Of a stretch of 64,000 bases of DNA, positions 1-64,000 are shown piece by piece (the stretch's first letter is position 1; the number at the start of each line of letters is the position of its first letter). A model generated the notes under the pieces. That model saw only the letters and a program-made list of their open reading frames with translations, was not told the DNA's origin and did not search any database. The stretch covers positions 86,234 through 150,233 of the forward strand of contig CAZBGZ010000003.1 of assembly GCA_964491925.1 (NCBI GenBank), in the 5' to 3' direction. The stretch is from an uncultured Candidatus Saccharibacteria bacterium. GTDB taxonomy: Bacteria; Patescibacteriota; Saccharimonadia; Saccharimonadales; JAGQNJ01. A program made the translations under genes and the position numbers.

Positions 1-1
1 T

Positions 2-997
2 ATAGCTCTATCCATCCCATTAGCCGCCGGTTTAATCACTTACCGCAAAGTTAATCAATCCATAAAAACCGAACTTACAAATTTAAGCTCTCAAAATCAG
101 GAATTGAAAAATAAAATTGCTACTGCCGAGAAAATTTCTGAAGTAGTCGACACAGATACTAGTGATGTATCAGTTGAAAAAAACAAGACAGAACAACCAA
201 AACAAGTTAAGGGTGATTTTTGTGATAACTCTGTGAATACCGTCTGTTTTTCACCAAGGACGGACAAAGTAATTACTGCGGTTGTGGTTCAGTACGGAAA
301 TTACTTGAACAAAAACGAATTAGAACAGTACACTCAAACCATAATAAAGCGGTTTGACATTGCTACAGACGGTTTAGTTAGCCTAAAAATAATCGCCTCT
401 GTGAGTATCCCGCTGCCAAAGCACGATACTGCTGTTATTTCTAAGAAGTTGCCGTGGATAAAGGAAAAGGATAGATTAAATGGACTATGGTACTACTATA
501 ACAATTCAGGTCTGAGCACAGTAGGGGGCGAGATTTTCGAAGCATCAATGAAGTCCACAATAGCGCAATATGTAAAAAAAGCTGATGCAATTATTTCGTT
601 GACTGAAGCACAGTTTGAAGCTTTGGGTTTTCAGGATCAAAGAGTCTTGGTGACAGAGCAACCAACTCAAATTGCTTGGGAGCGAAAAAATAATAACAAA
701 ATAGAAAAAAATAGCGAGTGGAAATTAGCCGATGAGATTACTCATGAATTAGGTCATTTTATGGGCTTAGATCACTCATCCCCGAATGCATTTGACAATG
801 GAATATTGTCTACTCAAAAGTGTTCAAAATCACCCAACAGAAACGATATTATGAGTTATTGTAGATCACGCACTAAAGTTTCCTCAACCGTGGCTGGAAA
901 ATTTAGCAAATGCACTGCAAATTTTATAGATAAAGTATTCGTGCCGATACTATTAAATGGCGGTTATCCTACCCATCAGGAGAAGCCATGTCCTTAG
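2..997 (+). CDS. Membrane-anchored metzincin-type zinc metalloprotease (5' end outside window)
   Basis: Frame is open back to the window start, so the listed TTG at 104 is probably internal; upstream residues IALSIPLAAGLITY look like a TM helix. HELGHFMGLDH = HExxHxxGxxH zinc site, with a downstream NDIMSYC Met-turn-like motif. Confidence 0.7.
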   Translation: MALSIPLAAGLITYRKVNQSIKTELTNLSSQNQELKNKIATAEKISEVVDTDTSDVSVEKNKTEQPKQVKGDFCDNSVNTVCFSPRTDKVITAVVVQYGNYLNKNELEQYTQTIIKRFDIATDGLVSLKIIASVSIPLPKHDTAVISKKLPWIKEKDRLNGLWYYYNNSGLSTVGGEIFEASMKSTIAQYVKKADAIISLTEAQFEALGFQDQRVLVTEQPTQIAWERKNNNKIEKNSEWKLADEITHELGHFMGLDHSSPNAFDNGILSTQKCSKSPNRNDIMSYCRSRTKVSSTVAGKFSKCTANFIDKVFVPILLNGGYPTHQEKPCP

Positions 998-1266
998 AAA
1001 CCCCCGAAATTCCTAGCTTAGAAGCTGAACAAGGTCAAAATGTATATTTAGAAAACACGACCGTTGATAAAAAATATCACGATTTTAAAAAATTGTATAT
1101 TTTACTTGTAGTAGCTTCTATTTGCTGTGCGGTTTTGATTTCTGCATTAGTCATCTATTTTACGAACAAAAAATATTATGTAGATATTCAATCGTTAAAA
1201 AACGAAAACTATACTTTGAGCCAACGAATAGATGCGATAAATGCAGCAAAATCAGAAAAGAAATAA
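988..1266 (+). CDS. Small single-pass membrane protein, hypothetical
   Basis: 92-aa ORF overlapping the upstream stop by 10 nt. Central TM helix (LYILLVVASICCAVLISALVIYF) followed by a short coiled-coil-like tail. No family recognised. Confidence 0.45.
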   Translation: MSLETPEIPSLEAEQGQNVYLENTTVDKKYHDFKKLYILLVVASICCAVLISALVIYFTNKKYYVDIQSLKNENYTLSQRIDAINAAKSEKK

Positions 1267-1455
1267 CTCTGTAATATCTTCAGTATATATTTATAATGGA
1301 AACTAGTAACAAGCCATATATGAAATCTTTTTTGATCGGGAGTTTTTGATTTTTACTATCTGTAAATTTAAAGAATTATAATTTTAGGGTGAGAGATATC
1401 TTGAATAGGCGCTATAATAGACGGGCTATATAATATCAATAAAGGAGAGATAGAC

Positions 1456-1647
1456 ATGGTTACAGGATACTGCGTTAAGTGTAAGGAAAAAGGCGTTGAA
1501 TTGTCAGCACCAGAAATTGTACAAACTTCAAAAGGTGGTTACATGGCCAAAGGCAAGCACGAGAAATGTGGAACAACTGTTTGCGCAATGATGTCTAAAG
1601 ACAATGCTGAAAAAGCAGTAGAAGGTGGCGCAAAAAAAGCTTATTAG
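1456..1647 (+). CDS. Small zinc-ribbon protein (DUF5679-like)
   Basis: Strong SD (aaaggagag) 7 nt upstream. CVKC...C(G)TTVC cysteine pairs. Resembles, from memory, the small CxxC...CGT DUF5679 family. Followed by a clean terminator. Confidence 0.55.
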   Translation: MVTGYCVKCKEKGVELSAPEIVQTSKGGYMAKGKHEKCGTTVCAMMSKDNAEKAVEGGAKKAY

Positions 1648-1681
1648 TTTATTGCTTTTCTAGCTACAAAAAACACAATTT

Positions 1682-1701
1682 GGACGCTTCGGCGTCCTTT
1701 T
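1682..1701 (+). terminator. Rho-independent terminator
   Basis: ggacgc-ttcg-gcgtcc hairpin (UUCG loop) followed by tttt. Confidence 0.75.
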
Positions 1702-1816
1702 GATTAACCCCAGGTGTGAAACAGCTAGATATAATTGAACAAATCGGTGGATTGTAATGGCTATTCGTCTTATTAAGCAGACAATTGCGTAAGGACTTTT
1801 TTGATACAATGCACCT

Positions 1817-2026
1817 GTGGGTATGCTGAAAAATAAGAAACTGGTAGTATTTATTTCGTTATCGTTGGTTCTCTTGGCAATTTTTTCCGTTTTGTTTTAT
1901 CGTCATCAAGCTAAACCCAAATTTGAACACGAAGGATGGATTAACTGTATGCCTTCGCCAGGTACCGTACGATCCGAATTATGTAAACGGGCGGAGGAAG
2001 CTAACTATCCATATATTGCATACTAA
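1817..2026 (+). CDS. Small membrane protein, hypothetical
   Basis: 69-aa ORF (GTG at 1817, or ATG at 1823) with one TM helix. No family recognised. Confidence 0.3.
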   Translation: MGMLKNKKLVVFISLSLVLLAIFSVLFYRHQAKPKFEHEGWINCMPSPGTVRSELCKRAEEANYPYIAY

Positions 2027-2070
2027 GCTGACATTGTTTTTGCCATGTTATCCGCTACAAGGATACGTAA

Positions 2071-2496
2071 TTACTTCTTTTTACTTTTGACGGTTATCTT
2101 TTTTGGTTCGGGGAGGGGTGTTAGGGGTACAACGACTTTTAGAACACCGTCGTCTAGATGTGCTTCTACTTTATCGGAGTTTGCCCTTCCTGGTAGTGCT
2201 ACCCGGCGATAAAAGCTACTAGAGCTTTCTCGCACCACATATTTTTTGCCTTTATCTTCTTCTTTTTCATGCTTCTCGGCGCTAATCACTAGAGTGTTAC
2301 CATCTACATGGATGTTAACGTCTTTTTGGTCGAAATTTGGTAGGTGGGCCTCGACGATTAGCTCGTTACTTTTTATATAAACATCTGTTGTGGGGATGTT
2401 CACCCCCTTGAATGACGATACCCAATCATCTCCAAAAAATTGCTTTTGTAGAGAACTCAGCTCTGCGAATGGGTCCCACTTCATTAGATTGCTCAT
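2071..2496 (-). CDS. Hsp20/alpha-crystallin family small heat-shock protein
   Basis: Alpha-crystallin-like sequence (DVYIKSNELIVEAHLPNF...VLVISAEK...SFYRRVALP...GVLKVVVP). Start moved to the internal ATG at 2496 (MSNLMKWDPF), which has the SD gaaaggagaa. A promoter and operator lie inside the longer ORF. Confidence 0.85.
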   Translation of the reverse strand: MSNLMKWDPFAELSSLQKQFFGDDWVSSFKGVNIPTTDVYIKSNELIVEAHLPNFDQKDVNIHVDGNTLVISAEKHEKEEDKGKKYVVRESSSSFYRRVALPGRANSDKVEAHLDDGVLKVVVPLTPLPEPKKITVKSKKK

Positions 2497-2557
2497 ATTA
2501 TTTCTCCTTTCGTTATGTTTTAACGTTTGTGGAGAGCACATATGGCTCAGCAGTTCT

Positions 2558-2595
2558 ATCATAATAAATTGGCACTCTAATGTCAAGAGTGCCAA
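2558..2595 (-). promoter_or_regulatory. CIRCE-like inverted repeat (HrcA-type operator) overlapping a sigma70-type promoter of hsp20
   Basis: Minus strand reads TTGGCACTC-N9-GAGTGCCAA (2595->2569), versus CIRCE consensus TTAGCACTC-N9-GAGTGCTAA. TTGACA (2586->2581) lies in the spacer, then 17 nt, then TATGAT (2563->2558). Confidence 0.7.
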
Positions 2596-2631
2596 CAAGC
2601 TTATTCTTATGATAGATAACTAAAAAGGTGC

Positions 2632-3612
2632 TTATTTTCGGCCTTTGATGTGGTCGGACTCATCCTCTATTTCGTGGTCTAGGATTTCTTCGACCAGGTC
2701 CTCGATGGTGACTACCCCAACTACACGATCATCACGCTCAATAGGTATAAGGTGGGTTCTAGCGGAAATAAATTTGTGAAACATTGTGTCTAGCATAGTC
2801 ATGCTGCCGACCAGTTTTGTTGGATGTAGTTTCAGATCTGTAACTTTCTGAGGATGGTTGTCAAAATCAACATCAACCAGGTCTTTCATTAGTAAAATTC
2901 CTCGGCAAAGGGTAAGTTTTTTATCAAATATTGGAATTCTGCTATAACTCTTTGCTTTGATTTCATCTAAGCGACCGGCGTCAATAACCGTGTCTTCGCC
3001 CAACCAATAAACATACTTTATTGGTGTCATTATTTCTTTTACCCTTTTTTCGCTGAGAGCCAGAGCAGCTTTCATGATTTTTATCTCACCATTATCCAAC
3101 TCACTGGATTTGTTGCTATCATGATCGCTAATGATCAATCCTAGTTCTCGTCGGTTGTGAAGTTTGGCATTTTCATGACCAAAAAGCCTATCTAGCAATA
3201 CTTGCAAAGGTTTTGAAACTGGGTAAGTCAAGATAATCATGATACGGAGTAGCCACGCAAAACGAGCTGTGACCCGCAATGCATAACGCGCGAAGTATGC
3301 CTGGGGCACAACTTCGCCAAAAATCACAATTAATAAGGTGCTGGAAACACCTGCTATTAAGCCACCCAATTTCTCATCTATTACTAATGAAGTTGTTGAT
3401 ATGACCGCCACGTTCGTGAGCAATATACTAGCAAGAGTTAAATGGCTATTTTTACGCAGCGGTAGTACTTTCATGGCGTTTTTACTACCGAGTTTTACTT
3501 TTCGTTCTAGGTCAGCTAGGTTCAAAGACATTAGGGAAATGTTCAACCCCGAACAAATTGCCGACATGCCTACCAGGGCTGCAACTTCAAGTATGAAAAT
3601 GATTGAATCCAT
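2632..3612 (-). CDS. CNNM/CorC (HlyC/CorC) family transporter: DUF21 membrane domain plus CBS pair
   Basis: N-terminal ~4 TM region followed by CBS-pair-like sequence (KEIMTPIKYV...VVGVVTIEDLVEEI). No C-terminal CorC_HlyC domain is evident. Confidence 0.7.
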   Translation of the reverse strand: MDSIIFILEVAALVGMSAICSGLNISLMSLNLADLERKVKLGSKNAMKVLPLRKNSHLTLASILLTNVAVISTTSLVIDEKLGGLIAGVSSTLLIVIFGEVVPQAYFARYALRVTARFAWLLRIMIILTYPVSKPLQVLLDRLFGHENAKLHNRRELGLIISDHDSNKSSELDNGEIKIMKAALALSEKRVKEIMTPIKYVYWLGEDTVIDAGRLDEIKAKSYSRIPIFDKKLTLCRGILLMKDLVDVDFDNHPQKVTDLKLHPTKLVGSMTMLDTMFHKFISARTHLIPIERDDRVVGVVTIEDLVEEILDHEIEDESDHIKGRK

Positions 3613-3695
3613 TAGTTGGTGCTAATTATAATGTATTTTGTAGGCATACGAGAATGCTAAATTTAAATGTATAGATATTAATATAAATGAAACAG

Positions 3696-3724
3696 TTGCA
3701 AAAATAAGCTGTTATATCTATTAT
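3696..3724 (+). promoter_or_regulatory. Sigma70-type promoter
   Basis: TTGCAA (3696-3701), 17 nt, TATTAT (3719-3724). The downstream SD ggggag precedes the ATG at 3756. Confidence 0.5.
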
Positions 3725-3755
3725 TGGTTTAAATTAATGTGATAGGGGAGTCTAT

Positions 3756-4733
3756 ATGTCTAGATTTGATGGAATAGGGAGCGTTTCTGGAAGAGAGCAA
3801 ATTAACCCGCTGGGCGGTGTGATAGGCCGTGGCGTACAGAGTCTGCGCCGGGAGTATGGGAAAGTGGTGGATGGGTTTGATAATGACGCATATTTCAACC
3901 CAAGGTATCCTGACCAAGTTGACGAAGTAAGGAAAATGTTGAGTGATGCGACCCTGAAAAGACTTCAAAGAAGACCAGACTCAGTGAAATTGCCCAAAGG
4001 CGTTGTTTTGCCCGAAGATGGTGTTGCTTTTGCAAGCGATGCTGTTGAGCGTTGGGGCGTCGAAGGGCCAATTAAGAAACCCGAAAGCAAGTCGGGGCTA
4101 ACAGATTGGCAAGATCGGAGAATTGACTGGGCGCTAGAGTTGACACTTCAGCGAGACCAAATGAGTCTAAGGGGTGGTGATCACGAAGTCGTGGCAGATT
4201 ATGGGCACGCGGCTTTGGGTGATGTGCTGCGCGAATCCACACAAATACAACAAAAATTTGGCGACAGAGTAAGACTAAGCGATCTTGACTCAACCACTGA
4301 TTTATGGGTTCCTTTTCAAACTGGACCAGAAATTCGAAAAGGCCCAGGGTTGGTCACAATCGATGCTTTTATGACTGGCGTTATGGGTGCATTGGGCGAG
4401 ATTGCTCCTAGCAGTCTAACTTTTACCGAAAGAAAGCGTTTAGATCAGGTTGGTAACAGAACCGCACAACTATGGACATCACCAGACGCTGGCAGGCGCG
4501 CTGAAGAATTCAGATTAGAAGCACCAAAGACAGATCCAGCGCGCGGTATTACGCAAGTTGATGCATTAAGTGTTCTGCATCAAACCAGGAAAACTGGCCC
4601 AGTTCCAGACGGGACTATGGATTATGTCCAGGAAGCGGTTGTCTCTGCCTGCGATGTCAGTGGTATAGATTATGCACACCATAATTCACTTCTGGTTAGA
4701 CAACAGAGAGGCTATGTTCCCCCAGTTCGGTAG
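3756..4733 (+). CDS. Hypothetical protein (orphan, compositionally atypical)
   Basis: 325-aa ORF with its own promoter and SD. R/G/D-rich and visibly more GC-rich than neighbours. No motif or TM recognised. Confidence 0.6.
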   Translation: MSRFDGIGSVSGREQINPLGGVIGRGVQSLRREYGKVVDGFDNDAYFNPRYPDQVDEVRKMLSDATLKRLQRRPDSVKLPKGVVLPEDGVAFASDAVERWGVEGPIKKPESKSGLTDWQDRRIDWALELTLQRDQMSLRGGDHEVVADYGHAALGDVLRESTQIQQKFGDRVRLSDLDSTTDLWVPFQTGPEIRKGPGLVTIDAFMTGVMGALGEIAPSSLTFTERKRLDQVGNRTAQLWTSPDAGRRAEEFRLEAPKTDPARGITQVDALSVLHQTRKTGPVPDGTMDYVQEAVVSACDVSGIDYAHHNSLLVRQQRGYVPPVR

Positions 4734-4753
4734 CAGTTGCACACTGGTTATTA

Positions 4754-4782
4754 TTGACTATTTAAGCAATACATAGTAATAT
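4754..4782 (+). promoter_or_regulatory. Sigma70-type promoter giving a leaderless transcript
   Basis: TTGACT (4754-4759), 17 nt, TAATAT (4777-4782). The ATG at 4790 is only 7 nt after the -10 box and has no SD. Confidence 0.5.
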
Positions 4783-4789
4783 ATACGTA

Positions 4790-5449
4790 ATGTTTAATAA
4801 ATTTGTTTCGTTATTTTTTGTATCTGTTGCTTGTGCATTTATGACTTTAAGCCCAGGTATAGCTAGTGCATCTACTAAATCGCTTACAGCCGAGTCAAGC
4901 AGTTGTAGAGTCACTGCTACTGGCGCCACAGTTAGAAAAGTCCAGGCCAAAGTTGGTGTCGCCCAAGACGGAGTTCTAGGTCCAATAACCTGTAACGCGA
5001 TTAAATCCTACCAATGCACAAAAAACCTTTCTGTTGACGGAATCGTGGGCCCTAATACATGGGGAATAATGCAGGGCAATACACCGCCTCGTGGTGTGCG
5101 AATTTGTGCTGACCTGAATAACCAAAAACTATGGCTATCAAAAAATGGTGTTAGAACCTATAACGCCGAACGCATGCGATCTGGCGACCCAAGATTAAAC
5201 CAATCAGAAGCGACGAGAATTGGGAACCACAGCGTTTACTACAAAGATATTGATCATGTATCGTCAATATTCGGCTCTCCAATGCCGTATTCCATGTTCT
5301 TTTATGGCGGACAAGCCATACACGAATCTACTTTTAGCACGCCTGGTAGTCACGGGTGCATCAACGTTACTCATAACGACGCAAAGAAATTATGGAACAA
5401 CTCCCCAGTCGGCACTCCTGTTAGTGTTTGGGGTGTTAGGCCTGTTTAG
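4790..5449 (+). CDS. Secreted L,D-transpeptidase (YkuD) with peptidoglycan-binding domain
   Basis: Signal peptide (..SPGIASAS). PG_binding_1-like repeats (DGVLGPITCNAIKSYQ / DGIVGPNTWGIM). Catalytic SHGCINV motif (H..GC). Confidence 0.8.
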   Translation: MFNKFVSLFFVSVACAFMTLSPGIASASTKSLTAESSSCRVTATGATVRKVQAKVGVAQDGVLGPITCNAIKSYQCTKNLSVDGIVGPNTWGIMQGNTPPRGVRICADLNNQKLWLSKNGVRTYNAERMRSGDPRLNQSEATRIGNHSVYYKDIDHVSSIFGSPMPYSMFFYGGQAIHESTFSTPGSHGCINVTHNDAKKLWNNSPVGTPVSVWGVRPV

Positions 5450-5482
5450 ACCTGCCCAGCCTATTTTTGTTACTATTAGTAG

Positions 5483-6019
5483 ATGAAAATATACTTAGCC
5501 AGGCATGGCTTGACCAATTATAACGAGCTGGGTCTAAGCAATTCTGATCCGTCAAAAGACGTTTATTTAACAGGGAAAGGCATCGAGCAGGCGAAAAGAC
5601 TAGCAAAAAATCTGGAAAATATAGATTTTGACGTTATCTTTATCTCTGAGTTAAAACGCACAAAGCAAACAGCAGAAATCATAAATGTGCACCATGAAAT
5701 ACCGTTAAAAGTCGATAATCGACTGAACGATGTAAAAACTGGTTTCGAAGACGTTCATTATTTGGTCTATCACGAGGCGTTGGATAGTGTAGATAACAGA
5801 TGGACTGTCAGATTTAACGATGGTGAGTCGCAGGAAGATCTGAAAAAACGTGTCGAAAGTTTTATCCAAGAATTAAAGAAGAAGAAATACCAAACTGTTT
5901 TAATAGTTACATCTATGGTCATAATCCAAGAATTTTATGCGATAGTTAAAAACCTGACCTATGAGCAAGCATGGGATATGCCTGTGCCGCAGGGTAGTTG
6001 TATCGAGGTAGATTTATGA
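5483..6019 (+). CDS. Histidine phosphatase (phosphoglycerate mutase-like) family protein
   Basis: N-terminal RHG motif (LARHGLTNYN). Size and layout are typical of the family; substrate unknown. Confidence 0.7.
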   Translation: MKIYLARHGLTNYNELGLSNSDPSKDVYLTGKGIEQAKRLAKNLENIDFDVIFISELKRTKQTAEIINVHHEIPLKVDNRLNDVKTGFEDVHYLVYHEALDSVDNRWTVRFNDGESQEDLKKRVESFIQELKKKKYQTVLIVTSMVIIQEFYAIVKNLTYEQAWDMPVPQGSCIEVDL

Positions 6020-6867
6020 TGGCAAACGGCCCCGCCCATGACGGCGGTATATGGCGATTAATACCACTGGCACTAACTTTTATTGTTTGTGGATTTTTGG
6101 TTGTATTACTTTGGCTAGAAGTGCTGGCGCTCAACCACTTTATCAATGAACCAATATTAACAACCGTCAGACTACCAGATATACTGGTCGGGCTAACTGT
6201 TTACCTGAAAACATCAATTGATTTTGCCATATACATAGGTAGATTGATGGACAAAAACCCGGGGATAAAAGGCAGGATTGGAATAGAAATCGGAACAGCG
6301 CTGGGAAACGCGTTGGGGACAATGATGATTTTGCTAATTTGGGCCTTTTTCAAAGAGGTCAATTGGCTGCTAGGAATTATGGTTTTACTGGCTGGGCTGG
6401 TACTGATGCGATTGGCGCAAGACGGTGTTAGCTTTATTGATACGGAGAATAAGTCGTACCCTAAATGGTTTCGAATTATGGTAAAGGTCCTAGATAAGGG
6501 ATTGGCCAAGTGGAATAAAATTGTTGAGCCGTTCCTGTCAAAGATAGTGCCATCGCACACCCTGAAAGCTATGACCAAGAACACACTGCTAGGGTTATTA
6601 GCTATTTCGTTTACCGTGCCATTTTTGTTGGGCTTAGATGATTTTGCCGGTTATGTGCCACTATTTAATATCGTCAATGTTTTGGGGTTTGGAATAGGTG
6701 TAATAGTAGGACATATGCTGTTAAATATTTTCTTGTTTATTTCGCCGAAAAAAACTATTGCCGCGGTCAAGAACCCAGTTATATCGTTCTTGGGCTCGAT
6801 AGCCTTTATAGGCCTGGCTGTTTGGGGCTTTATCGAAGCGTACAAATTATTCTTTTTGCATCACTAG
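6016..6867 (+). CDS. Integral membrane protein, hypothetical
   Basis: Multi-TM ORF. I prefer the ATG at 6016, which forms an ATGA overlap with the upstream stop (the listed start 5998 is possible). Family not recognised. Confidence 0.55.
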   Translation: MMANGPAHDGGIWRLIPLALTFIVCGFLVVLLWLEVLALNHFINEPILTTVRLPDILVGLTVYLKTSIDFAIYIGRLMDKNPGIKGRIGIEIGTALGNALGTMMILLIWAFFKEVNWLLGIMVLLAGLVLMRLAQDGVSFIDTENKSYPKWFRIMVKVLDKGLAKWNKIVEPFLSKIVPSHTLKAMTKNTLLGLLAISFTVPFLLGLDDFAGYVPLFNIVNVLGFGIGVIVGHMLLNIFLFISPKKTIAAVKNPVISFLGSIAFIGLAVWGFIEAYKLFFLHH

Positions 6868-6896
6868 AGAATCGTATCTTCATTTGAGGTGTTTTT

Positions 6897-6905
6897 TGAT
6901 AGAAT
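6897..6905 (+). promoter_or_regulatory. Extended -10 promoter for the tRNA-Cys/tRNA-Leu pair
   Basis: TGaTAGAAT, 13 nt upstream of the tRNA-Cys 5' end. Confidence 0.35.
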
Positions 6906-6918
6906 GTTTAGGTACTAT

Positions 6919-6992
6919 GGCGCGTTGGCCGAGGAGTTAGGCACATCTCTGCAAAAGATGTTACAGCGGTGCAAGTCCGCTACGCGCCTCCA
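6919..6992 (+). tRNA. tRNA-Cys (GCA), CCA encoded
   Basis: Hand-folded cloverleaf. Acceptor GGCGCGT/ACGCGCC. Anticodon arm CATCT-CTGCAAA-AGATG. T arm AGCGG-TGCAAGT-CCGCT, where the T-loop has G at the usual U55 position. Discriminator T plus CCA. Confidence 0.85.
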
Positions 6993-7005
6993 TTAACAAT
7001 TAAAA

Positions 7006-7093
7006 GGGCGAGTGGCGGAATTGGTATACGCGGTGGACTTAAAATCCGCTGGTTGAATAAACCTTGAGGGTTCGAGTCCCTCCTCGCCCACCA
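7006..7093 (+). tRNA. tRNA-Leu (UAA), class II, CCA encoded
   Basis: Acceptor GGGCGAG/CTCGCCC. Anticodon loop CTTAAAA. Long variable arm GGTT-gaataa-AACC. T arm GAGGG-TTCGAGT-CCCTC. A plus CCA. Confidence 0.9.
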
Positions 7094-7101
7094 ATGAAAT
7101 C

Positions 7102-7127
7102 AGATCATTTTTTGATGGTCTTTTTTC
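7102..7127 (+). terminator. Rho-independent terminator after the tRNA pair
   Basis: agatcat-tttttg-atggtct (7 bp including one GU) followed by tttttc. Confidence 0.55.
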
Positions 7128-7155
7128 ATTTTTTGACGAAAACAGCGGGCGGAAG

Positions 7156-7164
7156 TGGTATAAT
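7156..7164 (+). promoter_or_regulatory. Extended -10 promoter (TGgTATAAT) for lemA-htpX
   Basis: TGnTATAAT match 31 nt upstream of the lemA ATG. SD-like agggga follows. Confidence 0.45.
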
Positions 7165-7195
7165 GTAAATACACTAATAACAGGGGAAATAAGAT

Positions 7196-7753
7196 ATGTG
7201 GATTGTAATTGGTATCATCGCAGTAGTCGTTGTTCTAGCGATTGTTGGAATATACAACGGACTTGTTAAAGCAAAAATTCGGGTTGATGAAGCCTGGAGC
7301 GATATCACGGTGCAACTAAAACGACGAGGTGATTTGATTCCTAATCTGGTTAATGCAGTAAAAGGCTACGCCAAGCACGAAAAGGGCGTTTTTGAAAAGG
7401 TTACAGAGGCGCGTTCAGCAATTATGGGCGCAAATGGCCCAGCAGAAACAGCCAAGGCCGAAGGCGGTTTCCAGGCTGCACTAAAGAGCTTATTCGCTGT
7501 AGCTGAAGCTTACCCAGACTTAAAAGCAAACGAAAACTTCAAGCACTTGCAAGAAGAACTCGTCGACACAGAGGATAAAATCCAAGCAAGCCGAAGGTTC
7601 TACAACGGGTCAGTCCGCGATCTAAATACAAAGATTCAGGTTTTCCCAACAAACATTTTTGCGGGCATGCTAGGTTTTACAAAACGTGAATTTTACGAAG
7701 TTGACGGAGCCGAGAAGGCAAAAATTGAAAATCCAACAGAAGTTTCTTTTTAA
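7196..7753 (+). CDS. lemA: LemA family protein
   Basis: N-terminal TM plus the typical LemA sequence (YNGLVKAKIRVDEAWSDITVQLKRRGDLIPNLV...YPDLKANENF...RRFYN). Confidence 0.85.
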   Translation: MWIVIGIIAVVVVLAIVGIYNGLVKAKIRVDEAWSDITVQLKRRGDLIPNLVNAVKGYAKHEKGVFEKVTEARSAIMGANGPAETAKAEGGFQAALKSLFAVAEAYPDLKANENFKHLQEELVDTEDKIQASRRFYNGSVRDLNTKIQVFPTNIFAGMLGFTKREFYEVDGAEKAKIENPTEVSF

Positions 7754-7781
7754 GCAGTAACAAAGACGGAGCAACTAGCTA

Positions 7782-8656
7782 GTGTACAAACAGATAGCCG
7801 CGAATAAGCGAAAAACTGTGTTAATGATGATTTTATTTGTTCTTATCGTCTCGGGTCTCGGCTGGATTTTTAGCCAGATGTTCGCCGATGGTAATCAGTA
7901 CATAACTGCGTACGTCATAATTGGCGCATTCTTATACACGTTATTCTCTTATTTCAATAGTTCCAAGATGGCACTCGGACTGAACGGTGCCAAAGTGATA
8001 GAGAAAAAAGATGCCCCAAGACTATACAGAATAGTAGAAAACCTTAGCATAACAGAGGGCTTACCTATGCCCAAAGTATATATAATTGGTGACCCAGCGC
8101 TAAACGCTTTTGCCACGGGACGTGACCCAGCGCACTCTATGGTTGCTGTAACTTCTGGCCTGTTAGAGGCCCTAAATGATAGCGAACTGGAGGGAGTATT
8201 GGCGCACGAGTTTGGACATGTCAAGAATTATGACATTCGTGTTTCTATGATTGTTTTTGCATTAGTGGCGGTCATTGCATTATTGTCTGACATTATGATA
8301 CGGGCAACGTGGTTTAGGAATCGGGATAGTAATGAAGGACAAATATTCTTTATTATCGGTATCATTGCCGCTATTTTGGCGCCGATTGCAGCATTGTTGA
8401 TTCAAATGGCCATATCGAGAAAGCGAGAGTATTTGGCCGATGCGACGGGGGCTCTTACGACCCGTTATCCAGAAGGATTAATTAGTGCTCTTCAGAAAAT
8501 ACAAAAAAGTGGCAGTGTACTAAAAAAACAAAATAGCTCTACTGCACATTTGTTTTTTGCTAACCCCTTAAAAAAAGGCAGTATTTCCGGATTATTTAGT
8601 ACACACCCACCAACGGCAGATAGAATTGCTAAATTACAAGAAATAGGTGGGCAAGC

Positions 8657-8660
<4 letters not shown>
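7782..8660 (+). CDS. htpX: HtpX-like M48 zinc metalloprotease
   Basis: HEFGH zinc motif (LAHEFGHVKNYD), 4 TM layout, C-terminal STHPPTADRI. GTG start. Confidence 0.85.
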
Positions 8661-11622
<2,962 letters not shown>

Positions 11623-11656
11623 CAAATTAGGAGCATAAGCGTTTAATAACAAATGC

Positions 11657-11753
11657 AATCGTGCGCAAGCGGCCGTTTGCGTTAAAACAAAAATATAAAA
11701 ACAAAATGTTAAAACAAAAATTGTGCCGCTCTGGTGGGCGCGCACGATTTTTT
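11657..11753 (+). terminator. Long composite hairpin with T-tract downstream of ligA (terminator or small structured RNA)
   Basis: aatcgtgcgc (11657-11666) pairs with gcgcacgatt (11740-11749). Inner gcggc (11669-11673) pairs with gccgc (11725-11729). A ~50-nt A-rich loop is enclosed, followed by tttttt. Confidence 0.45.
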
Positions 11754-11773
11754 CATTTGATGAAAACTTATGT

Positions 11774-11802
11774 TTGCGTTTTATGCAATAATATTGTATT
11801 TT
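11774..11802 (+). promoter_or_regulatory. Sigma70-type promoter giving a near-leaderless transcript
   Basis: TTGCGT (11774-11779), 17 nt, TATTTT (11797-11802), then 9 nt to the ATG at 11812. No SD. Confidence 0.35.
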
Positions 11803-11811
11803 ACCTAGATT

Positions 11812-12258
11812 ATGCCAGGCCCAGAAGAGTTAGTCGTTAACCCAACAGACCAGGAGATTGTAGAGCACTTCTTAGGCTCTCATCATCGCAACACAGGGTT
11901 CGAAGTATTAAAAGTAGACCCAGAGGCTTTTGGGGTGCCTCCAACAGAGTGCTACTTCGCTGGGCTACCTATAGGCACAACCGCCCATGAATTGCACGTC
12001 GACTTTGGTAATAGGCTTTCTTCTATGCAGAGAATGTCAGATATGGCTAGAGGCAGGTTAGCGGGAAGACTGCTATTATCTGATTGGCTAACTTTGATTG
12101 AACAAACAACTGATGGAAATTTTAACGATTCGCAAGCCTTTTGGGCGCAATCACCGGTCGTAAGGCCTTCCGTGCTAATAAAGTTGGGAGCGCGAGTTAA
12201 GCCTTCACAATTGGTCCCATGTCATCAGGCGTGGTTGCGAGCGAATACATGGAAATGA
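11812..12258 (+). CDS. Hypothetical protein (orphan, compositionally atypical)
   Basis: 148-aa ORF, visibly GC-richer than its surroundings. No motif recognised. Confidence 0.45.
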   Translation: MPGPEELVVNPTDQEIVEHFLGSHHRNTGFEVLKVDPEAFGVPPTECYFAGLPIGTTAHELHVDFGNRLSSMQRMSDMARGRLAGRLLLSDWLTLIEQTTDGNFNDSQAFWAQSPVVRPSVLIKLGARVKPSQLVPCHQAWLRANTWK

Positions 12259-12417
12259 CAGGTCGCGAAGAGGATAAGAGGCCGGTTTTTAGATTCTATA
12301 TTTCGCACTTGGCGCTTATTGAGAGTAAGCCCCTAGCAACTAGACTACTTAGCAGATTACAGTGATAGACTTTTGCGGCATTATTAATTCGAATATAATT
12401 TTACTTGCCATTATTCA

Positions 12418-13032
12418 TCAAAGATAAACGGGTACCGCTGGATCGAAAGGTCTATCGCAAAATATTCTTACACTAATGGCTGGTTCTTCGTTATACATTT
12501 TTGAATAGGCAGTAAAGAAGTCAACTATACATTCAAAATCACCTACTTTTTTCTTGTTTAATTGATCTGGCTGATAATCAACACCCTGACTAATTTTTTT
12601 AAACCAAGGGATGGTTGGATAATCTGGACGTGATTGCCACCCGTTAGCCTGGAGTGCTTGACTTAATTTTGCTGCATTTTGGTTAAAGCTGTTCTTGCCA
12701 GCTGTGTCTGTAGGAACTTTTATCAAACGATCTATGCCCGATGAACACTCAAAATAAGTTCCACCACTGTACTGCGTGTCACCCTCATGTATTGGTTCAT
12801 ATGTCGTATAGCCACATTTGGTATCAAGCCTTGATAGGTCGGTAAAGCCCAAAGACTTTAAGACATCTTTTAAAGGTCTAATCTGTGAATTTACCGTATG
12901 CTCGGCCTTCTTTCGATAATACGTTTGGTTAAACCAACGTTTAGCGGGGAACAAAAAAACGACAGCAGAAACCAATATTACTAGAAGAGATATTAAGATA
13001 ATTGCTGTTTTCTTCTCTAGCTTTCGTTTCAT
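12418..13032 (-). CDS. Membrane-anchored extracytoplasmic protein, hypothetical
   Basis: 204-aa ORF with an N-terminal TM anchor (AIILISLLVILVSAVVFLF). No family recognised. Confidence 0.5.
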   Translation of the reverse strand: MKRKLEKKTAIILISLLVILVSAVVFLFPAKRWFNQTYYRKKAEHTVNSQIRPLKDVLKSLGFTDLSRLDTKCGYTTYEPIHEGDTQYSGGTYFECSSGIDRLIKVPTDTAGKNSFNQNAAKLSQALQANGWQSRPDYPTIPWFKKISQGVDYQPDQLNKKKVGDFECIVDFFTAYSKMYNEEPAISVRIFCDRPFDPAVPVYL

Positions 13033-13046
13033 GAATGAAGTATATC

Positions 13047-13079
13047 AAAATACAAATAACCCATGGGAAACCATAGGTT
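13047..13079 (-). terminator. Rho-independent terminator after tRNA-Ala
   Basis: Minus strand: AACCTATGG-TTTC-CCATGGGTT (9 bp, 1 GU) followed by ATTTGTATTTT. Confidence 0.6.
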
Positions 13080-13086
13080 ATTAATA

Positions 13087-13163
13087 TGGTGGAGCATAGC
13101 GGACTCGAACCGCTGACCTCTTCGCTGCCAGCGAAGCGCTCTAGCCAACTGAGCTAATGCCCC
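13087..13163 (-). tRNA. tRNA-Ala (GGC), CCA encoded
   Basis: Reverse complement is GGGGCAT..ATGCTCC-A-CCA with the G3:U70 identity pair. Anticodon loop CTGGCAG. T arm AGCGG-TTCGAGT-CCGCT. Confidence 0.9.
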
Positions 13164-13243
13164 ACGTCGTCGACGTGTGATTGTTTATTATCGACCAGCC
13201 GACAACTAATTTTACAAGAGGAAACTAAAAAATCCTAGAGAAC

Positions 13244-13252
13244 TGGTACAAT
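13244..13252 (+). promoter_or_regulatory. Extended -10 promoter (TGgTACAAT)
   Basis: TGnTACAAT. It overlaps the listed ATG at 13251, and the in-frame ATG at 13260 lies 7 nt after the -10 box, which fits a leaderless start. Confidence 0.35.
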
Positions 13253-14189
13253 GAATGTCATGACCAAAAAAGTTACTAATACGACAATTGACGGACAGAA
13301 GACACTAATCGTGTGGTTGTTTGTTTTGGCAACGTTGATATTTACTGGTGGGTTATATGGTTGGTATCAATATATTCATAAGAGTCCATACAGAGTATTT
13401 TGGGGAATGGTAGACAACAACTTGCGCACTTATGGCGTGACTAGGACTTATCAGCAGAAAAACCCCGGCATCACACTCGAGCAAAATTTACGACTTGCAT
13501 TGGGCGCTAATAATATTGCGGTAGGTATAACAAATATAAAGCAGGTAAACGAAAATGGTAAAAAAACAGAAATAACAAGTGAAGTAGTTGGTACACCTAA
13601 AGCCAATTTTGCTCGTTACACAAAGATAAACACGGAACAAAATTTGACGAAGTCATCTAAAGCAAATCTAGAACAGTTGAAAAACACCTGGAGCAAGGAA
13701 GAGCTAAATCGACCAGAACAAGTTAGCCAGAGTGTTTTCTCCGAGGCAGCATACTTTGTTGCGGTACCATACGCTAATATAAGCCTAAAAGATCGAAACT
13801 CTATAGTCACCTTCATGAAAGACAAAAATGTTTATGACGTCGATTTTAAAGATACCCACATCGTGACGAAGAGTGGTAAAAAAGCTATTTCATACAAACT
13901 GAAAATAAATGTGGCAAAACATCTGGAAATGCTAAAAAAACTCGACTCAATTTTGGGCCTAAACCAACTGAATAAAGTAGGTGCTCCACCAGAAGATTCC
14001 GCACCAGTCGAACTAAGAATGATAGTTGGCATAGATTCCCGCCAACTACTGTCGGTAGACTATGTCGGTGCAAATAGATCAGAAAACTATAGTAGCTTTG
14101 GTGCTAGGGTAAATACAGACTTGCCAAAGGCTGATTTGACTCGAACTCAGTTAGAACAAAAACTCCAAGATCTGCTTTCTGGCTCATAG
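13251..14189 (+). CDS. Membrane-anchored protein, hypothetical (start may be 13260)
   Basis: 312-aa ORF with an N-terminal TM helix (LIVWLFVLATLIFTGGLYGWY). No family recognised. Confidence 0.5.
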   Translation: MNVMTKKVTNTTIDGQKTLIVWLFVLATLIFTGGLYGWYQYIHKSPYRVFWGMVDNNLRTYGVTRTYQQKNPGITLEQNLRLALGANNIAVGITNIKQVNENGKKTEITSEVVGTPKANFARYTKINTEQNLTKSSKANLEQLKNTWSKEELNRPEQVSQSVFSEAAYFVAVPYANISLKDRNSIVTFMKDKNVYDVDFKDTHIVTKSGKKAISYKLKINVAKHLEMLKKLDSILGLNQLNKVGAPPEDSAPVELRMIVGIDSRQLLSVDYVGANRSENYSSFGARVNTDLPKADLTRTQLEQKLQDLLSGS

Positions 14190-14235
14190 AAACGTGCGGC
14201 ACGTATTTTTGAAGTAATTAAAGTATAATCATTAT

Positions 14236-14991
14236 ATGCAAGTTGTTATTGATGGGCTGCTAACTAACTACCAAAAACAGGGTAGTGGTAAAAAATGCGT
14301 ATTATTGCTGCATGGATGGGGCGATTCACTAACAACTTTTTCTGATTTATCTAACAACCTAGAGAAAACCTACACAGTATATTCACTAGATCTACCGGGA
14401 TTCGGCCAATCTCAAATACCGGACGAGAGTTGGAGCCTAGATAATTACGGGCATTTTATACATAATTTTTTAGACAAACTCGGGGTTCATGAACTGCTTG
14501 GTGTGGTTGGGCATTCAAACGGTGGCGCGGTAGCTATCCGTAGTATCTCTATGCAAGCCTTTGAGCCAAAAAAATTAGTATTGTTGTCAGCCTCTGGAAT
14601 ACGAAACAGCCAGCCAGTCAGGCGTTTGATACTAAAAGTTATTGCTAAAACCGGCAAAGTTGCGACGTTTTGGTTGCCACGACGGTACAAAAGAAAACTA
14701 CAAAAGAAACTCTACGGTGTCGCTGCTTCAGACATGTTGGTCGTGCCGCACATGAAAGAAACTTACAAAATAACTGTTAGGCAAGATGTTCAGCAGGACG
14801 CCAAGCATGTGCAGCAACCTACGTTACTAATTTACGGTGACTCCGACAAAGCTACCCCTCCAGAATTCGGCCGTATATATAAAAAATTAATGACTAATGC
14901 AAAGTTAGAGATTGTTGACAATGCAGAGCATTTTGTTCACCATGATCAGCCCGAAATCGTGACAAAATTAATCGAGGAATTTTTGAAATGA
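14236..14991 (+). CDS. Alpha/beta hydrolase fold protein
   Basis: HGWGD oxyanion region. Nucleophile elbow GHSNGG (GxSxG). C-terminal D and H (GDSDK...AEHFVHHDQP). Confidence 0.75.
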   Translation: MQVVIDGLLTNYQKQGSGKKCVLLLHGWGDSLTTFSDLSNNLEKTYTVYSLDLPGFGQSQIPDESWSLDNYGHFIHNFLDKLGVHELLGVVGHSNGGAVAIRSISMQAFEPKKLVLLSASGIRNSQPVRRLILKVIAKTGKVATFWLPRRYKRKLQKKLYGVAASDMLVVPHMKETYKITVRQDVQQDAKHVQQPTLLIYGDSDKATPPEFGRIYKKLMTNAKLEIVDNAEHFVHHDQPEIVTKLIEEFLK

Positions 14992-16424
14992 AGAGCTTAA
15001 TTTTTATGTATTCTTGGCGTTATGCAGAGGTGTTGGTATATATGCTCCAAAGTACCGAATACAAGGTCCCAGACTATGTGAAGTGGCTGCATAGAACCAA
15101 AAATTTTTCAAAGGTTATGTATCGTCGTCAGTTAGATAAAACAAAGGCCGCCAGAATGCTGGTTGCTGCTATGCGTTTTGGGATGATACTCCAGGTATTG
15201 ATCGGCTTATTGATATTAGTTTTTGGATATCGGTCTGACAACTTTTTGGTTTTCGGGTTAGGAGTATTTTTGGTTTTTAGTTATCCAACCATATGGGCGT
15301 ACTTGGTGACTTTGCCACTACAATTCGGTCGGTGGTTTATCATGAACCCCAAGTACCGCAGAGAAGTAAAAGCCTCTGAATCAGTTTTTGTAAACCATCC
15401 GGGCGTAAAAATCGCAGTTGCTGGGAGTTATGGCAAAACAAGCATGAAAGAACTGCTAAAAACTGTACTATCCGAAGGCAAAAATGTCGCAGCAACACCT
15501 GCGAATAAAAATGTTGCAATTTCGCATGCTCGGTTTGCCGGGGAACTGAAAGGTGATGAAGATATATTGGTAATAGAGTATGGCGAGGGTGCCCCAGGTG
15601 ACGTTGTTAGGTTTTCTAACGTAACGCACCCAGATATTGGCATAATAACGGGGCTAGCGCCAGCTCATTTGGACCAATACCCATCATTGGTATCGGCCGG
15701 AAAAGACATCTTCGCATTATCAAAATATGTTGGTGCAGACAATACGTATGTAAATAACGAGTCAGAGGCCGTCAAGGATTTTCTAAAACCAGATATGCAT
15801 ACATATGACCACAGTTCAGTTTTAGGGTGGAAAATATCAAACATAAAACTTGATTTTACGGGCATAAAATTCGAAATGAAAAAAGGTTCACAAACACTAC
15901 ATTTGCGCAGTGGATTGCTAGGTAGGCATCAAGTAGGGCCGCTAGCTGTTGTCGCAGCACTTGCCCATAAATTAGGATTAACAAAATCTCAAATAGAAAA
16001 AGGGATTAGTAAAACCAAAGCTTTCGAACACCGCATGCAACCCAGAAATCTAAGAGGAGCATGGATACTTGACGATACCTATAATGGCAATATTGATGGT
16101 ATGAAAGCAGGGCTAAAATTACTGCAAGAATTGCCGGCGAAACGAAAAATTTACGTAACGCCAGGACTAGTCGACCAAGGCGAAGAAACTAAACATGTTC
16201 ATGTAGAACTAGGCTTGGCAATAGCCAAAGCTGATCCCGATAAGGTGGTCCTGATGTTCAATTCCGCCACTCGTAACATAGAAAAAGGCCTGGAGAAAGG
16301 TGGTTATAAAGGCCAAATCCAGGTAGAACATTACCCACTGGATTACTACGTAAACCTAGAACATTTCGTGGCAGCAGGCGACGTGTTCATGTTGCAAAAC
16401 GATTGGACTGATAACTACTCATAA
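14988..16424 (+). CDS. murF: Mur ligase family protein, MurF-like, with an N-terminal membrane domain
   Basis: ATGA overlap with the upstream gene. Mur ligase P-loop AVAGSYGKTSMKELL, and central and C-terminal domains (DDTYNGN...). The first ~125 aa carry 2-3 TM helices instead of a soluble N-domain. Confidence 0.65.
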   Translation: MKSLIFMYSWRYAEVLVYMLQSTEYKVPDYVKWLHRTKNFSKVMYRRQLDKTKAARMLVAAMRFGMILQVLIGLLILVFGYRSDNFLVFGLGVFLVFSYPTIWAYLVTLPLQFGRWFIMNPKYRREVKASESVFVNHPGVKIAVAGSYGKTSMKELLKTVLSEGKNVAATPANKNVAISHARFAGELKGDEDILVIEYGEGAPGDVVRFSNVTHPDIGIITGLAPAHLDQYPSLVSAGKDIFALSKYVGADNTYVNNESEAVKDFLKPDMHTYDHSSVLGWKISNIKLDFTGIKFEMKKGSQTLHLRSGLLGRHQVGPLAVVAALAHKLGLTKSQIEKGISKTKAFEHRMQPRNLRGAWILDDTYNGNIDGMKAGLKLLQELPAKRKIYVTPGLVDQGEETKHVHVELGLAIAKADPDKVVLMFNSATRNIEKGLEKGGYKGQIQVEHYPLDYYVNLEHFVAAGDVFMLQNDWTDNYS

Positions 16425-16531
16425 ACTCCGTCCTCGGCGCATTGCTGCGGCAGAAGCTCCAGTGCTCACTTCACTTCTTTCTTGTACTGCACCCAAGGAC
16501 GACGTTTAGGCGCCGTAAAGGGTCTGGCCTA

Positions 16532-17253
16532 CTATTTGTCTTTTAGGTTGTAGCCACCATCTACTAGAACATCTGTGCCCGTAACATAACTCGCATTATC
16601 AGACGCTAAAAACATGATGACATTCGCTATTTCTTCTGGTTGCGAAATACGGCCCACCAGGTCCCTTTGTTTATGCGGTCAAACGTTTCTGGAGACCACA
16701 GTTTAGACATATCTGTTTCAACGTAACCAGGTGATACAGAGTTGAAACGGATTTTTGGGTATGCTTTTGCTAGCGCTTGAGTAATGGCTATTACGCCAGC
16801 TTTTGTTGCACCGTAATTTAGGCTACTGAGTGAAGTTAGGTTGTAGTGACCTTTTAGTGAAGCAATATTTACGATAGAACCTGATCCGCTTTTTAGCATC
16901 CCAGGTACCACAGCTTGTATGCAATGCAACGTACCCAAAACGTTTACGTTATATTCTCGCAGTGCGTCCCTATCATCAACATCTGAAACGTCTTTCATGC
17001 CAGAACTACTGACGCCCGCATTGTTTACTAGTATATCTACCGGTCCTAGCTGAGTAAGAGCGTCGTGGACTGCATCCTTATCCGTTATATCGAAAAATGT
17101 TTTGGTCGAGCCGTTAATTTCTTTATGTGTTTTGTCTAGATCTTCAGAGTCTTTGCTGCCGTGTACTATCACTTTGTAGCCTTGTTTTGCCGCTAGCTTT
17201 GCTACTGCTTTTCCTATTCCTCTGCTCGATCCTGTAATAAGTATTGTTTTCAT
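16532..17253 (-). pseudogene. SDR family oxidoreductase (FabG-like) interrupted by a frameshift
   Basis: The 208-aa ORF (16627-17253) has TGSSRGIG, NNAG and Y..xK motifs but ends at ...[15 protein letters not shown]. Another frame (16532-~16670) reads the expected C-terminus [40 protein letters not shown]. Total span is 722 nt, not a multiple of 3. Confidence 0.8.
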
Positions 17254-17341
17254 ATGGTTAGATTATACAATAACAGCGTTTTAACAATATCTTACAATTA
17301 AGGGGGTTTAATTGTAATGGTATGGGTGTACAATAGAAAGT

Positions 17342-18511
17342 ATGAAAACAATTGCGGTCATATTTGGTGGACGATCAACAGAGCACGATGTATCAATAGT
17401 AACAGCGATAGCCAGCGTAATTAAACCCCTGGAACTCACTAAACAGTATAAGGTCGAGGCAGTATATATTGCCAAAGACGGCAGTTGGTACTGGGACGAA
17501 AAATTAAAAAACATTTCTCTGTTTCAATCAGGCGAAATTGAAGATTTCATGCACAAGGCTCCAAAAGTGCATATTTTATTTGATAACGGCCTAACGTTAG
17601 TAAAATCCAGCCAATTTGCGGGACGAAAACAATACAAAAAGATTGATGTGGTATTTCCAGCCATGCACGGTACGCACGGTGAAGACGGCGAGCTAATGGG
17701 AATACTCGATATGGCTAATGTGCCGTATGTTGGGTGCAACGTATCGTCCAGTGCTGTGGCTATGGATAAGGTGCTTTCAAAACAAGTTACGGGTAGCGCC
17801 GGCATTCCAAGCACCCCGTGGATGTGGTTTTATTCGCGCGATCTTGGCCGTGACCACAGCAAAATTATAAAAAGCATCGAAAAACTAGAATATCCGCTAT
17901 TCGTGAAGCCCGCGCATTTAGGTTCGTCCATTGGTATAACAAAAGTTGATAACCCCGATCAACTTACCAATGCCCTAGAAGTTGCGGCTCATTACGATGA
18001 CAAAGTCATCGTCGAACAAGCCGTTAATAATTTGATAGAAGTAACATTACCAATAATTGGCAACGAAGATCCCGTACCAGCACTGTTAGAGCAGCCAATG
18101 ATACACGCCGATGATTTCTTTGATTTTGAGACTAAGTATATGGGTGGCGGCAAAAAAGGTGGCGGGAAGAAAATGGGAGGGAAACAAGGCGCTCAAGGTT
18201 ATAGTAAAATCCCAGCAGATTTGCCAAAAGATCTATATGATGAGGCGGTTAATCTAGGCCTAAAAGTCTACAAAACGGTTGGTTGTAGTGGGATAGCCCG
18301 CATTGATATGCTTGTAGATTCTAAGAAAAAACAGGTGACATTCAACGAAATCAATCCACTGCCTGGCAGCCTCTATGCTCACAATTGGCAACAAAATGGT
18401 GTCTCTAGCGTAGATCTAGCAACCCGATTGGTTGGGTATGCCGAAGATCGCTGGAAAAAGCAGCAAAAACTGGCAACTGCCTTTAGTACTAACTTTCTAA
18501 AACAATTCTAA
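17342..18511 (+). CDS. ddl: D-alanine--D-alanine ligase
   Basis: Typical N-terminus (KTIAVIFGGRSTEHDVSIVTA). HGTHGEDG and ATP-grasp motifs (EINPLPGS). Contains a Gly/Lys-rich insert GGGKKGGGKKMGGKQGAQG. Confidence 0.9.
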   Translation: MKTIAVIFGGRSTEHDVSIVTAIASVIKPLELTKQYKVEAVYIAKDGSWYWDEKLKNISLFQSGEIEDFMHKAPKVHILFDNGLTLVKSSQFAGRKQYKKIDVVFPAMHGTHGEDGELMGILDMANVPYVGCNVSSSAVAMDKVLSKQVTGSAGIPSTPWMWFYSRDLGRDHSKIIKSIEKLEYPLFVKPAHLGSSIGITKVDNPDQLTNALEVAAHYDDKVIVEQAVNNLIEVTLPIIGNEDPVPALLEQPMIHADDFFDFETKYMGGGKKGGGKKMGGKQGAQGYSKIPADLPKDLYDEAVNLGLKVYKTVGCSGIARIDMLVDSKKKQVTFNEINPLPGSLYAHNWQQNGVSSVDLATRLVGYAEDRWKKQQKLATAFSTNFLKQF

Positions 18512-18513
18512 AT

Positions 18514-19446
18514 ATGAAAAACTTTGAGCTAACAGCATCAGATGTGTATTTTCGTGGGGAATTTGTGCCTTTTAATGAAGCGAACTTGAATATTACTAGC
18601 TCGCCAGTACTATATGGACTGTCAATTTATACAGTTTTTGCTGCTTCTTGGGATGAAGAAAATCAACAGCTATACATTTTTCGCTTGAAGGATCATTACA
18701 AACGACTAGTAAACTCGGCACGAATTATGAATTTTCATAATTTTCAAGATCACTGCTCTTTTGCAGAGTTTCAGACGAAGATGAAAGAGTTATTGACCAG
18801 AAATAAGATAGGAGAAGATGTACTAGTTAGGGTAACTATTTTTATCGATGAACTAGTTGCTGGCACAAAGCTACATGGCCTAACTAACAGTTGGTCGGCG
18901 TATATCACGCCAATGGGCGAAATATTGCCTCTCTCGGGTATCAACGTTTGTGTTTCTAGCTGGGCCAGGACACCAGACAATTCTATCCCAGCGCGAGCTA
19001 AGGTTAACGGCAATTATGTCAACGCTAGTCTGATGAAAAATGAAGCACTACGCGGTGGGTTTGATGATGCAATCGCACTTGATCACAATGGTCATGTTAG
19101 CGAAGGAACAGTCACGAATATATTCATTGTCAGAGACGGCGTTCTAATTACCCCAGATTCTTCCTCTGATATTCTAGAGGGGATAACGCGGGATAGTATT
19201 ATAAAAATTGCCGATAATTTGGGCTTGCCTTGCCAGGAACGAACGGTTGATCGTACGGAACTGTACGTAGCCGATGAAGTGTTTTTCTGTGGCAGCTCGG
19301 CACGAATAATACCAGTTTTGTCGGTAGATAAGAGGAAAATTGGCGATGGAAAGCCTGGAAAAATAACCAAAGATTTTATGCATTATCTCGAGGCTTTACA
19401 GCGCGGCCAAAAAGATGATTTTCAGTCATGGCTAACAATAGTTTAG
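18514..19446 (+). CDS. Class IV (branched-chain / D-amino-acid) aminotransferase
   Basis: Fold-type IV motifs: AKVNGNYVNASLMKNEA (PLP lysine region) and EGTVTNIF. Sits directly downstream of ddl. Confidence 0.75.
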   Translation: MKNFELTASDVYFRGEFVPFNEANLNITSSPVLYGLSIYTVFAASWDEENQQLYIFRLKDHYKRLVNSARIMNFHNFQDHCSFAEFQTKMKELLTRNKIGEDVLVRVTIFIDELVAGTKLHGLTNSWSAYITPMGEILPLSGINVCVSSWARTPDNSIPARAKVNGNYVNASLMKNEALRGGFDDAIALDHNGHVSEGTVTNIFIVRDGVLITPDSSSDILEGITRDSIIKIADNLGLPCQERTVDRTELYVADEVFFCGSSARIIPVLSVDKRKIGDGKPGKITKDFMHYLEALQRGQKDDFQSWLTIV

Positions 19447-19479
19447 TACAACAGTAAAAATTAGTTATAATTACCCCAT

Positions 19480-21960
19480 ATGAGACGTTACAATCCAAAA
19501 GAAATTGAGCCTAAGTGGCAGGCAAAGTGGGAAGCTGACGGCATATACAAAGCCGATGAAGACCCAAAGAAGCCAAAAAGGTATGTACTAGAATATTTCC
19601 CCTATCCCAGTGGTGCGGCAATGCACGTGGGGCACGTCCGTAACTACACCATTGGCGACGCTGTCGTACGTTTTAACCGAATGCGTGGCCATAATGTTCT
19701 GCATCCAATGGGTTGGGACGCCTTTGGCTTACCCGCAGAAAACTATGCTATAAAAAACAAGGTAACGCCTAGAAAAGCAGTGTATGCGAACACCAAGCGG
19801 TTCAAAGAACAACTAATGCAGATGGGTTTTGGCTATGATTGGTCCAGGGAAATTGATAGTACGGATCCGAAATACTACAAGTGGACACAATGGTTCTTTT
19901 TGTTACTCCACAAACGGGGATTAGCATACCAAAAAGAAAGTTTACAGTGGTGGTGCCCACTAGATAAAACTGTACTGGCTAACGAACAAGTAGAAGCCGG
20001 CCTGTGCTGGCGCTGTGGTAGCCAGGTTGTAAAAAAGCCTCTGAAGCAGTGGTTTTTTAAGATTACTGAGTATGCTGATCGTCTAGAAAAAGACCTAGAT
20101 GACGTTAATTGGTCCGAATCCATAAAGACGATGCAACGCAATTGGATAGGCAGAAAAGAGGGCATCAACATAACTTACGAGGTGATTAACAGCAATAAAG
20201 ACGAAGAAATTACTGTTTTCACAACGCGTCCTGATACTAACTATGGCGCTACCTTTGTTGTATTGGCACCGGAACATCCATTTGTACAAAAAGTTATCAG
20301 TCAGGAATTGATACCAACAGAAGGCCCATCACACCATCAAGCAGTTCAACATTATGTCCAGAAATCAATGAATAAAAGCGATGTTGAGCGGCAAGAAGAG
20401 GGACGAATTAAGACAGGCGCCTTCACTGGGTTTTATATCCTTAACCCGTTAAATAATAAAAAACTTCCTGTATGGGTTTCAGATTTCGTATTAGCTGGTT
20501 TTGGCACAGGAGCTGTAGTCGGTGTGCCTGGCCACGATATGCGTGACTTTGAGTTTGCAAAACAGTTTGACATCCCTATCGAACGCGTTGTTGTGGGCCC
20601 TGACGGTGATAAATCGCCGATTATAGACCCGAAGCAAGTGCAGGAAAAGAATGGGAAAATGATAAATTCTGGTTCGCTTGATAACCTAAATATTCATGAT
20701 GCTACCCAAAAAATGATGGATTTAATGGAAGAACAAAAGATGGGTAGCCGTATCGTTAGTTATTCAATTAGAGATTGGTTGATTAGTCGCCAAAGATATT
20801 GGGGTGCGCCTATTCCAATTATTCATTGCGCTAAATGTGGGCCCGTGGCAGTACCCGAGGACCAACTGCCTGTTTTATTGCCTGATGTAAAAAGCTACGA
20901 GCCTAGCGGTGACGGACGAAGCCCGCTAGCAACCATCCCAGAATTTGTGAACACGATTTGTCCAGAATGTGGTGGCAAGGCAGAACGCGAAACAGACACT
21001 ATGGATGGATTCGCCTGTAGTAGCTGGTATTTCCTGCGGTTTGCAGATCCGCACAACGACGAAGTGCCATTCACTAAAGAAAAGGCAGAGTTTTGGTTGC
21101 CGGTCGATGATTATATCGGCGGCGCAGAGCATGCTGTTATGCATCTTCTTTATGCGCGTTTTTGGACGAAAGTCATGTTCGACGAAGGTTTAATAAACTT
21201 TGAGGAGCCTTTCAAGACACTACGTAATCACGGGATGATACTGGCGCCAGACGGTACAAAAATGAGTAAAAGCAAGGGCAATACTATCGAACCCGGAGGC
21301 CTAATAGACCAAGGTTATGGCGCAGATTCTATACGAATAATGGAGCTATTCTTGGGTCCGTGGAACCAGATGGCTAGTTGGTCCGTCGAAGGAATGGGCG
21401 GAGCTTTTCGCTTTTTGCAGCGTGTCTGGACATTAGTTTTAGAGTTCCAGGAGTCTGCAGAACCAAAAGGAAGCAATAACGACCTGTTGGTGCTACAACA
21501 CAAAACAACTGCGAAAGTGAGCAAAGATCTAGAAAACCTTGGTTTTAATACAGCGATTTCTGCGTTGATGGAATACGTCAATGAACTTTATAAAATAAAA
21601 GCCGAGGATAATTATTCATCAAAAGAATGGAAATCTGCAATTAAAACTCTAATCCAGTTATTATCACCATTTGCACCACATATTACTGAAGAGTTATGGA
21701 AAGTCCTAGGTAATAAAACGTCGGTTCATGTTAGCGATTGGCCGATGCATGACGATAAATATCTGGCTAGCAAGACGACTAATATTGTAATCCAGATTAA
21801 CGGGAAAGTTCGCGCGAACATTACTGTGCCAGTGGATAGCACTGAATCTGATGTGGTCAACACGGCTAAAGCCGAAGCCAAAGTTATGAGCTATCTAAAA
21901 GATAACCAAATCAAAAAGACAATCTACATAAAAAATAAACTACTTAGTTTCGTAATATAA
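19480..21960 (+). CDS. leuS: Leucine--tRNA ligase
   Basis: HIGH-type motif HVGHVRNY, KMSKSKGN, and zinc-knuckle CP1 editing region. Length 826 aa. Confidence 0.95.
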   Translation: MRRYNPKEIEPKWQAKWEADGIYKADEDPKKPKRYVLEYFPYPSGAAMHVGHVRNYTIGDAVVRFNRMRGHNVLHPMGWDAFGLPAENYAIKNKVTPRKAVYANTKRFKEQLMQMGFGYDWSREIDSTDPKYYKWTQWFFLLLHKRGLAYQKESLQWWCPLDKTVLANEQVEAGLCWRCGSQVVKKPLKQWFFKITEYADRLEKDLDDVNWSESIKTMQRNWIGRKEGINITYEVINSNKDEEITVFTTRPDTNYGATFVVLAPEHPFVQKVISQELIPTEGPSHHQAVQHYVQKSMNKSDVERQEEGRIKTGAFTGFYILNPLNNKKLPVWVSDFVLAGFGTGAVVGVPGHDMRDFEFAKQFDIPIERVVVGPDGDKSPIIDPKQVQEKNGKMINSGSLDNLNIHDATQKMMDLMEEQKMGSRIVSYSIRDWLISRQRYWGAPIPIIHCAKCGPVAVPEDQLPVLLPDVKSYEPSGDGRSPLATIPEFVNTICPECGGKAERETDTMDGFACSSWYFLRFADPHNDEVPFTKEKAEFWLPVDDYIGGAEHAVMHLLYARFWTKVMFDEGLINFEEPFKTLRNHGMILAPDGTKMSKSKGNTIEPGGLIDQGYGADSIRIMELFLGPWNQMASWSVEGMGGAFRFLQRVWTLVLEFQESAEPKGSNNDLLVLQHKTTAKVSKDLENLGFNTAISALMEYVNELYKIKAEDNYSSKEWKSAIKTLIQLLSPFAPHITEELWKVLGNKTSVHVSDWPMHDDKYLASKTTNIVIQINGKVRANITVPVDSTESDVVNTAKAEAKVMSYLKDNQIKKTIYIKNKLLSFVI

Positions 21961-21969
21961 AACTACAAG

Positions 21970-21998
21970 TTGCAACAGAGGTAGTTTTGTGCTAAACT
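21970..21998 (+). promoter_or_regulatory. Sigma70-type promoter upstream of rpmF
   Basis: TTGCAA (21970-21975), 17 nt, TAAACT (21993-21998). Confidence 0.4.
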
Positions 21999-22036
21999 AG
22001 TGCTTAACGTTCAAAATAAAGTAAGGAATTAATTTT

Positions 22037-22159
22037 TATGGGTAAACCAAAAAAGAAGACAACCCCTCGCCGCACAGGACAACGTCGTAGCCACCTTGTG
22101 GTCAAACTTGCTCGTGCAGTCAATGCTAAATCTCCAGTAAAAGCATACACAACACGTAA
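22037..22159 (+). CDS. rpmF: 50S ribosomal protein L32 (short form, no zinc ribbon)
   Basis: Not in the ORF track because it is under 60 aa. My translation is MGKPKKKTTPRRTGQRRSHLVVKLARAVNAKSPVKSIHNT*. KKKTxxRRxxRRSH matches the bL32 N-terminal signature. SD-like aaggaa lies upstream. Confidence 0.6.
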
Positions 22160-22261
22160 AGAATCAGGGAAAAAAGCCTAGGCTTGTTCCTGCAAAACAA
22201 GTGGTTCTGCGGTATAATGTAAAACACTGGATAAAACCAGAAAGTTTAGGAATTTAACAAT

Positions 22262-22744
22262 ATGGCTTCAAATAGACACCTTGGTAGAATAGTTGCACTT
22301 CAAACATTGTTTGAGCAAGATTTTCGAGTTAGTAGCAACGATAAGTCGTTCAATTTGCTAGAAGTACTTGATCGAAATATAAAGCGGTACAGCAAAACGC
22401 TCGATGATACAGTGTTCGTAACTGAAATAGTCAAAGGCATTAATAGCAAAAGTGAACATTTAGATTCAGTGCTACAACCACTGGCTCCAGAATGGCCACT
22501 TGATCAAATTGCTAGGATGGATCGGATAGTGTTGCGTATAGGTGCCTATGAGCTAATGTACGAAAAAAAGACTCCGGCTAAAGTTGTTATTAACGAAGCT
22601 GTAGAGCTGGCCAAAGCGTTTGGTGGGGATAATTCCTCAAAGTTCATTAATGGAGTACTGGGCACTTTGCTGCGCCACCTGAACGGTGACACATCGCCTC
22701 GTCCACCAAAGCCTAAAGGAAGTGATATTAAAGAAGATGAATAG
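22262..22744 (+). CDS. nusB: Transcription antitermination factor NusB
   Basis: RxxALQxLF N-terminus ([14 protein letters not shown]) and C-terminal [25 protein letters not shown]. Confidence 0.9.
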
Positions 22745-23237
22745 ACCAAAGCCAATAAAAGGATTTAGGCGTTTTGCTCAACGGCGTAGCCCAGCTATCA
22801 AGGAAGTCCTCCGCGAGCCAACTGCCGGTGGAGTGGTTTTTCGGCGCAATCAGAAAACTGAGGCAATTGAAATATTGCTGATTCAAGACGCCAAAGACCG
22901 TTGGACTATACCAAAAGGCCATATCGAAGAAGGCGAGACAGCAAAAGAGACTGCAGAACGCGAAATAAAAGAAGAAACTGGTCTAGTTAGTGTACGAGTT
23001 CTGAATTGGCTTGGCAAAATTAACTTTCAATACAGGCGTCAACAAAGTTTGGTTCTAATGACTACTGAAATATTTTTGGTTCATGCTGACAAAGATACCG
23101 ATAAACTGGTCCCAGAGGAGTGGATGAACGGCATAAAATGGTTCCCGGCCAACGATGCTTTGGAAAAGATTGAATACGAAGATATCAGCAAAATTATTCT
23201 TTTAGGAATGAAAAAAATAAGGAACTTATCAGTTTAG
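22737..23237 (+). CDS. NUDIX hydrolase
   Basis: Nudix box [23 protein letters not shown]. Start placed at the internal ATG (MNRPKP), overlapping the nusB stop by 8 nt; the listed start 22686 is less likely. Confidence 0.8.
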
Positions 23238-23239
23238 TT

Positions 23240-23935
23240 ATGCAAAATGTAGCACCATACAATCAGTTCGCCCAAGATAAACTCGGCGTAACTTTTAAAG
23301 ATATTGCTTTGTTGGTCTTGGCTTTTACGCATCGATCGTATGTTAATGAGCACCGCAAAACTGTACAGGAGCACAATGAACGGTTGGAGTTTTTAGGCGA
23401 TGCAGTGCTGGAACTAGTTGTAACAGAATTTTTATATAGTAATTACGATGAGGCAGAGGGGATTTTAACCAACTGGCGCAGTAGCCTAGTTAGGACTGAG
23501 AGCATTGGTGACGCTGCGAAACGTAGTGATTTTGAACCGCTACTACGTTTGAGCCGGGGTGAAAAACGTGGTTCTGATAGGGCCAGAGCCCAGATATTAG
23601 CCAACACTTTTGAGGCGGTTGTTGGTGCTCTTTATTTGGACCAAGGTTACGAAGCTGCAAAGAACTTTATTACGAGCAGTTTATTGCCAACTTTTTCTGA
23701 CATCTTAGAGTCGGGTTCCTGGATGGACGCCAAGTCGCACTTACAAGAAAAAGCTCAGGCTGCCGATAATGCGACACCCGTTTACCGGGTTATGGAAGAA
23801 GAAGGCCCAGATCATGACAAGATTTTTACAGTTGGTGTTTATGTTAACGACAAGCTGATGGGGACGGGCTCTGGACCCAGTAAGCAGATAGGCCAACAAC
23901 AAGCGGCTTCCGAAGCACTAAAAAAATACCAATAG
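23240..23935 (+). CDS. rnc: Ribonuclease III
   Basis: Signature ERLEFLGDAVLE, plus a C-terminal dsRBD (...GSGPSKQIGQQQAASEALKK). Confidence 0.95.
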   Translation: MQNVAPYNQFAQDKLGVTFKDIALLVLAFTHRSYVNEHRKTVQEHNERLEFLGDAVLELVVTEFLYSNYDEAEGILTNWRSSLVRTESIGDAAKRSDFEPLLRLSRGEKRGSDRARAQILANTFEAVVGALYLDQGYEAAKNFITSSLLPTFSDILESGSWMDAKSHLQEKAQAADNATPVYRVMEEEGPDHDKIFTVGVYVNDKLMGTGSGPSKQIGQQQAASEALKKYQ

Positions 23936-23976
23936 TACTTTCGAGATTATTTTTCTTTCGATCTGTCGGCTCAATC

Positions 23977-24011
23977 TCCCTATTACTTTGTTCCGACAAA
24001 GTAATTAGGGA
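23977..24011 (+). other. 15-16 bp hairpin immediately downstream of rnc
   Basis: tccctattactttgt-tccg-acaaagtaattaggga (one bulged A). No T-tract follows, so it may be a processing site rather than a classical terminator. Confidence 0.5.
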
Positions 24012-24030
24012 ACTCTTGGCTATCCGTTTG

Positions 24031-24428
24031 TCTTGATATGACTTCCAGTCAATAGCTACAACAGCCTTGGACAATGCAAGCACCCCGAATAGTTCTCCAG
24101 TTTAATTATTCGGGGAAGTCCAAGTCCTATTTGTTGTAGCATTGACGAAGTCATTCAGGCCAAGCCGAAGGCCACCTCAATATGTAATAGTTATCTCTTT
24201 GCTGGCCAAAGGCCAGAAAAACACAGTCGACGAGTTAATTAGTTAATAAATGAAACATCCATAGGGTGTTTAACAAATAGAGTTGCCTCTGTATTTTCCT
24301 GAAAGACTACGTCAACACTACAACAAAAGAGACGAGGACTGTTTGAAGATACTCTATATGCCTAAACGGCATATAGAGTATCAAGTTCCACAGGCTGTTG
24401 TGGTGTTTGACTGGTAGTCTTGTCAAGA
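24031..24428 (+). ncRNA. Candidate large structured RNA of unknown class (alternative: MITE-like inverted-repeat element)
   Basis: No credible ORF. Closing helix of ~30 bp (24031-24066 with 24393-24428). Internal hairpin 24083-24115 (9 bp). 18-bp long-range helix 24130-24147/24310-24327. Perfect 15-bp hairpin 24348-24382. Strand is assumed from the flanking genes. Confidence 0.45.
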
Positions 24429-24542
24429 AAATACAGGAGCATGGCACTTTTGCATACTTTTGTTGCTACTTAGAAAAGTATGATGGAAAGTTTGTCCATG
24501 GGATATGAACAGTCTGATTAGCGGGCAAAAGTAATTGGGTAG

Positions 24543-24571
24543 TTGACAACAGAGGTGCTTATCTGTAAAAT
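24543..24571 (+). promoter_or_regulatory. Consensus-like sigma70 promoter for the rpsP operon
   Basis: TTGACA (24543-24548), 17 nt, TAAAAT (24566-24571). About a 55-nt leader with SD aaggaag before the ATG at 24632. Confidence 0.6.
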
Positions 24572-24631
24572 AAGCCAAAGATAGTTTTGTAAGTCTAATA
24601 ATCCACAAGGAAGAGAAGTTATAAAGAAGAT

Positions 24632-25183
24632 ATGTTAGCTATTCGTTTGCAAAGAACCGGCCGTAAAGGCAACGCCCAATATCGAGTAATCGTTCAGGAG
24701 GCTCAACGTACACCTACTAGTGGGCGGGTAGTTTATCGTCTAGGAAGCTATGACCCTCATGCAAAAACTTTTGCAGTCGATAAGGAAAAAGCAGAGTTTT
24801 ACCTCGGGCATGGCGCTCAGCCATCAGACCGGATCGTCAGATTGTTTAAAAATAACGGTGTCAAATTGCCCGATTGGGTTAAAATAAGCGAACCAATCAA
24901 ACGTACAGTTCGAAATCCTGAAAAGCTACGCAAGAATCAGCCAAAGGAAGAAAAACCAGCTGAAGCACCCGCTGAAGTTCTAGCCGAACAAGAAGAAACT
25001 GTTGCTGAAGAGCCTGTCGCCGATAATGCCGTCACAGCTGTAGAACCAACAGAAGTTGCAGCTGAAAACGTTGATACAGAAGCTGAGCCAGCCGTAGAAG
25101 AAGTTGCTTCAGCTGAAACTACGACTGACGAAGTAGCGCCAAAAACAGAAGAAAAACCTGCTGAAGCTGACTCAAAAGCCTAA
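24632..25183 (+). CDS. rpsP: 30S ribosomal protein S16 with a long acidic Ala/Glu/Pro-rich C-terminal extension
   Basis: N-terminus MLAIRLQRTGRKGNAQYRVIV.. is the bS16 signature. Residues ~100-183 are low complexity (EEKPAEAPAEVLAEQEE...). Confidence 0.9.
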   Translation: MLAIRLQRTGRKGNAQYRVIVQEAQRTPTSGRVVYRLGSYDPHAKTFAVDKEKAEFYLGHGAQPSDRIVRLFKNNGVKLPDWVKISEPIKRTVRNPEKLRKNQPKEEKPAEAPAEVLAEQEETVAEEPVADNAVTAVEPTEVAAENVDTEAEPAVEEVASAETTTDEVAPKTEEKPAEADSKA

Positions 25184-25245
25184 GCGCTGTGTGATATAAT
25201 TTTATACACCAAAAGACAGTAATTACTGAAAAAGGAGAAAATACA

Positions 25246-25767
25246 GTGAGTGCAAGTATTGACGAACAATTCATAGAATACGTAGTAAAAACAATCGTTG
25301 GCAAGCCAGACGCAGTTTCCATCAAGAGGACTATTGATGAAAAAGGTGTGCTGTTAGAATTGACAGTTGACCCAGAAGACATTGGCCGAGTTATCGGAAA
25401 ACGTGGCTCAGGCGCACAGGCACTGAGAACATTACTTCGCGCACTTGGTACCAAAAATGACGCCAGGTACAATTTAAAAATTATTGATGTAGGTAGTGAT
25501 AGGCCAGAACGCCCTGCACGCGAAGACAGGCCCATGCCATCAGAGCAAATTGATAATCAACCCCAGACTGACCGAGTACATGATGTAGCAATGGATAAGC
25601 CAGAACAAGATACTCCAGCTGAAGAAGTAGCTATCGTGGAAGAAAAATCAACAGATAATAATGTGTTTACGGATGACGACAAAACAGAGGACGACAAGGA
25701 TGATAATAGTTCTAGTCTAGATAAAACACGCCGCGAATTAGCTGACCTCGACGACCTAGACATTTAA
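25246..25767 (+). CDS. KH-domain RNA-binding protein (YlqC-like) with an acidic C-terminal extension
   Basis: GTG start after SD aaaaggagaa. KH motif IGRVIGKRGSGAQALRTLL. About a 90-aa D/E-rich tail. Located in the conserved position after rpsP. Confidence 0.8.
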   Translation: MSASIDEQFIEYVVKTIVGKPDAVSIKRTIDEKGVLLELTVDPEDIGRVIGKRGSGAQALRTLLRALGTKNDARYNLKIIDVGSDRPERPAREDRPMPSEQIDNQPQTDRVHDVAMDKPEQDTPAEEVAIVEEKSTDNNVFTDDDKTEDDKDDNSSSLDKTRRELADLDDLDI

Positions 25768-25966
25768 CGCACGTGCACCGTTCAGCCAGCCAGCAAAAGC
25801 TGACTGCACCGCCGAACTCTTGGTACCAGACGCGATTTTCCCCTGCGATGCTCCCTCCACCGTACTTTTTTGTGCGGTTCGGTCTGCTTCTCGGGAAGAT
25901 ATCACCCCTGGTGCTCAAGTACAAGTGCGTTAAAACCCAGAGTTATTTGATAACATAGACACATAT

Positions 25967-26605
25967 ATGAAGATATTTATTATTAGTTTATTTCCGGAGA
26001 TGTTTGATGGTGTTTTGAATACCAGCATGCTTCGCAAGGCTCAAGATATTGGGGCTGTTGAGTTTATTCATATTCCACTACGTGATTTCGGTTTAGGGCC
26101 AAGAAAACAAGTTGATGACATACCATACGGTGGTGGTGATGGCATGGTATTAAAACCTGAACCAATCGTCGCGGCTATAGAACATGCAAAAGTCTTATCA
26201 CCAAAATCAAGAGTAATCCTAGCTACACCAAGAGGGAAACTATACAAGCAGTCCGATGCAAAACGCTACGCGGCCGTCCAGCAAGATTTGATTTTTGTGT
26301 GCAGTAGATACGAAGGCTATGATGAGCGAGTTACAGAATATGTTGATGACCAGATTTGTATGGGTAACTACGTGCTAACTGGTGGGGAGTTACCGACTAT
26401 GACAATAATAGATAGCATCGTCCGCTTACTCCCAGGTGTTCTGGGCGGGGAAACATCAGCCGAAAAAGAGTCATTCCAAGCAGACGACAAACACATAGAA
26501 CACCCTCACTACACAAGGCCCGAAGACTTCAGAGGAAAAATTGTTCCAGAAGTATTACGAAGTGGGCACCACGGCGAAATTGAAAAATGGCGCAAGTCTC
26601 AATAA
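25967..26605 (+). CDS. trmD: tRNA (guanine37-N1)-methyltransferase
   Basis: TrmD sequence features (IISLFPEMF..., DDIPYGGGDGMVLKPEP, YEGYDERV, VLTGGELP, SGHHGEIEKWR). Confidence 0.9.
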   Translation: MKIFIISLFPEMFDGVLNTSMLRKAQDIGAVEFIHIPLRDFGLGPRKQVDDIPYGGGDGMVLKPEPIVAAIEHAKVLSPKSRVILATPRGKLYKQSDAKRYAAVQQDLIFVCSRYEGYDERVTEYVDDQICMGNYVLTGGELPTMTIIDSIVRLLPGVLGGETSAEKESFQADDKHIEHPHYTRPEDFRGKIVPEVLRSGHHGEIEKWRKSQ

Positions 26606-26782
26606 ATCTTTCTATATTTCTTCTCAGTATGGGCGCTGTGGTTCCGGCCCCATAAAATTAACGTGTAATTACTTATTTTGGGGCTAGAAATTAATATAGG
26701 AGGTTGAAGCAATACCTAATTCCTGAGACTCGACGGCTGCTTCTATTTTTAAAGCCTGATACAATAGTATAAAAAGGACTAA

Positions 26783-27304
26783 ATGATGGTTGATTTACAA
26801 GGAGAAAACAAGAAAATCAGTGCTAGAGCAAAATCTACACTAAAGGGGAAGACCATATCGGGTGGGGCCGTTTTTACCGAATACGATGTTGATGGCGCGA
26901 AATACGTAAGAATAATTTTAGACATAAAGGGTGACACTAGCGTGCTACAACCAGGAACCCATGCAGTACATATACATGAAAAAGCCAGTTGTGATTGTGA
27001 CGATTTCAAGTGTGCGGGCGGGCATTTTGATCCAGGACCAAACGGTAACAGCGACCCAGATGCAAACCATGGTTATCACGCTGGTGATCTGCCCAGTATT
27101 ACAACCGATGAAAAAGGTGAAGGGCACTTAGAATGCATCACCTCACGCTTGACCCTCAGTGATGGGCCTGTTTCAATCTTGCAGCCTGAAGAGGGAACGT
27201 CAATAATGGTCCATGCCAATCCAGATCCATATACTCCAGGTGACTCTGGCTCTGGTCACAGTGGCGGCCCCCGCCTAGCCTGTGGCACAATCGAAAAAGT
27301 TTGA
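26783..27304 (+). CDS. sodC: Cu/Zn superoxide dismutase, apparently without a signal peptide
   Basis: HAVHIHEKASC, GGHFDPG, HAGDLPSI and GGPRLACGTIE match SodC metal-ligand and disulfide motifs. The N-terminus MMVDLQGENKKISARAK is not hydrophobic. Confidence 0.85.
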   Translation: MMVDLQGENKKISARAKSTLKGKTISGGAVFTEYDVDGAKYVRIILDIKGDTSVLQPGTHAVHIHEKASCDCDDFKCAGGHFDPGPNGNSDPDANHGYHAGDLPSITTDEKGEGHLECITSRLTLSDGPVSILQPEEGTSIMVHANPDPYTPGDSGSGHSGGPRLACGTIEKV

Positions 27305-27310
27305 ATTTCT

Positions 27311-27502
27311 CTAGAATTGTTTAATAATTTGAGCAATCAGAAATAACAAACCTATGCATGAAAAGGCAATACTTATTATGAATATGCCTTCTAAAAAAAT
27401 ACCCATTGGTTTATGCGCAATATCACTTTTTCTGATCAGTCTAATACAAATCATTAAAAACAAAGGTAGGACTAGTAACATCATTGCGCCCATATACAAC
27501 AT
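27311..27502 (-). CDS. Small two-TM membrane protein, hypothetical
   Basis: 63-aa hydrophobic ORF. No family recognised. Confidence 0.3.
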   Translation of the reverse strand: MLYMGAMMLLVLPLFLMICIRLIRKSDIAHKPMGIFLEGIFIISIAFSCIGLLFLIAQIIKQF

Positions 27503-27524
27503 AAAAACTCCTTAACTACTTAAG

Positions 27525-28703
27525 TTAACTCAATTTAACTAATTTTTTAATGGATGATAGCAAGTTCTTTTCTTTGTCTATTAAAATCTCTTTTTTCGAC
27601 AGAGAGGCAGTATCACGGAATACTTCCATGAACATTTGAATGGTGGTAACTATCACGATCATCAGTACAGGGCCGAGAACGATGCCCACAAAACCGAAAA
27701 ACGCAATTCCCGAGAACACAGACAACATCATCAGTGCAGAATCGAGCCTGGCCTCTTTTGGCACCAGTTTTGGTCGTAAGACATTGTCGATGTTAGTCAC
27801 GATAAGTAGGTGGTTAGCAATAACAAGGACGCCTTGCCAGACATTCCCCGTCAGGATCATTACTATACCGATAGGAATCGTTACGATACCCGCACCCAGG
27901 GGAACAACCGATAGGGTGGTTAATAAGAGCGCAAAAAAGAAAAATAAATCTGATAAGCCAGCGATAGAAAGGACAACGGCACTTTCTAGGCCTTGGCATA
28001 ACGCAATAATAAACTGGCCCCTGACAGTTGCTTTTGTCATTGACCCCATACGGTCAAAGTAAAGATTGCTAATTTCTGTTCCCAGCGGGTTTAGTTTACC
28101 AATAGATTTTTGCAATTTGTCTCTGTTTATTAATAGAGACATAAAAACGTAAATATATATAATCGCTATAGTAATGGTTGAGAATATGCCAGCCACTGAT
28201 GACGCTAGGCCAGATGCAATAGTTTTGGCATATTGCTCAAGCGTGCTAGATATGGCACTGTTGACGCCGGCTAATGTCAATCTGGTCGACACGCCCATAT
28301 GCGCCAACAAGTTATTTATACTGTTTATAATTTGGTTCATAAGATCAGTCATGTCTGTAGAGTACCCCGACGAAGATATGCTTTTTACTAGGCTATTTAC
28401 CTGAATCACGGTGACAAATACCACGAACGAAATAGGGACAATCACTGCTAGTAATGTGGCAAAAAATGTCAAGACTCCTGCACTTCCTTGACTCTTTCCT
28501 TTTTTAACTAGCCAGTCATAAACTGGCATGAATAAATACGCCACAATTGCAGCGACAGCTATCAGAATCAAATAGTTTTGTAGAAAAACAACACCAACGA
28601 CGACAGCCAAAATAGTTGCTACGGCTAGACTACGTTTTTGTTCCTTTGTGACTTTCAGTAATGACATAATAGATTGCAGTAACTTTACTACATAAACAAC
28701 CAT
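27525..28703 (-). CDS. AI-2E (PerM/YhhT) family transporter
   Basis: About 8 TM helices with the long central loop typical of the AI-2E family. The start is uncertain (28703 or 28667). Confidence 0.6.
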   Translation of the reverse strand: MVVYVVKLLQSIMSLLKVTKEQKRSLAVATILAVVVGVVFLQNYLILIAVAAIVAYLFMPVYDWLVKKGKSQGSAGVLTFFATLLAVIVPISFVVFVTVIQVNSLVKSISSSGYSTDMTDLMNQIINSINNLLAHMGVSTRLTLAGVNSAISSTLEQYAKTIASGLASSVAGIFSTITIAIIYIYVFMSLLINRDKLQKSIGKLNPLGTEISNLYFDRMGSMTKATVRGQFIIALCQGLESAVVLSIAGLSDLFFFFALLLTTLSVVPLGAGIVTIPIGIVMILTGNVWQGVLVIANHLLIVTNIDNVLRPKLVPKEARLDSALMMLSVFSGIAFFGFVGIVLGPVLMIVIVTTIQMFMEVFRDTASLSKKEILIDKEKNLLSSIKKLVKLS

Positions 28704-28766
28704 TCATCAACGTTATGACTTCGAAAAACTATGGCATTAATTAAAGTTACATGATTATATAAGATT

Positions 28767-30362
28767 ATGAAAAAATGGAGTGTTGTTGCCATACTTGCCT
28801 TAGCTCAATTTATAATGGTTTTGGATAGTACGGTCATGAACGTGTCGATGTCAGAGGTAGTAACATCTTTGAACACGACTATTTCAGGATTACAAGCAGC
28901 CATAACTTTTTACACTCTAACGATGGCGGCATTTATGCTACTCGGTGGGAAACTGGGCGATAAATACGGTAGGCTAAAAGTATTTAAAGTAGGAGCAGTA
29001 ATCTATGGTTTGGGTTCACTGCTAACCGCAGTTAGCCCCAATTTGGCGACTCTAATGTTTGGGTGGTCGCTAGTAGAGGGGCTTGGTGCAGTGTTGGTTA
29101 TACCGGCAATAGCAGCACTTGTAGCAAACAACTACAAAGGCAAAGATAGGGTGGTTGGATTTGCAGTTATTGGTGGTATTTCAGGTGCGGCAGCAGCGGC
29201 TGGTCCGTTAATTGGTGGTTTTGTGACCACCTACTTTTCCTGGAGATACGTCTTTGCGGCAGAGACCATTATTATGGCTGTGGTTCTCTTGCTATCCAGT
29301 CGAATTGGAGACGCAAAAAAAGTAAAAGGTGCACCAAAAATAGATTTTGCCAGTGTTGTCCTTTCGGCTACTGGAATGGGAATCTTTGTTTTCGGCTTAT
29401 TACAAAGTAAAACTTGGGGTTGGGTTCAGCCAATGGCCAAGCCTGTAATTAATGGTCAAGAAATTGCTCCATTTGGGATCTCCATAGTGTCTTATCTGTT
29501 ATTGACGGGCTTTTTTATCCTTTGGGCTTTTTATAAAAGGCAACAATCGCTAGAGCTCGCCGAGAAAAACCCATTATTACAAGTATCCATGCTGGCCATC
29601 AAGCCATTAGGGGCGGGGCTGGCAGTGCTGGGCTCGCAATATGTCATCACTGCGGCTACTTTTTTTGTGATTCCAGTATATCTTCAAATGGTACTGGGGC
29701 TCAACGCGTTGGACACTGGAATAAAGATATTCCCGCTTTCAGTGGCATTAATTATTTTCTCAGTCCTTGGCACAAGACTGATAGCTAATTACACGCCTAA
29801 AAAAATTATTAGACTTGGCCAGCTATTGCTAGTGTTTGGAGCTTTGCTTTTAGTAGGCGCAATCGATCCAGCGCTTAAAAGCTTCCTTTTTGGTGCCGGT
29901 CTATTCCTGCTCGGTGGTGGTTTGGGCCTACTTGCATCACAAATTGGTAATGTAACGATGTCGTCGGTTGGGGACAAACAGTCTAGTGAGATAGGGGGCC
30001 TACAAGGCACTTCTCAGAATCTAGGTTCATCACTCGGCACTGCCGTTATCGGGTCCATCTTAATAGCCTCATTGACATCGGGTTTTGTTAATAATATATC
30101 TCAAAACAGCGATGTACCAAATAATGTACAATCATCAATACAAGCAAAAAGCACAGCTGGCATTCCTATTGTTTCCACTCAACAAGTTGAGGCTGCTGCA
30201 ACCAATGCTGGTCTTGACACTACAACTGTGGAATCGATTACGGCAGACTACCAGTCTGCTGAAGTAAATGGCCTAAAGCAAGCAATGTTCTTTATTATGG
30301 TGATAGCACTCCTATCGATGCTGTTATCAAAAAATATTCCAAATAAAAAAGTAGCCTCATAA
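28767..30362 (+). CDS. MFS transporter, 14-TMS DHA2/EmrB-like
   Basis: N-terminal LDSTVMNVS motif, GKLGDKYGR (motif A-like), and about 14 TM helices. Confidence 0.75.
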   Translation: MKKWSVVAILALAQFIMVLDSTVMNVSMSEVVTSLNTTISGLQAAITFYTLTMAAFMLLGGKLGDKYGRLKVFKVGAVIYGLGSLLTAVSPNLATLMFGWSLVEGLGAVLVIPAIAALVANNYKGKDRVVGFAVIGGISGAAAAAGPLIGGFVTTYFSWRYVFAAETIIMAVVLLLSSRIGDAKKVKGAPKIDFASVVLSATGMGIFVFGLLQSKTWGWVQPMAKPVINGQEIAPFGISIVSYLLLTGFFILWAFYKRQQSLELAEKNPLLQVSMLAIKPLGAGLAVLGSQYVITAATFFVIPVYLQMVLGLNALDTGIKIFPLSVALIIFSVLGTRLIANYTPKKIIRLGQLLLVFGALLLVGAIDPALKSFLFGAGLFLLGGGLGLLASQIGNVTMSSVGDKQSSEIGGLQGTSQNLGSSLGTAVIGSILIASLTSGFVNNISQNSDVPNNVQSSIQAKSTAGIPIVSTQQVEAAATNAGLDTTTVESITADYQSAEVNGLKQAMFFIMVIALLSMLLSKNIPNKKVAS

Positions 30363-30382
30363 TCAAAGACTACTTATTTATA

Positions 30383-30640
30383 TTACAACCCTAAGATTTG
30401 TTTTTTCTTAGTGGCAAATTCTTCATCGGTCAGAATTCCATCAGTGTGAAGTTGCCCTAGTTTTTCTAGCTGAACCATTTGGTCATCTTGTGTAGGCGCA
30501 GCGGAAACCTGTTGCGCTGATTGCTCAGTATCTTCTTGAGCATAACGCCTAGCTTGGCGTCGGCTAACATTATTTGATACAGCCGTTGCGGTGCCCGAAA
30601 CAACTGCGACCCTGGCCATTCCTCTTAGTAATCCTGGCAT
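30383..30640 (-). CDS. SHOCT domain protein
   Basis: C-terminal LEKLGQLHTDGILTDEEFATKKKQILGL is the SHOCT motif. Confidence 0.75.
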   Translation of the reverse strand: MPGLLRGMARVAVVSGTATAVSNNVSRRQARRYAQEDTEQSAQQVSAAPTQDDQMVQLEKLGQLHTDGILTDEEFATKKKQILGL

Positions 30641-30641
30641 A

Positions 30642-31055
30642 TTATTCTCCCTCTTTCTGATTTATCTCGTCGCTGGCATCAGGGTGTATGCGACCCTCTG
30701 CCACAAGAACACCATTGGCGTTTTTAATAGCTTGTTTTAAGCCCTTGGCCCATAATTGCTCGACTATCAAAAGTCCAGCAGAAGTGTTGTTTTCTAGTAG
30801 TTCCCCTGTTTCTTCGATGTCTTCGTCAGTTATTAGGGCGCCAGATTTGCTTCCTATAACTTGTTTTACGACCTCGTTGTCTAACGAGCTAAGCTCGAGA
30901 GCCTCTACGTTGCCCGCCTTATCTTTTACGACTAATGCTAAATCGAGCACGGCAATTGTACCGTTATCCATAGCTTTTTTTAGCTCGCTAAGTATCTCGC
31001 CTTTAAAGTTATTGCCTTCAAAGCCGACAATAATATAATCTATTGGTCCCCTCAT
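30642..31055 (-). CDS. DUF6325-like protein (partner of the SHOCT protein)
   Basis: N-terminus GPIDYIIVGFEGNNFKGEILSELKKAMDNGTIAVLDLALVVKD resembles, from memory, the actinobacterial DUF6325 family. There is a 1-nt gap to the SHOCT gene. Confidence 0.5.
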   Translation of the reverse strand: MRGPIDYIIVGFEGNNFKGEILSELKKAMDNGTIAVLDLALVVKDKAGNVEALELSSLDNEVVKQVIGSKSGALITDEDIEETGELLENNTSAGLLIVEQLWAKGLKQAIKNANGVLVAEGRIHPDASDEINQKEGE

Positions 31056-31119
31056 TTTCCTCCTTTGTTACTGCTACTTAATTATATCACGCAGTAAAAC
31101 CACATTGTGGACATAAAGC

Positions 31120-31149
31120 AAAAAGCACAACCGACTGGCTGTGCTTTTT
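31120..31149 (-). terminator. Bidirectional-type Rho-independent terminator
   Basis: Perfect 10-bp stem aaaaagcaca/tgtgcttttt with a 10-nt loop. A/T tracts lie on both sides. Confidence 0.7.
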
Positions 31150-31169
31150 CATTTTGCTTAAACAGAACT

Positions 31170-31568
31170 TTATCCGCGGACTTCGTTACCTCGCACTGTC
31201 AGTGCATATATTACCAACACATTAATGACCACGACTGCAATAGCCCAAATTGGGTAGGTGTTTGCGTAAGCCAAGTTAGCTACAATGCTAAGCATAGCAA
31301 TAATTACCCCAACGACCCGCGCCCATACCGCACCGTTCATTACTGCGAAACCAGCGGCGAATACTAACACTCCGATAATGATATGTATCCAGCCCCAGGT
31401 AGTGAAGTTAAACGCAATCAGACTATTTTGTGTAACTAATAGCCATTTGTCATTCAGTAAAGCCGTTAACCCGGCGATACCTTGAACGACGCCCATCAGG
31501 ATCATCATAAATCCTGCGAAAACAATCCAGCCTGTCCAGCCAGATGGTTGATTATTATTTGCTGCCAT
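31170..31568 (-). CDS. Four-TM membrane protein (DUF7144-like)
   Basis: 132-aa ORF with four TM helices and W/G-rich loops. The family assignment is from memory only. Confidence 0.5.
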   Translation of the reverse strand: MAANNNQPSGWTGWIVFAGFMMILMGVVQGIAGLTALLNDKWLLVTQNSLIAFNFTTWGWIHIIIGVLVFAAGFAVMNGAVWARVVGVIIAMLSIVANLAYANTYPIWAIAVVVINVLVIYALTVRGNEVRG

Positions 31569-31704
31569 AAAACCCTCCTTAGTTATATCTCAACTATACA
31601 CTTCATAAAATTATTTTGTCAAATTAACCATATGCATGTATAAATGCTTATGCTTGCAAAAAACATTTATTAGGAAGAAAATGTAATTAAAGGAGCAGTC
31701 AACG

Positions 31705-32616
31705 ATGGCAAAACCAGTTAGCACCTCAAAAAAAGCAGTTAAATCTGCAGCCAAACCAGTGGAAGTTATAAAAAAACCAGCCAAAATCTTCCGTAGAAAT
31801 GTAATAATAACTGGGATAATCGCTGGACTTTTTATTGTGCTAGCAAACTCTGCAATATGGGCTAATAGATATCTATTCGATTCTAACAATTTTACAACTA
31901 CAGCCGTCAGCTCATTGACGTCGGATTCCAGCCGAAATGCTTTAGCTACTGAAATAACTGACCAGGCCTTAAAGGATTACCCCAAGATAAAAAGCGTTGT
32001 TGATGATACGGCGATTAATTTTATTAGCGGTTTATTAGGCTCCAACCGTGTTGAGCAAATACTGACCAAAACAGTATCTAGATTACAGATTTTTCTCACT
32101 TCACCGAAACGGGAACCAGTAGTTATAAACCTAGAAAATACCAAAGAGATTATAAGTAGATTAATCCAAGTATCTGGCAGGGAAGAAGAAGCTTTGGTTG
32201 ACCCGGCGAAAATACCTGACCAAATTACTGTGTTCAACCCTGACAACTTTCCGAACTTTTACAATGCTGGCGTCACCTTGACTTGGCTAAGCCCGCTACT
32301 TGGAATCGGTGCTATTGCCCTTCTTGCCTGGCCCTATGTCGGCCACCGCAAACAATACAAGGAGCTATTAATTATCCAAGGAACATGCGTAGTGGTTTTC
32401 GGCATACTGGCGTTATTGATGGGACCACTAGTTCGTCCCGTGGCGCTTGGGAATATTCAGAGTGCGAATACTCGCGTTGTTGTTGGAAATATATACGATG
32501 CGTTTATAGCCACATTCAATAGTCAAACAATGTTTGTGATTGTCACTGGATTGTTAGCAATAATTGCGAGCGGTGTAATTATCGGTATCCAACGATATAA
32601 ATCTAGTAAAAAATAA
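31705..32616 (+). CDS. Membrane protein, hypothetical
   Basis: SD aaaggag. N-terminal Lys-rich segment plus TM, an extracytoplasmic domain, and three C-terminal TM helices. Confidence 0.5.
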   Translation: MAKPVSTSKKAVKSAAKPVEVIKKPAKIFRRNVIITGIIAGLFIVLANSAIWANRYLFDSNNFTTTAVSSLTSDSSRNALATEITDQALKDYPKIKSVVDDTAINFISGLLGSNRVEQILTKTVSRLQIFLTSPKREPVVINLENTKEIISRLIQVSGREEEALVDPAKIPDQITVFNPDNFPNFYNAGVTLTWLSPLLGIGAIALLAWPYVGHRKQYKELLIIQGTCVVVFGILALLMGPLVRPVALGNIQSANTRVVVGNIYDAFIATFNSQTMFVIVTGLLAIIASGVIIGIQRYKSSKK

Positions 32617-32617
32617 T

Positions 32618-32989
32618 CTATTCCCTTTCACGAATGTCGGAATGATTTAGGCCATAGTAATGCGCTACTTCATGCCAAAGTGTGTGCTTAATTTGTTCTA
32701 CCAATTCTTCCTCAGTACTGGACATTTGTTCGATCGGAATCTTAAATAATGTTATTTTATCAGGTAACACGAGACTGTAGTTGTTGTTACGGCCAGTCAA
32801 GGGTATCCCTTCGTATAGTCCAAGCAGAATCTGATGCGGGCCAACTTTTTGCTTTTTTAGTTGTTCGGGTGTCGCGGTGTTTTCTACTACTACAACGACG
32901 TTGTCTAGATTTTTTTGGTAGCGTTCTGGTAATGCATCCATTGCATCTGCTACAAACTGCTCAAATTTTTTTTGGGTTACGCTGAACAC
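32618..32989 (-). CDS. Minimal zincin-like metallopeptidase (DUF1025/Zincin_1-like)
   Basis: C-terminal HEVAHYYGLNH (HExxHxxGxxH) in a 123-aa protein. GTG start. Confidence 0.6.
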   Translation of the reverse strand: MFSVTQKKFEQFVADAMDALPERYQKNLDNVVVVVENTATPEQLKKQKVGPHQILLGLYEGIPLTGRNNNYSLVLPDKITLFKIPIEQMSSTEEELVEQIKHTLWHEVAHYYGLNHSDIRERE

Positions 32990-33084
32990 CCTACTATTTT
33001 ATCAGAGAACCAAAACTTGACTTCAATATAATGTAATGGAGCTCATGCTTTGGATTTTGTGGCAACTATATTAAACTAATATCA

Positions 33085-33231
33085 ATGAAAGTTTTAGTAC
33101 TAGCTATAATCCTGTTTTCACCAATGTTTTTGCTTGCTGGAAAAGTCAGTCAACAACTAAAAAACCTAGAATATTTTTATTCAAACGTCGAAGAAATAGC
33201 TCAATCCACGGCTACTGCAAGAACTAAGTAA
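33085..33231 (+). CDS. Possible small secreted peptide (48 aa)
   Basis: Not in the track because it is under 60 aa. MKVLVLAIILFSPMFLLAGKV... has a signal-peptide-like N-terminus. No SD, so this is speculative. Confidence 0.2.
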   Translation: MKVLVLAIILFSPMFLLAGKVSQQLKNLEYFYSNVEEIAQSTATARTK

Positions 33232-33234
33232 TTA

Positions 33235-33897
33235 CTAGTCATCGTCCTCTGTTTCTATCTCGTTTTCAATTTCAGGTTCTTTTTCGGGCGTTTTTTGCTT
33301 CTGTTCCGCGGTATTTGTCGGTGTTTCAGTTGTCGTAGTTTGTTCCCGGGTGCTAGATTGATTTTCGGGCCCCGGTTTTTTTATTACCCTAGCTGGTCGT
33401 AGAACTACGAAATCGTCAAAAACAATTTCGTCTGAGTGGTCAATTTTCATGGCCAGTCGGTAGACGCCTGGCTTTTTAAATAAGGTAGGCCAGTCTTTGA
33501 AATCGTATTTTCTCGTACTATTCGGTTTGATAGCGATGTGCCTGGGTTGTTTATGGCAGTTGCTATTTTTATCCTTAGCTGTGGCGTGAGTTTGTTCCCA
33601 TCTATTATCGTCCCAGCGATAAACGTTCAAAGGTTCTTCCGGACAATTATTGGTGACGTATATTGTGTTTGGAAACTGGTTTTGGATTGAAAAGGATACG
33701 GCTTCACCCGGTTTATAACGTGTTTTGCTGACTTTTAGAACGATGCTGCCAGGGGGAAATTGGTCTTCATCGTGCTCCCTATAGACATGTAAGCCAAGTT
33801 TCACGAAGCCCGTAATCAGTAATATGTAGAAAATTACCCACAATATGTGGAATCTAATCGTCATATGTTTTGTGCGTAATTCTCGGTTTAATCTCAT
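33235..33897 (-). CDS. Membrane-anchored extracytoplasmic protein with acidic/Thr-rich tail, hypothetical
   Basis: Start placed at the ATG at 33897 (MRLNREL..), forming an ATGA overlap with the upstream stop. The listed 276-aa ORF overlaps the upstream gene by 170 nt. One TM helix, then a Cys-containing domain. Confidence 0.55.
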   Translation of the reverse strand: MRLNRELRTKHMTIRFHILWVIFYILLITGFVKLGLHVYREHDEDQFPPGSIVLKVSKTRYKPGEAVSFSIQNQFPNTIYVTNNCPEEPLNVYRWDDNRWEQTHATAKDKNSNCHKQPRHIAIKPNSTRKYDFKDWPTLFKKPGVYRLAMKIDHSDEIVFDDFVVLRPARVIKKPGPENQSSTREQTTTTETPTNTAEQKQKTPEKEPEIENEIETEDDD

Positions 33898-34628
33898 ACT
33901 GTTTTTGCCCTCCATAGTCTCGCCAAGCTGGCATACATTACTATGAAAGCAGTCAGAATCCACAGCCACCGCAACAAGCCGCTGGAAAGATCGGTCCCCA
34001 AAAACAGAGAGTGCACGAATACAAAAAGCATCGCAAGATAACTTAGTAAATGTGTAATTTTCCATAAACCGGGCTTTTTTTCAATCCAGAGCAGGGAAGT
34101 CAGGACGATTGCCATTGACAGATACAGCGATAAAACACCTAGGGCTACATATAGCGAACCTACCGATACCCCCAATAAGTTAATTTGTTTATAGGTTGAT
34201 GCAAACGGTACTAAAAGTGACATCAGACCAAACGGTACAAAGTTGTCAAAGTATAATGAGCCAACATGCAAGAGCACGGAGACAGCAAATGCAATGCCCA
34301 AGGCTCTATGCGAGGCCCAGGCCGTTATTGGCTCAAAAAAGCTGAATGTATGGCCAGTAAGCAACCCAACGCCGGAAAGCATTAAAAGAACAAATGTAAC
34401 CGCTGCTAACAAACCCGATATGCGGGTCAAGTACCAAGGCCACGATACGCGCACTCTTTCCATTAGGCCGTGTGCAACGGATGATTTAGGGGTACGATCA
34501 ACTGTGACACTGGAAGACGACGTCGACTGAGCTGAAGTATTAGCTGGCAGGCTTCCCAATACAGTAATTCCACCTAGGGTTGATGCCAGAATTACGAGAG
34601 CAAAAAATAATAATCTACGCATGTTCAC
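33894..34628 (-). CDS. Ferric-reductase-like (FRD/YedZ-type) transmembrane heme-binding component
   Basis: Six TM helices with spaced His residues (HRALGIAFAVSVLLHV ; THLLSYLAMLFVFVHS), as in di-heme ferric reductase domains. Operon context with an FNR-like protein. Confidence 0.5.
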   Translation of the reverse strand: MNMRRLLFFALVILASTLGGITVLGSLPANTSAQSTSSSSVTVDRTPKSSVAHGLMERVRVSWPWYLTRISGLLAAVTFVLLMLSGVGLLTGHTFSFFEPITAWASHRALGIAFAVSVLLHVGSLYFDNFVPFGLMSLLVPFASTYKQINLLGVSVGSLYVALGVLSLYLSMAIVLTSLLWIEKKPGLWKITHLLSYLAMLFVFVHSLFLGTDLSSGLLRWLWILTAFIVMYASLARLWRAKTV

Positions 34629-35583
34629 TTTCGTTTATTTTAGCACTAGTCTTAATAGTTCTGCTTATGCAAAAACCTTCACCCATCAACTTCACCCCAT
34701 TTGTTCCAGCTTTGTCTTGAAGTATTACGCCCTTAACTATACCTTTACGCAGTATTTTTTTAGCAAAATTTTCACCGCCAATTAAGACGCACGACGCCAT
34801 CACATCAGCAGTAGTAGCATCAGATGCTGCCACGCTACACATCTGGAACTTTGATTTTGCGAGGTTTCCTGTGCGGGGGTCTATTAAATGATATTGTGTT
34901 TTGCCATTTTTACTCCTGGAAAGACCAGAGGTAGCAACCGCGAATTTATCATCTACACCAATGTACTGCCCAACAATTTTACTTGGGTTCTCAAGAGATT
35001 GTATATTTATCTTTTGTGTTTTAGTTTTGGTATTTTTGGCTATTATGTCTCCCCCAATGGATAGACAATATTCAGACATGCCAATAGAATCAAGTGTGTC
35101 TGCTAGTTTGTCTGCTAGGTAGCCTTTCCCTATGCCCCCAAAATCGAGCGCTGTGTTATTGGGTATCTTTGCCCAATCTTTTCCTATGTCTAGTTTTGAA
35201 TAACTTTCCAAAATGCGACTACTATAGTTTATGGCCGATAATCGTGTTTCTCTTCCCCCGAAAGATGTTACATACCCTATCCTATTTAGCGACGGAAGGA
35301 TAAAAGGATTGAATAATCCACCACTTGCAAGGTATAAGTCTTTTGATTTTTTGAGTAGTGCATGAAATTCTTTCGACACTTTAACTTCATTGCCCGCCTT
35401 GGTGTTGAATATTGTAAGCTCACTGGATGTTAAAAAACGGCTAAATTGGTTTTGAAAATTTTCTACTTTTTGCCATAAACTGATGAATAATTTGTCTGCA
35501 CTGGACTCATTGGGGGCGGTTATTTGCAGTTCTAGTTTTGTCCCTAGGGCACGAGCAGACTGCATGTAAATAACGTTTTTCAT
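34615..35583 (-). CDS. apbE: FAD:protein FMN transferase (ApbE family)
   Basis: ALGTKLELQI (MGT-type start), GGIGKGYLADK, and ATSGLSRS....HLIDPRTG are ApbE motifs. Confidence 0.75.
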   Translation of the reverse strand: MKNVIYMQSARALGTKLELQITAPNESSADKLFISLWQKVENFQNQFSRFLTSSELTIFNTKAGNEVKVSKEFHALLKKSKDLYLASGGLFNPFILPSLNRIGYVTSFGGRETRLSAINYSSRILESYSKLDIGKDWAKIPNNTALDFGGIGKGYLADKLADTLDSIGMSEYCLSIGGDIIAKNTKTKTQKINIQSLENPSKIVGQYIGVDDKFAVATSGLSRSKNGKTQYHLIDPRTGNLAKSKFQMCSVAASDATTADVMASCVLIGGENFAKKILRKGIVKGVILQDKAGTNGVKLMGEGFCISRTIKTSAKINESEHA

Positions 35584-36662
35584 GAAACCGTGCTTGTGGG
35601 CGTGCTCTTAGGCGTTGTGGTGGGCGATGGTGTTACGGTTGGGGCCGGCGTTGGGGAAGCAATATTACTACTGCTAGATGATTGACTGCCGCCCGAAGGA
35701 GTGGTTTGTACAACGTCTTTTTGGTTGATATTAGTATTAACCTGAGGCCTTATTGAATTTAAGCTGTTATCTTCAGGTATAACATTGGTTTTTTTTGAAG
35801 TTTCGGTATTTTTAGATTCTAGTTTTGGGATGGTTCTGTATAGGTCCAAAGCTACGATAAAGAAACTGCCGATAATGAACGATAGGCCAGTAAGTGCGTA
35901 TATATTAAATGGCCAGCTTTTTAGTTTTCCAGTTTGGCGATGAGAACCTTGGCTAAACGCCTCGCTCATAATTGCGTTTTTTGGGACCCCTTGTTTTTTT
36001 AGCAAACCAAAAACCGCTTTCATATAAGCTGGTGGACCACAGACAAAATAAGTTTGTACGTTGGTTTTTAGCCCCAACTGCGAAATATTTTCAGTGTTTA
36101 ACTGGCCGGCTATAACTTTGCTGCCTTTTAGCTTTTCTGAATCCCCAGCACCAATAATGTATGTAACTCTTAGGTTGGGATTTTTGCTTTGAAGTTCTCT
36201 TATGGATTCTAAAAAGGGGATATCATTCTGATCTCTGCAGCTGAAAACTAGGTGAATCTTGTTGGGTAGGTCCAGGGCAGTAGCATAATGCATCATGCTC
36301 ATGAAGGGTGCTATGCCAATACCTCCAGCGAGAAAAACGACATCTTCGTGTAATTGTGGGTCAAAAACGAAGCCACCGAACGGCCCTCTCAGGACAACTA
36401 AGTCTTCAATTTTTAGTCTCTCGATCGCGGACGTAAAATGGCCTTTTACACGCATACTGAACTGAATCAACTGTTGATTTGAGGGTGAAGTGGTTATTGA
36501 GAAACATCGCATAACGGTTGGGCGCAGTCTATCGCGTAATCCAATTGCGGCATATTGCCCAGGTTGAAATAGAAGAGGCTCATTGCCCTCGAGACATTCT
36601 AGTGTCAACTCTCGTACTGTTGCAGTCAGCTTTTTATTTGATAAAACTTTGTAATGGTACAC
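35580..36662 (-). CDS. FNR-like FAD/NAD(P)-binding oxidoreductase with a C-terminal TM helix and Ser/Thr/Pro-rich tail
   Basis: RCFSITTSP (RxYS-type FAD motif), LAGGIGIAPF (NAD(P) motif), and CGPPAYM. TM helix IYALTGLSFIIGSFFIVAL, then the tail SSSSSNIASPTPAPTVTPSPTTTP. Confidence 0.7.
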   Translation of the reverse strand: MYHYKVLSNKKLTATVRELTLECLEGNEPLLFQPGQYAAIGLRDRLRPTVMRCFSITTSPSNQQLIQFSMRVKGHFTSAIERLKIEDLVVLRGPFGGFVFDPQLHEDVVFLAGGIGIAPFMSMMHYATALDLPNKIHLVFSCRDQNDIPFLESIRELQSKNPNLRVTYIIGAGDSEKLKGSKVIAGQLNTENISQLGLKTNVQTYFVCGPPAYMKAVFGLLKKQGVPKNAIMSEAFSQGSHRQTGKLKSWPFNIYALTGLSFIIGSFFIVALDLYRTIPKLESKNTETSKKTNVIPEDNSLNSIRPQVNTNINQKDVVQTTPSGGSQSSSSSNIASPTPAPTVTPSPTTTPKSTPTSTVS

Positions 36663-36994
36663 ACATCATTTTACTACGTAATCACAATCTATGTGCATAT
36701 GCTTATTTGTTTCTCGACTTTTTTTGGGTAATTCATACAAAATATTTTTATTGCAAATTCGGATCATTCTGTACTACACCGATTTTCAGAATGAATACTA
36801 CTACCGCTCTGTTGATTAATTCGCCATTAGTTAGGTAATGTAAAATGATGATTTTTCACATTGTGAACTTGATGTTTGTAGAAGTTGGGGAAGGGTATTA
36901 TGAATATACCGGACAGCAAAAATTAGCTGATCCAATCATGCTGAAAACTCTGGATTCACTACGAAACACAAGAATCTATATGCTCCATGTCTGC

Positions 36995-37022
36995 TTGCGC
37001 AATCTAGTCGCAAAAGTATAAT
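36995..37022 (+). promoter_or_regulatory. Sigma70-type promoter giving a leaderless transcript
   Basis: TTGCGC (36995-37000), 16 nt, TATAAT (37017-37022), then 9 nt to the ATG at 37032. No SD. Confidence 0.4.
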
Positions 37023-37031
37023 AACTAGAAG

Positions 37032-37961
37032 ATGATAAAAAAATACAAAAACAAATATAGTTGGTTTTTGATAGGACTTCTAGCTGCGGTTATCGCTGCC
37101 CCAAATGGCACAATTGTAAAATATGCCACCAATGAAATTAGCCCGTTTATTTTCAATGGACTTAGGTTCGGGCTAATGGCAATTATTTGTACTCCATACA
37201 TAATCACGTCTCGTAAGAAAATAACTTCCAAAAATCTGAAAGCTACTTTTATTGTTGGCTTTTTTATGTTTGCCGCAGTAATGAGCTATGTCATAGCAAT
37301 CCAAGCAAGCCAGGCGAGCTATGTATCGATTATAACTTTATTAACTCCTGTATTATTCGTAGTTCTTTCGTTACGAATGACTGGAGAAAGTGTTAGTCGA
37401 CGAGCAGTGGCCGGAATTACTCTCGCTGCGTTAGGAGCATTTATAGTGGTAGTCTTCCCGATAGCTTTTAAGCAAGGAGCATCATTTCAATTTTACCCGG
37501 TCGCAACTTTTTTTGGTCTGTGCAATGTTGTTTCATTCCCTCTGGCGATTATTTATTCTAAAAAGGCAAATGATCAAGGACTGCCACTAACTACCATATT
37601 AGGCATTTCGGCTTGGTTAATTTTTATAATTACTATGTTAATTACGATTATTTTGGGGACCTGGTCGGGGGTCTCATTCAGTACAGGTTCGGTATTTGGC
37701 ATTATATATTCTGGAGTTATTGTGGCTTTTTTGTCTAGAATTATGGGCGTCGCAAGCTATGAGCATCTCGGATCGCCAGTTATTAGCGGTCTTAGTTATA
37801 TTGAAACATTGTTGGCTATAGTTATCCCTGTTATTATTTTAGAAGAGAAGCTGTCGATCGAAATGGTAGTCGGCGGGGCTCTGATTTTGCTGGGAGTATA
37901 TTTTGTAGAACATCACAAATCAGTTCACCACAAACACTACCAACTGTTCAGAGCGCACTAG
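37032..37961 (+). CDS. EamA/DMT superfamily transporter
   Basis: Ten TM helices in two similar halves. Size and pattern are typical of EamA-domain permeases. Confidence 0.6.
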   Translation: MIKKYKNKYSWFLIGLLAAVIAAPNGTIVKYATNEISPFIFNGLRFGLMAIICTPYIITSRKKITSKNLKATFIVGFFMFAAVMSYVIAIQASQASYVSIITLLTPVLFVVLSLRMTGESVSRRAVAGITLAALGAFIVVVFPIAFKQGASFQFYPVATFFGLCNVVSFPLAIIYSKKANDQGLPLTTILGISAWLIFIITMLITIILGTWSGVSFSTGSVFGIIYSGVIVAFLSRIMGVASYEHLGSPVISGLSYIETLLAIVIPVIILEEKLSIEMVVGGALILLGVYFVEHHKSVHHKHYQLFRAH

Positions 37962-37994
37962 TTAAACGGGCTATTCATAAGTACAATAAAATAT

Positions 37995-38693
37995 ATGCAA
38001 AACATACCATCAAATATTATCCCTTGGTTAGTTGGATTCCCAGTTTTTGCGCTATTCGGTTGGCGTGCTCTGAAAAACTACCAACGTCTAAGAAACCCGC
38101 TCTCTGGATTTTTCGCAATCGGAGCGCTTTCCATGGCACTAGCGTTTTTCTTGTGGTCTGTACCACTTTTATTTACAGATAATCAAAAGGTAATGCAAAT
38201 AATATCAATAGTCGGCGACTTTTTTCTCTACCTGACATTAGTTAGCCAGGCTGCGTTGGTTTATTATCTGACCCTCAGAAACAAAGTGCCAAAAGTTGTT
38301 TTTATGGGTCCAATTATCACTATCGCTGTTGCGGGTTATGTTTCGCATGTTTATGGTTATTTGCACAATGGGGTAGCAATTGTCGACGGAAATTTCGAAT
38401 ACAAATTACCTTTTTTTGCATCTATCGCCCAGATTATCCTATTAGCTAATGTTTTTTTGGTAGGTGTTTTGTTGTTTAGTAGGCTGAAAGAGCAAAACAG
38501 TAAACGCAGCAAAAGTAACTTGATTGGAATATCCATACTACTGATGTTGTCGGCAACTGCTGGGGCACTAAATATCATATCAGCGGGAAAACCAAACGAG
38601 ACAATCCCAATAATTGCCAGTTACGCAGTGGGTTTTATCGTATTCTTATTAATACTGGGTTTTGCTAGAATTATTCGACCTAAAAACGGCTAG
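37995..38693 (+). CDS. Seven-TM membrane protein, hypothetical
   Basis: 232-aa polytopic ORF. TACAAT (37982-37987) lies 7 nt before the ATG. No family recognised. Confidence 0.5.
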   Translation: MQNIPSNIIPWLVGFPVFALFGWRALKNYQRLRNPLSGFFAIGALSMALAFFLWSVPLLFTDNQKVMQIISIVGDFFLYLTLVSQAALVYYLTLRNKVPKVVFMGPIITIAVAGYVSHVYGYLHNGVAIVDGNFEYKLPFFASIAQIILLANVFLVGVLLFSRLKEQNSKRSKSNLIGISILLMLSATAGALNIISAGKPNETIPIIASYAVGFIVFLLILGFARIIRPKNG

Positions 38694-38698
38694 AGTAA

Positions 38699-39961
38699 TT
38701 ACAATGAATTAGCAAAATCCTCGATTTCGGCGTCCGAAATTTTTTTGGCATCAGTTTTGCGTCCGCTGATAGGTGGTACTTCTAGAAAAAATGTCGAGCC
38801 TTTACCTAGTTCACTAACACACCACACTTTGCCGTTTATTCTCTCTGCTAATTTTTTAGTAATGTACAAACCCAGCCCGGTACCACCAGTTTCGCGAGTT
38901 TGAAAATCCTCAACTCTGAAAAATTTTGTGAATAGTTTTTTCTGATCTGTGCGAGAGACGCCAACTCCAGTATCTTCAACCCAAAAACGCACGCCGTTAT
39001 TTTCGGAACGTTCAGCCCCAACTGTAATCACTCCTTTGTCCGTGTATTTTATGGCATTAGTGACAAAGTTTTGAATAATTTCACTTATGTATATTTCGCT
39101 AGAAAGAACGGGTCGCAAGTCGACTATCGGACGAACAGTAAGGTTAAGTGATTTATTTTCTGCTTGCTTTTTGTAGTTTGTGACAATTTCTTGGATGACT
39201 TTTTTAGGGTCAACAGGCTTTATCTCTATGCCCAGGTACTGCCCCTCAGCTCTTGCTAGTGTGGCTAGGTCATTGACAAGATTACCAAGGTAGATAGTAT
39301 TTTTGTGTGCAATTTCTAACATTTTTAGTGCTTCTGGCTTAATGCCTGTGCTCATTTCTCCTGCTAAAACAGATGACAGACTGGCCTCGATGGTTGCAAC
39401 TGGTGTACGAAGTTCGTGAGAGGTGACAGATATGAACTCATTTCGTTGATCATCCAAGCTTTTTTGTTTAGTTATATCACGTAGCGTTATTACATAACCC
39501 CCACGTTTTTTACCGTAGCTAGAGGCTATAGGGGCGATTATGACTTGGAGAGCAATGCTTTCTTTCTCGCTAATTGCCAAGGTTGTATCAATATGTTCTA
39601 TGGTCCTGTTTTGCGTCTGTGCTTCCTTGACTAAGTCAATTGGATGTTGGTCTGGACCCATAAGCTTCAAGACGTCAGTTAAACGTTGGCCCGAAACAGA
39701 AATATTAATGTTTAGGAGGCTCAGGGCAGCGCTGTTGTATAGGGTTATTATCCCTTCGCTGTCTGTTGTTAAAACCCCCGTATCAATAGTGTTTAGAAGC
39801 GCTGCTAACTTGTCATGCTCTTGGGCCATGGTGGCTTGCAAAGTTGCTAGAGTTTGGCGTTGTTTGTGACCTCTTCCTAAAGAGTTTGCCAGTCTTCTCA
39901 AGAGAGAGGGGCTTTTTAGACTTTCGTCATTCGTGTTGATAGGGTTATCCGTAAGCGGCAT
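38699..39961 (-). CDS. Soluble PAS-domain sensor histidine kinase (no response regulator nearby)
   Basis: PAS-like region (TDSEGIITLYNSAA...). HisKA H-box SHELRTP. HATPase N/G boxes (NAIKYT, DTGVG, GGTGLGL). No TM helix. Confidence 0.85.
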   Translation of the reverse strand: MPLTDNPINTNDESLKSPSLLRRLANSLGRGHKQRQTLATLQATMAQEHDKLAALLNTIDTGVLTTDSEGIITLYNSAALSLLNINISVSGQRLTDVLKLMGPDQHPIDLVKEAQTQNRTIEHIDTTLAISEKESIALQVIIAPIASSYGKKRGGYVITLRDITKQKSLDDQRNEFISVTSHELRTPVATIEASLSSVLAGEMSTGIKPEALKMLEIAHKNTIYLGNLVNDLATLARAEGQYLGIEIKPVDPKKVIQEIVTNYKKQAENKSLNLTVRPIVDLRPVLSSEIYISEIIQNFVTNAIKYTDKGVITVGAERSENNGVRFWVEDTGVGVSRTDQKKLFTKFFRVEDFQTRETGGTGLGLYITKKLAERINGKVWCVSELGKGSTFFLEVPPISGRKTDAKKISDAEIEDFANSL

Positions 39962-40094
39962 GTTGGTTTATATTGTACCGCGAATCGCAACTATCGTTGA
40001 TGTAATTCTTGTATATGTGTTTTTTGGTAGATAGTTTTGATCTTTTTTAGATTTAGATGTAAATATATTTTCATAATTGCATGAAGGTATATGT

Positions 40095-40622
40095 TCACGA
40101 AACCAATATAATAACTGATGCCTGGAATAGTAGAACCATTATCATCTGGTATTTGTAGATTTTTTGCCGGTGAGAGCTAGCATAAATTAAGACTGAAAAC
40201 AGGCAAGCGTACAACACCGAGGCTAGATACTTTTGATATATTCCTGCCGGCAGGAATGCTATGCACAGAAGTCCTGCTGTTATGAAAGAGCCCCACATTA
40301 TCAGGGCGGCGATTGTGTGCAGCTTATTAGTTTTTCCACTGGCCGGCAGTAGCGCCTGCAAATACTCGAACCCTACGACCCAAATACTAAGGCCGAAAAG
40401 CCAGTCTATGTGAACAGTGTCTACGAAGTAGATTTTCGCGAATACTAACCAGAATGCTCCACCCAGCAGGTGGCCTGCAACGTATAGATAGTATGATTTT
40501 TTGTCTAATACGACGTGTTCACTGATAGACCATTTTCGGTTGCCTCTGTGAGAATACAATAGCCATCCGTGAACACCATTTATAAAAAATGCTGATAGCA
40601 AAAGTGCCAGTCGATAATCCAT
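40095..40622 (-). CDS. Five/six-TM membrane protein, hypothetical
   Basis: 175-aa hydrophobic ORF. No family recognised. Confidence 0.45.
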   Translation of the reverse strand: MDYRLALLLSAFFINGVHGWLLYSHRGNRKWSISEHVVLDKKSYYLYVAGHLLGGAFWLVFAKIYFVDTVHIDWLFGLSIWVVGFEYLQALLPASGKTNKLHTIAALIMWGSFITAGLLCIAFLPAGIYQKYLASVLYACLFSVLIYASSHRQKIYKYQMIMVLLFQASVIILVS

Positions 40623-40658
40623 AGTTCGATTATATGCTATACAGTTAATAAATTGGCT

Positions 40659-40687
40659 GAGCGTTAAGGTCTAGAACCTTATCGCTC
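40659..40687. other. 12-bp hairpin at the distal edge of the three-gene island
   Basis: gagcgttaaggt-ctaga-accttatcgctc (1 mismatch). No T-tract on the minus strand, where the island operon ends. Confidence 0.4.
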
Positions 40688-40711
40688 GCTTTTCCTCTAG
40701 AATTATAACAA

Positions 40712-40729
40712 AACGAGACAAACGAGACA
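40712..40729. repeat. Tandem direct repeat aacgagaca x2 abutting the stop codon of the island's last gene
   Basis: aacgagaca|aacgagaca at 40712-40720 and 40721-40729. The stop codon (cta, read on the plus strand) is at 40730-40732. Confidence 0.6.
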
Positions 40730-41335
40730 CTACAGCACGAGTTTTGAGATCGCACTTGCTAGTAAGGGCGCTACATGGCGTGAGGCTTCTTTGTTTGGAT
40801 GATTTTCCCAGAACGGCAGTCGTTGATATTTGCGTTGTAACATGTTTGCTTGTTTACCTCCTTCTGGTCCTGCTAATAGGTCGAAAAAGTTGAAGACTGT
40901 AACTCGTCTGTCTGTTTTAAGCTCACTAAGCCATGTTGCGAGTTCGCGTGCTCTCTTGGCATCTTTGGAGTTAGTATGAAGCGGTCGAAGTGGGGGTGTT
41001 GTCATGATAAGCAGCTTACCCTTCGAATGCTTCAAAAAGCCATCAATAATCATTGTGTACGATTGTTTAAGCTGCCCTAGCGCTTCGTTACTTCCAATAG
41101 CATTATTTGGGTAACAAGACTTAATAATTACTAAATCTTCATGACGGGAATTCTCACTAAAGTATTTGGCGTAGTCGACTGGTTTAGTGTCGTCAGCTGG
41201 TATGCCTTTCCGCTTATTGTTATCGATATCTTTAAAATCAATCGATGAGTCGATGTCAGAAATAAGCTGAGCTAGCTTGCCGTCATTGAGCAAGTTTTTG
41301 CCTATGGAGCGGTGGATGAATAGAACAGTTTTCAT
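40730..41335 (-). CDS. SGNH/GDSL-like hydrolase-fold protein (divergent), island gene 3
   Basis: Block-I-like VLFIHRSIG near the N-terminus, block-III-like CYPNNAIG, and block-V-like ENHPNKEASRHVA. The assignment is tentative. 4-nt overlap with the upstream gene. Confidence 0.4.
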   Translation of the reverse strand: MKTVLFIHRSIGKNLLNDGKLAQLISDIDSSIDFKDIDNNKRKGIPADDTKPVDYAKYFSENSRHEDLVIIKSCYPNNAIGSNEALGQLKQSYTMIIDGFLKHSKGKLLIMTTPPLRPLHTNSKDAKRARELATWLSELKTDRRVTVFNFFDLLAGPEGGKQANMLQRKYQRLPFWENHPNKEASRHVAPLLASAISKLVL

Positions 41336-42051
41336 GATTCTTTGGGCTTTATTCTTCTTCTTGCAGCAGGTTCAACAGCATACCGGGGAATACGGTCAAA
41401 TACAGTTGCTTTATCGTCAATATGCTCAACATTCCAGTATTCAGGAAGCTTAAAAGATAGTAGGCATATTCCAATATTCTCTATCTCTCGTGCAGCATAT
41501 GCGAACATTACCTTGGCTGATTCAGAGTTATTAAGATCTGGTAAATCTTTCTTGCCTCGGAGATCGCCATCATGCTCATGAGCGTTACGATTATCACGCA
41601 GCGTGTCCTGCCAATGTCTCTTCTGCAAATCGATCAGACCTTTGAAATTCCCGAGCTCAGGATACTTTTTGCAAAAAGCCTGAATCTGCACTTCGTATTG
41701 GCTATCGCCGGCAACAATTGCACCGGCTTCGTACCCAATGGAGCTCAAGAACTTTATTAAACGGTCTTTGTAAGCGCTCCAAAGTGAGCTGTACAAGGAA
41801 TTATATGCAGCATCCTGTTCGGATGTTGGCCTTGATCGGAATTCTTTGGCTTGGATCGTTTTGTAATGGTTACGTGCTTCATTAAGCTTTTCGTAGACAC
41901 GGTCGGCTCTGAAATCGGCATCATCTTTAATTTCGGGATCGGCTAATTTACTCACACCATCTTTTAAAAGTTGCCAGACGCTCTCAACTTCAGGATCTTC
42001 TGGGCCCCATTCAGCAGAGAGTGTAACATTTGGAACGGATATATCCGACAT
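41332..42051 (-). CDS. Hypothetical protein with a HEPN-like RNxxxH motif, island gene 2
   Basis: 239-aa soluble, helix-rich ORF. TLRDNRNAHEHDG contains RNAHEH (R-N-x3-H) and RDNRNAH (Rx5H), matching the HEPN Rx4-6H RNase signature. No other family recognised. Confidence 0.4.
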   Translation of the reverse strand: MSDISVPNVTLSAEWGPEDPEVESVWQLLKDGVSKLADPEIKDDADFRADRVYEKLNEARNHYKTIQAKEFRSRPTSEQDAAYNSLYSSLWSAYKDRLIKFLSSIGYEAGAIVAGDSQYEVQIQAFCKKYPELGNFKGLIDLQKRHWQDTLRDNRNAHEHDGDLRGKKDLPDLNNSESAKVMFAYAAREIENIGICLLSFKLPEYWNVEHIDDKATVFDRIPRYAVEPAARRRIKPKES

Positions 42052-42150
42052 AAGACTATTATACTGCTAAAACTTGATCCTTCTTCCATTTGGTCCTTCC
42101 ATACTCCACTAATCAGAATGCCGATCATACTACCTGGTTTCAGTTCGGTT

Positions 42151-43056
42151 TCAGCCTCGGCTTTTACTGGCTAATTTATTATATGTTACTGTCCATCGTG
42201 CATTATTTCCTATCGTGAAGCCTTTTAGGATATTGTTATTGGTTACCATGACGGGACTGACATGAGTCCCCTTGTCAGAGTTTTCTCCCGCCGCAATATG
42301 CTTATACACTAAATCTTCTGATAAATCTGGAATAATTTTTGCAGGGTCAACATAGCTGTATTCATTCTCAGCAATAACTCGCTCCGAGTACTTTCGTGGA
42401 ATACTGACTTGGTAAACACTTTCTCCTATTGTAGGATTATATTTTGCTTCATGTCTAATCATGTCCACTAGGATTCTTCCCATAGCCTTTGGACCTACAA
42501 GCCTGCCCTTTAAGCGCTGTGCTTTTCTTCGCGTTCCTGCTGTAACCTTTGAGGTAGAAAAATGGATTAGTGTATGGATGTCTCTGTCTGGAGGTAGCCT
42601 TAACATTTCAATTTGGTACCTTTTCACGTCTACAAGGTTAGACACTTGCCATATGATCGGGAATAGCTCATCTGGAGTGTTCATCCAAGTTGCAGCAATA
42701 AATGCTTGTCGTTTAAAATTATCTGGGATAATTGATGGTAACTTTTCTAAACTGTTTTGTGCTTTATCAAGGAAATGATCAAATAAGAGATTACTGTCAA
42801 CAGGCCTGCTTAAGAGCGTTTCTGCTATCCAGTCCTCAGTATTTAGTTCGGGCTTTGCAAGTTTTCGCTTCTTAGCTATCTCGAGTGTTGTAGGCAACTT
42901 GCTGAGGCCGGTATAGCCCACTATAGTATGCCAATCAAGGACGGTCGCCTTAATTGCGTTATCTGTCACTGCCTTCCATGTTCTAGAATCAGTAAGTCTC
43001 CTGTCCGATACTTGGATAATATAGTTGCTGGTTATTGCGGTAGCAATCATCGTCAT
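42151..43056 (-). CDS. Hypothetical protein with a proteasome-beta/HslV-like (Ntn-hydrolase) N-terminus, island gene 1
   Basis: The N-terminus MTMIATAITSNYIIQVSDRRLT...NAIKATVL...IVGYTGLS parallels proteasome beta TTIvgv...vvlAaDrRaT...K...G.aG. Thr2 follows the initiator Met, Asp is 16 residues later, and Lys and Gly have similar spacing. The rest (300 aa in total) is unrecognised. Confidence 0.35.
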   Translation of the reverse strand: MTMIATAITSNYIIQVSDRRLTDSRTWKAVTDNAIKATVLDWHTIVGYTGLSKLPTTLEIAKKRKLAKPELNTEDWIAETLLSRPVDSNLLFDHFLDKAQNSLEKLPSIIPDNFKRQAFIAATWMNTPDELFPIIWQVSNLVDVKRYQIEMLRLPPDRDIHTLIHFSTSKVTAGTRRKAQRLKGRLVGPKAMGRILVDMIRHEAKYNPTIGESVYQVSIPRKYSERVIAENEYSYVDPAKIIPDLSEDLVYKHIAAGENSDKGTHVSPVMVTNNNILKGFTIGNNARWTVTYNKLASKSRG

Positions 43057-43176
43057 ACGCTCATGATAACAGATATGGCAAATGGTCTAGGAACGCGGTC
43101 TGCAAGTTCTACTGCATGGCTCTTATGGGAGGAACCGGTCAGGAACAAAGATTATCTGATAGGCTACAGGGGTGAG

Positions 43177-43220
43177 AATAAAAATAGAGGCAATGGTCAC
43201 GGAACGTGATCATTGCCTCT
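43177..43220 (-). terminator. Rho-independent terminator separating the tRNA region from the island operon
   Basis: 15-bp stem agaggcaatggtcac/gtgatcattgcctct (1 GU), loop ggaac. On the minus strand it is followed by ATTTTTATT. Confidence 0.7.
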
Positions 43221-43233
43221 GTTATGCTTGCTC

Positions 43234-43255
43234 TGGCTGGGGATGAGGGATTCGA
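43234..43255 (-). repeat. 22-nt direct repeat of the tRNA-Gln 3' end (T-loop to CCA)
   Basis: tggctggggatgagggattcga is identical to 43418-43439, the 3' end of the intact tRNA-Gln. Confidence 0.9.
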
Positions 43256-43343
43256 CCTGCCTTTGGCAGGCCCGAAAGTTCACGATTGCAAGCATAGCTT
43301 GTATCGGAACATTTCCTTGCAAAATGCCACAGGCATTTTTCAC
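43256..43343 (-). repeat. Three-hairpin module, copy 1 (joins GATTGGG to the tRNA 3' fragment at the T-loop position)
   Basis: Minus strand: GTGAAAAATGCCTGTGGCATTTTGCAAGGAAATGTTCCGATACAAGCTATGCTTGCAATCGTGAACTTTCGGGCCTGCCAAAGGCAGG. Confidence 0.7.
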
Positions 43344-43385
43344 CCCAATCGCTGCGTCGGATGTTTGAAGCACTCAGAGCCATTT

Positions 43386-43409
43386 CAAAAAGCCCACGCT
43401 AGGTGGACT
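43386..43409 (-). terminator. Rho-independent terminator of tRNA-Gln
   Basis: Minus strand: AGTCCAC-CTAGC-GTGGGCT followed by TTTT. It is nested in the longer palindrome CCATTTCAAAG...CTTTTTGAAATGG. Confidence 0.65.
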
Positions 43410-43417
43410 CTTTGAAA

Positions 43418-43491
43418 TGGCTGGGGATGAGGGATTCGAACCCCCGATCGTGGAACCAGAATCCACTGCCTTACCACTTGGCCAATCCCCA
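43418..43491 (-). tRNA. tRNA-Gln (CUG), CCA encoded
   Basis: Reverse complement: TGGGGAT-T-GGCCAAGTGGTAAGGC-A-GTGGA-TTCTGGT-TCCAC-GATC-GGGGG-TTCGAAT-CCCTC-ATCCCCA-G-CCA. U1:A72 and the D-arm resemble E. coli tRNA-Gln. Confidence 0.9.
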
Positions 43492-43546
43492 GTATCTGCT
43501 TTATTTTACCCTAAAGTGGGGTTCGAATTATTAATTAGGGATTCGA

Positions 43547-43633
43547 GTCACCTATGGCGACCCCGAAACTACATCTTTCAAAACAAGTTTTGAAGGGTAG
43601 GTTTCCTTGCAGACAGCCACTGGCTATCTTCAC
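43547..43633 (-). repeat. Three-hairpin module, copy 2 (T-loop position)
   Basis: Minus strand: GTGAAGATAGCCAGTGGCTGTCTGCAAGGAAACCTACCCTTCAAAACTTGTTTTGAAAGATGTAGTTTCGGGGTCGCCATAGGTGAC. Confidence 0.7.
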
Positions 43634-43663
43634 CCCGATCGTGGAACCAGAATCCACTGCCTT

Positions 43664-43753
43664 GTCACGTTCCGCGACCCCAGAACTTTCTTACTATAAA
43701 CAAGTTCATAATCTGAAAGATTCTCTTGTAAAGTGCCACAGGCACTTCTCACG
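43664..43753 (-). repeat. Three-hairpin module, copy 3 (D-loop position)
   Basis: Minus strand: (C)GTGAGAAGTGCCTGTGGCACTTTACAAGAGAATCTTTCAGATTATGAACTTGTTTATAGTAAGAAAGTTCTGGGGTCGCGGAACGTGAC. Confidence 0.7.
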
Positions 43754-43857
43754 CTTGGCCAATCCCCAACGTCAACGTGTGCTTGTGATGTTAATATTCT
43801 GCCGACAAAATAAATTTGCTCGGCAAAATTGGTAACTTCACAAATCCGTTTCCTCTT

Positions 43858-43883
43858 AAATTCGTGAAAGGTCTCACGAATTT
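43858..43883 (-). terminator. Terminator hairpin downstream of eno
   Basis: Perfect 10-bp stem aaattcgtga/tcacgaattt with a 6-nt loop. The A/T tracts are part of the stem (bidirectional type). Confidence 0.55.
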
Positions 43884-43958
43884 GCGGAACATCTAAATGC
43901 AGATAACGGAGGTAATTGTAACAAAGTTACTCACTAATTACTAGATTAGATAGATAGT

Positions 43959-45206
43959 TTAGGCCTGGTTGAGGGTTTCGCCGATGCGTAGTAGTTCGTT
44001 GTATTTTGCTAGGCGCTCGCTACGGCTGAATGACCCAGTTTTTATATACGGTGCTCCTAATCCCACCGCTAGGTGGGCAATTGTAGTGTCTTCTGTTTCG
44101 CCTGAACGGTGTGAGATTATAGTTTTTAGTCCGGCTTTTTGGGCCATCTGCACGGCCTCTATCGTCTCTGTTAGGGTGCCGATTTGATTCGGCTTTATCA
44201 GTACGGCGTTACAAGAATTATTATCTATGGCCTTCTGGATGTATTTTGTGTTTGTAACTAGCAAGTCGTCACCAACCAACATTTTTTTATCCCTTAGAGA
44301 TTCTTGAAGTGTCCTCCAGTTATCCCAATCGTTTTCGTCCAAGCCATCTTCGATAGAAACTATCGGGTATTCGTTGATGAGTTCTTTGTAATACTGAATT
44401 ATCTCTGTAGAGTTGAGTTTTCGGTTTTCTGTCGCTAGATTATACAGCCCACTCTCAAACAATTCGCTAGCAGCAACATCCAAGGCTATACTAATATCTT
44501 GCCCTGGTGTATAGCCGGCCTCTGTGATAGCCTGAACTATTAGCTCTAGAGCCTGACGATTACTATCCAAGTGCGGTGCATAACCACCCTCATCACCAAC
44601 AGTTGTTGACTGATTGTTTTTTGTTAAAATCGCCCCAAGTGCGTGGAAAACTTCGCTACACATTTGCAGCGCAGATGAAAAGTCTTTTGCGCCATCAGGC
44701 ACAATCATAAATTCTTGAAAATCAGTTGATCCTTTGGCGTGTTTTCCGCCGTTAATTATATTGCACATTGGCGTTGGTAATGCCCGCTTAGAGTTGCCAG
44801 AAATACCAGCAAAATGTTGGTAGAGCGGAACGTTTTTGCTATTTGCCGCTGCATGTGCGCAGGCTAGGGAGACAGCCAGCATGGCATTCGCCCCAAGCTC
44901 GGACTTGTTCTCTGTCCCGTCTAACTGATTCATGGTTTCGTCTATCGATTGTTGATCACTAGCATCCATGCCTATCATGGCTGGCGCGATTTTGTCTTTA
45001 ATATTTGACAGGGCCTTATTGACGCCTTTTCCAGAGAAAGCCTTCTCTCCGTCGCGCAGCTCTAGCGCTTCGCTCTCACCAGTAGACGCACCAGACGGTA
45101 CGGCTGCTCGCCCTAACGTTCCATCATCCAAAATGACGTCGGCCTCGACGGTTGGGTAGCCCCGTGAGTCATAAATTTGTCTAGCGATGATTTGTTTTAT
45201 TGTCAT
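43959..45206 (-). CDS. eno: Enolase (phosphopyruvate hydratase)
   Basis: Start at the internal ATG (MTIKQIIARQIYDSRGYPTVEADV). SHRSGETEDTTIA and IKPNQIGT motifs. Confidence 0.95.
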   Translation of the reverse strand: MTIKQIIARQIYDSRGYPTVEADVILDDGTLGRAAVPSGASTGESEALELRDGEKAFSGKGVNKALSNIKDKIAPAMIGMDASDQQSIDETMNQLDGTENKSELGANAMLAVSLACAHAAANSKNVPLYQHFAGISGNSKRALPTPMCNIINGGKHAKGSTDFQEFMIVPDGAKDFSSALQMCSEVFHALGAILTKNNQSTTVGDEGGYAPHLDSNRQALELIVQAITEAGYTPGQDISIALDVAASELFESGLYNLATENRKLNSTEIIQYYKELINEYPIVSIEDGLDENDWDNWRTLQESLRDKKMLVGDDLLVTNTKYIQKAIDNNSCNAVLIKPNQIGTLTETIEAVQMAQKAGLKTIISHRSGETEDTTIAHLAVGLGAPYIKTGSFSRSERLAKYNELLRIGETLNQA

Positions 45207-45315
45207 AGGATAATAATATAGGACTTTCGTACTTTCTACTATCTGCAAACCTTACCTGGCGGGCTGTAAACAGCATAAAGTACAAAAGTCCTATGTAGCA
45301 GTAAAATTCCGATTA

Positions 45316-45324
45316 TGGCATAAT
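45316..45324 (+). promoter_or_regulatory. Extended -10 promoter (TGgCATAAT) giving a leaderless transcript
   Basis: TGnCATAAT ends 7 nt before the ATG at 45332. No SD. Confidence 0.4.
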
Positions 45325-45331
45325 TGAGCTA

Positions 45332-46342
45332 ATGGCTAAAATTTGCATTTATCACGCTAGCGACCAAGACAAAGAAGACTTCGCCGCTTTGTCAAAAGAT
45401 AATGAAGTCAAGTTTTTTGATGGCCCCCTATCTGCGGAGAACTACGAACCGGATGCAGAAATTATTTCTGTTTTTGTAGGCTGTAAAGTAGACGAGACAG
45501 CAATAAAAGCCATGCCAAAATTGAAGTTTGTGGCGTGCAGATCAACGGGGTATAACAACGTCGATCTAGTAAAGACGTCAAAGAAGAATATCTCTGTTTC
45601 TAATGTCCCAACATACGGCGAGCACACCGTTGCCGAATATACTATTGCATTGATGCTGGCTTTATCAAGAAAACTGATGGAGGCGATAAACCAGGCTAGG
45701 GTAGGAGAGATTAATGCAAATCTTGTGCACGGTCATGACCTTCACGGTAAGACCTTGGGGATAATAGGTTTGGGGAGAATCGGGAAAAACGTTGCAACTC
45801 TCGGGAAAGCCTTTGGCATGAAAGTTATAGGCTTTGATCCAGTCCCTGATGACGAATTTGCCGAGGACACAGGCATGCGGTTTGCCCCGCTAGACGAGCT
45901 TTTAAAAAGCTCTGATGTGGTCAGTCTGCACGCGCCGTTTACTGGCCGAAACAAGCATCTAATCGACAAAGACCAGTTATCGTTAATGAAGCGTGGGAGT
46001 TTATTGATCAACACTTCTAGGGGCGAGTTATTGGATACTCTGGCGCTTGTTGACGCACTGCAGTCAGGGCATTTAGGCGGGGCCGCCATAGATGTGATAG
46101 AAGATGAATCACTAATAGAAGTCGAGGAAGAAGAGCTGTTATTACGCAAGGGCAGAGCGCCTAAAAAGACTTTAGAAAATGCTATTGCTATCGATGTTCT
46201 GGGTAAAATGATGCATAACGTCATCATCACTAGCCACAATGCTTACAATACTCTTGAGGCTCTCCAAAGGATTAATAAGACAACGACAGAAAATATCCGC
46301 GCTTATTTATCAGGAAAACCTCAGAATGTGGTCACAAAATGA
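45332..46342 (+). CDS. D-isomer-specific 2-hydroxyacid dehydrogenase (D-lactate / phosphoglycerate dehydrogenase-like)
   Basis: NAD-binding GIIGLGRIGKNVA. Catalytic R/E/H region (NTSRGELLD...DVIEDE...TSHNAY). Confidence 0.8.
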   Translation: MAKICIYHASDQDKEDFAALSKDNEVKFFDGPLSAENYEPDAEIISVFVGCKVDETAIKAMPKLKFVACRSTGYNNVDLVKTSKKNISVSNVPTYGEHTVAEYTIALMLALSRKLMEAINQARVGEINANLVHGHDLHGKTLGIIGLGRIGKNVATLGKAFGMKVIGFDPVPDDEFAEDTGMRFAPLDELLKSSDVVSLHAPFTGRNKHLIDKDQLSLMKRGSLLINTSRGELLDTLALVDALQSGHLGGAAIDVIEDESLIEVEEEELLLRKGRAPKKTLENAIAIDVLGKMMHNVIITSHNAYNTLEALQRINKTTTENIRAYLSGKPQNVVTK

Positions 46343-46980
46343 GTAAAGTAGGCCAGTTAGTTGTGGCGCGGCATGGTGAATCCGAATGGAACGCTCTAGG
46401 CAAATGGACAGGCACAACGGATGTGCATCTTACCGCAAAAGGCTATCACGAAGCGGCATTACTGGGCTACAAAATAAATGATATCCCGATAGATATGTCG
46501 TATTGTTCCCAGCAAATTAGAGCATTGGAAACCCTAGAGGGTATGTTGGACGCATCAAAACAGTATGATGTGCCATATGAGAGAACAGGGGCTTTAAACG
46601 AGCGTGATTATGGTGACTTTACAGGAAAAAATAAGTGGCAGGTCCAGAAAGAAGTTGGTGATAAAGAGTTCGAGCGAATTCGTAGAGGATGGGATCATCC
46701 AGTGACCAACGGCGAAACCCTAAAAATGGTTTACGAGCGAGTTGTTCCTTTCTACAAGGGGACGGTTCTGCCGCAGTTGATCGAGGGCAAGAACGTACTA
46801 CTGGTTGCGCACGGTAATTCTATTCGATCTTTAATGAAATATATCGAATCAATTTCAGATAAAGATATCAGCAAATTAGAAATGATGTTTGGCGACATAC
46901 TAATTTACACCGTCGATAAAGACGGGAAAAAAGCTACAAAAAAAGTCCGAAAAATCGATACAACTCCGCCACCAGCCTAG
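46339..46980 (+). CDS. gpmA: 2,3-bisphosphoglycerate-dependent phosphoglycerate mutase
   Basis: RHGESEWN at the N-terminus, ERDYGDFTGKNK, and AHGNSIRSL. ATGA overlap with the upstream gene. Confidence 0.85.
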   Translation: MSKVGQLVVARHGESEWNALGKWTGTTDVHLTAKGYHEAALLGYKINDIPIDMSYCSQQIRALETLEGMLDASKQYDVPYERTGALNERDYGDFTGKNKWQVQKEVGDKEFERIRRGWDHPVTNGETLKMVYERVVPFYKGTVLPQLIEGKNVLLVAHGNSIRSLMKYIESISDKDISKLEMMFGDILIYTVDKDGKKATKKVRKIDTTPPPA

Positions 46981-47025
46981 AGTGTTGCGATCAAAGCTTG
47001 CTTATGCTATAATTAACTGAGATAG

Positions 47026-47048
47026 GCGCCTATCAGAAGGCGTTTTTT
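47026..47048 (+). terminator. Rho-independent terminator after gpmA
   Basis: gcgcc-tatcagaa-ggcgt followed by tttttt, preceded by the palindrome gataggcgcctatc. Confidence 0.55.
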
Positions 47049-47062
47049 AAATTATACAACTT

Positions 47063-48889
47063 ATGAGCACGCAAGACCCCAGTAAAATTCGAAACGTGGC
47101 AATCATTGCCCATGTTGACCACGGCAAGACTACTCTTGTAGATGGTCTTTTGAAGCAGTCCAAAACTTTTCGTGATAATCAGGCTGAAATGACCCAAGAT
47201 TTGATAATGGACAGCGGTGATCAAGAAAAAGAACGTGGCATAACGATAACCGCGAAGGTAACCGCCGTTCAGCACGACGACTTTCGAATTAATATTATTG
47301 ATACCCCAGGACACGCTGACTTTAGTGGCGAGGTAGAGCGTACATTGAACCTAGCCGATGGTTGTTTGTTGATTGTCGATGCTCAAGAAGGTCCAATGCC
47401 TCAGACCAAGTTCGTGCTAACAAAAGCCCTTGCACAGGGGTTAAAACCAATCGTAGTTATCAACAAAATCGACAAACAAGGCAGCAGGATTGCCCAGGTA
47501 GAGGACGAGCTAGCCGATTTATTCTTAGAACTTGCCATTCACGAGGATCAACTACATTATCCTGTCTATTACGCAGTTGGCCGAGCAGGGAAAGCGTGGA
47601 AGCAACCACCAGCTGATTCTGAGGCAGACGGTGACCTAGAAGTAATATTTCAGGCGATTATGGAGCACATACCTGCACCAGTGGCAGAACTTGATAAACC
47701 ATTCCAGATGTTAGTAACGGCATTAGCCTGGGACACTTTCAAAGGAAAATACGCAATCGGACGAATAACCAGGGGCCATATCAAAGCTGGCGACCAGGTT
47801 AGTTTATGCAAAAAAGATGGATCGATCACAAAAGCCAAAGTTGACCTTGTATACATGAGTCACGGTGTAAGCAAATTCGAAGTTCCCGAAGGGGTGGCTG
47901 GTGATATTGTTCAGCTAACGGGCGTAGGTGATGCCCAAATTGGCGAGACCGTAGCTGATGCTATTAGCCCAGAAGCTCTCCCTGTTCTAGAGGTAGAGGC
48001 CCCAACCCTAAAGATTTACCTGGGGCCCAACACAAGCCCATTCAAAGGTACTGAAGGCGAATTTAGTACTAGTCGCCAGATTGCAGAAAGACTTAACAAA
48101 GAACTAGAGACGAATGTTGGGCTGCGCGTTGAAGAAGAAGGAATCGGATTTGGAGTATCTGGGCGTGGCGAGCTACATCTGTCAGTATTAATTGAAACCA
48201 TGCGCCGTGAAGGTTTCGAATTCGAAGTTGGTCGCCCACAGGTGGTTACAAAGGACAACAACGGAATTATCGAAGAGCCGATTGAAGAACTAAACATTGA
48301 AGTTCCCGCCGAATACGTTGGCGCAGTACAGATGGAACTGGGCAAACGAAAAGCTGTTCTTCAGGAGCAATTTGCTTCACCAAAGGGTGTAACAAAACTA
48401 GTCTATGACTTACCTACCCGGGCATTGATCGGATTACGCAATATTCTTATGACTAATACTAAAGGCACGATAGTGATGCACAGCCAGGTAACTGGCTATA
48501 AACCACAAGGTCAGGCATTAGAACAACTACGCAACGGGGCATTAATTGCATACGAGGCTGGTGTAACTACGCCATATTCTTTGCAAACCGCTGAAGAGCG
48601 CGGGGTTGTGTTCGTTGGTCCAGCTATAAAAGTATATGCAGGCCAAATCATTGGCCTGAATAAACGCAGTGAAGATCTAGAAATCAACGTATGCAAAGCC
48701 AAGCACCTAACCAATATGCGCAGTTCGTCCAGCGATGGTGTTGTCCAGTTGACGCCTCCCACTATACTCAGTCTAGAACAGTGTATAGACTTTATAGAAA
48801 ACGACGAACTTTTAGAAGTTACGCCGAAAAACCTACGTTTACGCAAGCGCGAACTTGACCAGAACAAACGAAAACGCCTACAAAAGTAA
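47063..48889 (+). CDS. typA: Translational GTPase TypA/BipA
   Basis: G1 [17 protein letters not shown] and NKID motifs. Domain order and 608-aa length match BipA. Confidence 0.95.
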
Positions 48890-48994
48890 GTCGACAGCTT
48901 TAAAATAGCACTAATTACTAAAGCGTTTGCATTATGCTGACTTAGTTAGTACAGTATTAATATCATTAAAAAAATAGACAAAGGAATCAAACTT

Positions 48995-49339
48995 ATGGAT
49001 CCAAATAACCCTACTAATAACCCAGTACCAGACCCTAGCGCGCCAGCAATGCCACCGCTAGAACCAGCAGCACCATCAATGCCTGACCCAGGCATGCCAG
49101 CTCCAATCCCAGCACCAGCCGATCCATCAATGCCACCACAAGAGCCAGCCGTACCACCAATGCCCGACCCTGGAATGCCGCCGGTTGCACCAGCACCAGA
49201 ACCTTATATGCCACCTAGTGAACCAGCTAGCCCAAGCATGCCACCAACCCCTGAGAGCACTATGCCTGCTGTTGATGGTACAGCTCCGGCTACGCCTTCG
49301 TCAGACGATTTGAACGTGCCTCCTGCGCCAGCGATGTAG
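48995..49339 (+). CDS. Proline-rich low-complexity protein, hypothetical
   Basis: 114 aa, roughly 45% Pro, with repeated xMPPxEPAxPxMPDPGMP units. Visibly GC-rich. Followed by a terminator. Confidence 0.45.
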   Translation: MDPNNPTNNPVPDPSAPAMPPLEPAAPSMPDPGMPAPIPAPADPSMPPQEPAVPPMPDPGMPPVAPAPEPYMPPSEPASPSMPPTPESTMPAVDGTAPATPSSDDLNVPPAPAM

Positions 49340-49361
49340 TCTAGGCATTGAGTTGGCGATT

Positions 49362-49393
49362 AAAAACCCGTGTTTGAAAAAACGCGGGTTTTT
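49362..49393 (+). terminator. Rho-independent terminator
   Basis: aaacccgtg...cgcgggttt stem with a 10-nt loop, followed by ttttt. Confidence 0.7.
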
Positions 49394-49503
49394 AATAAGA
49401 AAAAACAAACATAAGAAAGATGGTTGTAATAATTAAATTCAAAAGATATACTTATAACCATAAGAAACTTTAAAAAAGGTTTAAGAGGGGATATAAAAAT
49501 ATA

Positions 49504-50868
49504 ATGAAAAAGCTACTCGCACTATTTATTACGAGCATATTTGTAGTATTGCAATTGTCGGTTGCAGTTCCTGCATCTGCAGCGACAACAGTTAGCATAA
49601 CTTCACCTACATCAGGTAGTACAGAAACTGGAACGAGCTTTACTGTTACAGGAACTGCTACGGCAGATCGAAAAATAACAGTATCAGTAAATGGCGACGA
49701 AGTAGGCACGACAACATCCGACGGTTCTGGCGACTGGAGCCTAGAAGTAACCGGTCAAGACGCCGGTGCAAAGACAATTACTGCTGTAGCAAGCGTGCAT
49801 TATGCATATGTCCCGAACAGTGCAGCCGCTACCATATCCGTAATTAATACAGATACTGATCAAAAAGTCGGCTCGGATATTAGCTCTGGTGTTAATCAAT
49901 CGAACACAGTCGTAAGGTCTGATGGAGCACAAATGGTTACGGCCGGTGGTGTTGGAAGCGACCAAGTTAGGGTTTGGGATCTATCCGATCCAGCAGTACC
50001 TGCTATAACTGATTCGATTACGTCAGCACACGCTAGTACTATCGGCCTGGACTATACGCCCGATGGAACAGAATTCTGGACGACATCAACTAGTTTTGCG
50101 GCAGGTACTATAAGAAGCTACGATTCGACTACTCCCGCGACAACTGCCGATATTACTGGCTATACAGGGACTATTCCTATCTCTATTCAGTTCAACGCGG
50201 CTGGTGATAAAGCATACGTGTCAGACTGTAGCGATAGTGCCGTTCATGTAATAGATGTCGCCACTAAGGCACAAACTAGTACTATTGCTGGGGTTGGGTG
50301 CGGTGGAATTGTGGTTGGCCCAAATGATGTAGCAATATTACTTGATAGTAACAACGATAGAGTTAAGCCAGTAAATATAGCTGCGGAAACAGCAGGATCA
50401 TATATTGGTGTTGGCGATAGCCCAGCGGCAATATTGTTTAACGAAGATGGTAGTCGTGCGTACGTAACCAATGTTACAAGCAACAATATCAGTGTTATTA
50501 ATACTGATAGCAATGCTGTAATTGATACAATATCGCTAACCGGAGGGCCAAAAGCTGGAATGTTTAACGCTGATAGATCAAAGGCATACATAGCCCGAAG
50601 TACCGCTGATGAAGTTGTTGTGACCGATGGTAGTACGTTCTCTGAACTTTCCGCGATAACTGTAGGTGATTCTCCAGCCGGAGTAATTGCAGGACCTTCT
50701 GAATCATCTACAACTTCAGTCGATTTTACACTTGCTGTGGCGACTAGTTCGTCATCAGAGGATGTTTTGGCTGACACTGGTCAGAACAGCCATATTTACA
50801 TGGCTCTTGCAAGCGTGCTGTTAATAAGTCCAGCCGTTTACTTGAGAAAACGATACATTAGAAGATAA
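49504..50868 (+). CDS. Sortase-anchored surface protein: Ig-like domain plus YVTN-type beta-propeller
   Basis: Signal peptide (..VPASAA). Repeated YVxN/ISVINTD units (AYVPNSAAATISVINTD, RAYVTNVTSNNISVINTD, KAYVSDCSDSAVHVIDV). C-terminal LADTG, hydrophobic helix and RKRYIRR form a cell-wall sorting signal. Confidence 0.75.
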   Translation: MKKLLALFITSIFVVLQLSVAVPASAATTVSITSPTSGSTETGTSFTVTGTATADRKITVSVNGDEVGTTTSDGSGDWSLEVTGQDAGAKTITAVASVHYAYVPNSAAATISVINTDTDQKVGSDISSGVNQSNTVVRSDGAQMVTAGGVGSDQVRVWDLSDPAVPAITDSITSAHASTIGLDYTPDGTEFWTTSTSFAAGTIRSYDSTTPATTADITGYTGTIPISIQFNAAGDKAYVSDCSDSAVHVIDVATKAQTSTIAGVGCGGIVVGPNDVAILLDSNNDRVKPVNIAAETAGSYIGVGDSPAAILFNEDGSRAYVTNVTSNNISVINTDSNAVIDTISLTGGPKAGMFNADRSKAYIARSTADEVVVTDGSTFSELSAITVGDSPAGVIAGPSESSTTSVDFTLAVATSSSSEDVLADTGQNSHIYMALASVLLISPAVYLRKRYIRR

Positions 50869-50955
50869 ATAAAAATCTACATAAGTTGGTTTAGCGACGT
50901 AGACTGCCAGTTTGTGGCAGGCAAGAATAAGATAAGGTGTTTTACGGCATATAAA

Positions 50956-51996
50956 ATGAAAAAATACATATATATCGCCATTCTTGTAATGTTGGTTGGA
51001 ATTGCTTTCATTTTCACGCGACCAAACGGTGCAGATAGCCCAAACTCAGCAACTGATACGACGACAAATATTCCTGCTTCAAGTGATGATGAAGCTCCGT
51101 CAGCTAGTAAAAAAGATAAAGATAAAAAATCAAAACCGGCATCGGGTAATAATCTGTTTTATAATTCGGTCGCACAAACCACTGACGTAAGCACAGACAA
51201 AACTTCCAACGCGTCAAGCAATTCTGACAGTGATTCGGATGATGGTGATCCCGAGGATATTTCACCGTTAGCTGATGCGGCTTTGTTGCTGAGGGCATCT
51301 CATGTGTCTTTGGATTGGACTTCATCCGACCCATGGGAAAATGAAGGGGCACTTGGCTCTGCAGCCAACGCAGAAGTCCGAGATAGCGTCAATGTCCCTT
51401 ATAGTCATGTTATAACACCAGAATATCTGCCTTTATTTGCCAATGGCCCAGGATTTAAAGTAGAAAAGCCAGAATACGCACCAGCCTATCACGGATTTGT
51501 GATTCCTGATAACGATGCGCTGGATATTCCAAATACCGGTGCATTAACTTTAATTTTTGACGTAAGCTTGATCGACCCTGATGATCCGACTAATAAATTA
51601 GCCCAAAAATATCCCAACGTTGACTTAGGTAGTTCTGAAGAAGGTTGGATATTGGAAAACATAAACTTGGGTGAGTATGAAGGATCGATATCACTTGTGA
51701 ACGCATCAAATGATGGCAGTGGATTTGCTGGTATCTTTTCGCAGCGCCGAACAACTACAGACAGATTCACCGTAGCCATTAGATGGGATAGAGACGCTGA
51801 TACATTACGGATGTTTGTTAATGGTGTAGAAGATTATGTACAAGGCAACCCAACCCTGACTACACTAGATGATGTTAACACCGCGGCAGATTTAGTGTTG
51901 TGCGGAGGTAATGTCTTCCATAACGTGGCGATTTTTAATCGTGCCGTGTCGGATAGCGATATTGCAAAAATAGATCAAATATTCCGCCAAAATTAA
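50956..51996 (+). CDS. Membrane-anchored LamG/concanavalin-like lectin-domain protein
   Basis: Start at ATG 50956 (MKKYIYIAILVMLVGIAFIF). S/D-rich linker. C-terminal LamG_3-like sequence (TLIFDVSL...FTVAIRWD...LRMFVNG...VAIFNRAVSDSDI). Confidence 0.6.
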   Translation: MKKYIYIAILVMLVGIAFIFTRPNGADSPNSATDTTTNIPASSDDEAPSASKKDKDKKSKPASGNNLFYNSVAQTTDVSTDKTSNASSNSDSDSDDGDPEDISPLADAALLLRASHVSLDWTSSDPWENEGALGSAANAEVRDSVNVPYSHVITPEYLPLFANGPGFKVEKPEYAPAYHGFVIPDNDALDIPNTGALTLIFDVSLIDPDDPTNKLAQKYPNVDLGSSEEGWILENINLGEYEGSISLVNASNDGSGFAGIFSQRRTTTDRFTVAIRWDRDADTLRMFVNGVEDYVQGNPTLTTLDDVNTAADLVLCGGNVFHNVAIFNRAVSDSDIAKIDQIFRQN

Positions 51997-52036
51997 AATA
52001 TTGGACTTTATAGAGTAGTTATCTTTTTATGTGCTA

Positions 52037-52063
52037 TTGCCATTAGCGTTTTTAATGTATAAT
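52037..52063 (+). promoter_or_regulatory. Possible promoter with extended -10
   Basis: TTGCCA (52037-52042), 15 nt including TG, TATAAT (52058-52063). SD aagagg is downstream. Confidence 0.35.
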
Positions 52064-52095
52064 TGACAGCGAATAAGAGGCGAGCTAAGAGAAAA

Positions 52096-53181
52096 ATGAA
52101 TAAAAAGATATTAAGTTTGTTAAGTTTATTGATTATTGGATCATTGTTAATGAATCCATTATCGGTAAGTGCTGCTGTGGTTAATGAAGTAATGACTCCG
52201 CCAGCCAGTTGGGGGGCGCCTACGGGACCAGTCTTGTCGTTGATTGATGCTGGAGGGGAAGCATCTAGCCCATCCCTGACAGATACAACCGTAGCACTTC
52301 GTAACGCACCTAGCCTGAGTTTTAACCCTGGGCTGGATGCGTTGATCTTAGCTGGGGGTACTGATGATACGGTACACGAGGCTGGTGCATTTGCGATCAG
52401 TTCTGATGAAACTACATGTCCCGATGATACCCCAGTTACAATTACGGTTGGATCATCTGTCTCTACTATTGTTGATATGACAGGCACAATCCCAAATCCA
52501 TCAGACAATAACTCTTCGCATGCTCTTTTTGATACATCTGGGCCGTCCGTTCCATATCTTTCTGTTAGCGATAATGAGAATATTGGCGATACTTTTAATC
52601 ACCCGGGTGGATCTTATACTACAACTTTCGGGAATCTAGATAATATGTTTATGATTGCAAATGTAGAGGTGGTTGAGTCGGCTATTACTAACGCTCCGAA
52701 CGGTTCAGAGGCAAGTACAACAGAATCAATTCCATCGATCACTTTAACTTATGATGATGCTGGTTGCCCTCCGGTCGCTCCAACTGCTTCTAACGCTGAG
52801 GTGACTAGGACAATAGTATCACCAGATACGGCATCCGGTGATATTGTCGTAGCTGGCTCTAGCTATGATGCAACAGACGCTAACGGAGATGATTTAACCT
52901 ATAGTATTAGCGATGGTAATGATGAAGGCTATTTTGAGATTGATTCAACAACTGGAGATATATCTACAACTAGAGAAAACGTACCAGTCGGCCGATATGT
53001 GATGACGGTTTTAGTTGAAGATGGCAATGGCGGTACAGTTGAAGTAATCGTCACAATTATAGTTACGGATTCTGGTGAAGTTCTAGCCGACACTGGCGCC
53101 AATACATACCTATACTTTGCAATAGCTATTACACTACTATTACCTTCAACAGTCTATCTAAAACGACGCTTCAACAAATAA
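52096..53181 (+). CDS. Sortase-anchored surface protein with a cadherin-like domain
   Basis: Start at ATG 52096 (MNKKILSLLSLLIIGSLLMNPLSVSAA). Cadherin-like DANGDDLTYSISDGNDEGYFEIDSTTGDISTT...VLVEDGNGG. C-terminal LADTG, TM helix and KRRFNK. Confidence 0.7.
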   Translation: MNKKILSLLSLLIIGSLLMNPLSVSAAVVNEVMTPPASWGAPTGPVLSLIDAGGEASSPSLTDTTVALRNAPSLSFNPGLDALILAGGTDDTVHEAGAFAISSDETTCPDDTPVTITVGSSVSTIVDMTGTIPNPSDNNSSHALFDTSGPSVPYLSVSDNENIGDTFNHPGGSYTTTFGNLDNMFMIANVEVVESAITNAPNGSEASTTESIPSITLTYDDAGCPPVAPTASNAEVTRTIVSPDTASGDIVVAGSSYDATDANGDDLTYSISDGNDEGYFEIDSTTGDISTTRENVPVGRYVMTVLVEDGNGGTVEVIVTIIVTDSGEVLADTGANTYLYFAIAITLLLPSTVYLKRRFNK

Positions 53182-53264
53182 ACAAAATTACAATAGTCAC
53201 TAATTGGTAAATATTGCTAAAATAGCTTAAGGTTTTTAGTGTATTTTTGGAGGGTTTTAAACTA

Positions 53265-56231
53265 TTGAAAAATTATTTTAGCTTGAATAATAGCCTGCTG
53301 TTAATAGCTTTTATTGTATTGCCTATTATGCTAATGCTAATAAAACCATTAGTGGCGCATGCTGATATCTCTACTGGCTTAATCGCTCATTATTCTTTTG
53401 ATGATATTAGTGGTGCTACCGCTCCAGATAGTTCGGGTAACGGTTACGACGGCACGATAACCGGTAGTGCGACAACTACCGCAGGAGCAGTGGGAAATGC
53501 TTTAACTTTTGATGGTAGTGACGACACTGTCGACATACCGCATCAGCTACTTTCTAGCCAAACTCCAGATTTTAGTTATAGTTTTTACTTTAAAGCCGAT
53601 GCAGGAGGTGACGACAGTCAATACCTTTTGGCGCAGGCTAGTAGCGGAACTAATAATAATGATTGTTTTAGTGTGGCATATGACAACACTGCTGAGTCGT
53701 TAAAGGTGTTAACTACAAATGCAGGTCAGAACGCGCGAATTACAAGTGATATTGACGCAAGTGTTTGGACGCATATTGCAGTAACGCATTCGTACGCAAC
53801 AAATGAGTCAAAACTATATATAAACGGTGTCGCCCAGACAGGCTATGCGATGTCTTGTTCACAGGCGTTGGCCGCTCAATTTTTACTAGGTCGTTCACCT
53901 TATTCTGGCTACAATCAACAGCTTCAAGGCTCTCTTGATGAAGTCAGGATCTATAACCGAATCCTCGATGATGCCGATATATATGATTTGGCAACTGAAG
54001 GTGACACCAATAGTGTGTCGATAACTACACCTACAGAAGGAACTGTTGTTCGTGGTTCTACAACACTAGAAGCTAGTGTATCTGGTTCACCATCGATTAG
54101 CACCTTGCAGTACTATGCTAATGGCGAAGCTCTAGGATCACCACTTACAGATGCACCATATACTTACGAATGGAATACATCAGGGATAGATCAGGGCGAC
54201 TATTCTGTTACTGCGGTTGGGACAGATACAAATGGCGATTTGGTTCCTTCGTTGGCACTAAATGTAGTTGTCGATAACGATCCAGTAATAAAGATGACTA
54301 ATACTAAGAGTATTCAACAAACTTCAGCCGAGATTGTTTGGGTGACGGATGAAAAAACTACAGGCCAAATAGAATATGGTTTAACAAGTTCTTATGGCTC
54401 TGAGACGGACTTAGTTGGTGGCCTTAGCTATTATCATAATCATCAGCTATCAGATTTGTTACCTAATACCACGTATCATTATCAGATTATTTCACAAGAT
54501 AATTTCGGGAATGAAGTAACGTCTGGTGATCTAACTTTTTCTACAATAACAGGCGAAACCGGCAATCAGTGGCATGTGACAACTGACGGGACTTCTGGAG
54601 GAGATGGTAGTTTAGAAAATCCCTGGGATCTTGATACTGCTTTAGCTCAGCCCGACAGCGTTCAGCCGGGTGATACAATTTGGGTCCATGAGGGTACCTA
54701 TGGCGGTGTTTTTACGAGCACTTTAACTGGAACAGCCAGCGCTCCAATTATACTCAGAAACTATAACAACGAACGTGTAATTATTGATGGCGAGAGTTCA
54801 AACAGTAGTGTTATTACAGTGTATGGTGCTTACGCCTGGTATTGGGGGTTTGAAGTTATCAATTCTGATACTACTAGGACGATAGCCCAGGCGGGCTCTA
54901 ACCCTGTTACTTTGCCACGTGGTCTTGGCTACTATATCCTGGGTCCCGGCACCAGATTTATTAATAATATCGTTCATGACACAGCTGAAGGATTTGGTTT
55001 TTGGACTCCAGCAACGAACGCAGAATTATACGGGAATATTGTGTATTATAACGGCTGGGAAGGTCCAGACAGGGGTCACGGCCATGGAATTTATGTACAA
55101 AACAATACAGGACTAAAAAATATAACCAATAACATTGTCTTCAAAAACTTTGGCTATGGACTACACGCCTATACGGAGGGCGGGACACTGCATAATATTT
55201 TGACAGATAGTAACGTTTTTTTTAATAACGGTGCATTATCGAACACGGGTTACACACAAAATATGCTTCATGGTGGGTATACGCTAGCCAATAATCCGAT
55301 GATTTTTAATAATAGAGTATACTCGCCTATAGCGTTGGGTGGCGGACTTGGTATTGGTTATGTAGCCGGTTGTAATACCCCGACAATTGAAGGAAATTAT
55401 ATTGTTTCTCATGCTGCATTTGAATTAAGTTCTGATTGTAGCCATAACACAGTTAATGGAAATACTTTTTATGGTGCATATCCTGGCTCGGCTACGACAA
55501 ATTATCCTGATAACGAATACTTTAACGTAGAGGCGCCCACGGATAATAATGTATATGTAGCTCAGAATTATTATGAGACAACTAAATCCTATGTAACTAT
55601 ATATAACTGGGAAAATTTGTCTGAGGTAGACATTGATGCGTCTAGTGTACTAGACGAAAATGATACCTATGCCATTTACGACACGGAGAATTTTTTTGGC
55701 GACCCGATAGCGACCGGCACCTTTAATGGCGCGACAATATCGGTTCCAATGACGACAACAGGATTAACAGAAACTGTTGGCGAAGTTCCCGTTGCGCCGA
55801 CTCATAGTAGTGAAGAATTTGGATCTTTTGTTTTGGTAAAAACTGGGCATTATACGCCTCCTCCTGTTGAAGATGACGATGCCCCAGTTGAAGATGACGA
55901 TGCTCCAGTTGATAATGTAGACAATGGCAGTAGTGATAATAATAGTTCTTCGAATGATTCATCTACCTATGATGCTGACGAATCTTCACAAGCATCATTA
56001 GCAAGTATTATATTCTCGACTACTAATTCGGATTCACAGAAATCTGAATATAGTGAAAATGCATCAAAACAAGGCAGCTCTCCCTCAGTAGGAGTAGAGG
56101 AAAATCAAAGTAATTCGGATCCAATCTCAGACAAAAATAATGGTTTTTGGGGTCTTCAAAAAGTCCTGGGTTTTAGTTTTATTTTGATAATAACTGGAAG
56201 TATTTTGTGGAGGATATTTGTTTATGAATAG
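53265..56231 (+). CDS. Giant surface protein: LamG + Ig-like + FN3-like + right-handed beta-helix, with a C-terminal TM anchor
   Basis: TTG at 53265, 10 nt after GGAGGG (the listed start is 53247). LamG (LTFDGSDD...GSLDEVRIYNRIL). Ig-like (YTYEWNTSGIDQGDYSVTAVGTD). FN3/PAP-N-like (AEIVWVTDEKTTGQIEYG...NTTYHYQI). Beta-helix (NPWDL..PGDTIWVHEGTY; repeated N/G-rich turns). Acidic repeats and a terminal TM helix. Confidence 0.7.
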   Translation: MKNYFSLNNSLLLIAFIVLPIMLMLIKPLVAHADISTGLIAHYSFDDISGATAPDSSGNGYDGTITGSATTTAGAVGNALTFDGSDDTVDIPHQLLSSQTPDFSYSFYFKADAGGDDSQYLLAQASSGTNNNDCFSVAYDNTAESLKVLTTNAGQNARITSDIDASVWTHIAVTHSYATNESKLYINGVAQTGYAMSCSQALAAQFLLGRSPYSGYNQQLQGSLDEVRIYNRILDDADIYDLATEGDTNSVSITTPTEGTVVRGSTTLEASVSGSPSISTLQYYANGEALGSPLTDAPYTYEWNTSGIDQGDYSVTAVGTDTNGDLVPSLALNVVVDNDPVIKMTNTKSIQQTSAEIVWVTDEKTTGQIEYGLTSSYGSETDLVGGLSYYHNHQLSDLLPNTTYHYQIISQDNFGNEVTSGDLTFSTITGETGNQWHVTTDGTSGGDGSLENPWDLDTALAQPDSVQPGDTIWVHEGTYGGVFTSTLTGTASAPIILRNYNNERVIIDGESSNSSVITVYGAYAWYWGFEVINSDTTRTIAQAGSNPVTLPRGLGYYILGPGTRFINNIVHDTAEGFGFWTPATNAELYGNIVYYNGWEGPDRGHGHGIYVQNNTGLKNITNNIVFKNFGYGLHAYTEGGTLHNILTDSNVFFNNGALSNTGYTQNMLHGGYTLANNPMIFNNRVYSPIALGGGLGIGYVAGCNTPTIEGNYIVSHAAFELSSDCSHNTVNGNTFYGAYPGSATTNYPDNEYFNVEAPTDNNVYVAQNYYETTKSYVTIYNWENLSEVDIDASSVLDENDTYAIYDTENFFGDPIATGTFNGATISVPMTTTGLTETVGEVPVAPTHSSEEFGSFVLVKTGHYTPPPVEDDDAPVEDDDAPVDNVDNGSSDNNSSSNDSSTYDADESSQASLASIIFSTTNSDSQKSEYSENASKQGSSPSVGVEENQSNSDPISDKNNGFWGLQKVLGFSFILIITGSILWRIFVYE
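55863..55913 (+). repeat. 21-nt tandem repeat encoding PVEDDDA x2 (plus a partial third unit)
   Basis: cctgttgaagatgacgatgcc / ccagttgaagatgacgatgct / ccagttgat... Confidence 0.8.
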
Positions 56232-56307
56232 TTCTTTAGTTTATTTTATGTTTGTTTAGGTATAAACACTTATGGTAATATTAACTTAAGGAAAATAAGA
56301 CGGGAAT

Positions 56308-58977
56308 ATGGTAGAAACGGATAATTTTACATCTGATTGGTCACAATTGCTCGACGACATGCCAAATGAGCCGGGGGCTGTAATGTCGCCACAGTTACAA
56401 TCAGCAACCATCGGGTCAGTTAGTACGGGGGATTTACCTATTAGCTCCAGTTTTGCCTCCTCTAACAAAAAGAGCACTCCTAGTTTTGGTGGCTCTTCTA
56501 GTAACTCGAGCTCATCTAACAACAATAATAAAAAACGTTTTCCATGGTGGATGTTATTGGTTTTATTTTTGCTTTTCGGTAGCGCTGCAAGTGCTGCAAC
56601 AGGTTACAACCCCATCTATCGAGCATTAGAAGTTGTAGGTATAGAGGGCAATGACGGCAAAGACGGAGCTGATGGCTTGGATGGTATTAATGGGCAAGAC
56701 GGTAAAGTCGTAAAACAAACCACTATTATTGGGTCTAGTTCTTCAGCATCTGGATCTGGCAGCGGAGCAGATGGCGCGGACGGAGCAAGTGGTCAGGACG
56801 GCGCTGATGGAACAAATGGTGCAGACGGAGCAGATGGGTCCAACGCTTGTATTTCTGGACTTTGTGTTTCAAGGCAGGCCAGCACACCAGGAACTCAGGA
56901 AACGGGGAACATAAATATTGACGGCACAGTACTAGCCAGCCAAGTAGGGGTAAACGCATCACCAACCAATACGCTATCCGTTGGTGGAACAGCCAATATT
57001 GGTGGGCATTCAGCAACCGGTGGCGGCGCAACAGTCAACGGTATAACATCGGCTAGCGATGCCTTATCTGGCGCAACAGCTCACAACACTATTGCCGCTG
57101 TTTATGAGACAGTTACAACGTTGGATGAAGCTTCAACCATGTATGAGGGCCTTGGTGGTGTACTTAAACTCAACCCAAGCGCAGCACCGGTATACGGTCA
57201 GGCTACTGGAAATAATGGCGGGGTTGAAATTGTATCTGGTAATACCCAAAACTTTGGAGGCAATATTCAGGGCATGAACGGTAACTTTATACATGCTGGT
57301 ACTGGTACGGTAACTTCGGCAACTGCACTACAAGGTCCGTTTTTAAATACTTCGACTGGCAATGTGACGAATGGCTACGGCATACGTTCAATTGGTATCA
57401 ATTATAACCTCAGCGATACCTCTTGTGTAACTAACGAAACTTGTATGATATCAAATTACACTGGTGTAGATTCTACTTTTGCAATTAATCTAGGCACAAT
57501 AACAAACTACAAAGGAATCCAAATACAAACCCCTACAAATGCTGGCACCATTACCAACAACTGGGGACTTTATATTCAAGACCAATCTTCTGTCGGCTCA
57601 ACCACAAGCTACAACTTGTATTCAGCAGGCTCAACTGCCAAAAACTACTTTGCTGGATTAGTGGGGATAGGTGCAGATTCAACACCTGATGCTTCGTTGG
57701 AAGTTGTTAATGATGGTTCTGGCGACTCATTCTTAGTGGCGGACACCAATGATAGTGATGCATCACCGTTTGTGATCGATTCAACTGGCAAAGTTGGCAT
57801 TCGAACAGCCAGCCCAGGCACAAATAATTCTGTGTTAGAGGTAACGGGCAGCGCATATATTAGTGATTACGTCTATACATCTATGCTGAGAAGTGCTACC
57901 GAATCTAATTCAAAAATAGATTTATATGACTCAAGCGCCGGGATAGCATTTATAGCACAGAACAATACAAAGGATTTCCGTTGGGCAATTAACAGTGGCT
58001 CTGATTTGATGACACTAGATGGAGCTACCGGCAAGCTTGGTATAGGTACTGCTACTCCAGGGGCAATGCTAGAAGCGGTTGCCACATCGACGACTCCTGC
58101 TGTCTTGGGAACAGGTAGCGCTGGTACGGCCGGTGCAATTGGGGTAAAAGGCACAGCCTACTCCTATGGTGTTTACGGACAAGGATCAATAGTGGGTGTT
58201 TATGGTACTGGCGGTGGCGCATCCGGCTATGGCGTACATGGTCAATCAGGAGCAGCTGAAGGAACGGGGGTGTACGCTCAGGCTGGGAACAGGGGTAGTG
58301 AGGTAGGAATAAGCGCATTTGGCGGTAAATTTACTGGTTTGTTTGAGAACGGCTATGCTGATGAAACAGGCGGTGCAGTAGTCAAGATTCTTTCCAGTTA
58401 CTCAGGTAAAGTAAACCCCGCCCTACTTGTGCAGCAAGACGGAACTGCCGGTGTAACTATGCGCCTTACCGATACTACAGGTACTTGTGATTTCAACCCA
58501 GATTCTGGTTCTCTCGGAACCTCTTGCTCATCTGACGCTCGACTAAAAGCCAACATTACTGATGCAGCCAGTGTGCTTAGTGAAATAAATGGTCTTAAGA
58601 TACGAGATTATACAGTTCTAGCTAGTGGAAGTGAGACAACCGGTCTGATCGCTCAAGAAGTTCTTGAAACAAATCCAGAGATGGTGCATATGGGGGAGGA
58701 TGGCTACTACAAAGTAGATAGCTACAACCCCTGGAAAGTTCTTAAGGGGGTACAAGAATTAAGCTCCAACTTAGATGATTTACAGACTTCATTTACGACC
58801 GCACTCGAGCAGACGAATGGTAACCTCGATGCGACCAACCAATCACTCGCGGATCTAGGATTACGCGTAGACGATCTTTCGACCACACTGCAAACATATG
58901 CCGACCAGTTAGCAGCCCATGATCAACGAATCCAAGCTCTAGAAGCTAAGGTTCAGTCGCTAGAGCAAGCTAACTAG
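56308..58977 (+). CDS. N-terminally membrane-anchored collagen-like / tail-fibre-like protein with a C-terminal S74 intramolecular chaperone domain
   Basis: TM helix FPWWMLLVLFLLFGSAASAA. G-x-y runs (GNDGKDGADGLDGINGQDGK; GADGADGASGQDGADGTNGADGADG). Long Gly/Thr/Ser-rich fibre region. SSDARLKANI...GLIAQEV..TNPEMV...YKVDY matches the Peptidase_S74 (endosialidase chaperone) signature. Terminal coiled coil. Confidence 0.75.
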   Translation: MVETDNFTSDWSQLLDDMPNEPGAVMSPQLQSATIGSVSTGDLPISSSFASSNKKSTPSFGGSSSNSSSSNNNNKKRFPWWMLLVLFLLFGSAASAATGYNPIYRALEVVGIEGNDGKDGADGLDGINGQDGKVVKQTTIIGSSSSASGSGSGADGADGASGQDGADGTNGADGADGSNACISGLCVSRQASTPGTQETGNINIDGTVLASQVGVNASPTNTLSVGGTANIGGHSATGGGATVNGITSASDALSGATAHNTIAAVYETVTTLDEASTMYEGLGGVLKLNPSAAPVYGQATGNNGGVEIVSGNTQNFGGNIQGMNGNFIHAGTGTVTSATALQGPFLNTSTGNVTNGYGIRSIGINYNLSDTSCVTNETCMISNYTGVDSTFAINLGTITNYKGIQIQTPTNAGTITNNWGLYIQDQSSVGSTTSYNLYSAGSTAKNYFAGLVGIGADSTPDASLEVVNDGSGDSFLVADTNDSDASPFVIDSTGKVGIRTASPGTNNSVLEVTGSAYISDYVYTSMLRSATESNSKIDLYDSSAGIAFIAQNNTKDFRWAINSGSDLMTLDGATGKLGIGTATPGAMLEAVATSTTPAVLGTGSAGTAGAIGVKGTAYSYGVYGQGSIVGVYGTGGGASGYGVHGQSGAAEGTGVYAQAGNRGSEVGISAFGGKFTGLFENGYADETGGAVVKILSSYSGKVNPALLVQQDGTAGVTMRLTDTTGTCDFNPDSGSLGTSCSSDARLKANITDAASVLSEINGLKIRDYTVLASGSETTGLIAQEVLETNPEMVHMGEDGYYKVDSYNPWKVLKGVQELSSNLDDLQTSFTTALEQTNGNLDATNQSLADLGLRVDDLSTTLQTYADQLAAHDQRIQALEAKVQSLEQAN

Positions 58978-59040
58978 ATTTAATTTAGTGGTTTTATTAT
59001 TGTTTGGTAGAATTATTATAAGAGGAGAATGAAATAATAT

Positions 59041-59562
59041 ATGGATGATTTTAAGCGTGTAGACGTAACAACTAACCCCACACCGAAGGGGGGGGCAAGT
59101 ACTGACAAGAAAACAAAAACTACAAAGAAAAAACGCCGATTTATACCAAAAATTAGCACAATAATAATAGTACTTCTTTTGCTGGCGCTAGCGGGTGGCG
59201 GTTACTATTTCTATAATAAATATAGCGAGACTAAACAAGAGGTAGAAAAGCTTTCTACTGTCCAGGGCCAACAAGAACTCAACAAAACCCAGATTAACCA
59301 GCTGCTAGGAGAAATGCGAAGCATTATTGTTCTCCCGAGTGGCGAGGATCCAGTAGTAGCGACTATTACAGATGTTACAAAATTAAACAAAAACGAATTC
59401 TATAAGGACGCCAAGAACGGTGACAGGGTAGTGGTATTTGCAAATGCAGAAAAAGCGTATATTTATCGTCCTGATACAAAGACTATCGTTAATGTTGGTG
59501 CATTTAAAATAGACAAAACAAAGCAGCAACAAAGTACGGACCAATCAGAAGCTGCACAGTAG
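59041..59562 (+). CDS. Membrane-anchored protein, hypothetical
   Basis: SD aggagaa. Lys-rich N-terminus, one TM helix, and a ~100-aa extracytoplasmic domain. Confidence 0.5.
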   Translation: MDDFKRVDVTTNPTPKGGASTDKKTKTTKKKRRFIPKISTIIIVLLLLALAGGGYYFYNKYSETKQEVEKLSTVQGQQELNKTQINQLLGEMRSIIVLPSGEDPVVATITDVTKLNKNEFYKDAKNGDRVVVFANAEKAYIYRPDTKTIVNVGAFKIDKTKQQQSTDQSEAAQ

Positions 59563-59612
59563 TCTTGGCTAATAACTAGCCGAACAGTTACCTGGTGACG
59601 TACAATATACAC

Positions 59613-61409
59613 ATGAGACGTTTCTTGATAGCAGGCTCGTGCCTGACTCTAATAGCAACAATTGTAGCAGGCGTGCGTCCTAGAGTAGCTGCTGCTCAGA
59701 GTGTTAATAACTTTAGTATCAACTCCTTCACGGCTGACTACTACCTCAGTAAATCTGATAAAAACGTAGCAGAGATGCGTGTTGTTGAGCATATTGTGGC
59801 TGACTTTCCACAATATAATCAAAATCACGGAATCTTGCGTGCAATACCAAAAACTTATAAGAAAAATAGCCTAGGCTTGCAACTAGAAAGCGTAACTGAT
59901 GGTAACAAAAAACCGTATGAGTTTACTACTAGTGATAGCGGGGGCAACAAAGTATTAAAAATCGGCAGTGCCAATAGCTATGTTCATGGAGAGACTGAAT
60001 ACAACATAAGCTACAGCGTCAAGAATGTGGTTTCTTTTTATGATGATCACGATGAACTATACTGGGACGTAAATGGGGATCAGTGGTCACAAAATTTCGG
60101 AACGGTAACCGCCAGGATTCATATCCCAGAATCACTTTTGAATAGTATCAACAAAGATCCGATATGTTTTACTGGAATATACGGCAGCAAAGATAAGAAT
60201 TGCACAATTTCCAAGCAAGAAATTGAACAAACAGAGGATACTATTTATGAGATAAAAGGAAAAAACCTAAAGCCCTACGAAAATTTGAGTTTTGTAATAG
60301 GATTCAACAAAGGAGTATTTGAGCCGGATAGGACCGCAGCGCTTGTCGCAATGTTATTGGTGTTTGTCGCGGCATCAGGTGTGCTTTTGCCCCCCATAAT
60401 CACTCTGATAGTTGTGACATTAAAATGGCGCAAGCGAGGCAGAGATCCTAAAGGGAGGGGTGTAATAATCCCGCAATATTCTCCTCCAAAAGGCATGCAC
60501 GCAACACTAGCAGATGTAATTATTAACGAGCATATGAATACAAAAGCTGTTAGCGCTACGGTTGTAGAATTGGCCGTCACGGGTTATTTAGTAATAAGCG
60601 AGTCAGTCCAAAAGAAAATACTGAAGGATAAAACCGAGTACGAACTAGAACTAATAAAAGCCGCAGATGATTTAACTCTTGAGCAGAAAAGAGTTGTTGA
60701 AATGTTTTTTGGAGCACGGAGCCCTATTGGATCAAAAACTAAGCTTAGCGATCTGGCGAAAAATATCTATACAGACGTCCAGGTTTTAGCAAAAATGCAA
60801 ACAAAATCAGCGGCTGATCAAGGATATTTTGCGGTGGACCCAAGCATAGCTGGAAAGTCTTTTACAGCGGTAGGTGTTGTGTTCGTTGCTCTTGGCTTCG
60901 GGCTGCTGTTCACTGGGCTAGGGACACTACTCGGTGTTGGTCTATTGATCTCTTCGGCCATCATTTTTATTGGTGCTAGTAAAATGCCAGCACGAACGCC
61001 GTTAGGCGTAGAAACACGAGACTATCTTTTTGGTATGCGTGATTACATGAAAATGGCTGAAGCAGATCGAATAAAATACTTACAGAGCGTAAAAGGATCA
61101 GAACGCATTGGTAGCGGCAAAAATGCAAAAATAAAACTTTTTGAAAAGCTACTACCTTATGCAATGTTATTTGGCATAGAAAAAAGTTGGGCGGCAGAGT
61201 TCAAGGACATATATGACAAGCCACCGGAATGGTATCAAGGCAACTGGAGCACATTTAATACTGTTTATTTAGCGAATTCATTAGGTAGCTTCAACAGCGC
61301 TAGTTCCACCCAATTTTCTCCGCCAAGTAGTTCGGGGTCGAGTGGCTTTTCTGGGGGTGGTGGTTTTTCTGGTGGTGGCGGTGGTGGCGGTGGTGGCGGT
61401 GGCTGGTGA
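59613..61409 (+). CDS. DUF2207 family membrane protein with a poly-Gly C-terminus
   Basis: Start at ATG 59613 (MRRFLIAGS..). Secreted N-domain, 3 TM helices, and C-terminal SSGSSGFSGGGGFSGGGGGGGGGGGW as I recall for DUF2207. Confidence 0.6.
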   Translation: MRRFLIAGSCLTLIATIVAGVRPRVAAAQSVNNFSINSFTADYYLSKSDKNVAEMRVVEHIVADFPQYNQNHGILRAIPKTYKKNSLGLQLESVTDGNKKPYEFTTSDSGGNKVLKIGSANSYVHGETEYNISYSVKNVVSFYDDHDELYWDVNGDQWSQNFGTVTARIHIPESLLNSINKDPICFTGIYGSKDKNCTISKQEIEQTEDTIYEIKGKNLKPYENLSFVIGFNKGVFEPDRTAALVAMLLVFVAASGVLLPPIITLIVVTLKWRKRGRDPKGRGVIIPQYSPPKGMHATLADVIINEHMNTKAVSATVVELAVTGYLVISESVQKKILKDKTEYELELIKAADDLTLEQKRVVEMFFGARSPIGSKTKLSDLAKNIYTDVQVLAKMQTKSAADQGYFAVDPSIAGKSFTAVGVVFVALGFGLLFTGLGTLLGVGLLISSAIIFIGASKMPARTPLGVETRDYLFGMRDYMKMAEADRIKYLQSVKGSERIGSGKNAKIKLFEKLLPYAMLFGIEKSWAAEFKDIYDKPPEWYQGNWSTFNTVYLANSLGSFNSASSTQFSPPSSSGSSGFSGGGGFSGGGGGGGGGGGW

Positions 61410-61421
61410 GCCTTTATTAAA

Positions 61422-61748
61422 TCAACCCTGCTGTTTTTTTAAATCTTGTTTATCTTGACGCCTCTGAATACGGTCGATTGCAGCCCGTTTTATCAAATAG
61501 TTAGCGGCTGCGGCGAAGATACCTATACCCACAATTACATAAACAGACGTGAACACCTTGCCGGCATTAGTTGTCGGTACGATGTCTCCATAGCCAATAG
61601 TTGTCAGGGTTATTACACAAAAATATACAGAATCAACCCAGTTTAGATGTTCAACCGCATGGTAGAATACTACCCCAACAGCCAGTACTGCTACTGCTAT
61701 CATGGCTATATATCGGATCCTGGGTGGTCGGATTTGTTTGTTTTCCAT
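61422..61748 (-). CDS. Minimal two-TM potassium channel
   Basis: Selectivity filter TTIGYGD between two TM helices. Only 108 aa, with no RCK or ligand domain. Confidence 0.8.
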   Translation of the reverse strand: MENKQIRPPRIRYIAMIAVAVLAVGVVFYHAVEHLNWVDSVYFCVITLTTIGYGDIVPTTNAGKVFTSVYVIVGIGIFAAAANYLIKRAAIDRIQRRQDKQDLKKQQG

Positions 61749-61800
61749 TGTAGCTATTGTAATACATAGTGCTCACTAAATGTTATACTAATATAAACTT

Positions 61801-62394
61801 ATGCAGTATTACGATAACTATGCTCAGCACAGACAAGAGACAGAACCCCAAACCACGGCTGCGCATGCTTCTCATAATAACGTTGCGATGTTACCAGCTG
61901 TATCAAGCAGGAATGAATACCTAAAGCTGGCTGGCGTATTTGCCATTATAGCTATTAGCGCTACAATCATGAGTACCGTGCTTGGTTTTGACCTCCAAAT
62001 ATGGCTAGAGTGGTTTATGGGTGGCTTTTTTGTGATATTCGGTAGTTTCAAGTTGATTGGTTACGAAATGTTCGTCACAACTTTTCCTCAGTATGATCCT
62101 ATAGGGAAAAAGTCACAAATATACACATACATTTACCCATTTATCGAATTATTTTTAGGGTTTCTGTATGTTGCTAATCTGTTATCTGGTTTTAGAGAAG
62201 TAGCAACGCTGGTTATCTTTAGTTTTGGTTCATACGGTGTGCTGAAGTATTTGGCAAAGAACCCAGAAGGCATACAGCGTGCATGCTTGGGCAATATAAT
62301 AAAGCTTCCCCTGTCAACAGTTGTACTAATAGAGGATGTGCTTATGGCCGGTCTCAGCGGTATAATGTTAATTACATACTTAATATTCAAGTAG
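61801..62394 (+). CDS. Four-TM membrane protein (possibly MauE/DoxX-like)
   Basis: 197-aa ORF with a polar N-terminus and four TM helices. The family guess is weak. Confidence 0.4.
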   Translation: MQYYDNYAQHRQETEPQTTAAHASHNNVAMLPAVSSRNEYLKLAGVFAIIAISATIMSTVLGFDLQIWLEWFMGGFFVIFGSFKLIGYEMFVTTFPQYDPIGKKSQIYTYIYPFIELFLGFLYVANLLSGFREVATLVIFSFGSYGVLKYLAKNPEGIQRACLGNIIKLPLSTVVLIEDVLMAGLSGIMLITYLIFK

Positions 62395-62413
62395 AAAAGG
62401 TCACTAGAGATAG

Positions 62414-62953
62414 ATGAAAAATATTCTTATAAAAATGTCTAGACGAAAGAGCTTAATGGTGCCCGTGGTTACTCTGCTGGCGATCAGTATTGGGATTAGT
62501 GGTTATTACATCCAGGACAAACAAATAGCAGCAAAGCAAGAACAAGAAAAAGCTGCCAATTTAGATCAAAGCGAAGCCCTAGAGACATTTGATACTTCCA
62601 AGCCAGAAAAAAAACAAATGCCAGTTGGGGATGATTCCCCTCACGAATCATCGACAATTATCACCGAAGAAGGTGAAGAAGCTACTGTAGTGCCGGTAAA
62701 AATTGAGATCGAAGAAGATGTTGAAACAAATGAGATTATTATAAAATCAGTAATTCAAACCAACCAGCCAGGCATATGCGCGGTATATCTAAAACAAGCG
62801 AATTATGGACCAGAGGATTCGGTAAAGGTCAGTTCTGGCAATTGCCAATCTAAACTCAAAAATCCAGGTCCTGGAACATGGGAAGCAAAAGTGTTGTTTA
62901 CTTCTGATGACGGAAAGACGCGTGGTGATGCGACGCAGTCCGTTGATCTCTAG
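62414..62953 (+). CDS. Membrane-anchored protein, hypothetical
   Basis: 179-aa ORF with an N-terminal TM helix, an acidic linker, and a small Cys-containing C-terminal domain. Confidence 0.45.
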   Translation: MKNILIKMSRRKSLMVPVVTLLAISIGISGYYIQDKQIAAKQEQEKAANLDQSEALETFDTSKPEKKQMPVGDDSPHESSTIITEEGEEATVVPVKIEIEEDVETNEIIIKSVIQTNQPGICAVYLKQANYGPEDSVKVSSGNCQSKLKNPGPGTWEAKVLFTSDDGKTRGDATQSVDL

Positions 62954-63744
62954 GCTATGTCTCTTCTCCGAAAAGCCACATAAGATATGACAGATGATAG
63001 AACAATAACGCCCAAAATAAATATTAAGTTGTTCCAGTTATATTTACCTTCTAAGATTTCGCTAGGGTGATAGTAATAAAAAGGCATCAGTTTGCTTGGC
63101 CATTTTAACCATGATGCCATACTAATGAGTGACGCAATTATGTATCCTCCTAGTGCAATTAGCGTAGCTATGCCTATGCTAGCTCCACGCATCTTACCGA
63201 TAGCAGTTAACATATAGGCGATTGCGCCGAAAGATAGCGCCAACAGGGTGCATACACCTACCGATAGTGAAATATTAGTACCGGAAATGGGCAAGTCGAC
63301 GATCTTTGCCAGTCCAACGGTGGTTGCAACAGCTACTAGCCCCGCACCACCGAGCAAAACAATGCCTACAATGGCTTTCCCCAGCAATAACTTTCCTCGA
63401 GAGATAGGACGTGACAAAAGCAACTCAATTGTCCCTTCCTTTTCCTCTCGGGCAATTAGTGAGCTTCCCAGAGAAATGGCAAAGATACCTAGTAGCATTG
63501 GTAGCATGAAATATAGAACCTGGCTACTCAAAAAACCAGTTGGTGACGCGAATTCTCCAGTATCAGAAAATAAAGCTTTTGCACTCTCAGGTATCTGAGA
63601 CAAGGATTGCTCTAGTTGGGCTTGTTGTTTCTTGAATGTCGGATAAAACGCCAGATTCAGGCTAATAAAAGACACAATAGCTAGCGCCCACCATGCAAAA
63701 AACCATTTTCGCTGCCATAGTCCCCATTTGATTATCCCAAACAT
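62950..63744 (-). CDS. ABC-2 type transporter permease
   Basis: 264 aa, six TM helices with a large first external loop. Directly downstream of an ABC ATPase gene. Confidence 0.6.
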   Translation of the reverse strand: MFGIIKWGLWQRKWFFAWWALAIVSFISLNLAFYPTFKKQQAQLEQSLSQIPESAKALFSDTGEFASPTGFLSSQVLYFMLPMLLGIFAISLGSSLIAREEKEGTIELLLSRPISRGKLLLGKAIVGIVLLGGAGLVAVATTVGLAKIVDLPISGTNISLSVGVCTLLALSFGAIAYMLTAIGKMRGASIGIATLIALGGYIIASLISMASWLKWPSKLMPFYYYHPSEILEGKYNWNNLIFILGVIVLSSVISYVAFRRRDIA

Positions 63745-64000
63745 CAGCGCGACTCCTTTGTTTTATAGAATCTCATAAACTCGTCCTCTAGGCTGAGTTC
63801 TTGTGTTGCCAGGCGTGTAACGTTATACTTTGCGATTTCTCTTAAAAATGGCCCGATGTTGCCATGAACATGTACCTGCAAGGTGTCTTCGTCAACCGGA
63901 ATAGATTGAACGCCCTTGATCATATTCAGCTCAGTACTTGGCAATTTGCCCTCAAAGTTAATGATAAAAGTATGCGCTGCTTCGGCGGTCAAGTCTGATA
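63744..64000 (-). CDS. ABC transporter ATP-binding protein, C-terminal part (5' end outside window)
   Basis: The frame is open to the window end. The sequence resembles the C-terminal accessory domain of ABC-2 ATPases, and the stop overlaps the permease start. Confidence 0.5.
   Translation of the reverse strand, partial: SDLTAEAAHTFIINFEGKLPSTELNMIKGVQSIPVDEDTLQVHVHGNIGPFLREIAKYNVTRLATQELSLEDEFMRFYKTKESR

Follow-up and report, generated by a model that had tools for sequence, protein, structure and literature searches.

A palindromic insertion of four alternating repeat copies between rnc and rpsP in a Saccharibacteria genome, probably a MITE-like element

Results

The rnc-rpsP spacer is strongly self-complementary

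The window, by which we mean the whole 64-kb stretch of DNA that was analysed, derives from a Saccharibacteria (TM7) genome, 42% GC. On its plus strand the gene for RNase III (rnc, 23240-23935) is followed by that for ribosomal protein S16 (rpsP, 24632-25183), both recognized by Pfam, and the two are separated by a spacer of 696 nt with 39% GC. The spacer had been described in a first-pass annotation as lacking a credible open reading frame, and we agree: the longest open frame runs over 68 codons, and no start-to-stop ORF is common to the spacer and the homologous sequence described below. Two frames are open across the right-hand part of the element (unit B, see below) in both copies, because this part is near-identical between them. 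A pseudogene or decayed coding sequence was considered and is ruled out by the absence of a conserved frame together with the extreme self-complementarity. Upstream of rpsP lies a promoter, TTGACA-17-TAAAAT (24543-24571, plus strand), which matches the consensus at 11 of 12 positions and is intact downstream of the inserted sequence, and no terminator-like site was found between positions 23500 and 25000 of the window.

The self-pairing of the spacer is far above chance. Its minimum free energy on the plus strand is -255.5 kcal/mol versus -167.7 +/- 5.2 kcal/mol in dinucleotide shuffles (z -16.8), that of the minus strand is -229.2 kcal/mol (z -10.7), and no inverted repeat elsewhere in the window is as strong as the two large ones that it contains. 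Every helix that the first-pass annotation had drawn is present where it had been placed, including a closing helix of 24028-24067 with 24392-24431 (40-nt arms, 80% complementary) and a long-range helix of 24117-24175 with 24282-24340 (59-nt arms, 73% complementary), and the hairpins said to flank the structure were located at 23977-24011 and 24453-24482. The alternative pairing of 24283-24300 with 24423-24440, for which a pseudoknot or switch had been envisaged, does exist (24284-24302 with 24423-24441, 84% complementary) and simply forms the base of unit B.

The element is an insertion with a second copy elsewhere

With the RNase III protein we retrieved 80 related loci, almost all of them from Saccharibacteria MAGs, and in 74 of these rnc and rpsP are both present with synteny kept. 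In the relatives this spacer can be as short as 48 nt or as long as 2310 nt, most loci having 79-133 nt. Where it is short, the stop codon of rnc directly adjoins or overlaps a conserved promoter, GTTGACAnCAGrGGyGCTTATCTGTAAAATA, and rnc borders or even contains its -35 box. The closest relative with this junction assembled (L001, 84% Rnc identity) has a spacer of 48 nt, and most long spacers hold unrelated ORFs. The promoter (24542-24572) is the only part of the spacer that is conserved in relatives, at 76-97% identity in 53 loci, and no counterpart of the element was detectable in any of the 80. One locus (L057) gave a weak nhmmer match that takes in the conserved promoter and leader; it is without a match to the repeat profile introduced below. 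The promoter is all that the spacers of relatives share with this one. The ~606 nt lying upstream of it, as far as the rnc stop codon, are therefore a lineage-specific insertion, and the comparison shows that the element does not belong to the conserved layout of this locus.

Scanning metagenomes with a degenerate pattern for the repeat yielded 24 loci, about as many as chance would give, of which only one had at least two matches. This locus, referred to here as L110, is the 14.7-kb metagenome contig RRZU010854268.1 and comes from a Saccharibacteria genome; homologues of a 346-aa protein that it encodes are annotated as Saccharibacteria. By blastn, positions 10815-10324 of L110 (minus strand) are 85.7% identical to window positions 23966-24483 over 519 nt, all four repeat copies described below are included, and nothing besides the element is common to the contig and the window. 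The L110 copy sits between a DUF5661 gene and a Sigma70_r4/HARE-HTH gene, with genes for an LD-carboxypeptidase and a peptide deformylase nearby; at orthologous loci, with 85-87% protein identity, the upstream genes are different and the element is missing. Both copies are intergenic, following a stop codon and preceding the next gene's own promoter, and at both sites the plus strand of the element is the sense strand of both neighbours. These observations demonstrate that the element is present in a second, unrelated genomic context.

Anatomy of the element

The limits of the element, 23966-24483 on the plus strand, are those of the homology to L110, with weaker similarity extending leftward possibly to ~23955; the right boundary is sharp, immediately after ...GTATGA. 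Some 88 nt of the insert in the window (23936-23965 and 24484-24541) are thus unshared with L110. The left-hand filler, from the rnc stop codon to the element, shows weak similarity to L110 in its last ~10 nt and has no counterpart in the spacers of relatives, and the right-hand filler, from the element to the rpsP promoter, holds a partial extra copy of the 3' arm of the left-end hairpin (AAAGTAATT, 24528-24536).

A single repeat of ~57 nt accounts for all four long arms of the element, its copies alternating in orientation (R1+, R2-, R3+, R4-), and an nhmmer profile built from the four recovers them at E values of 1e-11 to 1e-13. At the left end, hairpin hp0 (23977-24011) has a 15-bp stem in which one U-A pair is changed to C-G on both sides relative to L110. 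It is followed by unit A, composed of R1 as the 5' arm (24017-24073, plus strand, E 1.4e-13), the hairpin hpA at the tip (24083-24115; 12-nt arms, 92% complementary) and the inverted R2 as the 3' arm (24122-24175, minus strand, E 9.5e-12). The stem of hpA is invariant and its loop alone differs in L110. It contains GGGGAAGTCC, which had been likened to the CR-I motif of RNase P; this sequence proves to be the 3' strand of hpA running into the base of unit A, and covariance models of RNase P RNA (RF00010/RF00011) gave no match either at gathering scores or at E<=10. Two small linker hairpins come next: CTGGCC-AAA-GGCCAG (24202-24216), the stem of which is invariant and the loop altered in L110, and AAACATCC-ATA-GGGTGTTT (24253-24271), where a U.G pair of the window is U-A in L110. 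Unit B then consists of R3 (24281-24336, plus strand, E 2.2e-11), the tip hairpin hpB (24348-24382), a perfect 15-bp stem identical in L110, and the inverted R4 (24386-24443, minus strand, E 2.9e-13). The terminal hairpin (24453-24482) completes the right end. Each repeat copy carries a CTAC/GTAG motif, and the repeat unit internally contains only a 3-5-bp palindrome.

These arms can be paired in two ways. In the nested pairing R1:R4 encloses hpA, R2:R3 and hpB, which is the four-way junction of the first-pass annotation and the minimum-free-energy fold in the window. In the tandem pairing, unit A (R1-hpA-R2, 24014-24176) and unit B (R3-hpB-R4, 24274-24448) each form one hairpin of ~165 nt with a stem of ~60 bp. 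The branched fold is only one of two possible pairings because the four arms are copies of a single repeat, and both global pairings are at least 95% formable in the window and L110 copies. We also considered one MITE nested inside another of the same family, which is ruled out because R2/R3, the inner pair, and R1/R4, the outer pair, have opposite repeat polarity.

The tandem hairpins, not the junction, appear to be conserved

The minimum-free-energy fold of L110 is the tandem one. When the folds were constrained, tandem and nested pairings reached -179.4 and -137.2 kcal/mol in L110, where the nested fold is thus ~42 kcal/mol worse, versus -169.5 and -184.5 kcal/mol in the window. Pair by pair, in an alignment of these two sequences, unit A (R1:R2) has 48 pairs, of which four are kept by changes on both sides (C-G to U-A, A-U to G-C, U-A to G-U and G-C to A-U), one is kept by a one-sided change and one is broken. 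Neither pairing of the junction has any both-sided change: R1:R4 (37 pairs) has four pairs kept by one-sided changes, three to G.U and one from U.G to U-A, and two broken, and R2:R3 (44 pairs) has two kept by one-sided changes and four broken. All 40 pairs of the R3:R4 helix are invariant between the window and L110. As a control, partners were slid by 1-3 columns, upon which the both-sided changes dropped to 0-1. Covariation in related genomes had been proposed as a check on the branched fold; the second copy and its four both-sided changes supply it for R1:R2, but not for R1:R4 or R2:R3. The four-way junction therefore stands as a formable structure and as the most stable one in the window, but not as the conserved one, as L110 prefers the tandem fold and the compensatory changes lie in R1:R2 alone.

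Between the two copies, 6.5% of the paired columns carry a substitution versus 15.9% of the unpaired ones (Fisher p 0.002). The eight substitutions of the right half are all unpaired (0 of 145 paired versus 8 of 65 unpaired columns, p 6e-5). The plus strand folds better in both copies (-216.0 versus -199.0 kcal/mol in the window and -228.2 versus -217.2 kcal/mol in L110), and unit A has four G.U pairs on the plus strand versus 0-1 on the minus strand, unit B being symmetric; this asymmetry weakly favours a single-stranded plus-strand species, either RNA or ssDNA. Because substitutions avoid the stems and both-sided changes are kept in R1:R2, the hairpins appear to be under constraint. The comparison of two sequences is suggestive, not proof, that evolution has conserved the fold into tandem hairpins, with stems under purifying and compensatory constraint, and, on the same two-sequence basis, that the multi-way junction is a thermodynamic alternative specific to the window. 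Concerted evolution of the palindrome arms could mimic part of the compensatory signal; the bulges that R3 and R4 conserve between them speak against simple homogenization.

Copy number, ends and linked genes

Two copies are known, one per genome fragment. Searches by blastn and with the nhmmer repeat profile found no second copy in the window and none in the related loci (~0.7 Mb), and four additional loci around orthologues of the 346-aa gene of L110 had no extra copy either. Spurious ORFs offered another route: a minus-frame peptide gave no candidates, and a plus-frame peptide searched against 1.84 billion representatives gave one match, to a repetitive 2024-aa protein at 23% identity, which we judged spurious. 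Similarity to phages and plasmids was absent by blastn, and pattern scans of viral contigs gave chance single matches only.

Logan assemblies hint that there may be more. For the strain of L110, the Logan contig L113, 99% identical to L110 and found in four samples, starts exactly 30 nt (k-1) inside the right boundary of the element; this start is a hint of a de Bruijn graph meeting a repeat, i.e. of more than one right-hand flank in that metagenome. For the strain of the window, Logan contigs show no difference from the window but end at 24339 and start again at 24439, a gap that could reflect a variant, or one more near-identical copy, of the R3-R4 core. An inverton was also considered; were 24340-24438 inverted, the branch point would move by one base, and a deletion or replacement variant or a further copy fits better.

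No clear terminal inverted repeats were found at the outermost ends (23966..., ...24483). The two ends share only the short hairpin motif ATTACTTTGT/ATACTTTTGT, and the strong inverted repeats (40-59 nt) are internal. The window shows no target-site duplication, and L110 has a 12-nt direct repeat with one mismatch, TTTCCAAAGAAC / TTTCTAAAGAAC, lying 20-40 nt outside the homology boundaries. No transposase, HUH or RAYT gene is linked to either copy. A MITE-like DNA element had been named as an alternative in the first-pass annotation: it is favoured by a lineage-specific insertion with an 86%-identical copy in an unrelated context, but that is the one further copy, and the evidence for duplication is ambiguous.

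No known RNA family matches the element

Comparison with known RNA families, as the first-pass annotation had advised, yielded no relevant match. The element has no match in Rfam 15 when the whole window is searched at gathering scores, and at E<=10 the two copies return only chance-level hits to snoR101, Plastid-ndhJ and tsr26 (E 1.8-8.9). Covariance models of ROOL, GOLLD, OLE, raiA, HEARO, tmRNA, 6S and SRP had no match at E<=10 in either copy, and a tRNA/tmRNA scan found none. The proposal of a large structured RNA of ~400 nt is not upheld, given the lack of an Rfam match, the non-conserved junction and the missing counterpart in all 80 related loci.

Discussion

We propose that a non-coding mobile element of ~520 bp, palindromic, MITE-like and non-autonomous, has inserted downstream of the rnc stop codon and left the rpsP promoter intact, a reading that we consider somewhat better than even (roughly 0.55) and that fits better than a large structured RNA. 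It is small (~520 bp) and intergenic, the spacer is AT-rich (39% GC) and no ORF is conserved between the copies; membership of the MITEs in the strict sense is not established. Such an element would have moved, or been transferred, from one intergenic site of Saccharibacteria chromosomes to another; it would move, or would have moved, in trans by means of some transposase, or by recombination, and its hairpins would be what selection maintains. As no terminator-like site follows rnc and the element lies in sense orientation, it is probably transcribed as the 3' untranslated region of rnc, where a pair of long double-stranded hairpins would form a structural block at the 3' end of the transcript. 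By analogy with Correia and ERIC elements, this block could be a terminator or stabilizer, a substrate of RNase III, or both, and could thereby insulate rnc from the rpsP operon. That it lies near the RNase III gene is most easily put down to coincidence, as the L110 copy follows a DUF5661 gene and the related rnc loci are without a counterpart.

A stand-alone structured ncRNA gene of a new class, spread horizontally and acting in trans or as a ribonucleoprotein scaffold, would make the helices its functional architecture. The extreme folding (z -16.8), the greater stability of the plus strand in both copies, the compensatory transitions, the stems avoided by substitutions, the shared sense orientation to the neighbours at both sites and the lack of a conserved ORF are all in keeping with this. 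We nevertheless regard it as unlikely: no Rfam family matches, a dedicated promoter or terminator was not detected, the multi-way junction is not conserved, the sequence is extremely rare in databases, with a counterpart in none of the 80 related rnc loci, and helices of ~60 bp, near-perfect and derived from one fourfold repeat, are typical of palindromic repeats and not of compact tertiary folds. Long double-stranded RNA is a substrate of RNase III, and the position of the element directly after rnc, with no terminator-like site in between, invites the idea that it serves the host in cis as a double-stranded 3' UTR selected at this locus, through which RNase III would autoregulate rnc or separate it from the rpsP operon. 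The constrained stems would suit such a role, as would the two ~60-bp hairpins, which are the kind of long dsRNA that RNase III cuts, with a precedent in the Correia elements (PMC2649163). It becomes a rather improbable explanation when one considers that the L110 copy follows a DUF5661 gene and not rnc, and that loci keeping the rnc-rpsP arrangement have no counterpart, so that the element is not conserved with rnc.

Movement as single-stranded DNA, with hairpins recognized on one DNA strand as in palindrome-associated elements derived from IS200/IS605 or in REP/BIME sequences served by RAYT, would account for subterminal hairpins at both ends in the absence of clear terminal inverted repeats or a target-site duplication. 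The alternating orientation of the repeats resembles BIME organization, and the CTAC/GTAG motif of each copy and the strand-biased tolerance of G.U (G.T) pairs in unit A point the same way. However, neither copy has a linked HUH or RAYT transposase gene, the 57-nt unit is not itself a REP-like palindrome of 20-40 nt, the apparent copy number is very low compared to the hundreds of REPs, and the two left junctions show no sign of a conserved target tetranucleotide, which leaves this route quite doubtful. An assembly artefact such as a chimeric palindrome might be suspected from the same-strain Logan assemblies, which break inside the region (24339/24340 and 24438/24439), yet their contigs match 23936-24339 and 24439-24631 without a mismatch, including R1, R2, R3 and both inner inverted-repeat arms, and independent metagenome contigs carry matching sequence (L110, and L113 for the last ~30 nt of the element); we find an artefact hardly credible. 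More far-reaching views, to which we likewise give little weight, are that the element is a mobile RNA module with interchangeable arms and two exclusive folds, serving ultra-small CPR genomes as a transferable cassette for transcript ends or RNase III processing, or that Saccharibacteria here yield their first described family of non-autonomous transposons that depend on hairpins.

The genomes of Saccharibacteria are tiny and streamlined, and our full-text literature search for Saccharibacteria and "miniature inverted-repeat" found no small non-coding mobile repeats described in them. A constrained hairpin element between the RNase III gene and a ribosomal-protein operon would mark recent DNA mobility in this phylum, and it could change how the 3' end of the upstream mRNA is formed or how stable that mRNA is. 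Real and unusual as the structure is, its explanation is of an ordinary kind, in a phylum without described elements of this sort. The main value of the MITE-like reading is that it guards against an annotation of this stretch as a new large RNA class, and no long-standing question is opened by it.

Comparison with known systems places the element closest to small mobile repeats. With the large RNAs of Rfam (RNase P, ROOL, GOLLD, OLE, raiA and HEARO) it shares a length of several hundred nucleotides and many helices, but unlike theirs its helices are long, near-perfect and repeat-derived, and the junction topology is not conserved. The pneumococcal BOX, RUP and SPRITE repeats are likewise modular, small and clustering, with stable stem-loops, some of them terminator-like (PMC3049150, PMC10969869), although BOX has the order boxA-boxB-boxC and the element described here consists of four inverted copies of one module, so that both modules and sequence differ. 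As in REP/BIME, copies alternate in orientation within an intergenic cluster downstream of a gene and adjacent copies pair into hairpins; unlike REP (20-40 nt), however, the repeat is 57 nt long and not a strong palindrome, there is no sign of high copy number or of a RAYT gene, and beyond the alternating orientation the defining features of REP/BIME as a set are not found. From Correia/CREE of Neisseria, ERIC/YPAL of enterobacteria and QMITE of Coxiella the element differs in that it has no sequence relationship to these families and no partner IS element, is known from two copies, and travels as one ~520-bp block of two units with accessory hairpins. Like them, it is small, non-coding and intergenic, lies at the 3' end of genes in varied contexts, and is built of units of which each, at ~165 nt, is one long imperfect hairpin. 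Transcripts of MITEs fold into stable stem-loops, RNase III cleaves Correia elements, and ERIC elements affect how stable the upstream mRNA is (PMC10969869, PMC2649163), and, by analogy, co-transcription followed by a role as RNase III substrate or in mRNA stability may be expected of the Saccharibacteria element as well (PMC10969869, PMC2649163, PMC3184786).

Variation at the rnc–rpsP junction

Among the related loci that we retrieved with the RNase III (Rnc) protein (L001–L080), the rnc–rpsP junction is hypervariable in length, with 48 to 2310 nt separating the rnc and rpsP matches, and its cargo differs from lineage to lineage. Going by a reading of the sequences alone, L002 for example carries an ABC-transporter-like ORF, encoded on the opposite strand, and L003 an ORF resembling GMP synthase; in other loci of the set the junction encodes hypothetical or secreted proteins. 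A close relative, the species-collection genome L052 (CAZBSC010000025.1), has 98% Rnc identity; its contig ends inside rnc, at Rnc residue 173, and the element region is therefore not assembled there.

The rpsP promoter (24542–24572) is conserved Saccharibacteria-wide, as indicated by comparison with the spacers of the same loci, 53 of which contain matches with 86–97% identity over a core of about 30 nt. Conservation extends to the 17-nt spacer between the −35 and −10 boxes (CAGrGGyGCTTATCTG), which forms a small inverted repeat, CAGA...TCTG. That this spacer is itself conserved suggests an operator or an extended promoter element. Just before the −35 box, and outside the region shared with the second copy of the element on metagenome contig RRZU010854268.1 (L110), lies a partial third copy of the 3′ arm of hp0, the hairpin at the left end of the element (23977–24011). 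This copy, AAAGTAATT within CAAAAGTAATTGGGTAG (24528–24536, compared with 23998–24006 in the arm), and hp0 together make up a direct repeat that encloses most of the insert.

Variation within the element and an unrelated insert

Within the element, constraint is lowest in the linker that separates the two hairpin units. Of this linker, 27 nt (24229–24255) are absent from the L110 copy, which has a different small hairpin, GAGTA-ATTAA-TACTC, at that place. For the window strain, two independent Logan assemblies break off at position 24339, and a third contig starts at 24439 (L081, L082 and L083); apart from these breaks (24339/24340 and 24438/24439), all three are identical to the window. The 99 nt missing between them contain hpB, the hairpin at the tip of unit B (24348–24382), and repeat R4 (24386–24443, minus strand). 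The breaks suggest either a population variant, by indel or replacement, or an extra near-identical copy in the sample.

Another Saccharibacterium, L073, carries at its rnc–rpsP junction an insert of about 600 nt (4768–5368) that is unrelated to the window element and has a perfect 16-nt inverted repeat, AACAAGAACAGGTAGT / ACTACCTGTTCTTGTT, at its boundaries. The longest open frame in the whole 831-nt L073 spacer is 82 codons, and folding of this spacer gives z of about −5. The L073 insert is possibly a different MITE.

Follow-up and report, generated by a model that had tools for sequence, protein, structure and literature searches.

The window analyzed here, a 64,000 nt stretch of DNA from a member of the Saccharibacteria (CPR), contains a minus-strand operon of four genes (33235–36662) whose products would probably allow electrons of NAD(P)H to cross the membrane by way of a two-heme protein. 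The fuller reading, which we favor slightly (rough probability, 0.55), is that of a membrane complex that would export electrons from cytosolic NAD(P)H with an FMN at the tip of a protein tail as the last carrier. The four ORFs (Table 1) code, in this order, for an FNR-like dehydrogenase, an ApbE-family flavin transferase, a ferric-reductase-domain (FRD) cytochrome and a Big_14 protein. Re-examination of the ORFs bore out the translational coupling proposed in an earlier note on this DNA, with overlaps of 4, 14, and 4 nt; the 14 nt overlap between apbE and the FRD gene assumes a GTG start, and is reduced to 8 nt with the ATG of the public call, two codons downstream (34622). Gene 1 starts with a GTG placed immediately after an in-frame TGA, and gene 4 with the ATG at M57 of its longest ORF, which has GGAGG upstream and yields the 220 aa product of public call P0121.

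Table 1. Features of the four-gene operon, in positions of the window.
Feature	Position	Strand	Evidence
Gene 1, NAD(P)H dehydrogenase subunit of FNR-like type with a membrane anchor, 360 aa	35580..36662	-	PF00175 E=7e-15, PF00970 E=1e-7, PF08030 27.6 bits
Gene 1, cytosolic FAD/NAD(P)H-binding domain, aa 1-237	35952..36662	-	Extent of Pfam and NCBIfam matches; translation checked
Gene 1, C-terminal TM helix, aa 254-272, IYALTGLSFIIGSFFIVAL	35847..35903	-	Hydropathy 2.17; aligns in 70/70 homologs
Gene 1, disordered Ser/Thr/Pro-rich tail, 88 aa, predicted extracytoplasmic	35583..35846	-	Tails in all homologs; charge bias
Gene 1, C-terminal end TSTVS-COOH, of motif class [ST]-x-[VA]-S-COOH, possible site of flavinylation	35583..35597	-	Conserved endings, synonymous variation
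Gene 2, ApbE-family FAD:protein FMN transferase, predicted cytosolic, 322 aa	34615..35583	-	PF02424 145.8 bits, E=2e-42
Gene 3, FRD cytochrome b subunit, predicted NOX-type bis-heme, 244 aa	33894..34628	-	PF01794 in homologs; AlphaFold2 model
Gene 3, B-loop equivalent TGHTFSFFEPIT, a cytoplasmic loop ahead of the inner-heme His, second-choice candidate for flavinylation	34323..34358	-	[ST]-G-x-[ST] in 73/79 homologs
Gene 3, four predicted heme-ligand His codons (H107, 34308-34310; H121, 34266-34268; H193, 34050-34052; H206, 34011-34013)	34011..34310	-	Invariant in 90 and in 79 sequences; codons verified
Gene 4, Big_14 Ig-like domain on the extracytoplasmic side, held by one TM helix, plus a low-complexity acidic tail, 220 aa	33235..33897	-	PF20251 in homologs

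The association of these four genes is far beyond chance, because about 70 of 78 species-level Saccharibacteria genomes have them in the same order while the flanking sequences are not conserved. Synteny in relatives, on which the earlier note had let its reading stand or fall, is thus near-universal; apbE adjoins the FRD gene in 75/79 loci, and the four families of the operon are the only ones conserved across the compared loci.

The product of gene 1 has the signature of the FNR family, with FAD_binding_6 and NAD_binding_1 domains, a C-terminal aromatic residue and the motifs RCFS, GxFT (GHFT in the window), GGIGIAPF, CGPP, and EAF, which are conserved in 70 homologs. NAD_binding_6 (PF08030, 27.6 bits) also passes its cut-off (22.2 bits), and is outscored by the other two domains. 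The best solved relatives of gene 1 in sequence include the dehydrogenase domain of SpNOX (E=6e-15), NqrF and MMOR. The unusual architecture that had been proposed, an FNR-like domain followed by a TM helix and a Ser/Thr/Pro-rich tail, holds throughout the family: the helix is preceded by a conserved juxtamembrane SWPxNxY motif, and every homolog has a tail, of 67–128 aa and with a 50–80% content of S/T/P/A/G/N/Q. The residues preceding the helix carry a net charge of +1.9, and those following it one of +0.4. In the mechanism that we favor, NAD(P)H would reduce the FAD of this subunit, which would be tethered by its own C-terminal helix.

Single-chain relatives (P0226, P0232, P0235, and P0241) join the dehydrogenase to the FRD, in the order dehydrogenase, helix and FRD, the inverse of that in NOX, and in them the C-terminal helix of the dehydrogenase doubles as the first helix of the FRD, which also retains PF01794. 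As these fusions put the dehydrogenase and the heme protein on one chain, the earlier idea of a split NOX/FRE-type conduit is supported, and the helix of gene 1 may likewise pack on the heme subunit in place of the first helix that the latter lacks. None of these four relatives has a tail, nor apbE or gene 4 nearby, on contigs that are short (2.4–9.3 kb), so that ApbE may be elsewhere. The classical NOX order, FRD and then dehydrogenase, is found in relatives of a separate group T (P0288, P0291, and P0300), whose dehydrogenase matches FAD_binding_8. The window operon is not a NOX proper, with both domains on one chain, as it has two genes with apbE between them.

The ferric-reductase-type character assigned to gene 3 is supported by its model and, through its homologs, by domain searches: the window protein has no match to PF01794 (Ferric_reduct) at E≤0.1, and about half of the homologs listed, which are 50–77% identical to it, do match. 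Its AlphaFold2 model (pLDDT 85.8) shows six long helices, an N-terminal signal/anchor helix plus five others, with two His pairs. The top Foldseek matches in the PDB are SpNOX (8qta) and STEAP4 (6hcy), both with probability 0.99 but a weak E of about 0.2, and the matches to SpNOX and STEAP4/1/2 span probabilities of 0.99–0.57 and E of about 0.2–1. In bis-heme FRD proteins, each of two TM helices carries a pair of His, spaced by about 13 and 12 residues, that together ligate two b hemes, and gene 3 contains such pairs: H107/H121 (i+14) and H193/H206 (i+13), all four invariant and with the spacing of NOX, so that the heme ligands, also named beforehand as a possible weak point, are conserved on alignment. 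The corresponding ligands are H69/H82 and H129/H142 in SpNOX, and 101/115 and 209/222 in gp91phox. Additionally, positions 107–108 are His-Arg/Lys in 79/79 homologs (His-Arg in the window), as in NOX, whereas MsrQ and STEAP have Arg-Arg; we therefore rejected an assignment to the MsrQ/YedZ-STEAP branch, because His107 of the inner heme is kept in all 79 sequences without replacement by Arg. Electrons would pass to an inner b heme (H107/H193), then to an outer one (H121/H206), and leave at the outer face.

These data also bear on the possibility that the cytochrome feeds, in the manner of MsrQ, its own extracytoplasmic reductase (MsrP-like or other) from a gene at another locus, in which case gene 4 and the tail would be adaptors and ApbE would modify a distant partner. 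Among prokaryotic FRD proteins, a role is established only for MsrQ, whose partner is a separate FNR-family reductase; some sources label the homologs of gene 3 as methionine sulfoxide reductase heme-binding subunit, and the short extracellular loops of its model would leave the outer heme open to a docking partner. Nevertheless, the four-His pattern is that of NOX and not the one heme plus FMN of MsrQ, no reductase gene is conserved in the surroundings of the module across about 75 loci, and neither the operon products nor the homologs of gene 4 include a partner with FMN_bind, DUF2271 or DUF3570, which makes this alternative improbable.

Gene 2 encodes an ApbE-family transferase that, as noted earlier, lacks a signal or lipobox, and the ORF has no room for a signal peptide. 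Likewise, only 8–22 non-hydrophobic residues precede the ApbE fold in 70 homologs, none with space for such a peptide. The motifs TSG, Y-H-LIDP, and T-A-D of the window protein align with TSG, S-H-IIDP, and T-A-D of Vibrio cholerae ApbE, and the catalytic TSG, the histidine of HxIDP and AD are conserved in 72 homologs; from its sequence, the enzyme is predicted to be competent and cytosolic. The association of the genes, together with the intact catalytic residues of ApbE, suggests a link to protein flavinylation. The motif scan agreed with the earlier note in finding no [ST]GA[ST] in the four products: the canonical D-x-x-[ST]-G-A-[ST] is absent from all of them, with only TGHT, in a loop of the FRD protein, and STVS-COOH, at the tip of the tail, and there were no Pfam matches to FMN_bind, DUF2271 or DUF3570 in the operon products or in 90 homologs of gene 4. 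ApbE may also act on a protein whose gene lies outside the operon.

This lack of a canonical motif or FMN_bind domain in the four proteins could also indicate that ApbE is a flavin-handling enzyme (an FAD pyrophosphatase or FMN supplier) accompanying a split NOX or a ferric reductase of the ordinary type, with no covalent flavin. An ApbE homolog of Treponema pallidum, Ftp, hydrolyses FAD, and the fused dehydrogenase-FRD relatives appear to work without a neighboring ApbE. Conversely, the residues required for transfer are conserved, and more than 100 loci from three divergent groups couple ApbE to a cytochrome gene, each with a tail protein, a pattern that general flavin metabolism explains poorly; we consider this explanation highly improbable.

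The tails of gene 1 supply the most attractive target. The 70 Saccharibacteria tails fall into four motif classes and, besides the class of the window, their endings include CTTSQSGVTTC, PRTRVS and, once, SGAS-COOH (L074); SG[VIN]xT, chiefly SGVT, is present in 30 of them. Tails of class b (TTPSGRC) fit the candidate motif poorly. Loose motifs are readily matched by S/T-rich tails, and the STVS of the window differs from [ST]-G-A-[ST] at both middle positions. In another ApbE system, changes of Gly to Ala and of Ala to Val each retain about 50% of flavinylation. The variation among codons of the tail motif is synonymous, indicating selection at the amino-acid level. Furthermore, in about 25 more ApbE-FRD operons from two distant groups there was, every time, a TM-tethered disordered tail ending in T-x-x-S-COOH, borne by the dehydrogenase or by a separate small single-pass protein, against a background of 7/735 ORFs with T..S endings. 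Because such tails recur in distant ApbE operons and the fused relatives without ApbE are tail-less, the tip of the tail is the best candidate substrate of ApbE, to which we give a roughly even chance, and the relatives point to an ending in Thr-x-x-Ser as a putative new target for flavin attachment. Electrons leaving the outer heme would reach a covalent FMN supplied by the ApbE of the operon, attached most likely to the Ser/Thr of the [ST]-x-[VA]-[ST] motif.

This site raises a paradox of compartments: signal peptides are absent from ApbE throughout, yet the predicted location of the tail is outside the cell. With a cytosolic ApbE, the tail would have to be flavinylated ahead of its export, for which we know of no precedent. 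The paradox disappears if the NAD(P)H-to-heme conduit is the same and ApbE, being devoid of a signal peptide, flavinylates a cytoplasmic site, either T91-G-x-T94 in the FRD loop or T244 in the juxtamembrane linker of the dehydrogenase, where S/T is found in 91% of the homologs. A tethered FMN would then take electrons from FAD and hand them on to heme, in the way of diflavin reductases or FMN-containing MsrQ, and the tail motif would serve in docking, anchoring or glycosylation. The loop, TGHT in the window, is the sole place where the canonical TGAT/TGAS recurs (9/79 homologs); MsrQ and STEAP have a flavin bound on their cytosolic side, and flavinylation is known in two polytopic membrane proteins, NqrB and RnfD. 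However, the S/T at the fourth position of the loop motif is missing in six genomes that retain ApbE, TG(x)T occurs also in the fused relatives whose loci lack ApbE, and the cytochromes of groups T and U, which are paired with ApbE, do not have the motif. Moreover, with both His of the inner heme present, heme would fill the pocket that houses the flavin in MsrQ and STEAP, and the constant pairing of ApbE with T-x-x-S-COOH tails would be left unexplained. We regard a cytoplasmic site as unlikely.

In agreement with the earlier note, gene 4 encodes a membrane-anchored extracytoplasmic protein, with one N-terminal TM helix and a domain modeled by AlphaFold2 as a beta-sandwich (domain pLDDT >90). 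PF20251 (Big_14) matches 70/90 homologs, the window copy itself being unmatched, and C85 and C114 are invariant in the homologs. The matches of its fold are only to generic FnIII/Ig-like accessory domains, such as the FnIII-like domain of GH3 enzymes (E of about 1e-5). In the tail-tip mechanism this subunit may act on the outside of the complex, for docking or as a cap, and the final acceptor could be O2, Fe(III) or an oxidant derived from the host or the environment. The complex may accordingly serve either of the two roles raised in the earlier note, extracellular electron transfer or oxidative defense.

Among known systems, SpNOX (8qq7/8qta) and eukaryotic NOX/FRE share with the operon a four-His FRD, predicted to be bis-heme in the operon, and an FNR-family dehydrogenase; however, NOX is one chain, with the TM domain before the dehydrogenase, and has no ApbE, tail or Ig-like subunit, whereas the window operon has two chains, and the fused relatives have the inverted order. 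MsrQ-Fre, a two-component NOX-like system from Escherichia coli, also combines a separate FRD-family membrane cytochrome with an FNR-family reductase that moves NAD(P)H electrons across the membrane. MsrQ has one heme and a non-covalent FMN, with Arg77 replacing the inner-heme His (Juillan-Binard et al., 2017, as cited in PMC11031084, PMC12525009), while Fre is soluble and encoded elsewhere, and MsrP is the acceptor (PMC11031084, PMC12525009). By comparison, the window operon has four His, an operon-linked membrane-anchored reductase and ApbE, with no MsrP nearby. Flavin-based extracellular electron transfer in Listeria (Ndh2, EetA/B, FmnB, PplA) likewise carries NADH electrons in a Gram-positive-type cell to a surface-tethered, ApbE-flavinylated carrier; nevertheless, it uses a quinone pool, a lipoprotein ApbE (FmnB) located outside, an FAD exporter and folded FMN_bind domains (PMC8238504, PMC9973259), components that are absent from the window operon. 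The cytosolic ApbE of Klebsiella pneumoniae, involved in the maturation of fumarate reductase (PMC12052999), is similar in lacking a signal peptide and acting in the cytoplasm, but its substrate is a soluble FMN_bind enzyme, a domain that the window operon does not contain. For the tail itself, a precedent is given by FMN_red proteins, in which an unstructured extension at the C-terminus is flavinylated (PMC11334425), and the synthetic 7-residue Flavin-tag is most effective at a terminus (PMC12052999). In these and in the window, a short motif ending in Ser/Thr lies on a flexible C-terminal extension with no folded FMN_bind domain. Nonetheless, their motifs are the canonical [ST]GA[ST] beside a flavin-binding pocket, whereas the motif of the window family, whose flavinylation is only predicted, is [ST]-x-[VA]-[ST], usually T-x-x-S-COOH, and ends a tether of about 70–130 residues that follows a TM helix.

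The closest known kind are the "MsrQ-like" flavinylation-associated systems (PMC8238504; PMC11334425), from which the operon nevertheless departs. Both have beside apbE a di-heme membrane protein of the PF01794 family (in the window, predicted to be di-heme and assigned to the family through homologs), a PF00175 dehydrogenase as cytosolic entry for electrons and a predicted export of electrons from NAD(P)H (Meheust et al., 2021, eLife; Huang et al., 2024, mSystems). The co-occurrence of a PF01794-family gene with apbE that defines the clusters of Meheust (2021) is seen in the window (8–14 nt overlap), which has neither the recognized substrate nor the extracytosolic ApbE considered in that work, with no substrate domain and no signal peptide. 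The described clusters are mainly actinobacterial, have an MsrQ-like protein that carries the NAD-binding domain as a C-terminal fusion, contain an FMN_bind substrate and were collected through ApbE with signal peptides or through FMN_bind proteins, and CPR are "strikingly underrepresented" in such surveys (PMC8238504; PMC11334425). In contrast, the window operon encodes, without FMN_bind, DUF2271 or DUF3570, an ApbE devoid of signal peptide, a dehydrogenase that is a separate membrane-anchored gene product, a Big_14 protein and a disordered tail tipped by the motif.

The four minus-strand genes that the earlier note had described by eye, with overlaps of 4, 14 and 4 nt, were all recovered as ORFs with no intergenic space, and every detail of that description that could be checked was correct. 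The start of gene 3 is ambiguous: a GTG at 34628 produces the 14-nt overlap with apbE, and an ATG at 34622, which is used in the public gene call (242 aa), produces one of 8 nt; genes 1, 2, and 4 are identical to their public calls. Between the four genes there was no terminator or promoter signal above shuffled expectation. The same order of four families is found wherever the contig is long enough (78 species-level genomes), with the ferric-reductase-domain (FRD) protein found in 79 loci, ApbE in 75, and the dehydrogenase and gene 4 in 72 each; all the named homologs are from Candidatus Saccharibacteria or unclassified CPR MAGs. The genes flanking the module in the window are conserved only in its two closest relatives, and no fifth conserved family was found around the module, the other recurrent "families" being antisense shadow ORFs. 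Likewise, no iron transporter, MsrP-like enzyme or other reductase was conserved near the module in the compared loci. The finding is real, and the interpretation as a split NOX is supported and now anchored in about 110 loci.

Features discussed in the text (L numbers are homologous loci in other genomes or metagenomes, P numbers homologous proteins)
Feature	Locus	Positions	Strand	Remarks
Gene 1, FNR-like dehydrogenase, 360 aa	window	35580-36662	-	ORF
Gene 2, ApbE, 322 aa	window	34615-35583	-	ORF
Gene 3, FRD protein, 244 aa	window	33894-34628	-	ORF
Gene 4, Big_14 protein, 220 aa	window	33235-33897	-	ORF from ATG with GGAGG ahead
Cu/Zn superoxide dismutase	window	26783-27304	+	PF00080 Sod_Cu
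DUF7144 membrane protein	window	31170-31568	-	
DUF7144 membrane protein	L088	1823-2227		directly after fused dehydrogenase-FRD gene
Surface protein, LamG_3 + Big_7, 994 aa	window	53247-56231	+	D-x-x-S-G-A-T match, FDDISGATAPDSSG
Surface protein, Peptidase_S74 chaperone domain + collagen-like + coiled-coil, 889 aa	window	56308-58977	+	D-x-x-S-G-A-T match, SDALSGAT
Fused dehydrogenase-FRD relatives	L085-L089			P0226, P0232, P0235, P0241; order dehydrogenase, TM helix, FRD
Operon without apbE in place	L039	3795-5636		
Tail-less FNR-like paralog	L035	3871-4587		
FNR-like gene, 434 aa	L001	12470-12723	-	
Extended gene 4 homolog	L029	3842-4723		
Extended gene 4 homolog	L057	5696-6598		
Asp-rich acidic TM protein	L097	3640-4026		
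Asp-rich acidic TM protein	L108	3638-4033		
Paired tail proteins	L093	1816-2208, 2210-2392		
Paired tail proteins	L116	2819-3040, 3070-3486		
Paired tail proteins	L127	3319-3672, 8370-8876		

Individual loci depart from this layout or carry additional genes. In L039 the dehydrogenase, with a class-a tail motif (see below), is followed directly by the cytochrome and gene 4, and apbE may be elsewhere in the genome or lost. A second, tail-less FNR-like paralog lies directly after gene 4 in L035, and another FNR-like gene is found about 5 kb downstream of the module in L001. The window also contains a Cu/Zn superoxide dismutase gene at a distance of about 6 kb from the module, identified by its Pfam match on the identical public contig and seen in this genome only, its position lying beyond the 5-kb flanks fetched for the other genomes; its proximity would be suggestive if the module makes extracellular superoxide. 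A DUF7144 gene near the module recurs next to a fused dehydrogenase-FRD gene on an unrelated contig, which may be chance.

Gene 3 of the window has no direct Pfam match, and roughly half of its listed homologs (50–77% identity) carry PF01794. Its AlphaFold2 model (pLDDT 85.8) starts at the N-terminus with a signal/anchor helix, continues through a disordered linker rich in Ser and an amphipathic helix to five TM helices, and matched SpNOX and STEAP4/1/2 in the PDB with probabilities up to 0.99 at weak E-values; in a sequence-profile search against solved structures, the FRD alignment gave only a marginal match, to STEAP4 (E = 0.16). The paired histidines that had been pointed out earlier (H107, H121, H193, and H206) are invariant in sets of 90 and of 79 sequences, with the i+14 and i+13 spacing typical of NOX/FRE proteins, and positions 107–108 are His-Arg, as in NOX, whereas MsrQ and STEAP, which hold one heme plus a flavin, have Arg-Arg. 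From this pattern, we infer that gene 3 codes for a heme-binding, NOX-type di-heme ferric-reductase domain.

Gene 1 codes for a complete FNR-type FAD/NAD(P)H-binding module: it matches PF00970 and PF00175, and more weakly but above threshold PF08030, and the FNR family motifs are all kept in 70 homologs. By sequence, its best solved relatives are NqrF, MMO reductase and the dehydrogenase domain of SpNOX (E about 1e-15). Past the C-terminal aromatic residue (EAF) there is a conserved juxtamembrane stretch (...QTGK..SWPxNxY), followed by the terminal TM helix (aa 254–272) and Ser/Thr/Pro-rich tail (88 residues) that had seemed unusual at first reading. A search of the full library with the FRD profile retrieved 2220 relatives and, among the closest, single chains of 447–494 aa with the order FAD_binding_6, NAD_binding_1, Ferric_reduct, in which the C-terminal helix of the dehydrogenase is the first helix of the heme domain. 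This Rosetta-stone evidence indicates that the products of genes 1 and 3 belong to a single enzyme, and the odd C-terminal helix of gene 1 is explained if the family is an inverted-order NOX that is split in the window; the order of the fused relatives is opposite to that of every described NOX. Neither ApbE nor the Ig-like gene 4 is present on the contigs, which are short, of four tail-less fused relatives. We also considered that the dehydrogenase could be produced as a translational fusion with ApbE, an arrangement that would put ApbE on the tail and thus outside the cell. Nevertheless, ApbE is a separate ORF in 70 of 70 loci, and the junctions range from a 40-nt overlap to a 28-nt gap with no conserved frameshift geometry. 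If confirmed, the inverted-order and split relatives are natural variants for studying the docking of NOX dehydrogenase and heme domains.

The product of gene 2 is an ApbE protein (PF02424, 146 bits); an alignment with V. cholerae ApbE places its TSG, His and Asp motifs at the catalytic residues. In agreement with the first reading, it has no signal sequence: in 70 homologs, and taking the longest possible ORF, only 8–22 residues (median 11) precede the first motif of the fold, and the maximum hydropathy of this stretch is 0.8, versus 2.7 for the signal/anchor helix of the FRD protein by the same measure. None of the operon products contains an FMN_bind, DUF2271 or DUF3570 domain, and the canonical [ST]GA[ST] motif is indeed absent from all four products of the window. 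Full D-x-x-S-G-A-T matches do occur in two adjacent large surface proteins encoded in the window, the first of them just upstream of a Laminin_G_3 match, where it corresponds to what we take to be the usual opening of LamG-type domains; both were judged probably coincidental as ApbE sites. One of two candidate sites that emerged is the cytoplasmic loop of the FRD protein before the inner-heme His, which contains [ST]-G-x-[ST] in 73 of 79 sequences (TGAT or TGAS in nine). We keep this loop as a rival site of lower rank, because the acceptor position is missing from six genomes in which ApbE is kept, the motif also occurs in fused relatives whose loci, on short contigs, lack ApbE, and it is absent from more distantly related cytochromes that nonetheless occur with ApbE.

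Gene 4 codes, as predicted, for a membrane-anchored protein, with one N-terminal TM helix followed by a confidently modeled beta-sandwich; a Big_14 Ig-like domain was found in 70 of 90 homologs. It also has two invariant Cys, which probably form a disulfide, and an acidic low-complexity tail. The possibility that it is a cryptic FMN_bind/DUF2271 substrate or a cupredoxin was rejected, since the Big_14 fold resembles only generic accessory FnIII/Ig beta-sandwiches and the sole well-conserved Ser/Thr sits in a strand. In some homologs (P0152 and those of L029 and L057), a further beta-sandwich of about 80 residues is added at the C-terminus. Two family members, P0152 (292 aa, extended) and the ordinary-sized P0188 (204 aa), bear the JGI name "plastocyanin," and one member gives a weak Cupredoxin_1 match; no obvious copper ligands were seen in the homologs.

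Conservation in the dehydrogenase tail is confined to its extreme C-terminus. Of 70 tails, 30 end in C-T-T-[ST]-x-S-G-[VIN]-x-T-C-x (class a), 15 in C-x-T-T-P-S-G-R-C-x (class b), 12 in [ST]-x-x-S-COOH (including TSTVS in the window, as well as PRTRVS, PVTKVS, PRSTVS and, in L074, a canonical SGAS) and 11 in T-T-[VA]-S plus 2–4 residues, with two outside these four classes. The Ser-Gly of the tail could have been kept as a nucleotide-level constraint, such as a Shine-Dalgarno sequence or overlap for apbE. However, third codon positions for Gly, Val, Thr, and Arg vary freely while the amino acids are constant, and the motif persists whatever the junction type, so that the constraint is on the peptide and not on the start or ribosome-binding site of apbE. 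Positions -3 and 0 of T-x-x-S-COOH agree with the canonical [S/T]-G-A-[S/T], and Val or Ala usually occupies position -1. Work on the K. pneumoniae system showed that about half of the flavinylation is kept after either an Ala-to-Val or a Gly-to-Ala change, that the Asp of the motif is not required and that a 7-residue tag performs best when placed at a terminus (PMC12052999); additionally, flavinylated unstructured C-terminal extensions are already known from FMN_red proteins (PMC11334425).

Inspecting gene contexts and scanning metagenomes with the sister group added about 35 loci, among them two more distant groups of ApbE-FRD operons, T and U. The order in group T, in which the FRD protein carries N-terminal TSP3 repeats, is dehydrogenase, small acidic TM-anchored protein, ApbE without signal peptide and FRD protein; its dehydrogenases have a TM helix at about 252–270 and a Pro/Thr/Val-rich tail ending in ...TTRVS or ...PRTRVS. 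In L092 and L093, from this group, the dehydrogenase is fused to the C-terminus of the FRD protein and the tail is found on separate single-pass proteins ending in ...KPRTKVS, ...KPKTKVS and ...QPRTSVS; likewise, in L102 the dehydrogenase tail lacks the motif and a separate protein ends in ...EPVTAVS. No dehydrogenase was found near the group U loci. Every locus of this group with enough upstream sequence codes for a single-pass tail protein, a dockerin-like TM protein, a signal-less ApbE and the FRD protein, and the tail protein (103–159 aa, with an S/T-rich tail) ends in KTTTKAS, KTTKKS, TTKVS, KTKTS, TTRTS, TTSTS or TTATS. In total, groups T and U contain nineteen separate single-pass tail proteins; as background, the T-x-x-S ending occurs in only 7 of the 735 other ORFs with a length of 100 aa or more. 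These comparisons show that this ApbE is constantly accompanied by the cytochrome, predicted to be di-heme, and by a disordered tail that is tethered to the membrane and has T-x-x-S-COOH as its last four residues. Some of the distant operons contain two tail proteins, each with this end, which suggests that the number of tethers can be multiplied.

In these distant groups (L095-L128) the place of gene 4, between the tail protein and apbE, is held by the small acidic TM-anchored protein, which has no Pfam match and contains two Asp-rich repeats that we read as dockerin- or EF-hand-like. The N-terminus of the corresponding cytochromes carries TSP3 (TSP3_bac) calcium-binding repeats, and it seems possible that both proteins constitute a calcium-dependent docking pair.

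The constant companionship, the agreement of the motif and the precedents from K. pneumoniae and FMN_red proteins lead us to consider the tail tip the likeliest substrate of ApbE, with a probability of about 0.5, a ranking tempered by the looseness of such motifs in low-complexity sequence. The tail should be outside the cell, considering that a single TM helix follows a necessarily cytosolic domain, that the charge bias of the dehydrogenase and of the small tail proteins fits an N-in/C-out topology, and that two Cys flank the motif in classes a and b; yet ApbE and its substrate FAD are predicted to be inside. This paradox has two possible solutions. The unstructured tail could be flavinylated before being threaded out, which would explain the absence of both a folded FMN_bind domain and an FAD exporter. 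Alternatively, the tail motif could dock the Ig-like or dockerin-like partner, or serve as an anchor, with ApbE acting on a cytosolic site.

With the tail tip as substrate, electrons would pass from NAD(P)H to the FAD of gene 1 at the cytosolic face, then through the inner and outer hemes of gene 3 to a covalently attached FMN, for which the tail tip is the likeliest site, and finally to an external acceptor, with gene 4 as a partner at the outer face; the outward direction agrees with the NAD(P)H-binding domain and with all characterized FRD systems. We tentatively propose, as a speculative extension, that CPR possess an unrecognized class of ApbE substrate: a membrane-tethered disordered tail of 70–130 residues, to whose end ([ST]-x-[VA]-[ST], in most cases T-x-x-S-COOH) a signal-less ApbE would attach FMN in the cytoplasm. 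Once threaded outside, the tail would act as a flavin-tipped "fishing line" that crosses the cell wall and carries electrons from the outer heme of the NOX-like cytochrome to acceptors at a distance, which might be on the host cell. If true, such a tail would need neither an FAD exporter nor a folded FMN-binding domain.

Saccharibacteria and other CPR are thought to be nearly without respiratory machinery and nearly devoid of extracytosolic flavinylation. A conserved, self-contained conduit from NAD(P)H to the outside would let them re-oxidize NAD(P)H, reduce iron or oxygen at their surface, or act on hosts. The pattern of a signal-less ApbE, a di-heme cytochrome and a T-x-x-S-COOH tail points to a new type of ApbE substrate; if confirmed, surveys that depend on a signal peptide or an FMN_bind domain have overlooked an entire class of flavinylated systems, and a natural tail motif broadens the sequence rules for flavin-tagging. 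The survey of Meheust et al. (2021; PMC8238504) selected for signal peptides, and CPR were strikingly under-represented in it. Our literature searches found no paper in which ApbE, ferric reductases or NOX are connected with Saccharibacteria or Patescibacteria.

The closest described kind of system is the "MsrQ-like" flavinylation-associated cluster (Meheust et al., 2021), whose operational definition also describes the window, with PF01794 next to apbE plus a PF00175 dehydrogenase. The system in the window differs in that its dehydrogenase is split off and membrane-anchored, its ApbE is cytosolic, a recognized substrate domain is lacking, and it has additional Ig-like and tail components. The proposed tail-tip substrate with its flavinylation before export is one potentially new element. 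Together, the comparison describes a system that would work like NOX (SpNOX) or the MsrQ-Fre pair, but that is a member of neither.

Follow-up and report, generated by a model that had tools for sequence, protein, structure and literature searches.

A conserved three-hairpin module in tRNA-gene loops of Saccharibacteria: probable core of very small, protein-less insertion units

The window, the whole 64-kb stretch of Saccharibacteria DNA that was analysed, contains a rearranged tRNA-Gln(CUG) locus, all features of which lie on the minus strand. ARAGORN and Rfam identify one intact tRNA-Gln(CUG) in this locus, read from 43491 to 43418 (Rfam tRNA model, 61.2 bits). Upstream of it lies a displaced 5' fragment, which begins at 43754–43768 with a copy of nucleotides 1–15 identical to the intact tRNA. 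This is the ancestral position of the gene, behind the original upstream flank, as the same flank precedes an uninterrupted tRNA-Gln in L125 (L-numbers are our labels for compared loci or genomes). Module 1 follows at 43664–43753, at the D-loop position, where it replaces TGGT and has a leading C; it is recognised by its fold and by a covariance model (76.8 bits). The tRNA sequence resumes at 43634–43663 with AAGGCAGTGGATTCTGGTTCCACGATCGGGG, an identical copy of the stretch of the intact tRNA that leads from the end of the D-loop, by way of the anticodon arm, to the 5' strand of the T-stem, and is interrupted at the T-loop position by module 2 (43547–43633; 94.8 bits), for which junction mapping shows that G53-T54 has been replaced. 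The short flank TCGAATCCCT at 43537–43546, an exact tRNA piece comprising the remaining T-loop and the 3' strand of the T-stem, completes the T-arm stem around module 2, and the same short flank is found in L003, L070 and L090. Beyond it, at 43518–43528, we read ATTCGAACCCC, the reverse complement of the uninterrupted T-arm GGGGTTCGAAT; it is conserved in L003 and has the potential to pair with tRNA sequence on either side of module 2. Analogous reverse-complement segments are present in other units. The intact tRNA is then preceded by a new leader (43492–43517) with no relation to the ancestral upstream flank; it contains a -10-like hexamer, TAAAAT, at 43508 to 43503, which is not called by a consensus promoter scan.

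The 3' side of the locus has a corresponding organisation. Immediately after the CCA end of the intact tRNA there is a visible terminator-like hairpin, T1, with a T-run (43383–43417), which a simple terminator scan does not call. It is followed at 43363–43382 by TGGCTCTGAGTGCTTCAAAC, which, compared by eye, matches the tRNA 3' end in reverse complement, though in degenerate form, and has counterparts in L005, L018, L029, L038 and L115. A short forward flank (43344–43362) ending in GATTGGG resembles the variable loop and the 5' strand of the T-stem, GATCGGGG in the tRNA. Module 3 (43256–43343; covariance model, 90.0 bits, and fold) occupies the T-loop position of this 3'-side unit, and the displaced last 22 nt of tRNA-Gln, from T-loop to CCA, follow at 43234–43255 as an exact match. 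This 22-mer occurs exactly twice in the 64-kb window, compared with 0 occurrences expected by chance. A spacer and a second terminator-like hairpin, T2 (AGAGGCAATG...CATTGCCTCT, then a T-run), extend over 43176–43233. The intact gene, the identical fragments and the three modules reported in the initial annotation are therefore all where it had placed them, as judged by ARAGORN, Rfam and exact matches for the former and by alignment, fold and covariance model for the modules. The tRNA pieces, far from being loose, come from a tRNA gene whose parts were displaced when small cassettes, each with a replacement tRNA part, split it.

The three modules of the window, each of approximately 88 nt, have a mean column identity of 79% when aligned and form the same three hairpins, with fold z-scores of -2.2 to -3.6. 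The stem variants originally quoted for hairpin 1 are correct. A 32-nt degenerate pattern derived from these modules matches the same three sites only in the 64 kb, with 0 matches expected, and a covariance model built from 101 family members gives them scores of 77–95 bits (E-values of 1e-17 to 5e-22), with no other match in the window. Across the 101 aligned copies, compensatory changes are seen in 21 of the 32 predicted pairs. The proportion of pair cells that are paired is 97%, as against 78.6% in shuffles and 27–51% when the partners are slid, and 551 double-change cells are observed as against 154 in shuffles; the suggestion that the modules are a selected structure and not random debris is thus borne out. 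Moreover, G·U pairs occur at three fixed positions, in 85%, 41% and 40% of copies, invariably with the G on the 5' side. The opposite strand cannot form this fold, which therefore belongs to the tRNA-sense strand. The nucleotides GUGA, GCAAG and GGG at the junctions are invariant in the family. Hairpin 2, whose sequence had been described as unrelated between copies, in fact has a conserved base (GAAA/UUUC and covarying variants) and a CUUG-type tip family-wide. At orthologous loci, 305 compensated pairs were counted against 95 broken ones, with the qualification that module similarity does not follow the locus, so that orthology of the modules is insecure. Its roughly 100 distinct copies, the covariation of 21 pairs and the invariant junctions place this family among the better-supported undescribed structured motifs by comparative analysis. 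The hairpin formed by a short flank and its reverse complement shows 6 G·U, 1 A·C and 6 transversions in the few clean cases.

Many further copies of the module were found outside the window. At least 126 copies fit the strict pattern in at least 94 genomes, nearly all of them from Saccharibacteria among the matches listed, and the covariance model gives approximately 155 matches in 117 loci. A single match in a Clostridiales genome (L014) scored 24.9 bits and was set aside as a chance match to the pattern. A tRNA lies within 300 nt of 92 copies, and for 91 of these it is on the same strand as the module; 60 copies are downstream of the tRNA (median gap, 80 nt) and 31 upstream (median, 136 nt). 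The associated tRNAs represent 26 different isoacceptors. The modules occupy loops within displaced pieces of tRNA, and in each case an intact tRNA of matching identity lies alongside. Similarity between modules is nearly independent of tRNA identity or genome (mean identity, 0.69–0.73), and reaches 0.94 between modules of different tRNAs in different species. In some loci (L051, L004 and L122), fragment and intact tRNA are different functional alleles, from which we conclude that foreign DNA was brought in. The genomes of Saccharibacteria are tiny, yet many species keep several module copies around essential tRNA genes, and the family accounts for the difficulty of assembling and annotating the tRNA regions of these genomes, with their contig breaks and tRNA pseudo-fragments.

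The module has no counterpart among the described families that we searched. In Rfam 15, no family apart from tRNA passes, at gathering or permissive thresholds, and the highest score of any model on a module is 14.9 bits, for AdoCbl-II (E = 3.4). The known self-cleaving ribozymes (hammerhead, twister, twister-sister, pistol, hatchet, HDV-like and hairpin) gave no match up to E = 10 over 43100–43900. No blastn match to the module was obtained in phage, plasmid and viral collections, and the strict pattern is absent from viral contigs; eight viral matches to a looser pattern were rejected as modules, all being at or below 23 bits and apparently within coding sequence, as seen in the two that were inspected. 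No free or circular form of the module was found, and our search of the literature returned no description of such an element.

Comparison with close relatives reveals how the locus was assembled. In the empty site of L125, an uninterrupted tRNA-Gln comes after the window's upstream flank, which means that the window has some 277 extra nt, made up of module 1 and a cassette of approximately 196 nt that contains a module, the rest of the T-arm, the short reverse-complement segment, the new leader and the replacement 5' part of the tRNA. L003 has module 2 only, in a copy approximately 95% identical to that of the window, and module 1 is absent from its orthologous fragment. Modules 1 and 2 are both present in L122, no modules are found at the locus in L119–L121 and L125, and module 3 occurs in the window only, among the relatives compared. 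This pattern of presence and absence could be due in part to deletion or to gene conversion from the intact tRNA alongside. Elsewhere in the family, a nested insertion in L094 is evident from the rest of the outer hairpin 3 following the inner module, and L072 has six copies in 2.3 kb. The junctions obey a constant rule. Exactly two nucleotides are lost in 29 of the 36 exactly mapped units (GT in 14, TT in 13), and the lost nucleotides are preceded by G in all mapped units. Nested copies, variable presence in close relatives and this junction rule together support the possibility, already raised in the initial annotation, of a small mobile element that targets tRNA loops. Standard transposition or site-specific recombination chemistry does not explain the two-nucleotide replacement or the reverse-complement segments.

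A common architecture emerges from these loci. The unit enters a tRNA gene in a loop, most commonly the T-loop, with D-loop, anticodon-loop and variable-region sites also used; it is always oriented as the tRNA, has a G immediately before it and in most cases takes the place of two nucleotides. It supplies a replacement for the severed part of the tRNA, which is the 5' part with its own leader in 5'-side units and the 3' part with its own terminator-like hairpin in 3'-side units. Because the replacement part is carried by the unit, an intact tRNA gene comes to lie next to a displaced, module-bearing fragment. The tRNA sequence retained in this fragment is just sufficient for the arm around the module to have a closed stem, and a short reverse-complement copy of the uninterrupted tRNA is usually found before or after it. 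Modules can also insert alone, into existing fragments or into other modules. The window thus contains one 5'-side unit (module 2), a later solo insertion (module 1) and a 3'-side unit (module 3). Overall, we favour the view, with a probability of roughly 0.55, that the module is the conserved, RNA-like core of a new family of mobile elements: very small, protein-less insertion units, specific to Saccharibacteria, which live in tRNA genes.

As to how such units might operate, the module would most likely act as RNA, produced by read-through of the tRNA transcription unit, since its fold works only on the tRNA-sense strand; in 3'-side units the terminator-like hairpin lies between tRNA and module, and expression would consequently need read-through. 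The module is probably a cis-acting handle or a catalytic core for copying or inserting by machinery encoded elsewhere, and the tRNA homology borne by the units may let them settle in and spread between genomes by way of conserved tRNA sequence. A bolder version of this scheme, which we put forward only tentatively, is that these units are a new class of mobile nucleic acid with its activity in its own structured RNA, either a self-inserting ribozyme or a recognition core for RNA-dependent machinery, which invades exposed tRNA loops, persists through the coupled replacement tRNA segment and spreads among naturally competent Saccharibacteria with tRNA sequence as homology arm. Should the RNA indeed have catalytic activity or direct the insertion, the mobile element would be of a new kind, and one that might be used for site-directed insertion at tRNA genes in a newly tractable phylum.

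The near-perfect pairing of almost all copies could also be caused by a function at the level of the host. Together, fragment, module and reverse complement would then be a leader or trailer that governs how the adjacent tRNA is transcribed, processed or folded, or the module itself would be a small, stable RNA with tRNA arms as its scaffold, in either case as a host-beneficial non-coding RNA or cis-regulatory domain. Maintenance of the structure across at least 94 species with many compensatory changes, and the invariant junction nucleotides, are what such a role would produce; the module also has the orientation of the tRNA, lies inside or just past its transcription unit and is enclosed by a paired stem in every case, and the neighbouring tRNA could be engaged in alternative pairing by the reverse-complement segments. 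Several features of the modules count against this reading. Their presence at the same locus varies among close relatives; they occur in tandem, nested and piled-up arrays (L072, L094, L005 and L057); they are spread over 26 different tRNAs and four different loop positions, with module similarity not tracking tRNA identity; and the intact tRNA has acquired its own new leader. We therefore regard a host-beneficial RNA as unlikely.

Similar odds apply to a fold in single-stranded DNA, in which a hairpin of forward and reverse-complement tRNA sequence with the module bulged out would be a folded recombination site, with which a recombinase encoded elsewhere would insert small circles, or DNA taken up by the cell, into tRNA genes. 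In CTX phage integration, on which this comparison is based, the attP site is a folded hairpin, and a reverse-complement copy beside the junction copy is the arrangement that would be expected after integration at such a site. The anticodon loop and the T-loop serve as crossover regions for tRNA-targeting integrases, and the modules, too, are positioned in tRNA loops. The locus, moreover, has the character of a recombination hot spot: in the closest relatives, an element with a large serine recombinase lies directly after tRNA-Gln, and the downstream gene content is completely different between the window and L122. Against these points, the G·U pair found in 85% of copies would become a G·T mismatch in DNA, as would the two others at about 40%. 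No recombinase is found in cis, solo and nested insertions lack a reverse-complement partner, and phage, plasmid and viral collections gave no match. The likeness to CTX attP and integron attC sites extends to conservation of structure over sequence and to an inverted copy of the target beside the junction, whereas the module has a branched, three-hairpin fold with conserved G·U pairs, its targets are tRNA genes, and no integrase or Xer-type site was identified.

The search for an associated enzyme covered all open reading frames (ORFs) within 2.5 kb of modules. When these were clustered, no family was present in more than six loci, and those that recur resemble ordinary chromosomal genes and not recombinases. 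The ORFs of L047, L033 and the window contain no recombinase domain, and those of the two islands also have no reverse-transcriptase match. In L120 and L121 a large serine recombinase is found next to tRNA-Gln, at a site that has no module. The window ORF at 42151–43056 was considered as a candidate recombinase and rejected, having no Pfam or PHROG match and no relation to the ORF of the L047 island. No tnpA, tnpB or iscB neighbours were found, and the flanks following the modules are 10 to 30 nt, not fixed, which sets the units apart from IS200/IS605 derivatives and TnpB/IscB guide RNAs; for IS110-type bridge RNAs, there is no recurring protein family near modules and the tested ORFs have no transposase domains. 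A guide-RNA or spacer-array arrangement, with the module as scaffold and tRNA pieces as guides, was also discarded, given the variable flank lengths and the lack of an effector gene.

A mobile ribozyme-like RNA that cleaves and ligates itself into exposed tRNA loops after G, the chimeras being copied back into DNA beside tRNA genes, would be consistent with the strict sense orientation, with targets that are the exposed loops of the folded tRNA, with junctions always after G, and with RNA-type pairing and invariant junction nucleotides resembling a catalytic core. Even so, this route seems to us less probable still, as no known ribozyme family matches the module, no reverse transcriptase was seen near any copy, and the leaders and terminators of the cassettes are foreign to mature tRNA. 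That the modules are intron-like inserts removed from the transcripts of functional tRNA genes, as had also been suggested, is largely refuted: the modules are structured and do lie within tRNA sequence where the D-loop or T-loop belongs, and in two cases the interrupted gene is otherwise complete (tRNA-Ala GGC in L013 and tRNA-Lys UUU in L073), but the other 99 of the 101 are in partial tRNA copies that have an intact gene next to them, models of group I and group II introns give no match, nested copies exist, deletion of each module with several fillers and offsets followed by ARAGORN gave a full tRNA in 2 of 101 cases, and, as the site lacks two tRNA nucleotides, neither the conserved T-loop nor the D-loop GG can be recovered by excision.

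The insertion units that we favour can be set beside other elements found in tRNA genes. Group I introns of Patescibacteria reside in the anticodon loop of otherwise complete tRNA genes, have a group I core and have been shown to splice (PMC13011429). They share with the module the phylum and the property of being tRNA-gene insertions missed by standard annotation tools (PMC13011429); the module, in contrast, is 88 nt long, has no intron-model match, lies mostly in the T-loops of partial copies and cannot be excised to leave a normal tRNA. The non-canonical introns and split tRNA genes of archaea also involve D-loop and T-loop insertions, sometimes several per tRNA, but here the host is bacterial and the interrupted copies are not the functional genes. 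By eye, the module boundaries (G|UGA... and ...GAC|N) present no obvious complementary 4-bp helix of the bulge-helix-bulge type.

Among short repeats, MITEs, REP/BIME sequences, Rickettsia palindromic elements, pneumococcal BOX and Neisseria Correia elements resemble the module in being short, protein-less and multi-copy with stable hairpins, in their capacity for nesting and for landing in RNA genes, and in being presumably mobilised by machinery encoded elsewhere. The module differs from them in having neither terminal inverted repeats (its ends, GTGA... and ...GTGAC, are not inverted repeats) nor a target-site duplication, the target instead losing 2 nt. Its tRNA-loop targets and orientation are strict, its G·U pairing is strand-specific, its junctions are invariant, and it often travels with a replacement tRNA part.

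In their arrangement, the units also resemble the islands and prophages of the tyrosine-integrase type that integrate into tRNA genes. There, as in the module units, a tRNA is split and rebuilt from an incoming part, the partial copy forms a direct repeat, and the T-loop and anticodon loop are used. The direct tRNA repeat with a restored tRNA is found here in the form of the 22-nt repeat, the empty site of L125 and acceptor strands that are identical in 48 of 64 units. The initial annotation had counted it as a refutation of its reading if the modules proved to be the conserved ends of a known integrative-element family; they do lie at the ends of integration units, but no known family accounts for them and no integrase was found inside the elements next to an att site. 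Most of the units are only about 150–200 nt long and geneless, and 5'-side units with their own leader are common. They are further distinguished from such islands by the covarying 88-nt module that the displaced copy carries in its loop, by an accompanying reverse-complement segment of tRNA and by the loss of two target nucleotides. Even if the module is merely a passenger, we know of no smaller integration units of this type than these, which at approximately 200 nt split a tRNA gene and supply the half that is then lacking. Larger, kilobase-scale islands, L047 (2.8 kb) and L033, share the end structure of the module units.

A single intact tRNA-Gln(CUG) gene is present in the window, on the minus strand at 43491→43418. 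Pieces identical to parts of it lie on the same strand and comprise nucleotides 1–15 of the tRNA (43768→43754), a stretch running from the end of the D-loop via the anticodon arm to the 5′ strand of the T-stem (43663→43634), the sequence TCGAATCCCT (43546→43537) and the last 22 nt (43255→43234), an exact repeat of which zero are expected by chance. As the initial annotation had described, these pieces are joined by three copies of the module, at 43753→43664 (module 1), 43633→43547 (module 2) and 43343→43256 (module 3), all on the minus strand. The column identity across the three is 79%, and the fold of each contains the same three hairpins. Neither a degenerate 32-nt pattern (zero expected) nor the family covariance model, which scores them at 77–95 bits, matches anything else in the 64 kb. 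The suggested Rfam search of the modules returned no family match, even at E = 10. The pieces had been described as fragments around the tRNA; they are instead parts of split tRNA genes, in units that combine a module with a reverse-complement segment and a leader or terminator. Piece B (43382→43234) is of the 3′-side type defined below, and piece A, 5′ of the intact gene, is of the 5′-side type with an extra module in the D-loop. A public short-read Logan contig from the same strain (L001, 3397 nt) ends, by coordinate arithmetic, near the repeated 30-nt tRNA piece at window position 43634; such units may therefore cause assembly breaks, and metagenome-assembled genomes could contain too few of them.

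Scanning species-representative genomes with the pattern GTGANNANNGCCNGTGGCNNTNTNCAAGNNAA gave at least 117 matching stretches and at least 126 copies of the module in at least 94 genomes. Among the matches listed, the genomes carrying it are almost all labelled Saccharibacteria or Saccharimonadales; one Clostridiales match was rejected as a chance match. The module thus belongs to a large family, and the evidence for a selected fold, originally proposed from covarying stems in the three copies, is strong. The consensus of 101 aligned copies contains 32 pairs in three helices, with compensatory double changes at 21 of them. Paired cells amount to 97.0%, compared with 78.6% in shuffles, and double-change cells number 551 compared with 154; pairing falls to 27–51% when the partners are slid by 1–3 columns. 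The single-stranded GUGA at the 5′ end, the GCAAG linking hairpin 1 to hairpin 2 and the GGG linking hairpin 2 to hairpin 3 vary little or not at all, and the same is true of the top of hairpin 1 (GCC-NGU-GGC) and the CUUG-type tip of hairpin 2. At three positions G·U pairs occur in 85%, 41% and 40% of copies, and the G is on the 5′ side every time. The opposite strand has A·C mismatches at these positions, and the module therefore folds only on the tRNA-sense strand. This is what an RNA would show, and we consider it unlikely that such an RNA has a host-level regulatory or scaffolding role, given the mobility described below. Single-stranded DNA of the sense strand would be compatible with the fold too; a folded single-stranded DNA recombination site is, in our judgement, just as unlikely.

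Modules are associated with 26 isoacceptors and, among the matches listed, lie on the strand of the tRNA in 91 of the 92 copies that have a tRNA gene within 300 nt. The 3′-side units (60 copies among the matches listed, at a median of 80 nt after the tRNA) run from the intact tRNA through a terminator-like hairpin, the 3′ half of the tRNA in degenerate reverse complement and a small loop to a forward variable loop with the T-stem 5′ strand, the module, the T-loop-to-CCA segment and a second terminator. In the 5′-side units (31 copies among the matches listed, the module starting a median of 136 nt ahead of the tRNA start), the original upstream flank is followed by the tRNA from nucleotide 1 to a loop, the module and 8–11 nt, just enough to complete the arm's stem. 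Then come a loop, the uninterrupted sequence spanning the insertion site in reverse complement, a new leader and the intact tRNA. The end of the short flank always coincides with the stem end of the hosting arm, so that a closed stem carries the module in every case. The acceptor strand is identical in 48 of 64 units, which fits hybrid genes whose strands still need to pair.

Orthologous tRNA-Gln loci were reached through enolase homologues. In locus L125 (enolase 85% identical) the upstream flank of piece A is conserved at 90% identity or more over ~130 nt, and an uninterrupted tRNA-Gln follows. The window therefore carries ~277 extra nt, corresponding to module 1 and a ~196-nt cassette, in which module 2 and TCGAATCCCT are followed by a loop of 8 nt, ATTCGAACCCC, a new leader containing a TAAAAT hexamer, and tRNA nucleotides 1–53. 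This cassette interrupts the gene within the T-loop and brings a new 5′ part, so that the tRNA-Gln gene is rebuilt. At the level of sequence comparison this empty site is proof of insertion. Every intermediate state is found among the related genomes: L119–L121 and L125 are without any unit, L003 has module 2 only, L122 and L123 have modules 1 and 2 and lack the 3′-side unit, and the window has all three. The intact tRNA-Gln(CUG) of L122 (5078–5175) is another allele than the fragment beside it, with acceptor TAGGGTG/CACCCTA in place of TGGGGAT and a different anticodon stem; in L051 and L004 too, compensated changes in the stems distinguish the fragment from the gene next to it. DNA of other lineages has therefore been brought in. 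What appears to be the original 3′ end in a decayed state (CCTCCAGCCA) lies just beyond the intact gene of L122, suggesting that a whole functional tRNA-Gln copy was replaced.

Modules can also move by themselves. Module 1 was simply inserted, lacks a reverse-complement partner and is absent from L003, where the D-loop of the fragment is normal. In L094 a second module is nested in the first between GGG and hairpin 3, the inner copy being followed by what is left of hairpin 3 of the outer one (CGCGGAACGTGAC); nesting at this position is apparent also in L107, L116, L037, L044 and L072, the last of which has six modules in 2.3 kb around a tRNA-Leu, three sharing one 5′ fragment. Random pairs of modules have a mean identity of 0.69; the mean is 0.71 when both belong to the same tRNA and 0.73 when both come from one genome, and similarity reaches 0.94 across different tRNAs in different species. 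Similarity is hardly tied to tRNA identity or genome, which indicates that modules turn over and spread instead of being inherited vertically at fixed positions.

In 36 units the sequence on either side of the module could be placed exactly on the neighbouring tRNA. The base preceding the gap is G in all 36 (GG in 30), and exactly two tRNA nucleotides are missing in 29 (GT in 14, TT in 13). A ribozyme that inserts itself at the RNA level and is then copied back into DNA would also place modules in tRNA loops, and we regard this as rather improbable. The intron-like insert initially suggested is barely credible: with two nucleotides gone, excision of any kind would fail to give back the T-loop or the D-loop GG, and deletion of the module completes a tRNA only in L013 (tRNA-Ala(GGC), 850–1010) and L073 (tRNA-Lys(UUU), 1631–1791), where it interrupts an otherwise complete gene and the 8-kb locus contains no intact copy. 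Nor can the module be classed as a MITE, since it has neither terminal inverted repeats nor a target duplication.

The modules do mark the ends of integration units, but they are not ordinary att arms of a known family. No protein family recurs near modules, no recombinase domain was found in the ORFs of the islands and the window, and phage, plasmid and viral collections contain nothing similar. In L047 an island of 2.8 kb, which besides ORFs of unknown function encodes a DUF4238 protein, separates tRNA-Gln from a typical reverse-complement/loop/flank/module/3′-fragment end; L033 is similarly arranged. Directly after the L047 tRNA-Gln (2783–2930) there is an array of T-loop-to-CCA remnants from other tRNAs (e.g. 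GGTTCGAATTCTTTCTGCCCACCA), some preceded by reverse-complement-like sequence, which suggests repeated integration at one site.

The closest relatives, L120 and L121 (enolase 90% identical), have no module at this locus and carry a large serine recombinase element immediately after tRNA-Gln (L121:2837–5738; L120:2693–5484). The recombinase, with Resolvase and Recombinase domains, has 496 residues in L121, is apparently split in L120, and is accompanied by Replic_Relax and DUF7249 genes. From tRNA-Gln to a conserved 175-aa gene (93% identical), the window (40623–43233) and L122 (5152–7263) have entirely different genes: the window has ORFs of 301, 239 and 201 aa, with no Pfam hit for the 301-aa and 239-aa ones, and L122 has ORFs of 177, 231 and 214 aa, the last a DUF218 protein. 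This interval is a variable island region, and the recombinase element and wholly different genes identify the tRNA-Gln locus as a recombination hot spot. A second conserved motif of ~85 nt (AAAGGGAAAAGAGCAGCGAGC...GAGCGATGAGAAAAACCGTAGGTTTGTCTCAT), with no Rfam match, occurs at L121:2597–2680 and in L119, L120, L062 and L075, directly upstream of Gln, Ala and Phe tRNA genes or fragments; in L119–L121 it replaces the upstream flank of the window and L125.

Overall, we favour, with a probability of about 0.55, mobile protein-less units in which the module is an RNA core and tRNA homology serves settling and spread. The module would act as an RNA made from the tRNA transcription unit and as the cis-acting core used by a putative machinery; any particular enzyme in that role is much less probable. 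Homology to tRNA would let units settle in, and move between, genomes; Saccharibacteria are naturally competent. The closest known kinds are tRNA-integrating islands, which likewise split and then restore a tRNA gene, and small structured repeat elements, which are alike in size, copy number and nesting; the module fully meets neither definition. It differs from the group I introns in Patescibacteria tRNA genes (PMC13011429), and no description was found in Rfam 15 or by full-text literature searches. Among small mobile or integrative elements that encode no protein, we rate it an undescribed variant; there is a real, if smaller, chance that it is an RNA-centred mobile element of a categorically new kind.

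Other inserts of 80–110 nt, unrelated or partly related in sequence, occupy the corresponding position, with a short tRNA flank on one side and a displaced T-loop-to-CCA copy on the other, at L024:7680–7900, L067:2696–2830, L082:4508–4690, L010:6650–6823 and, on the minus strand, after tRNA-Leu 551–636 of L038. The architecture seems common to several module families, and some of these inserts reuse the GCC-AGU-GGC hairpin.
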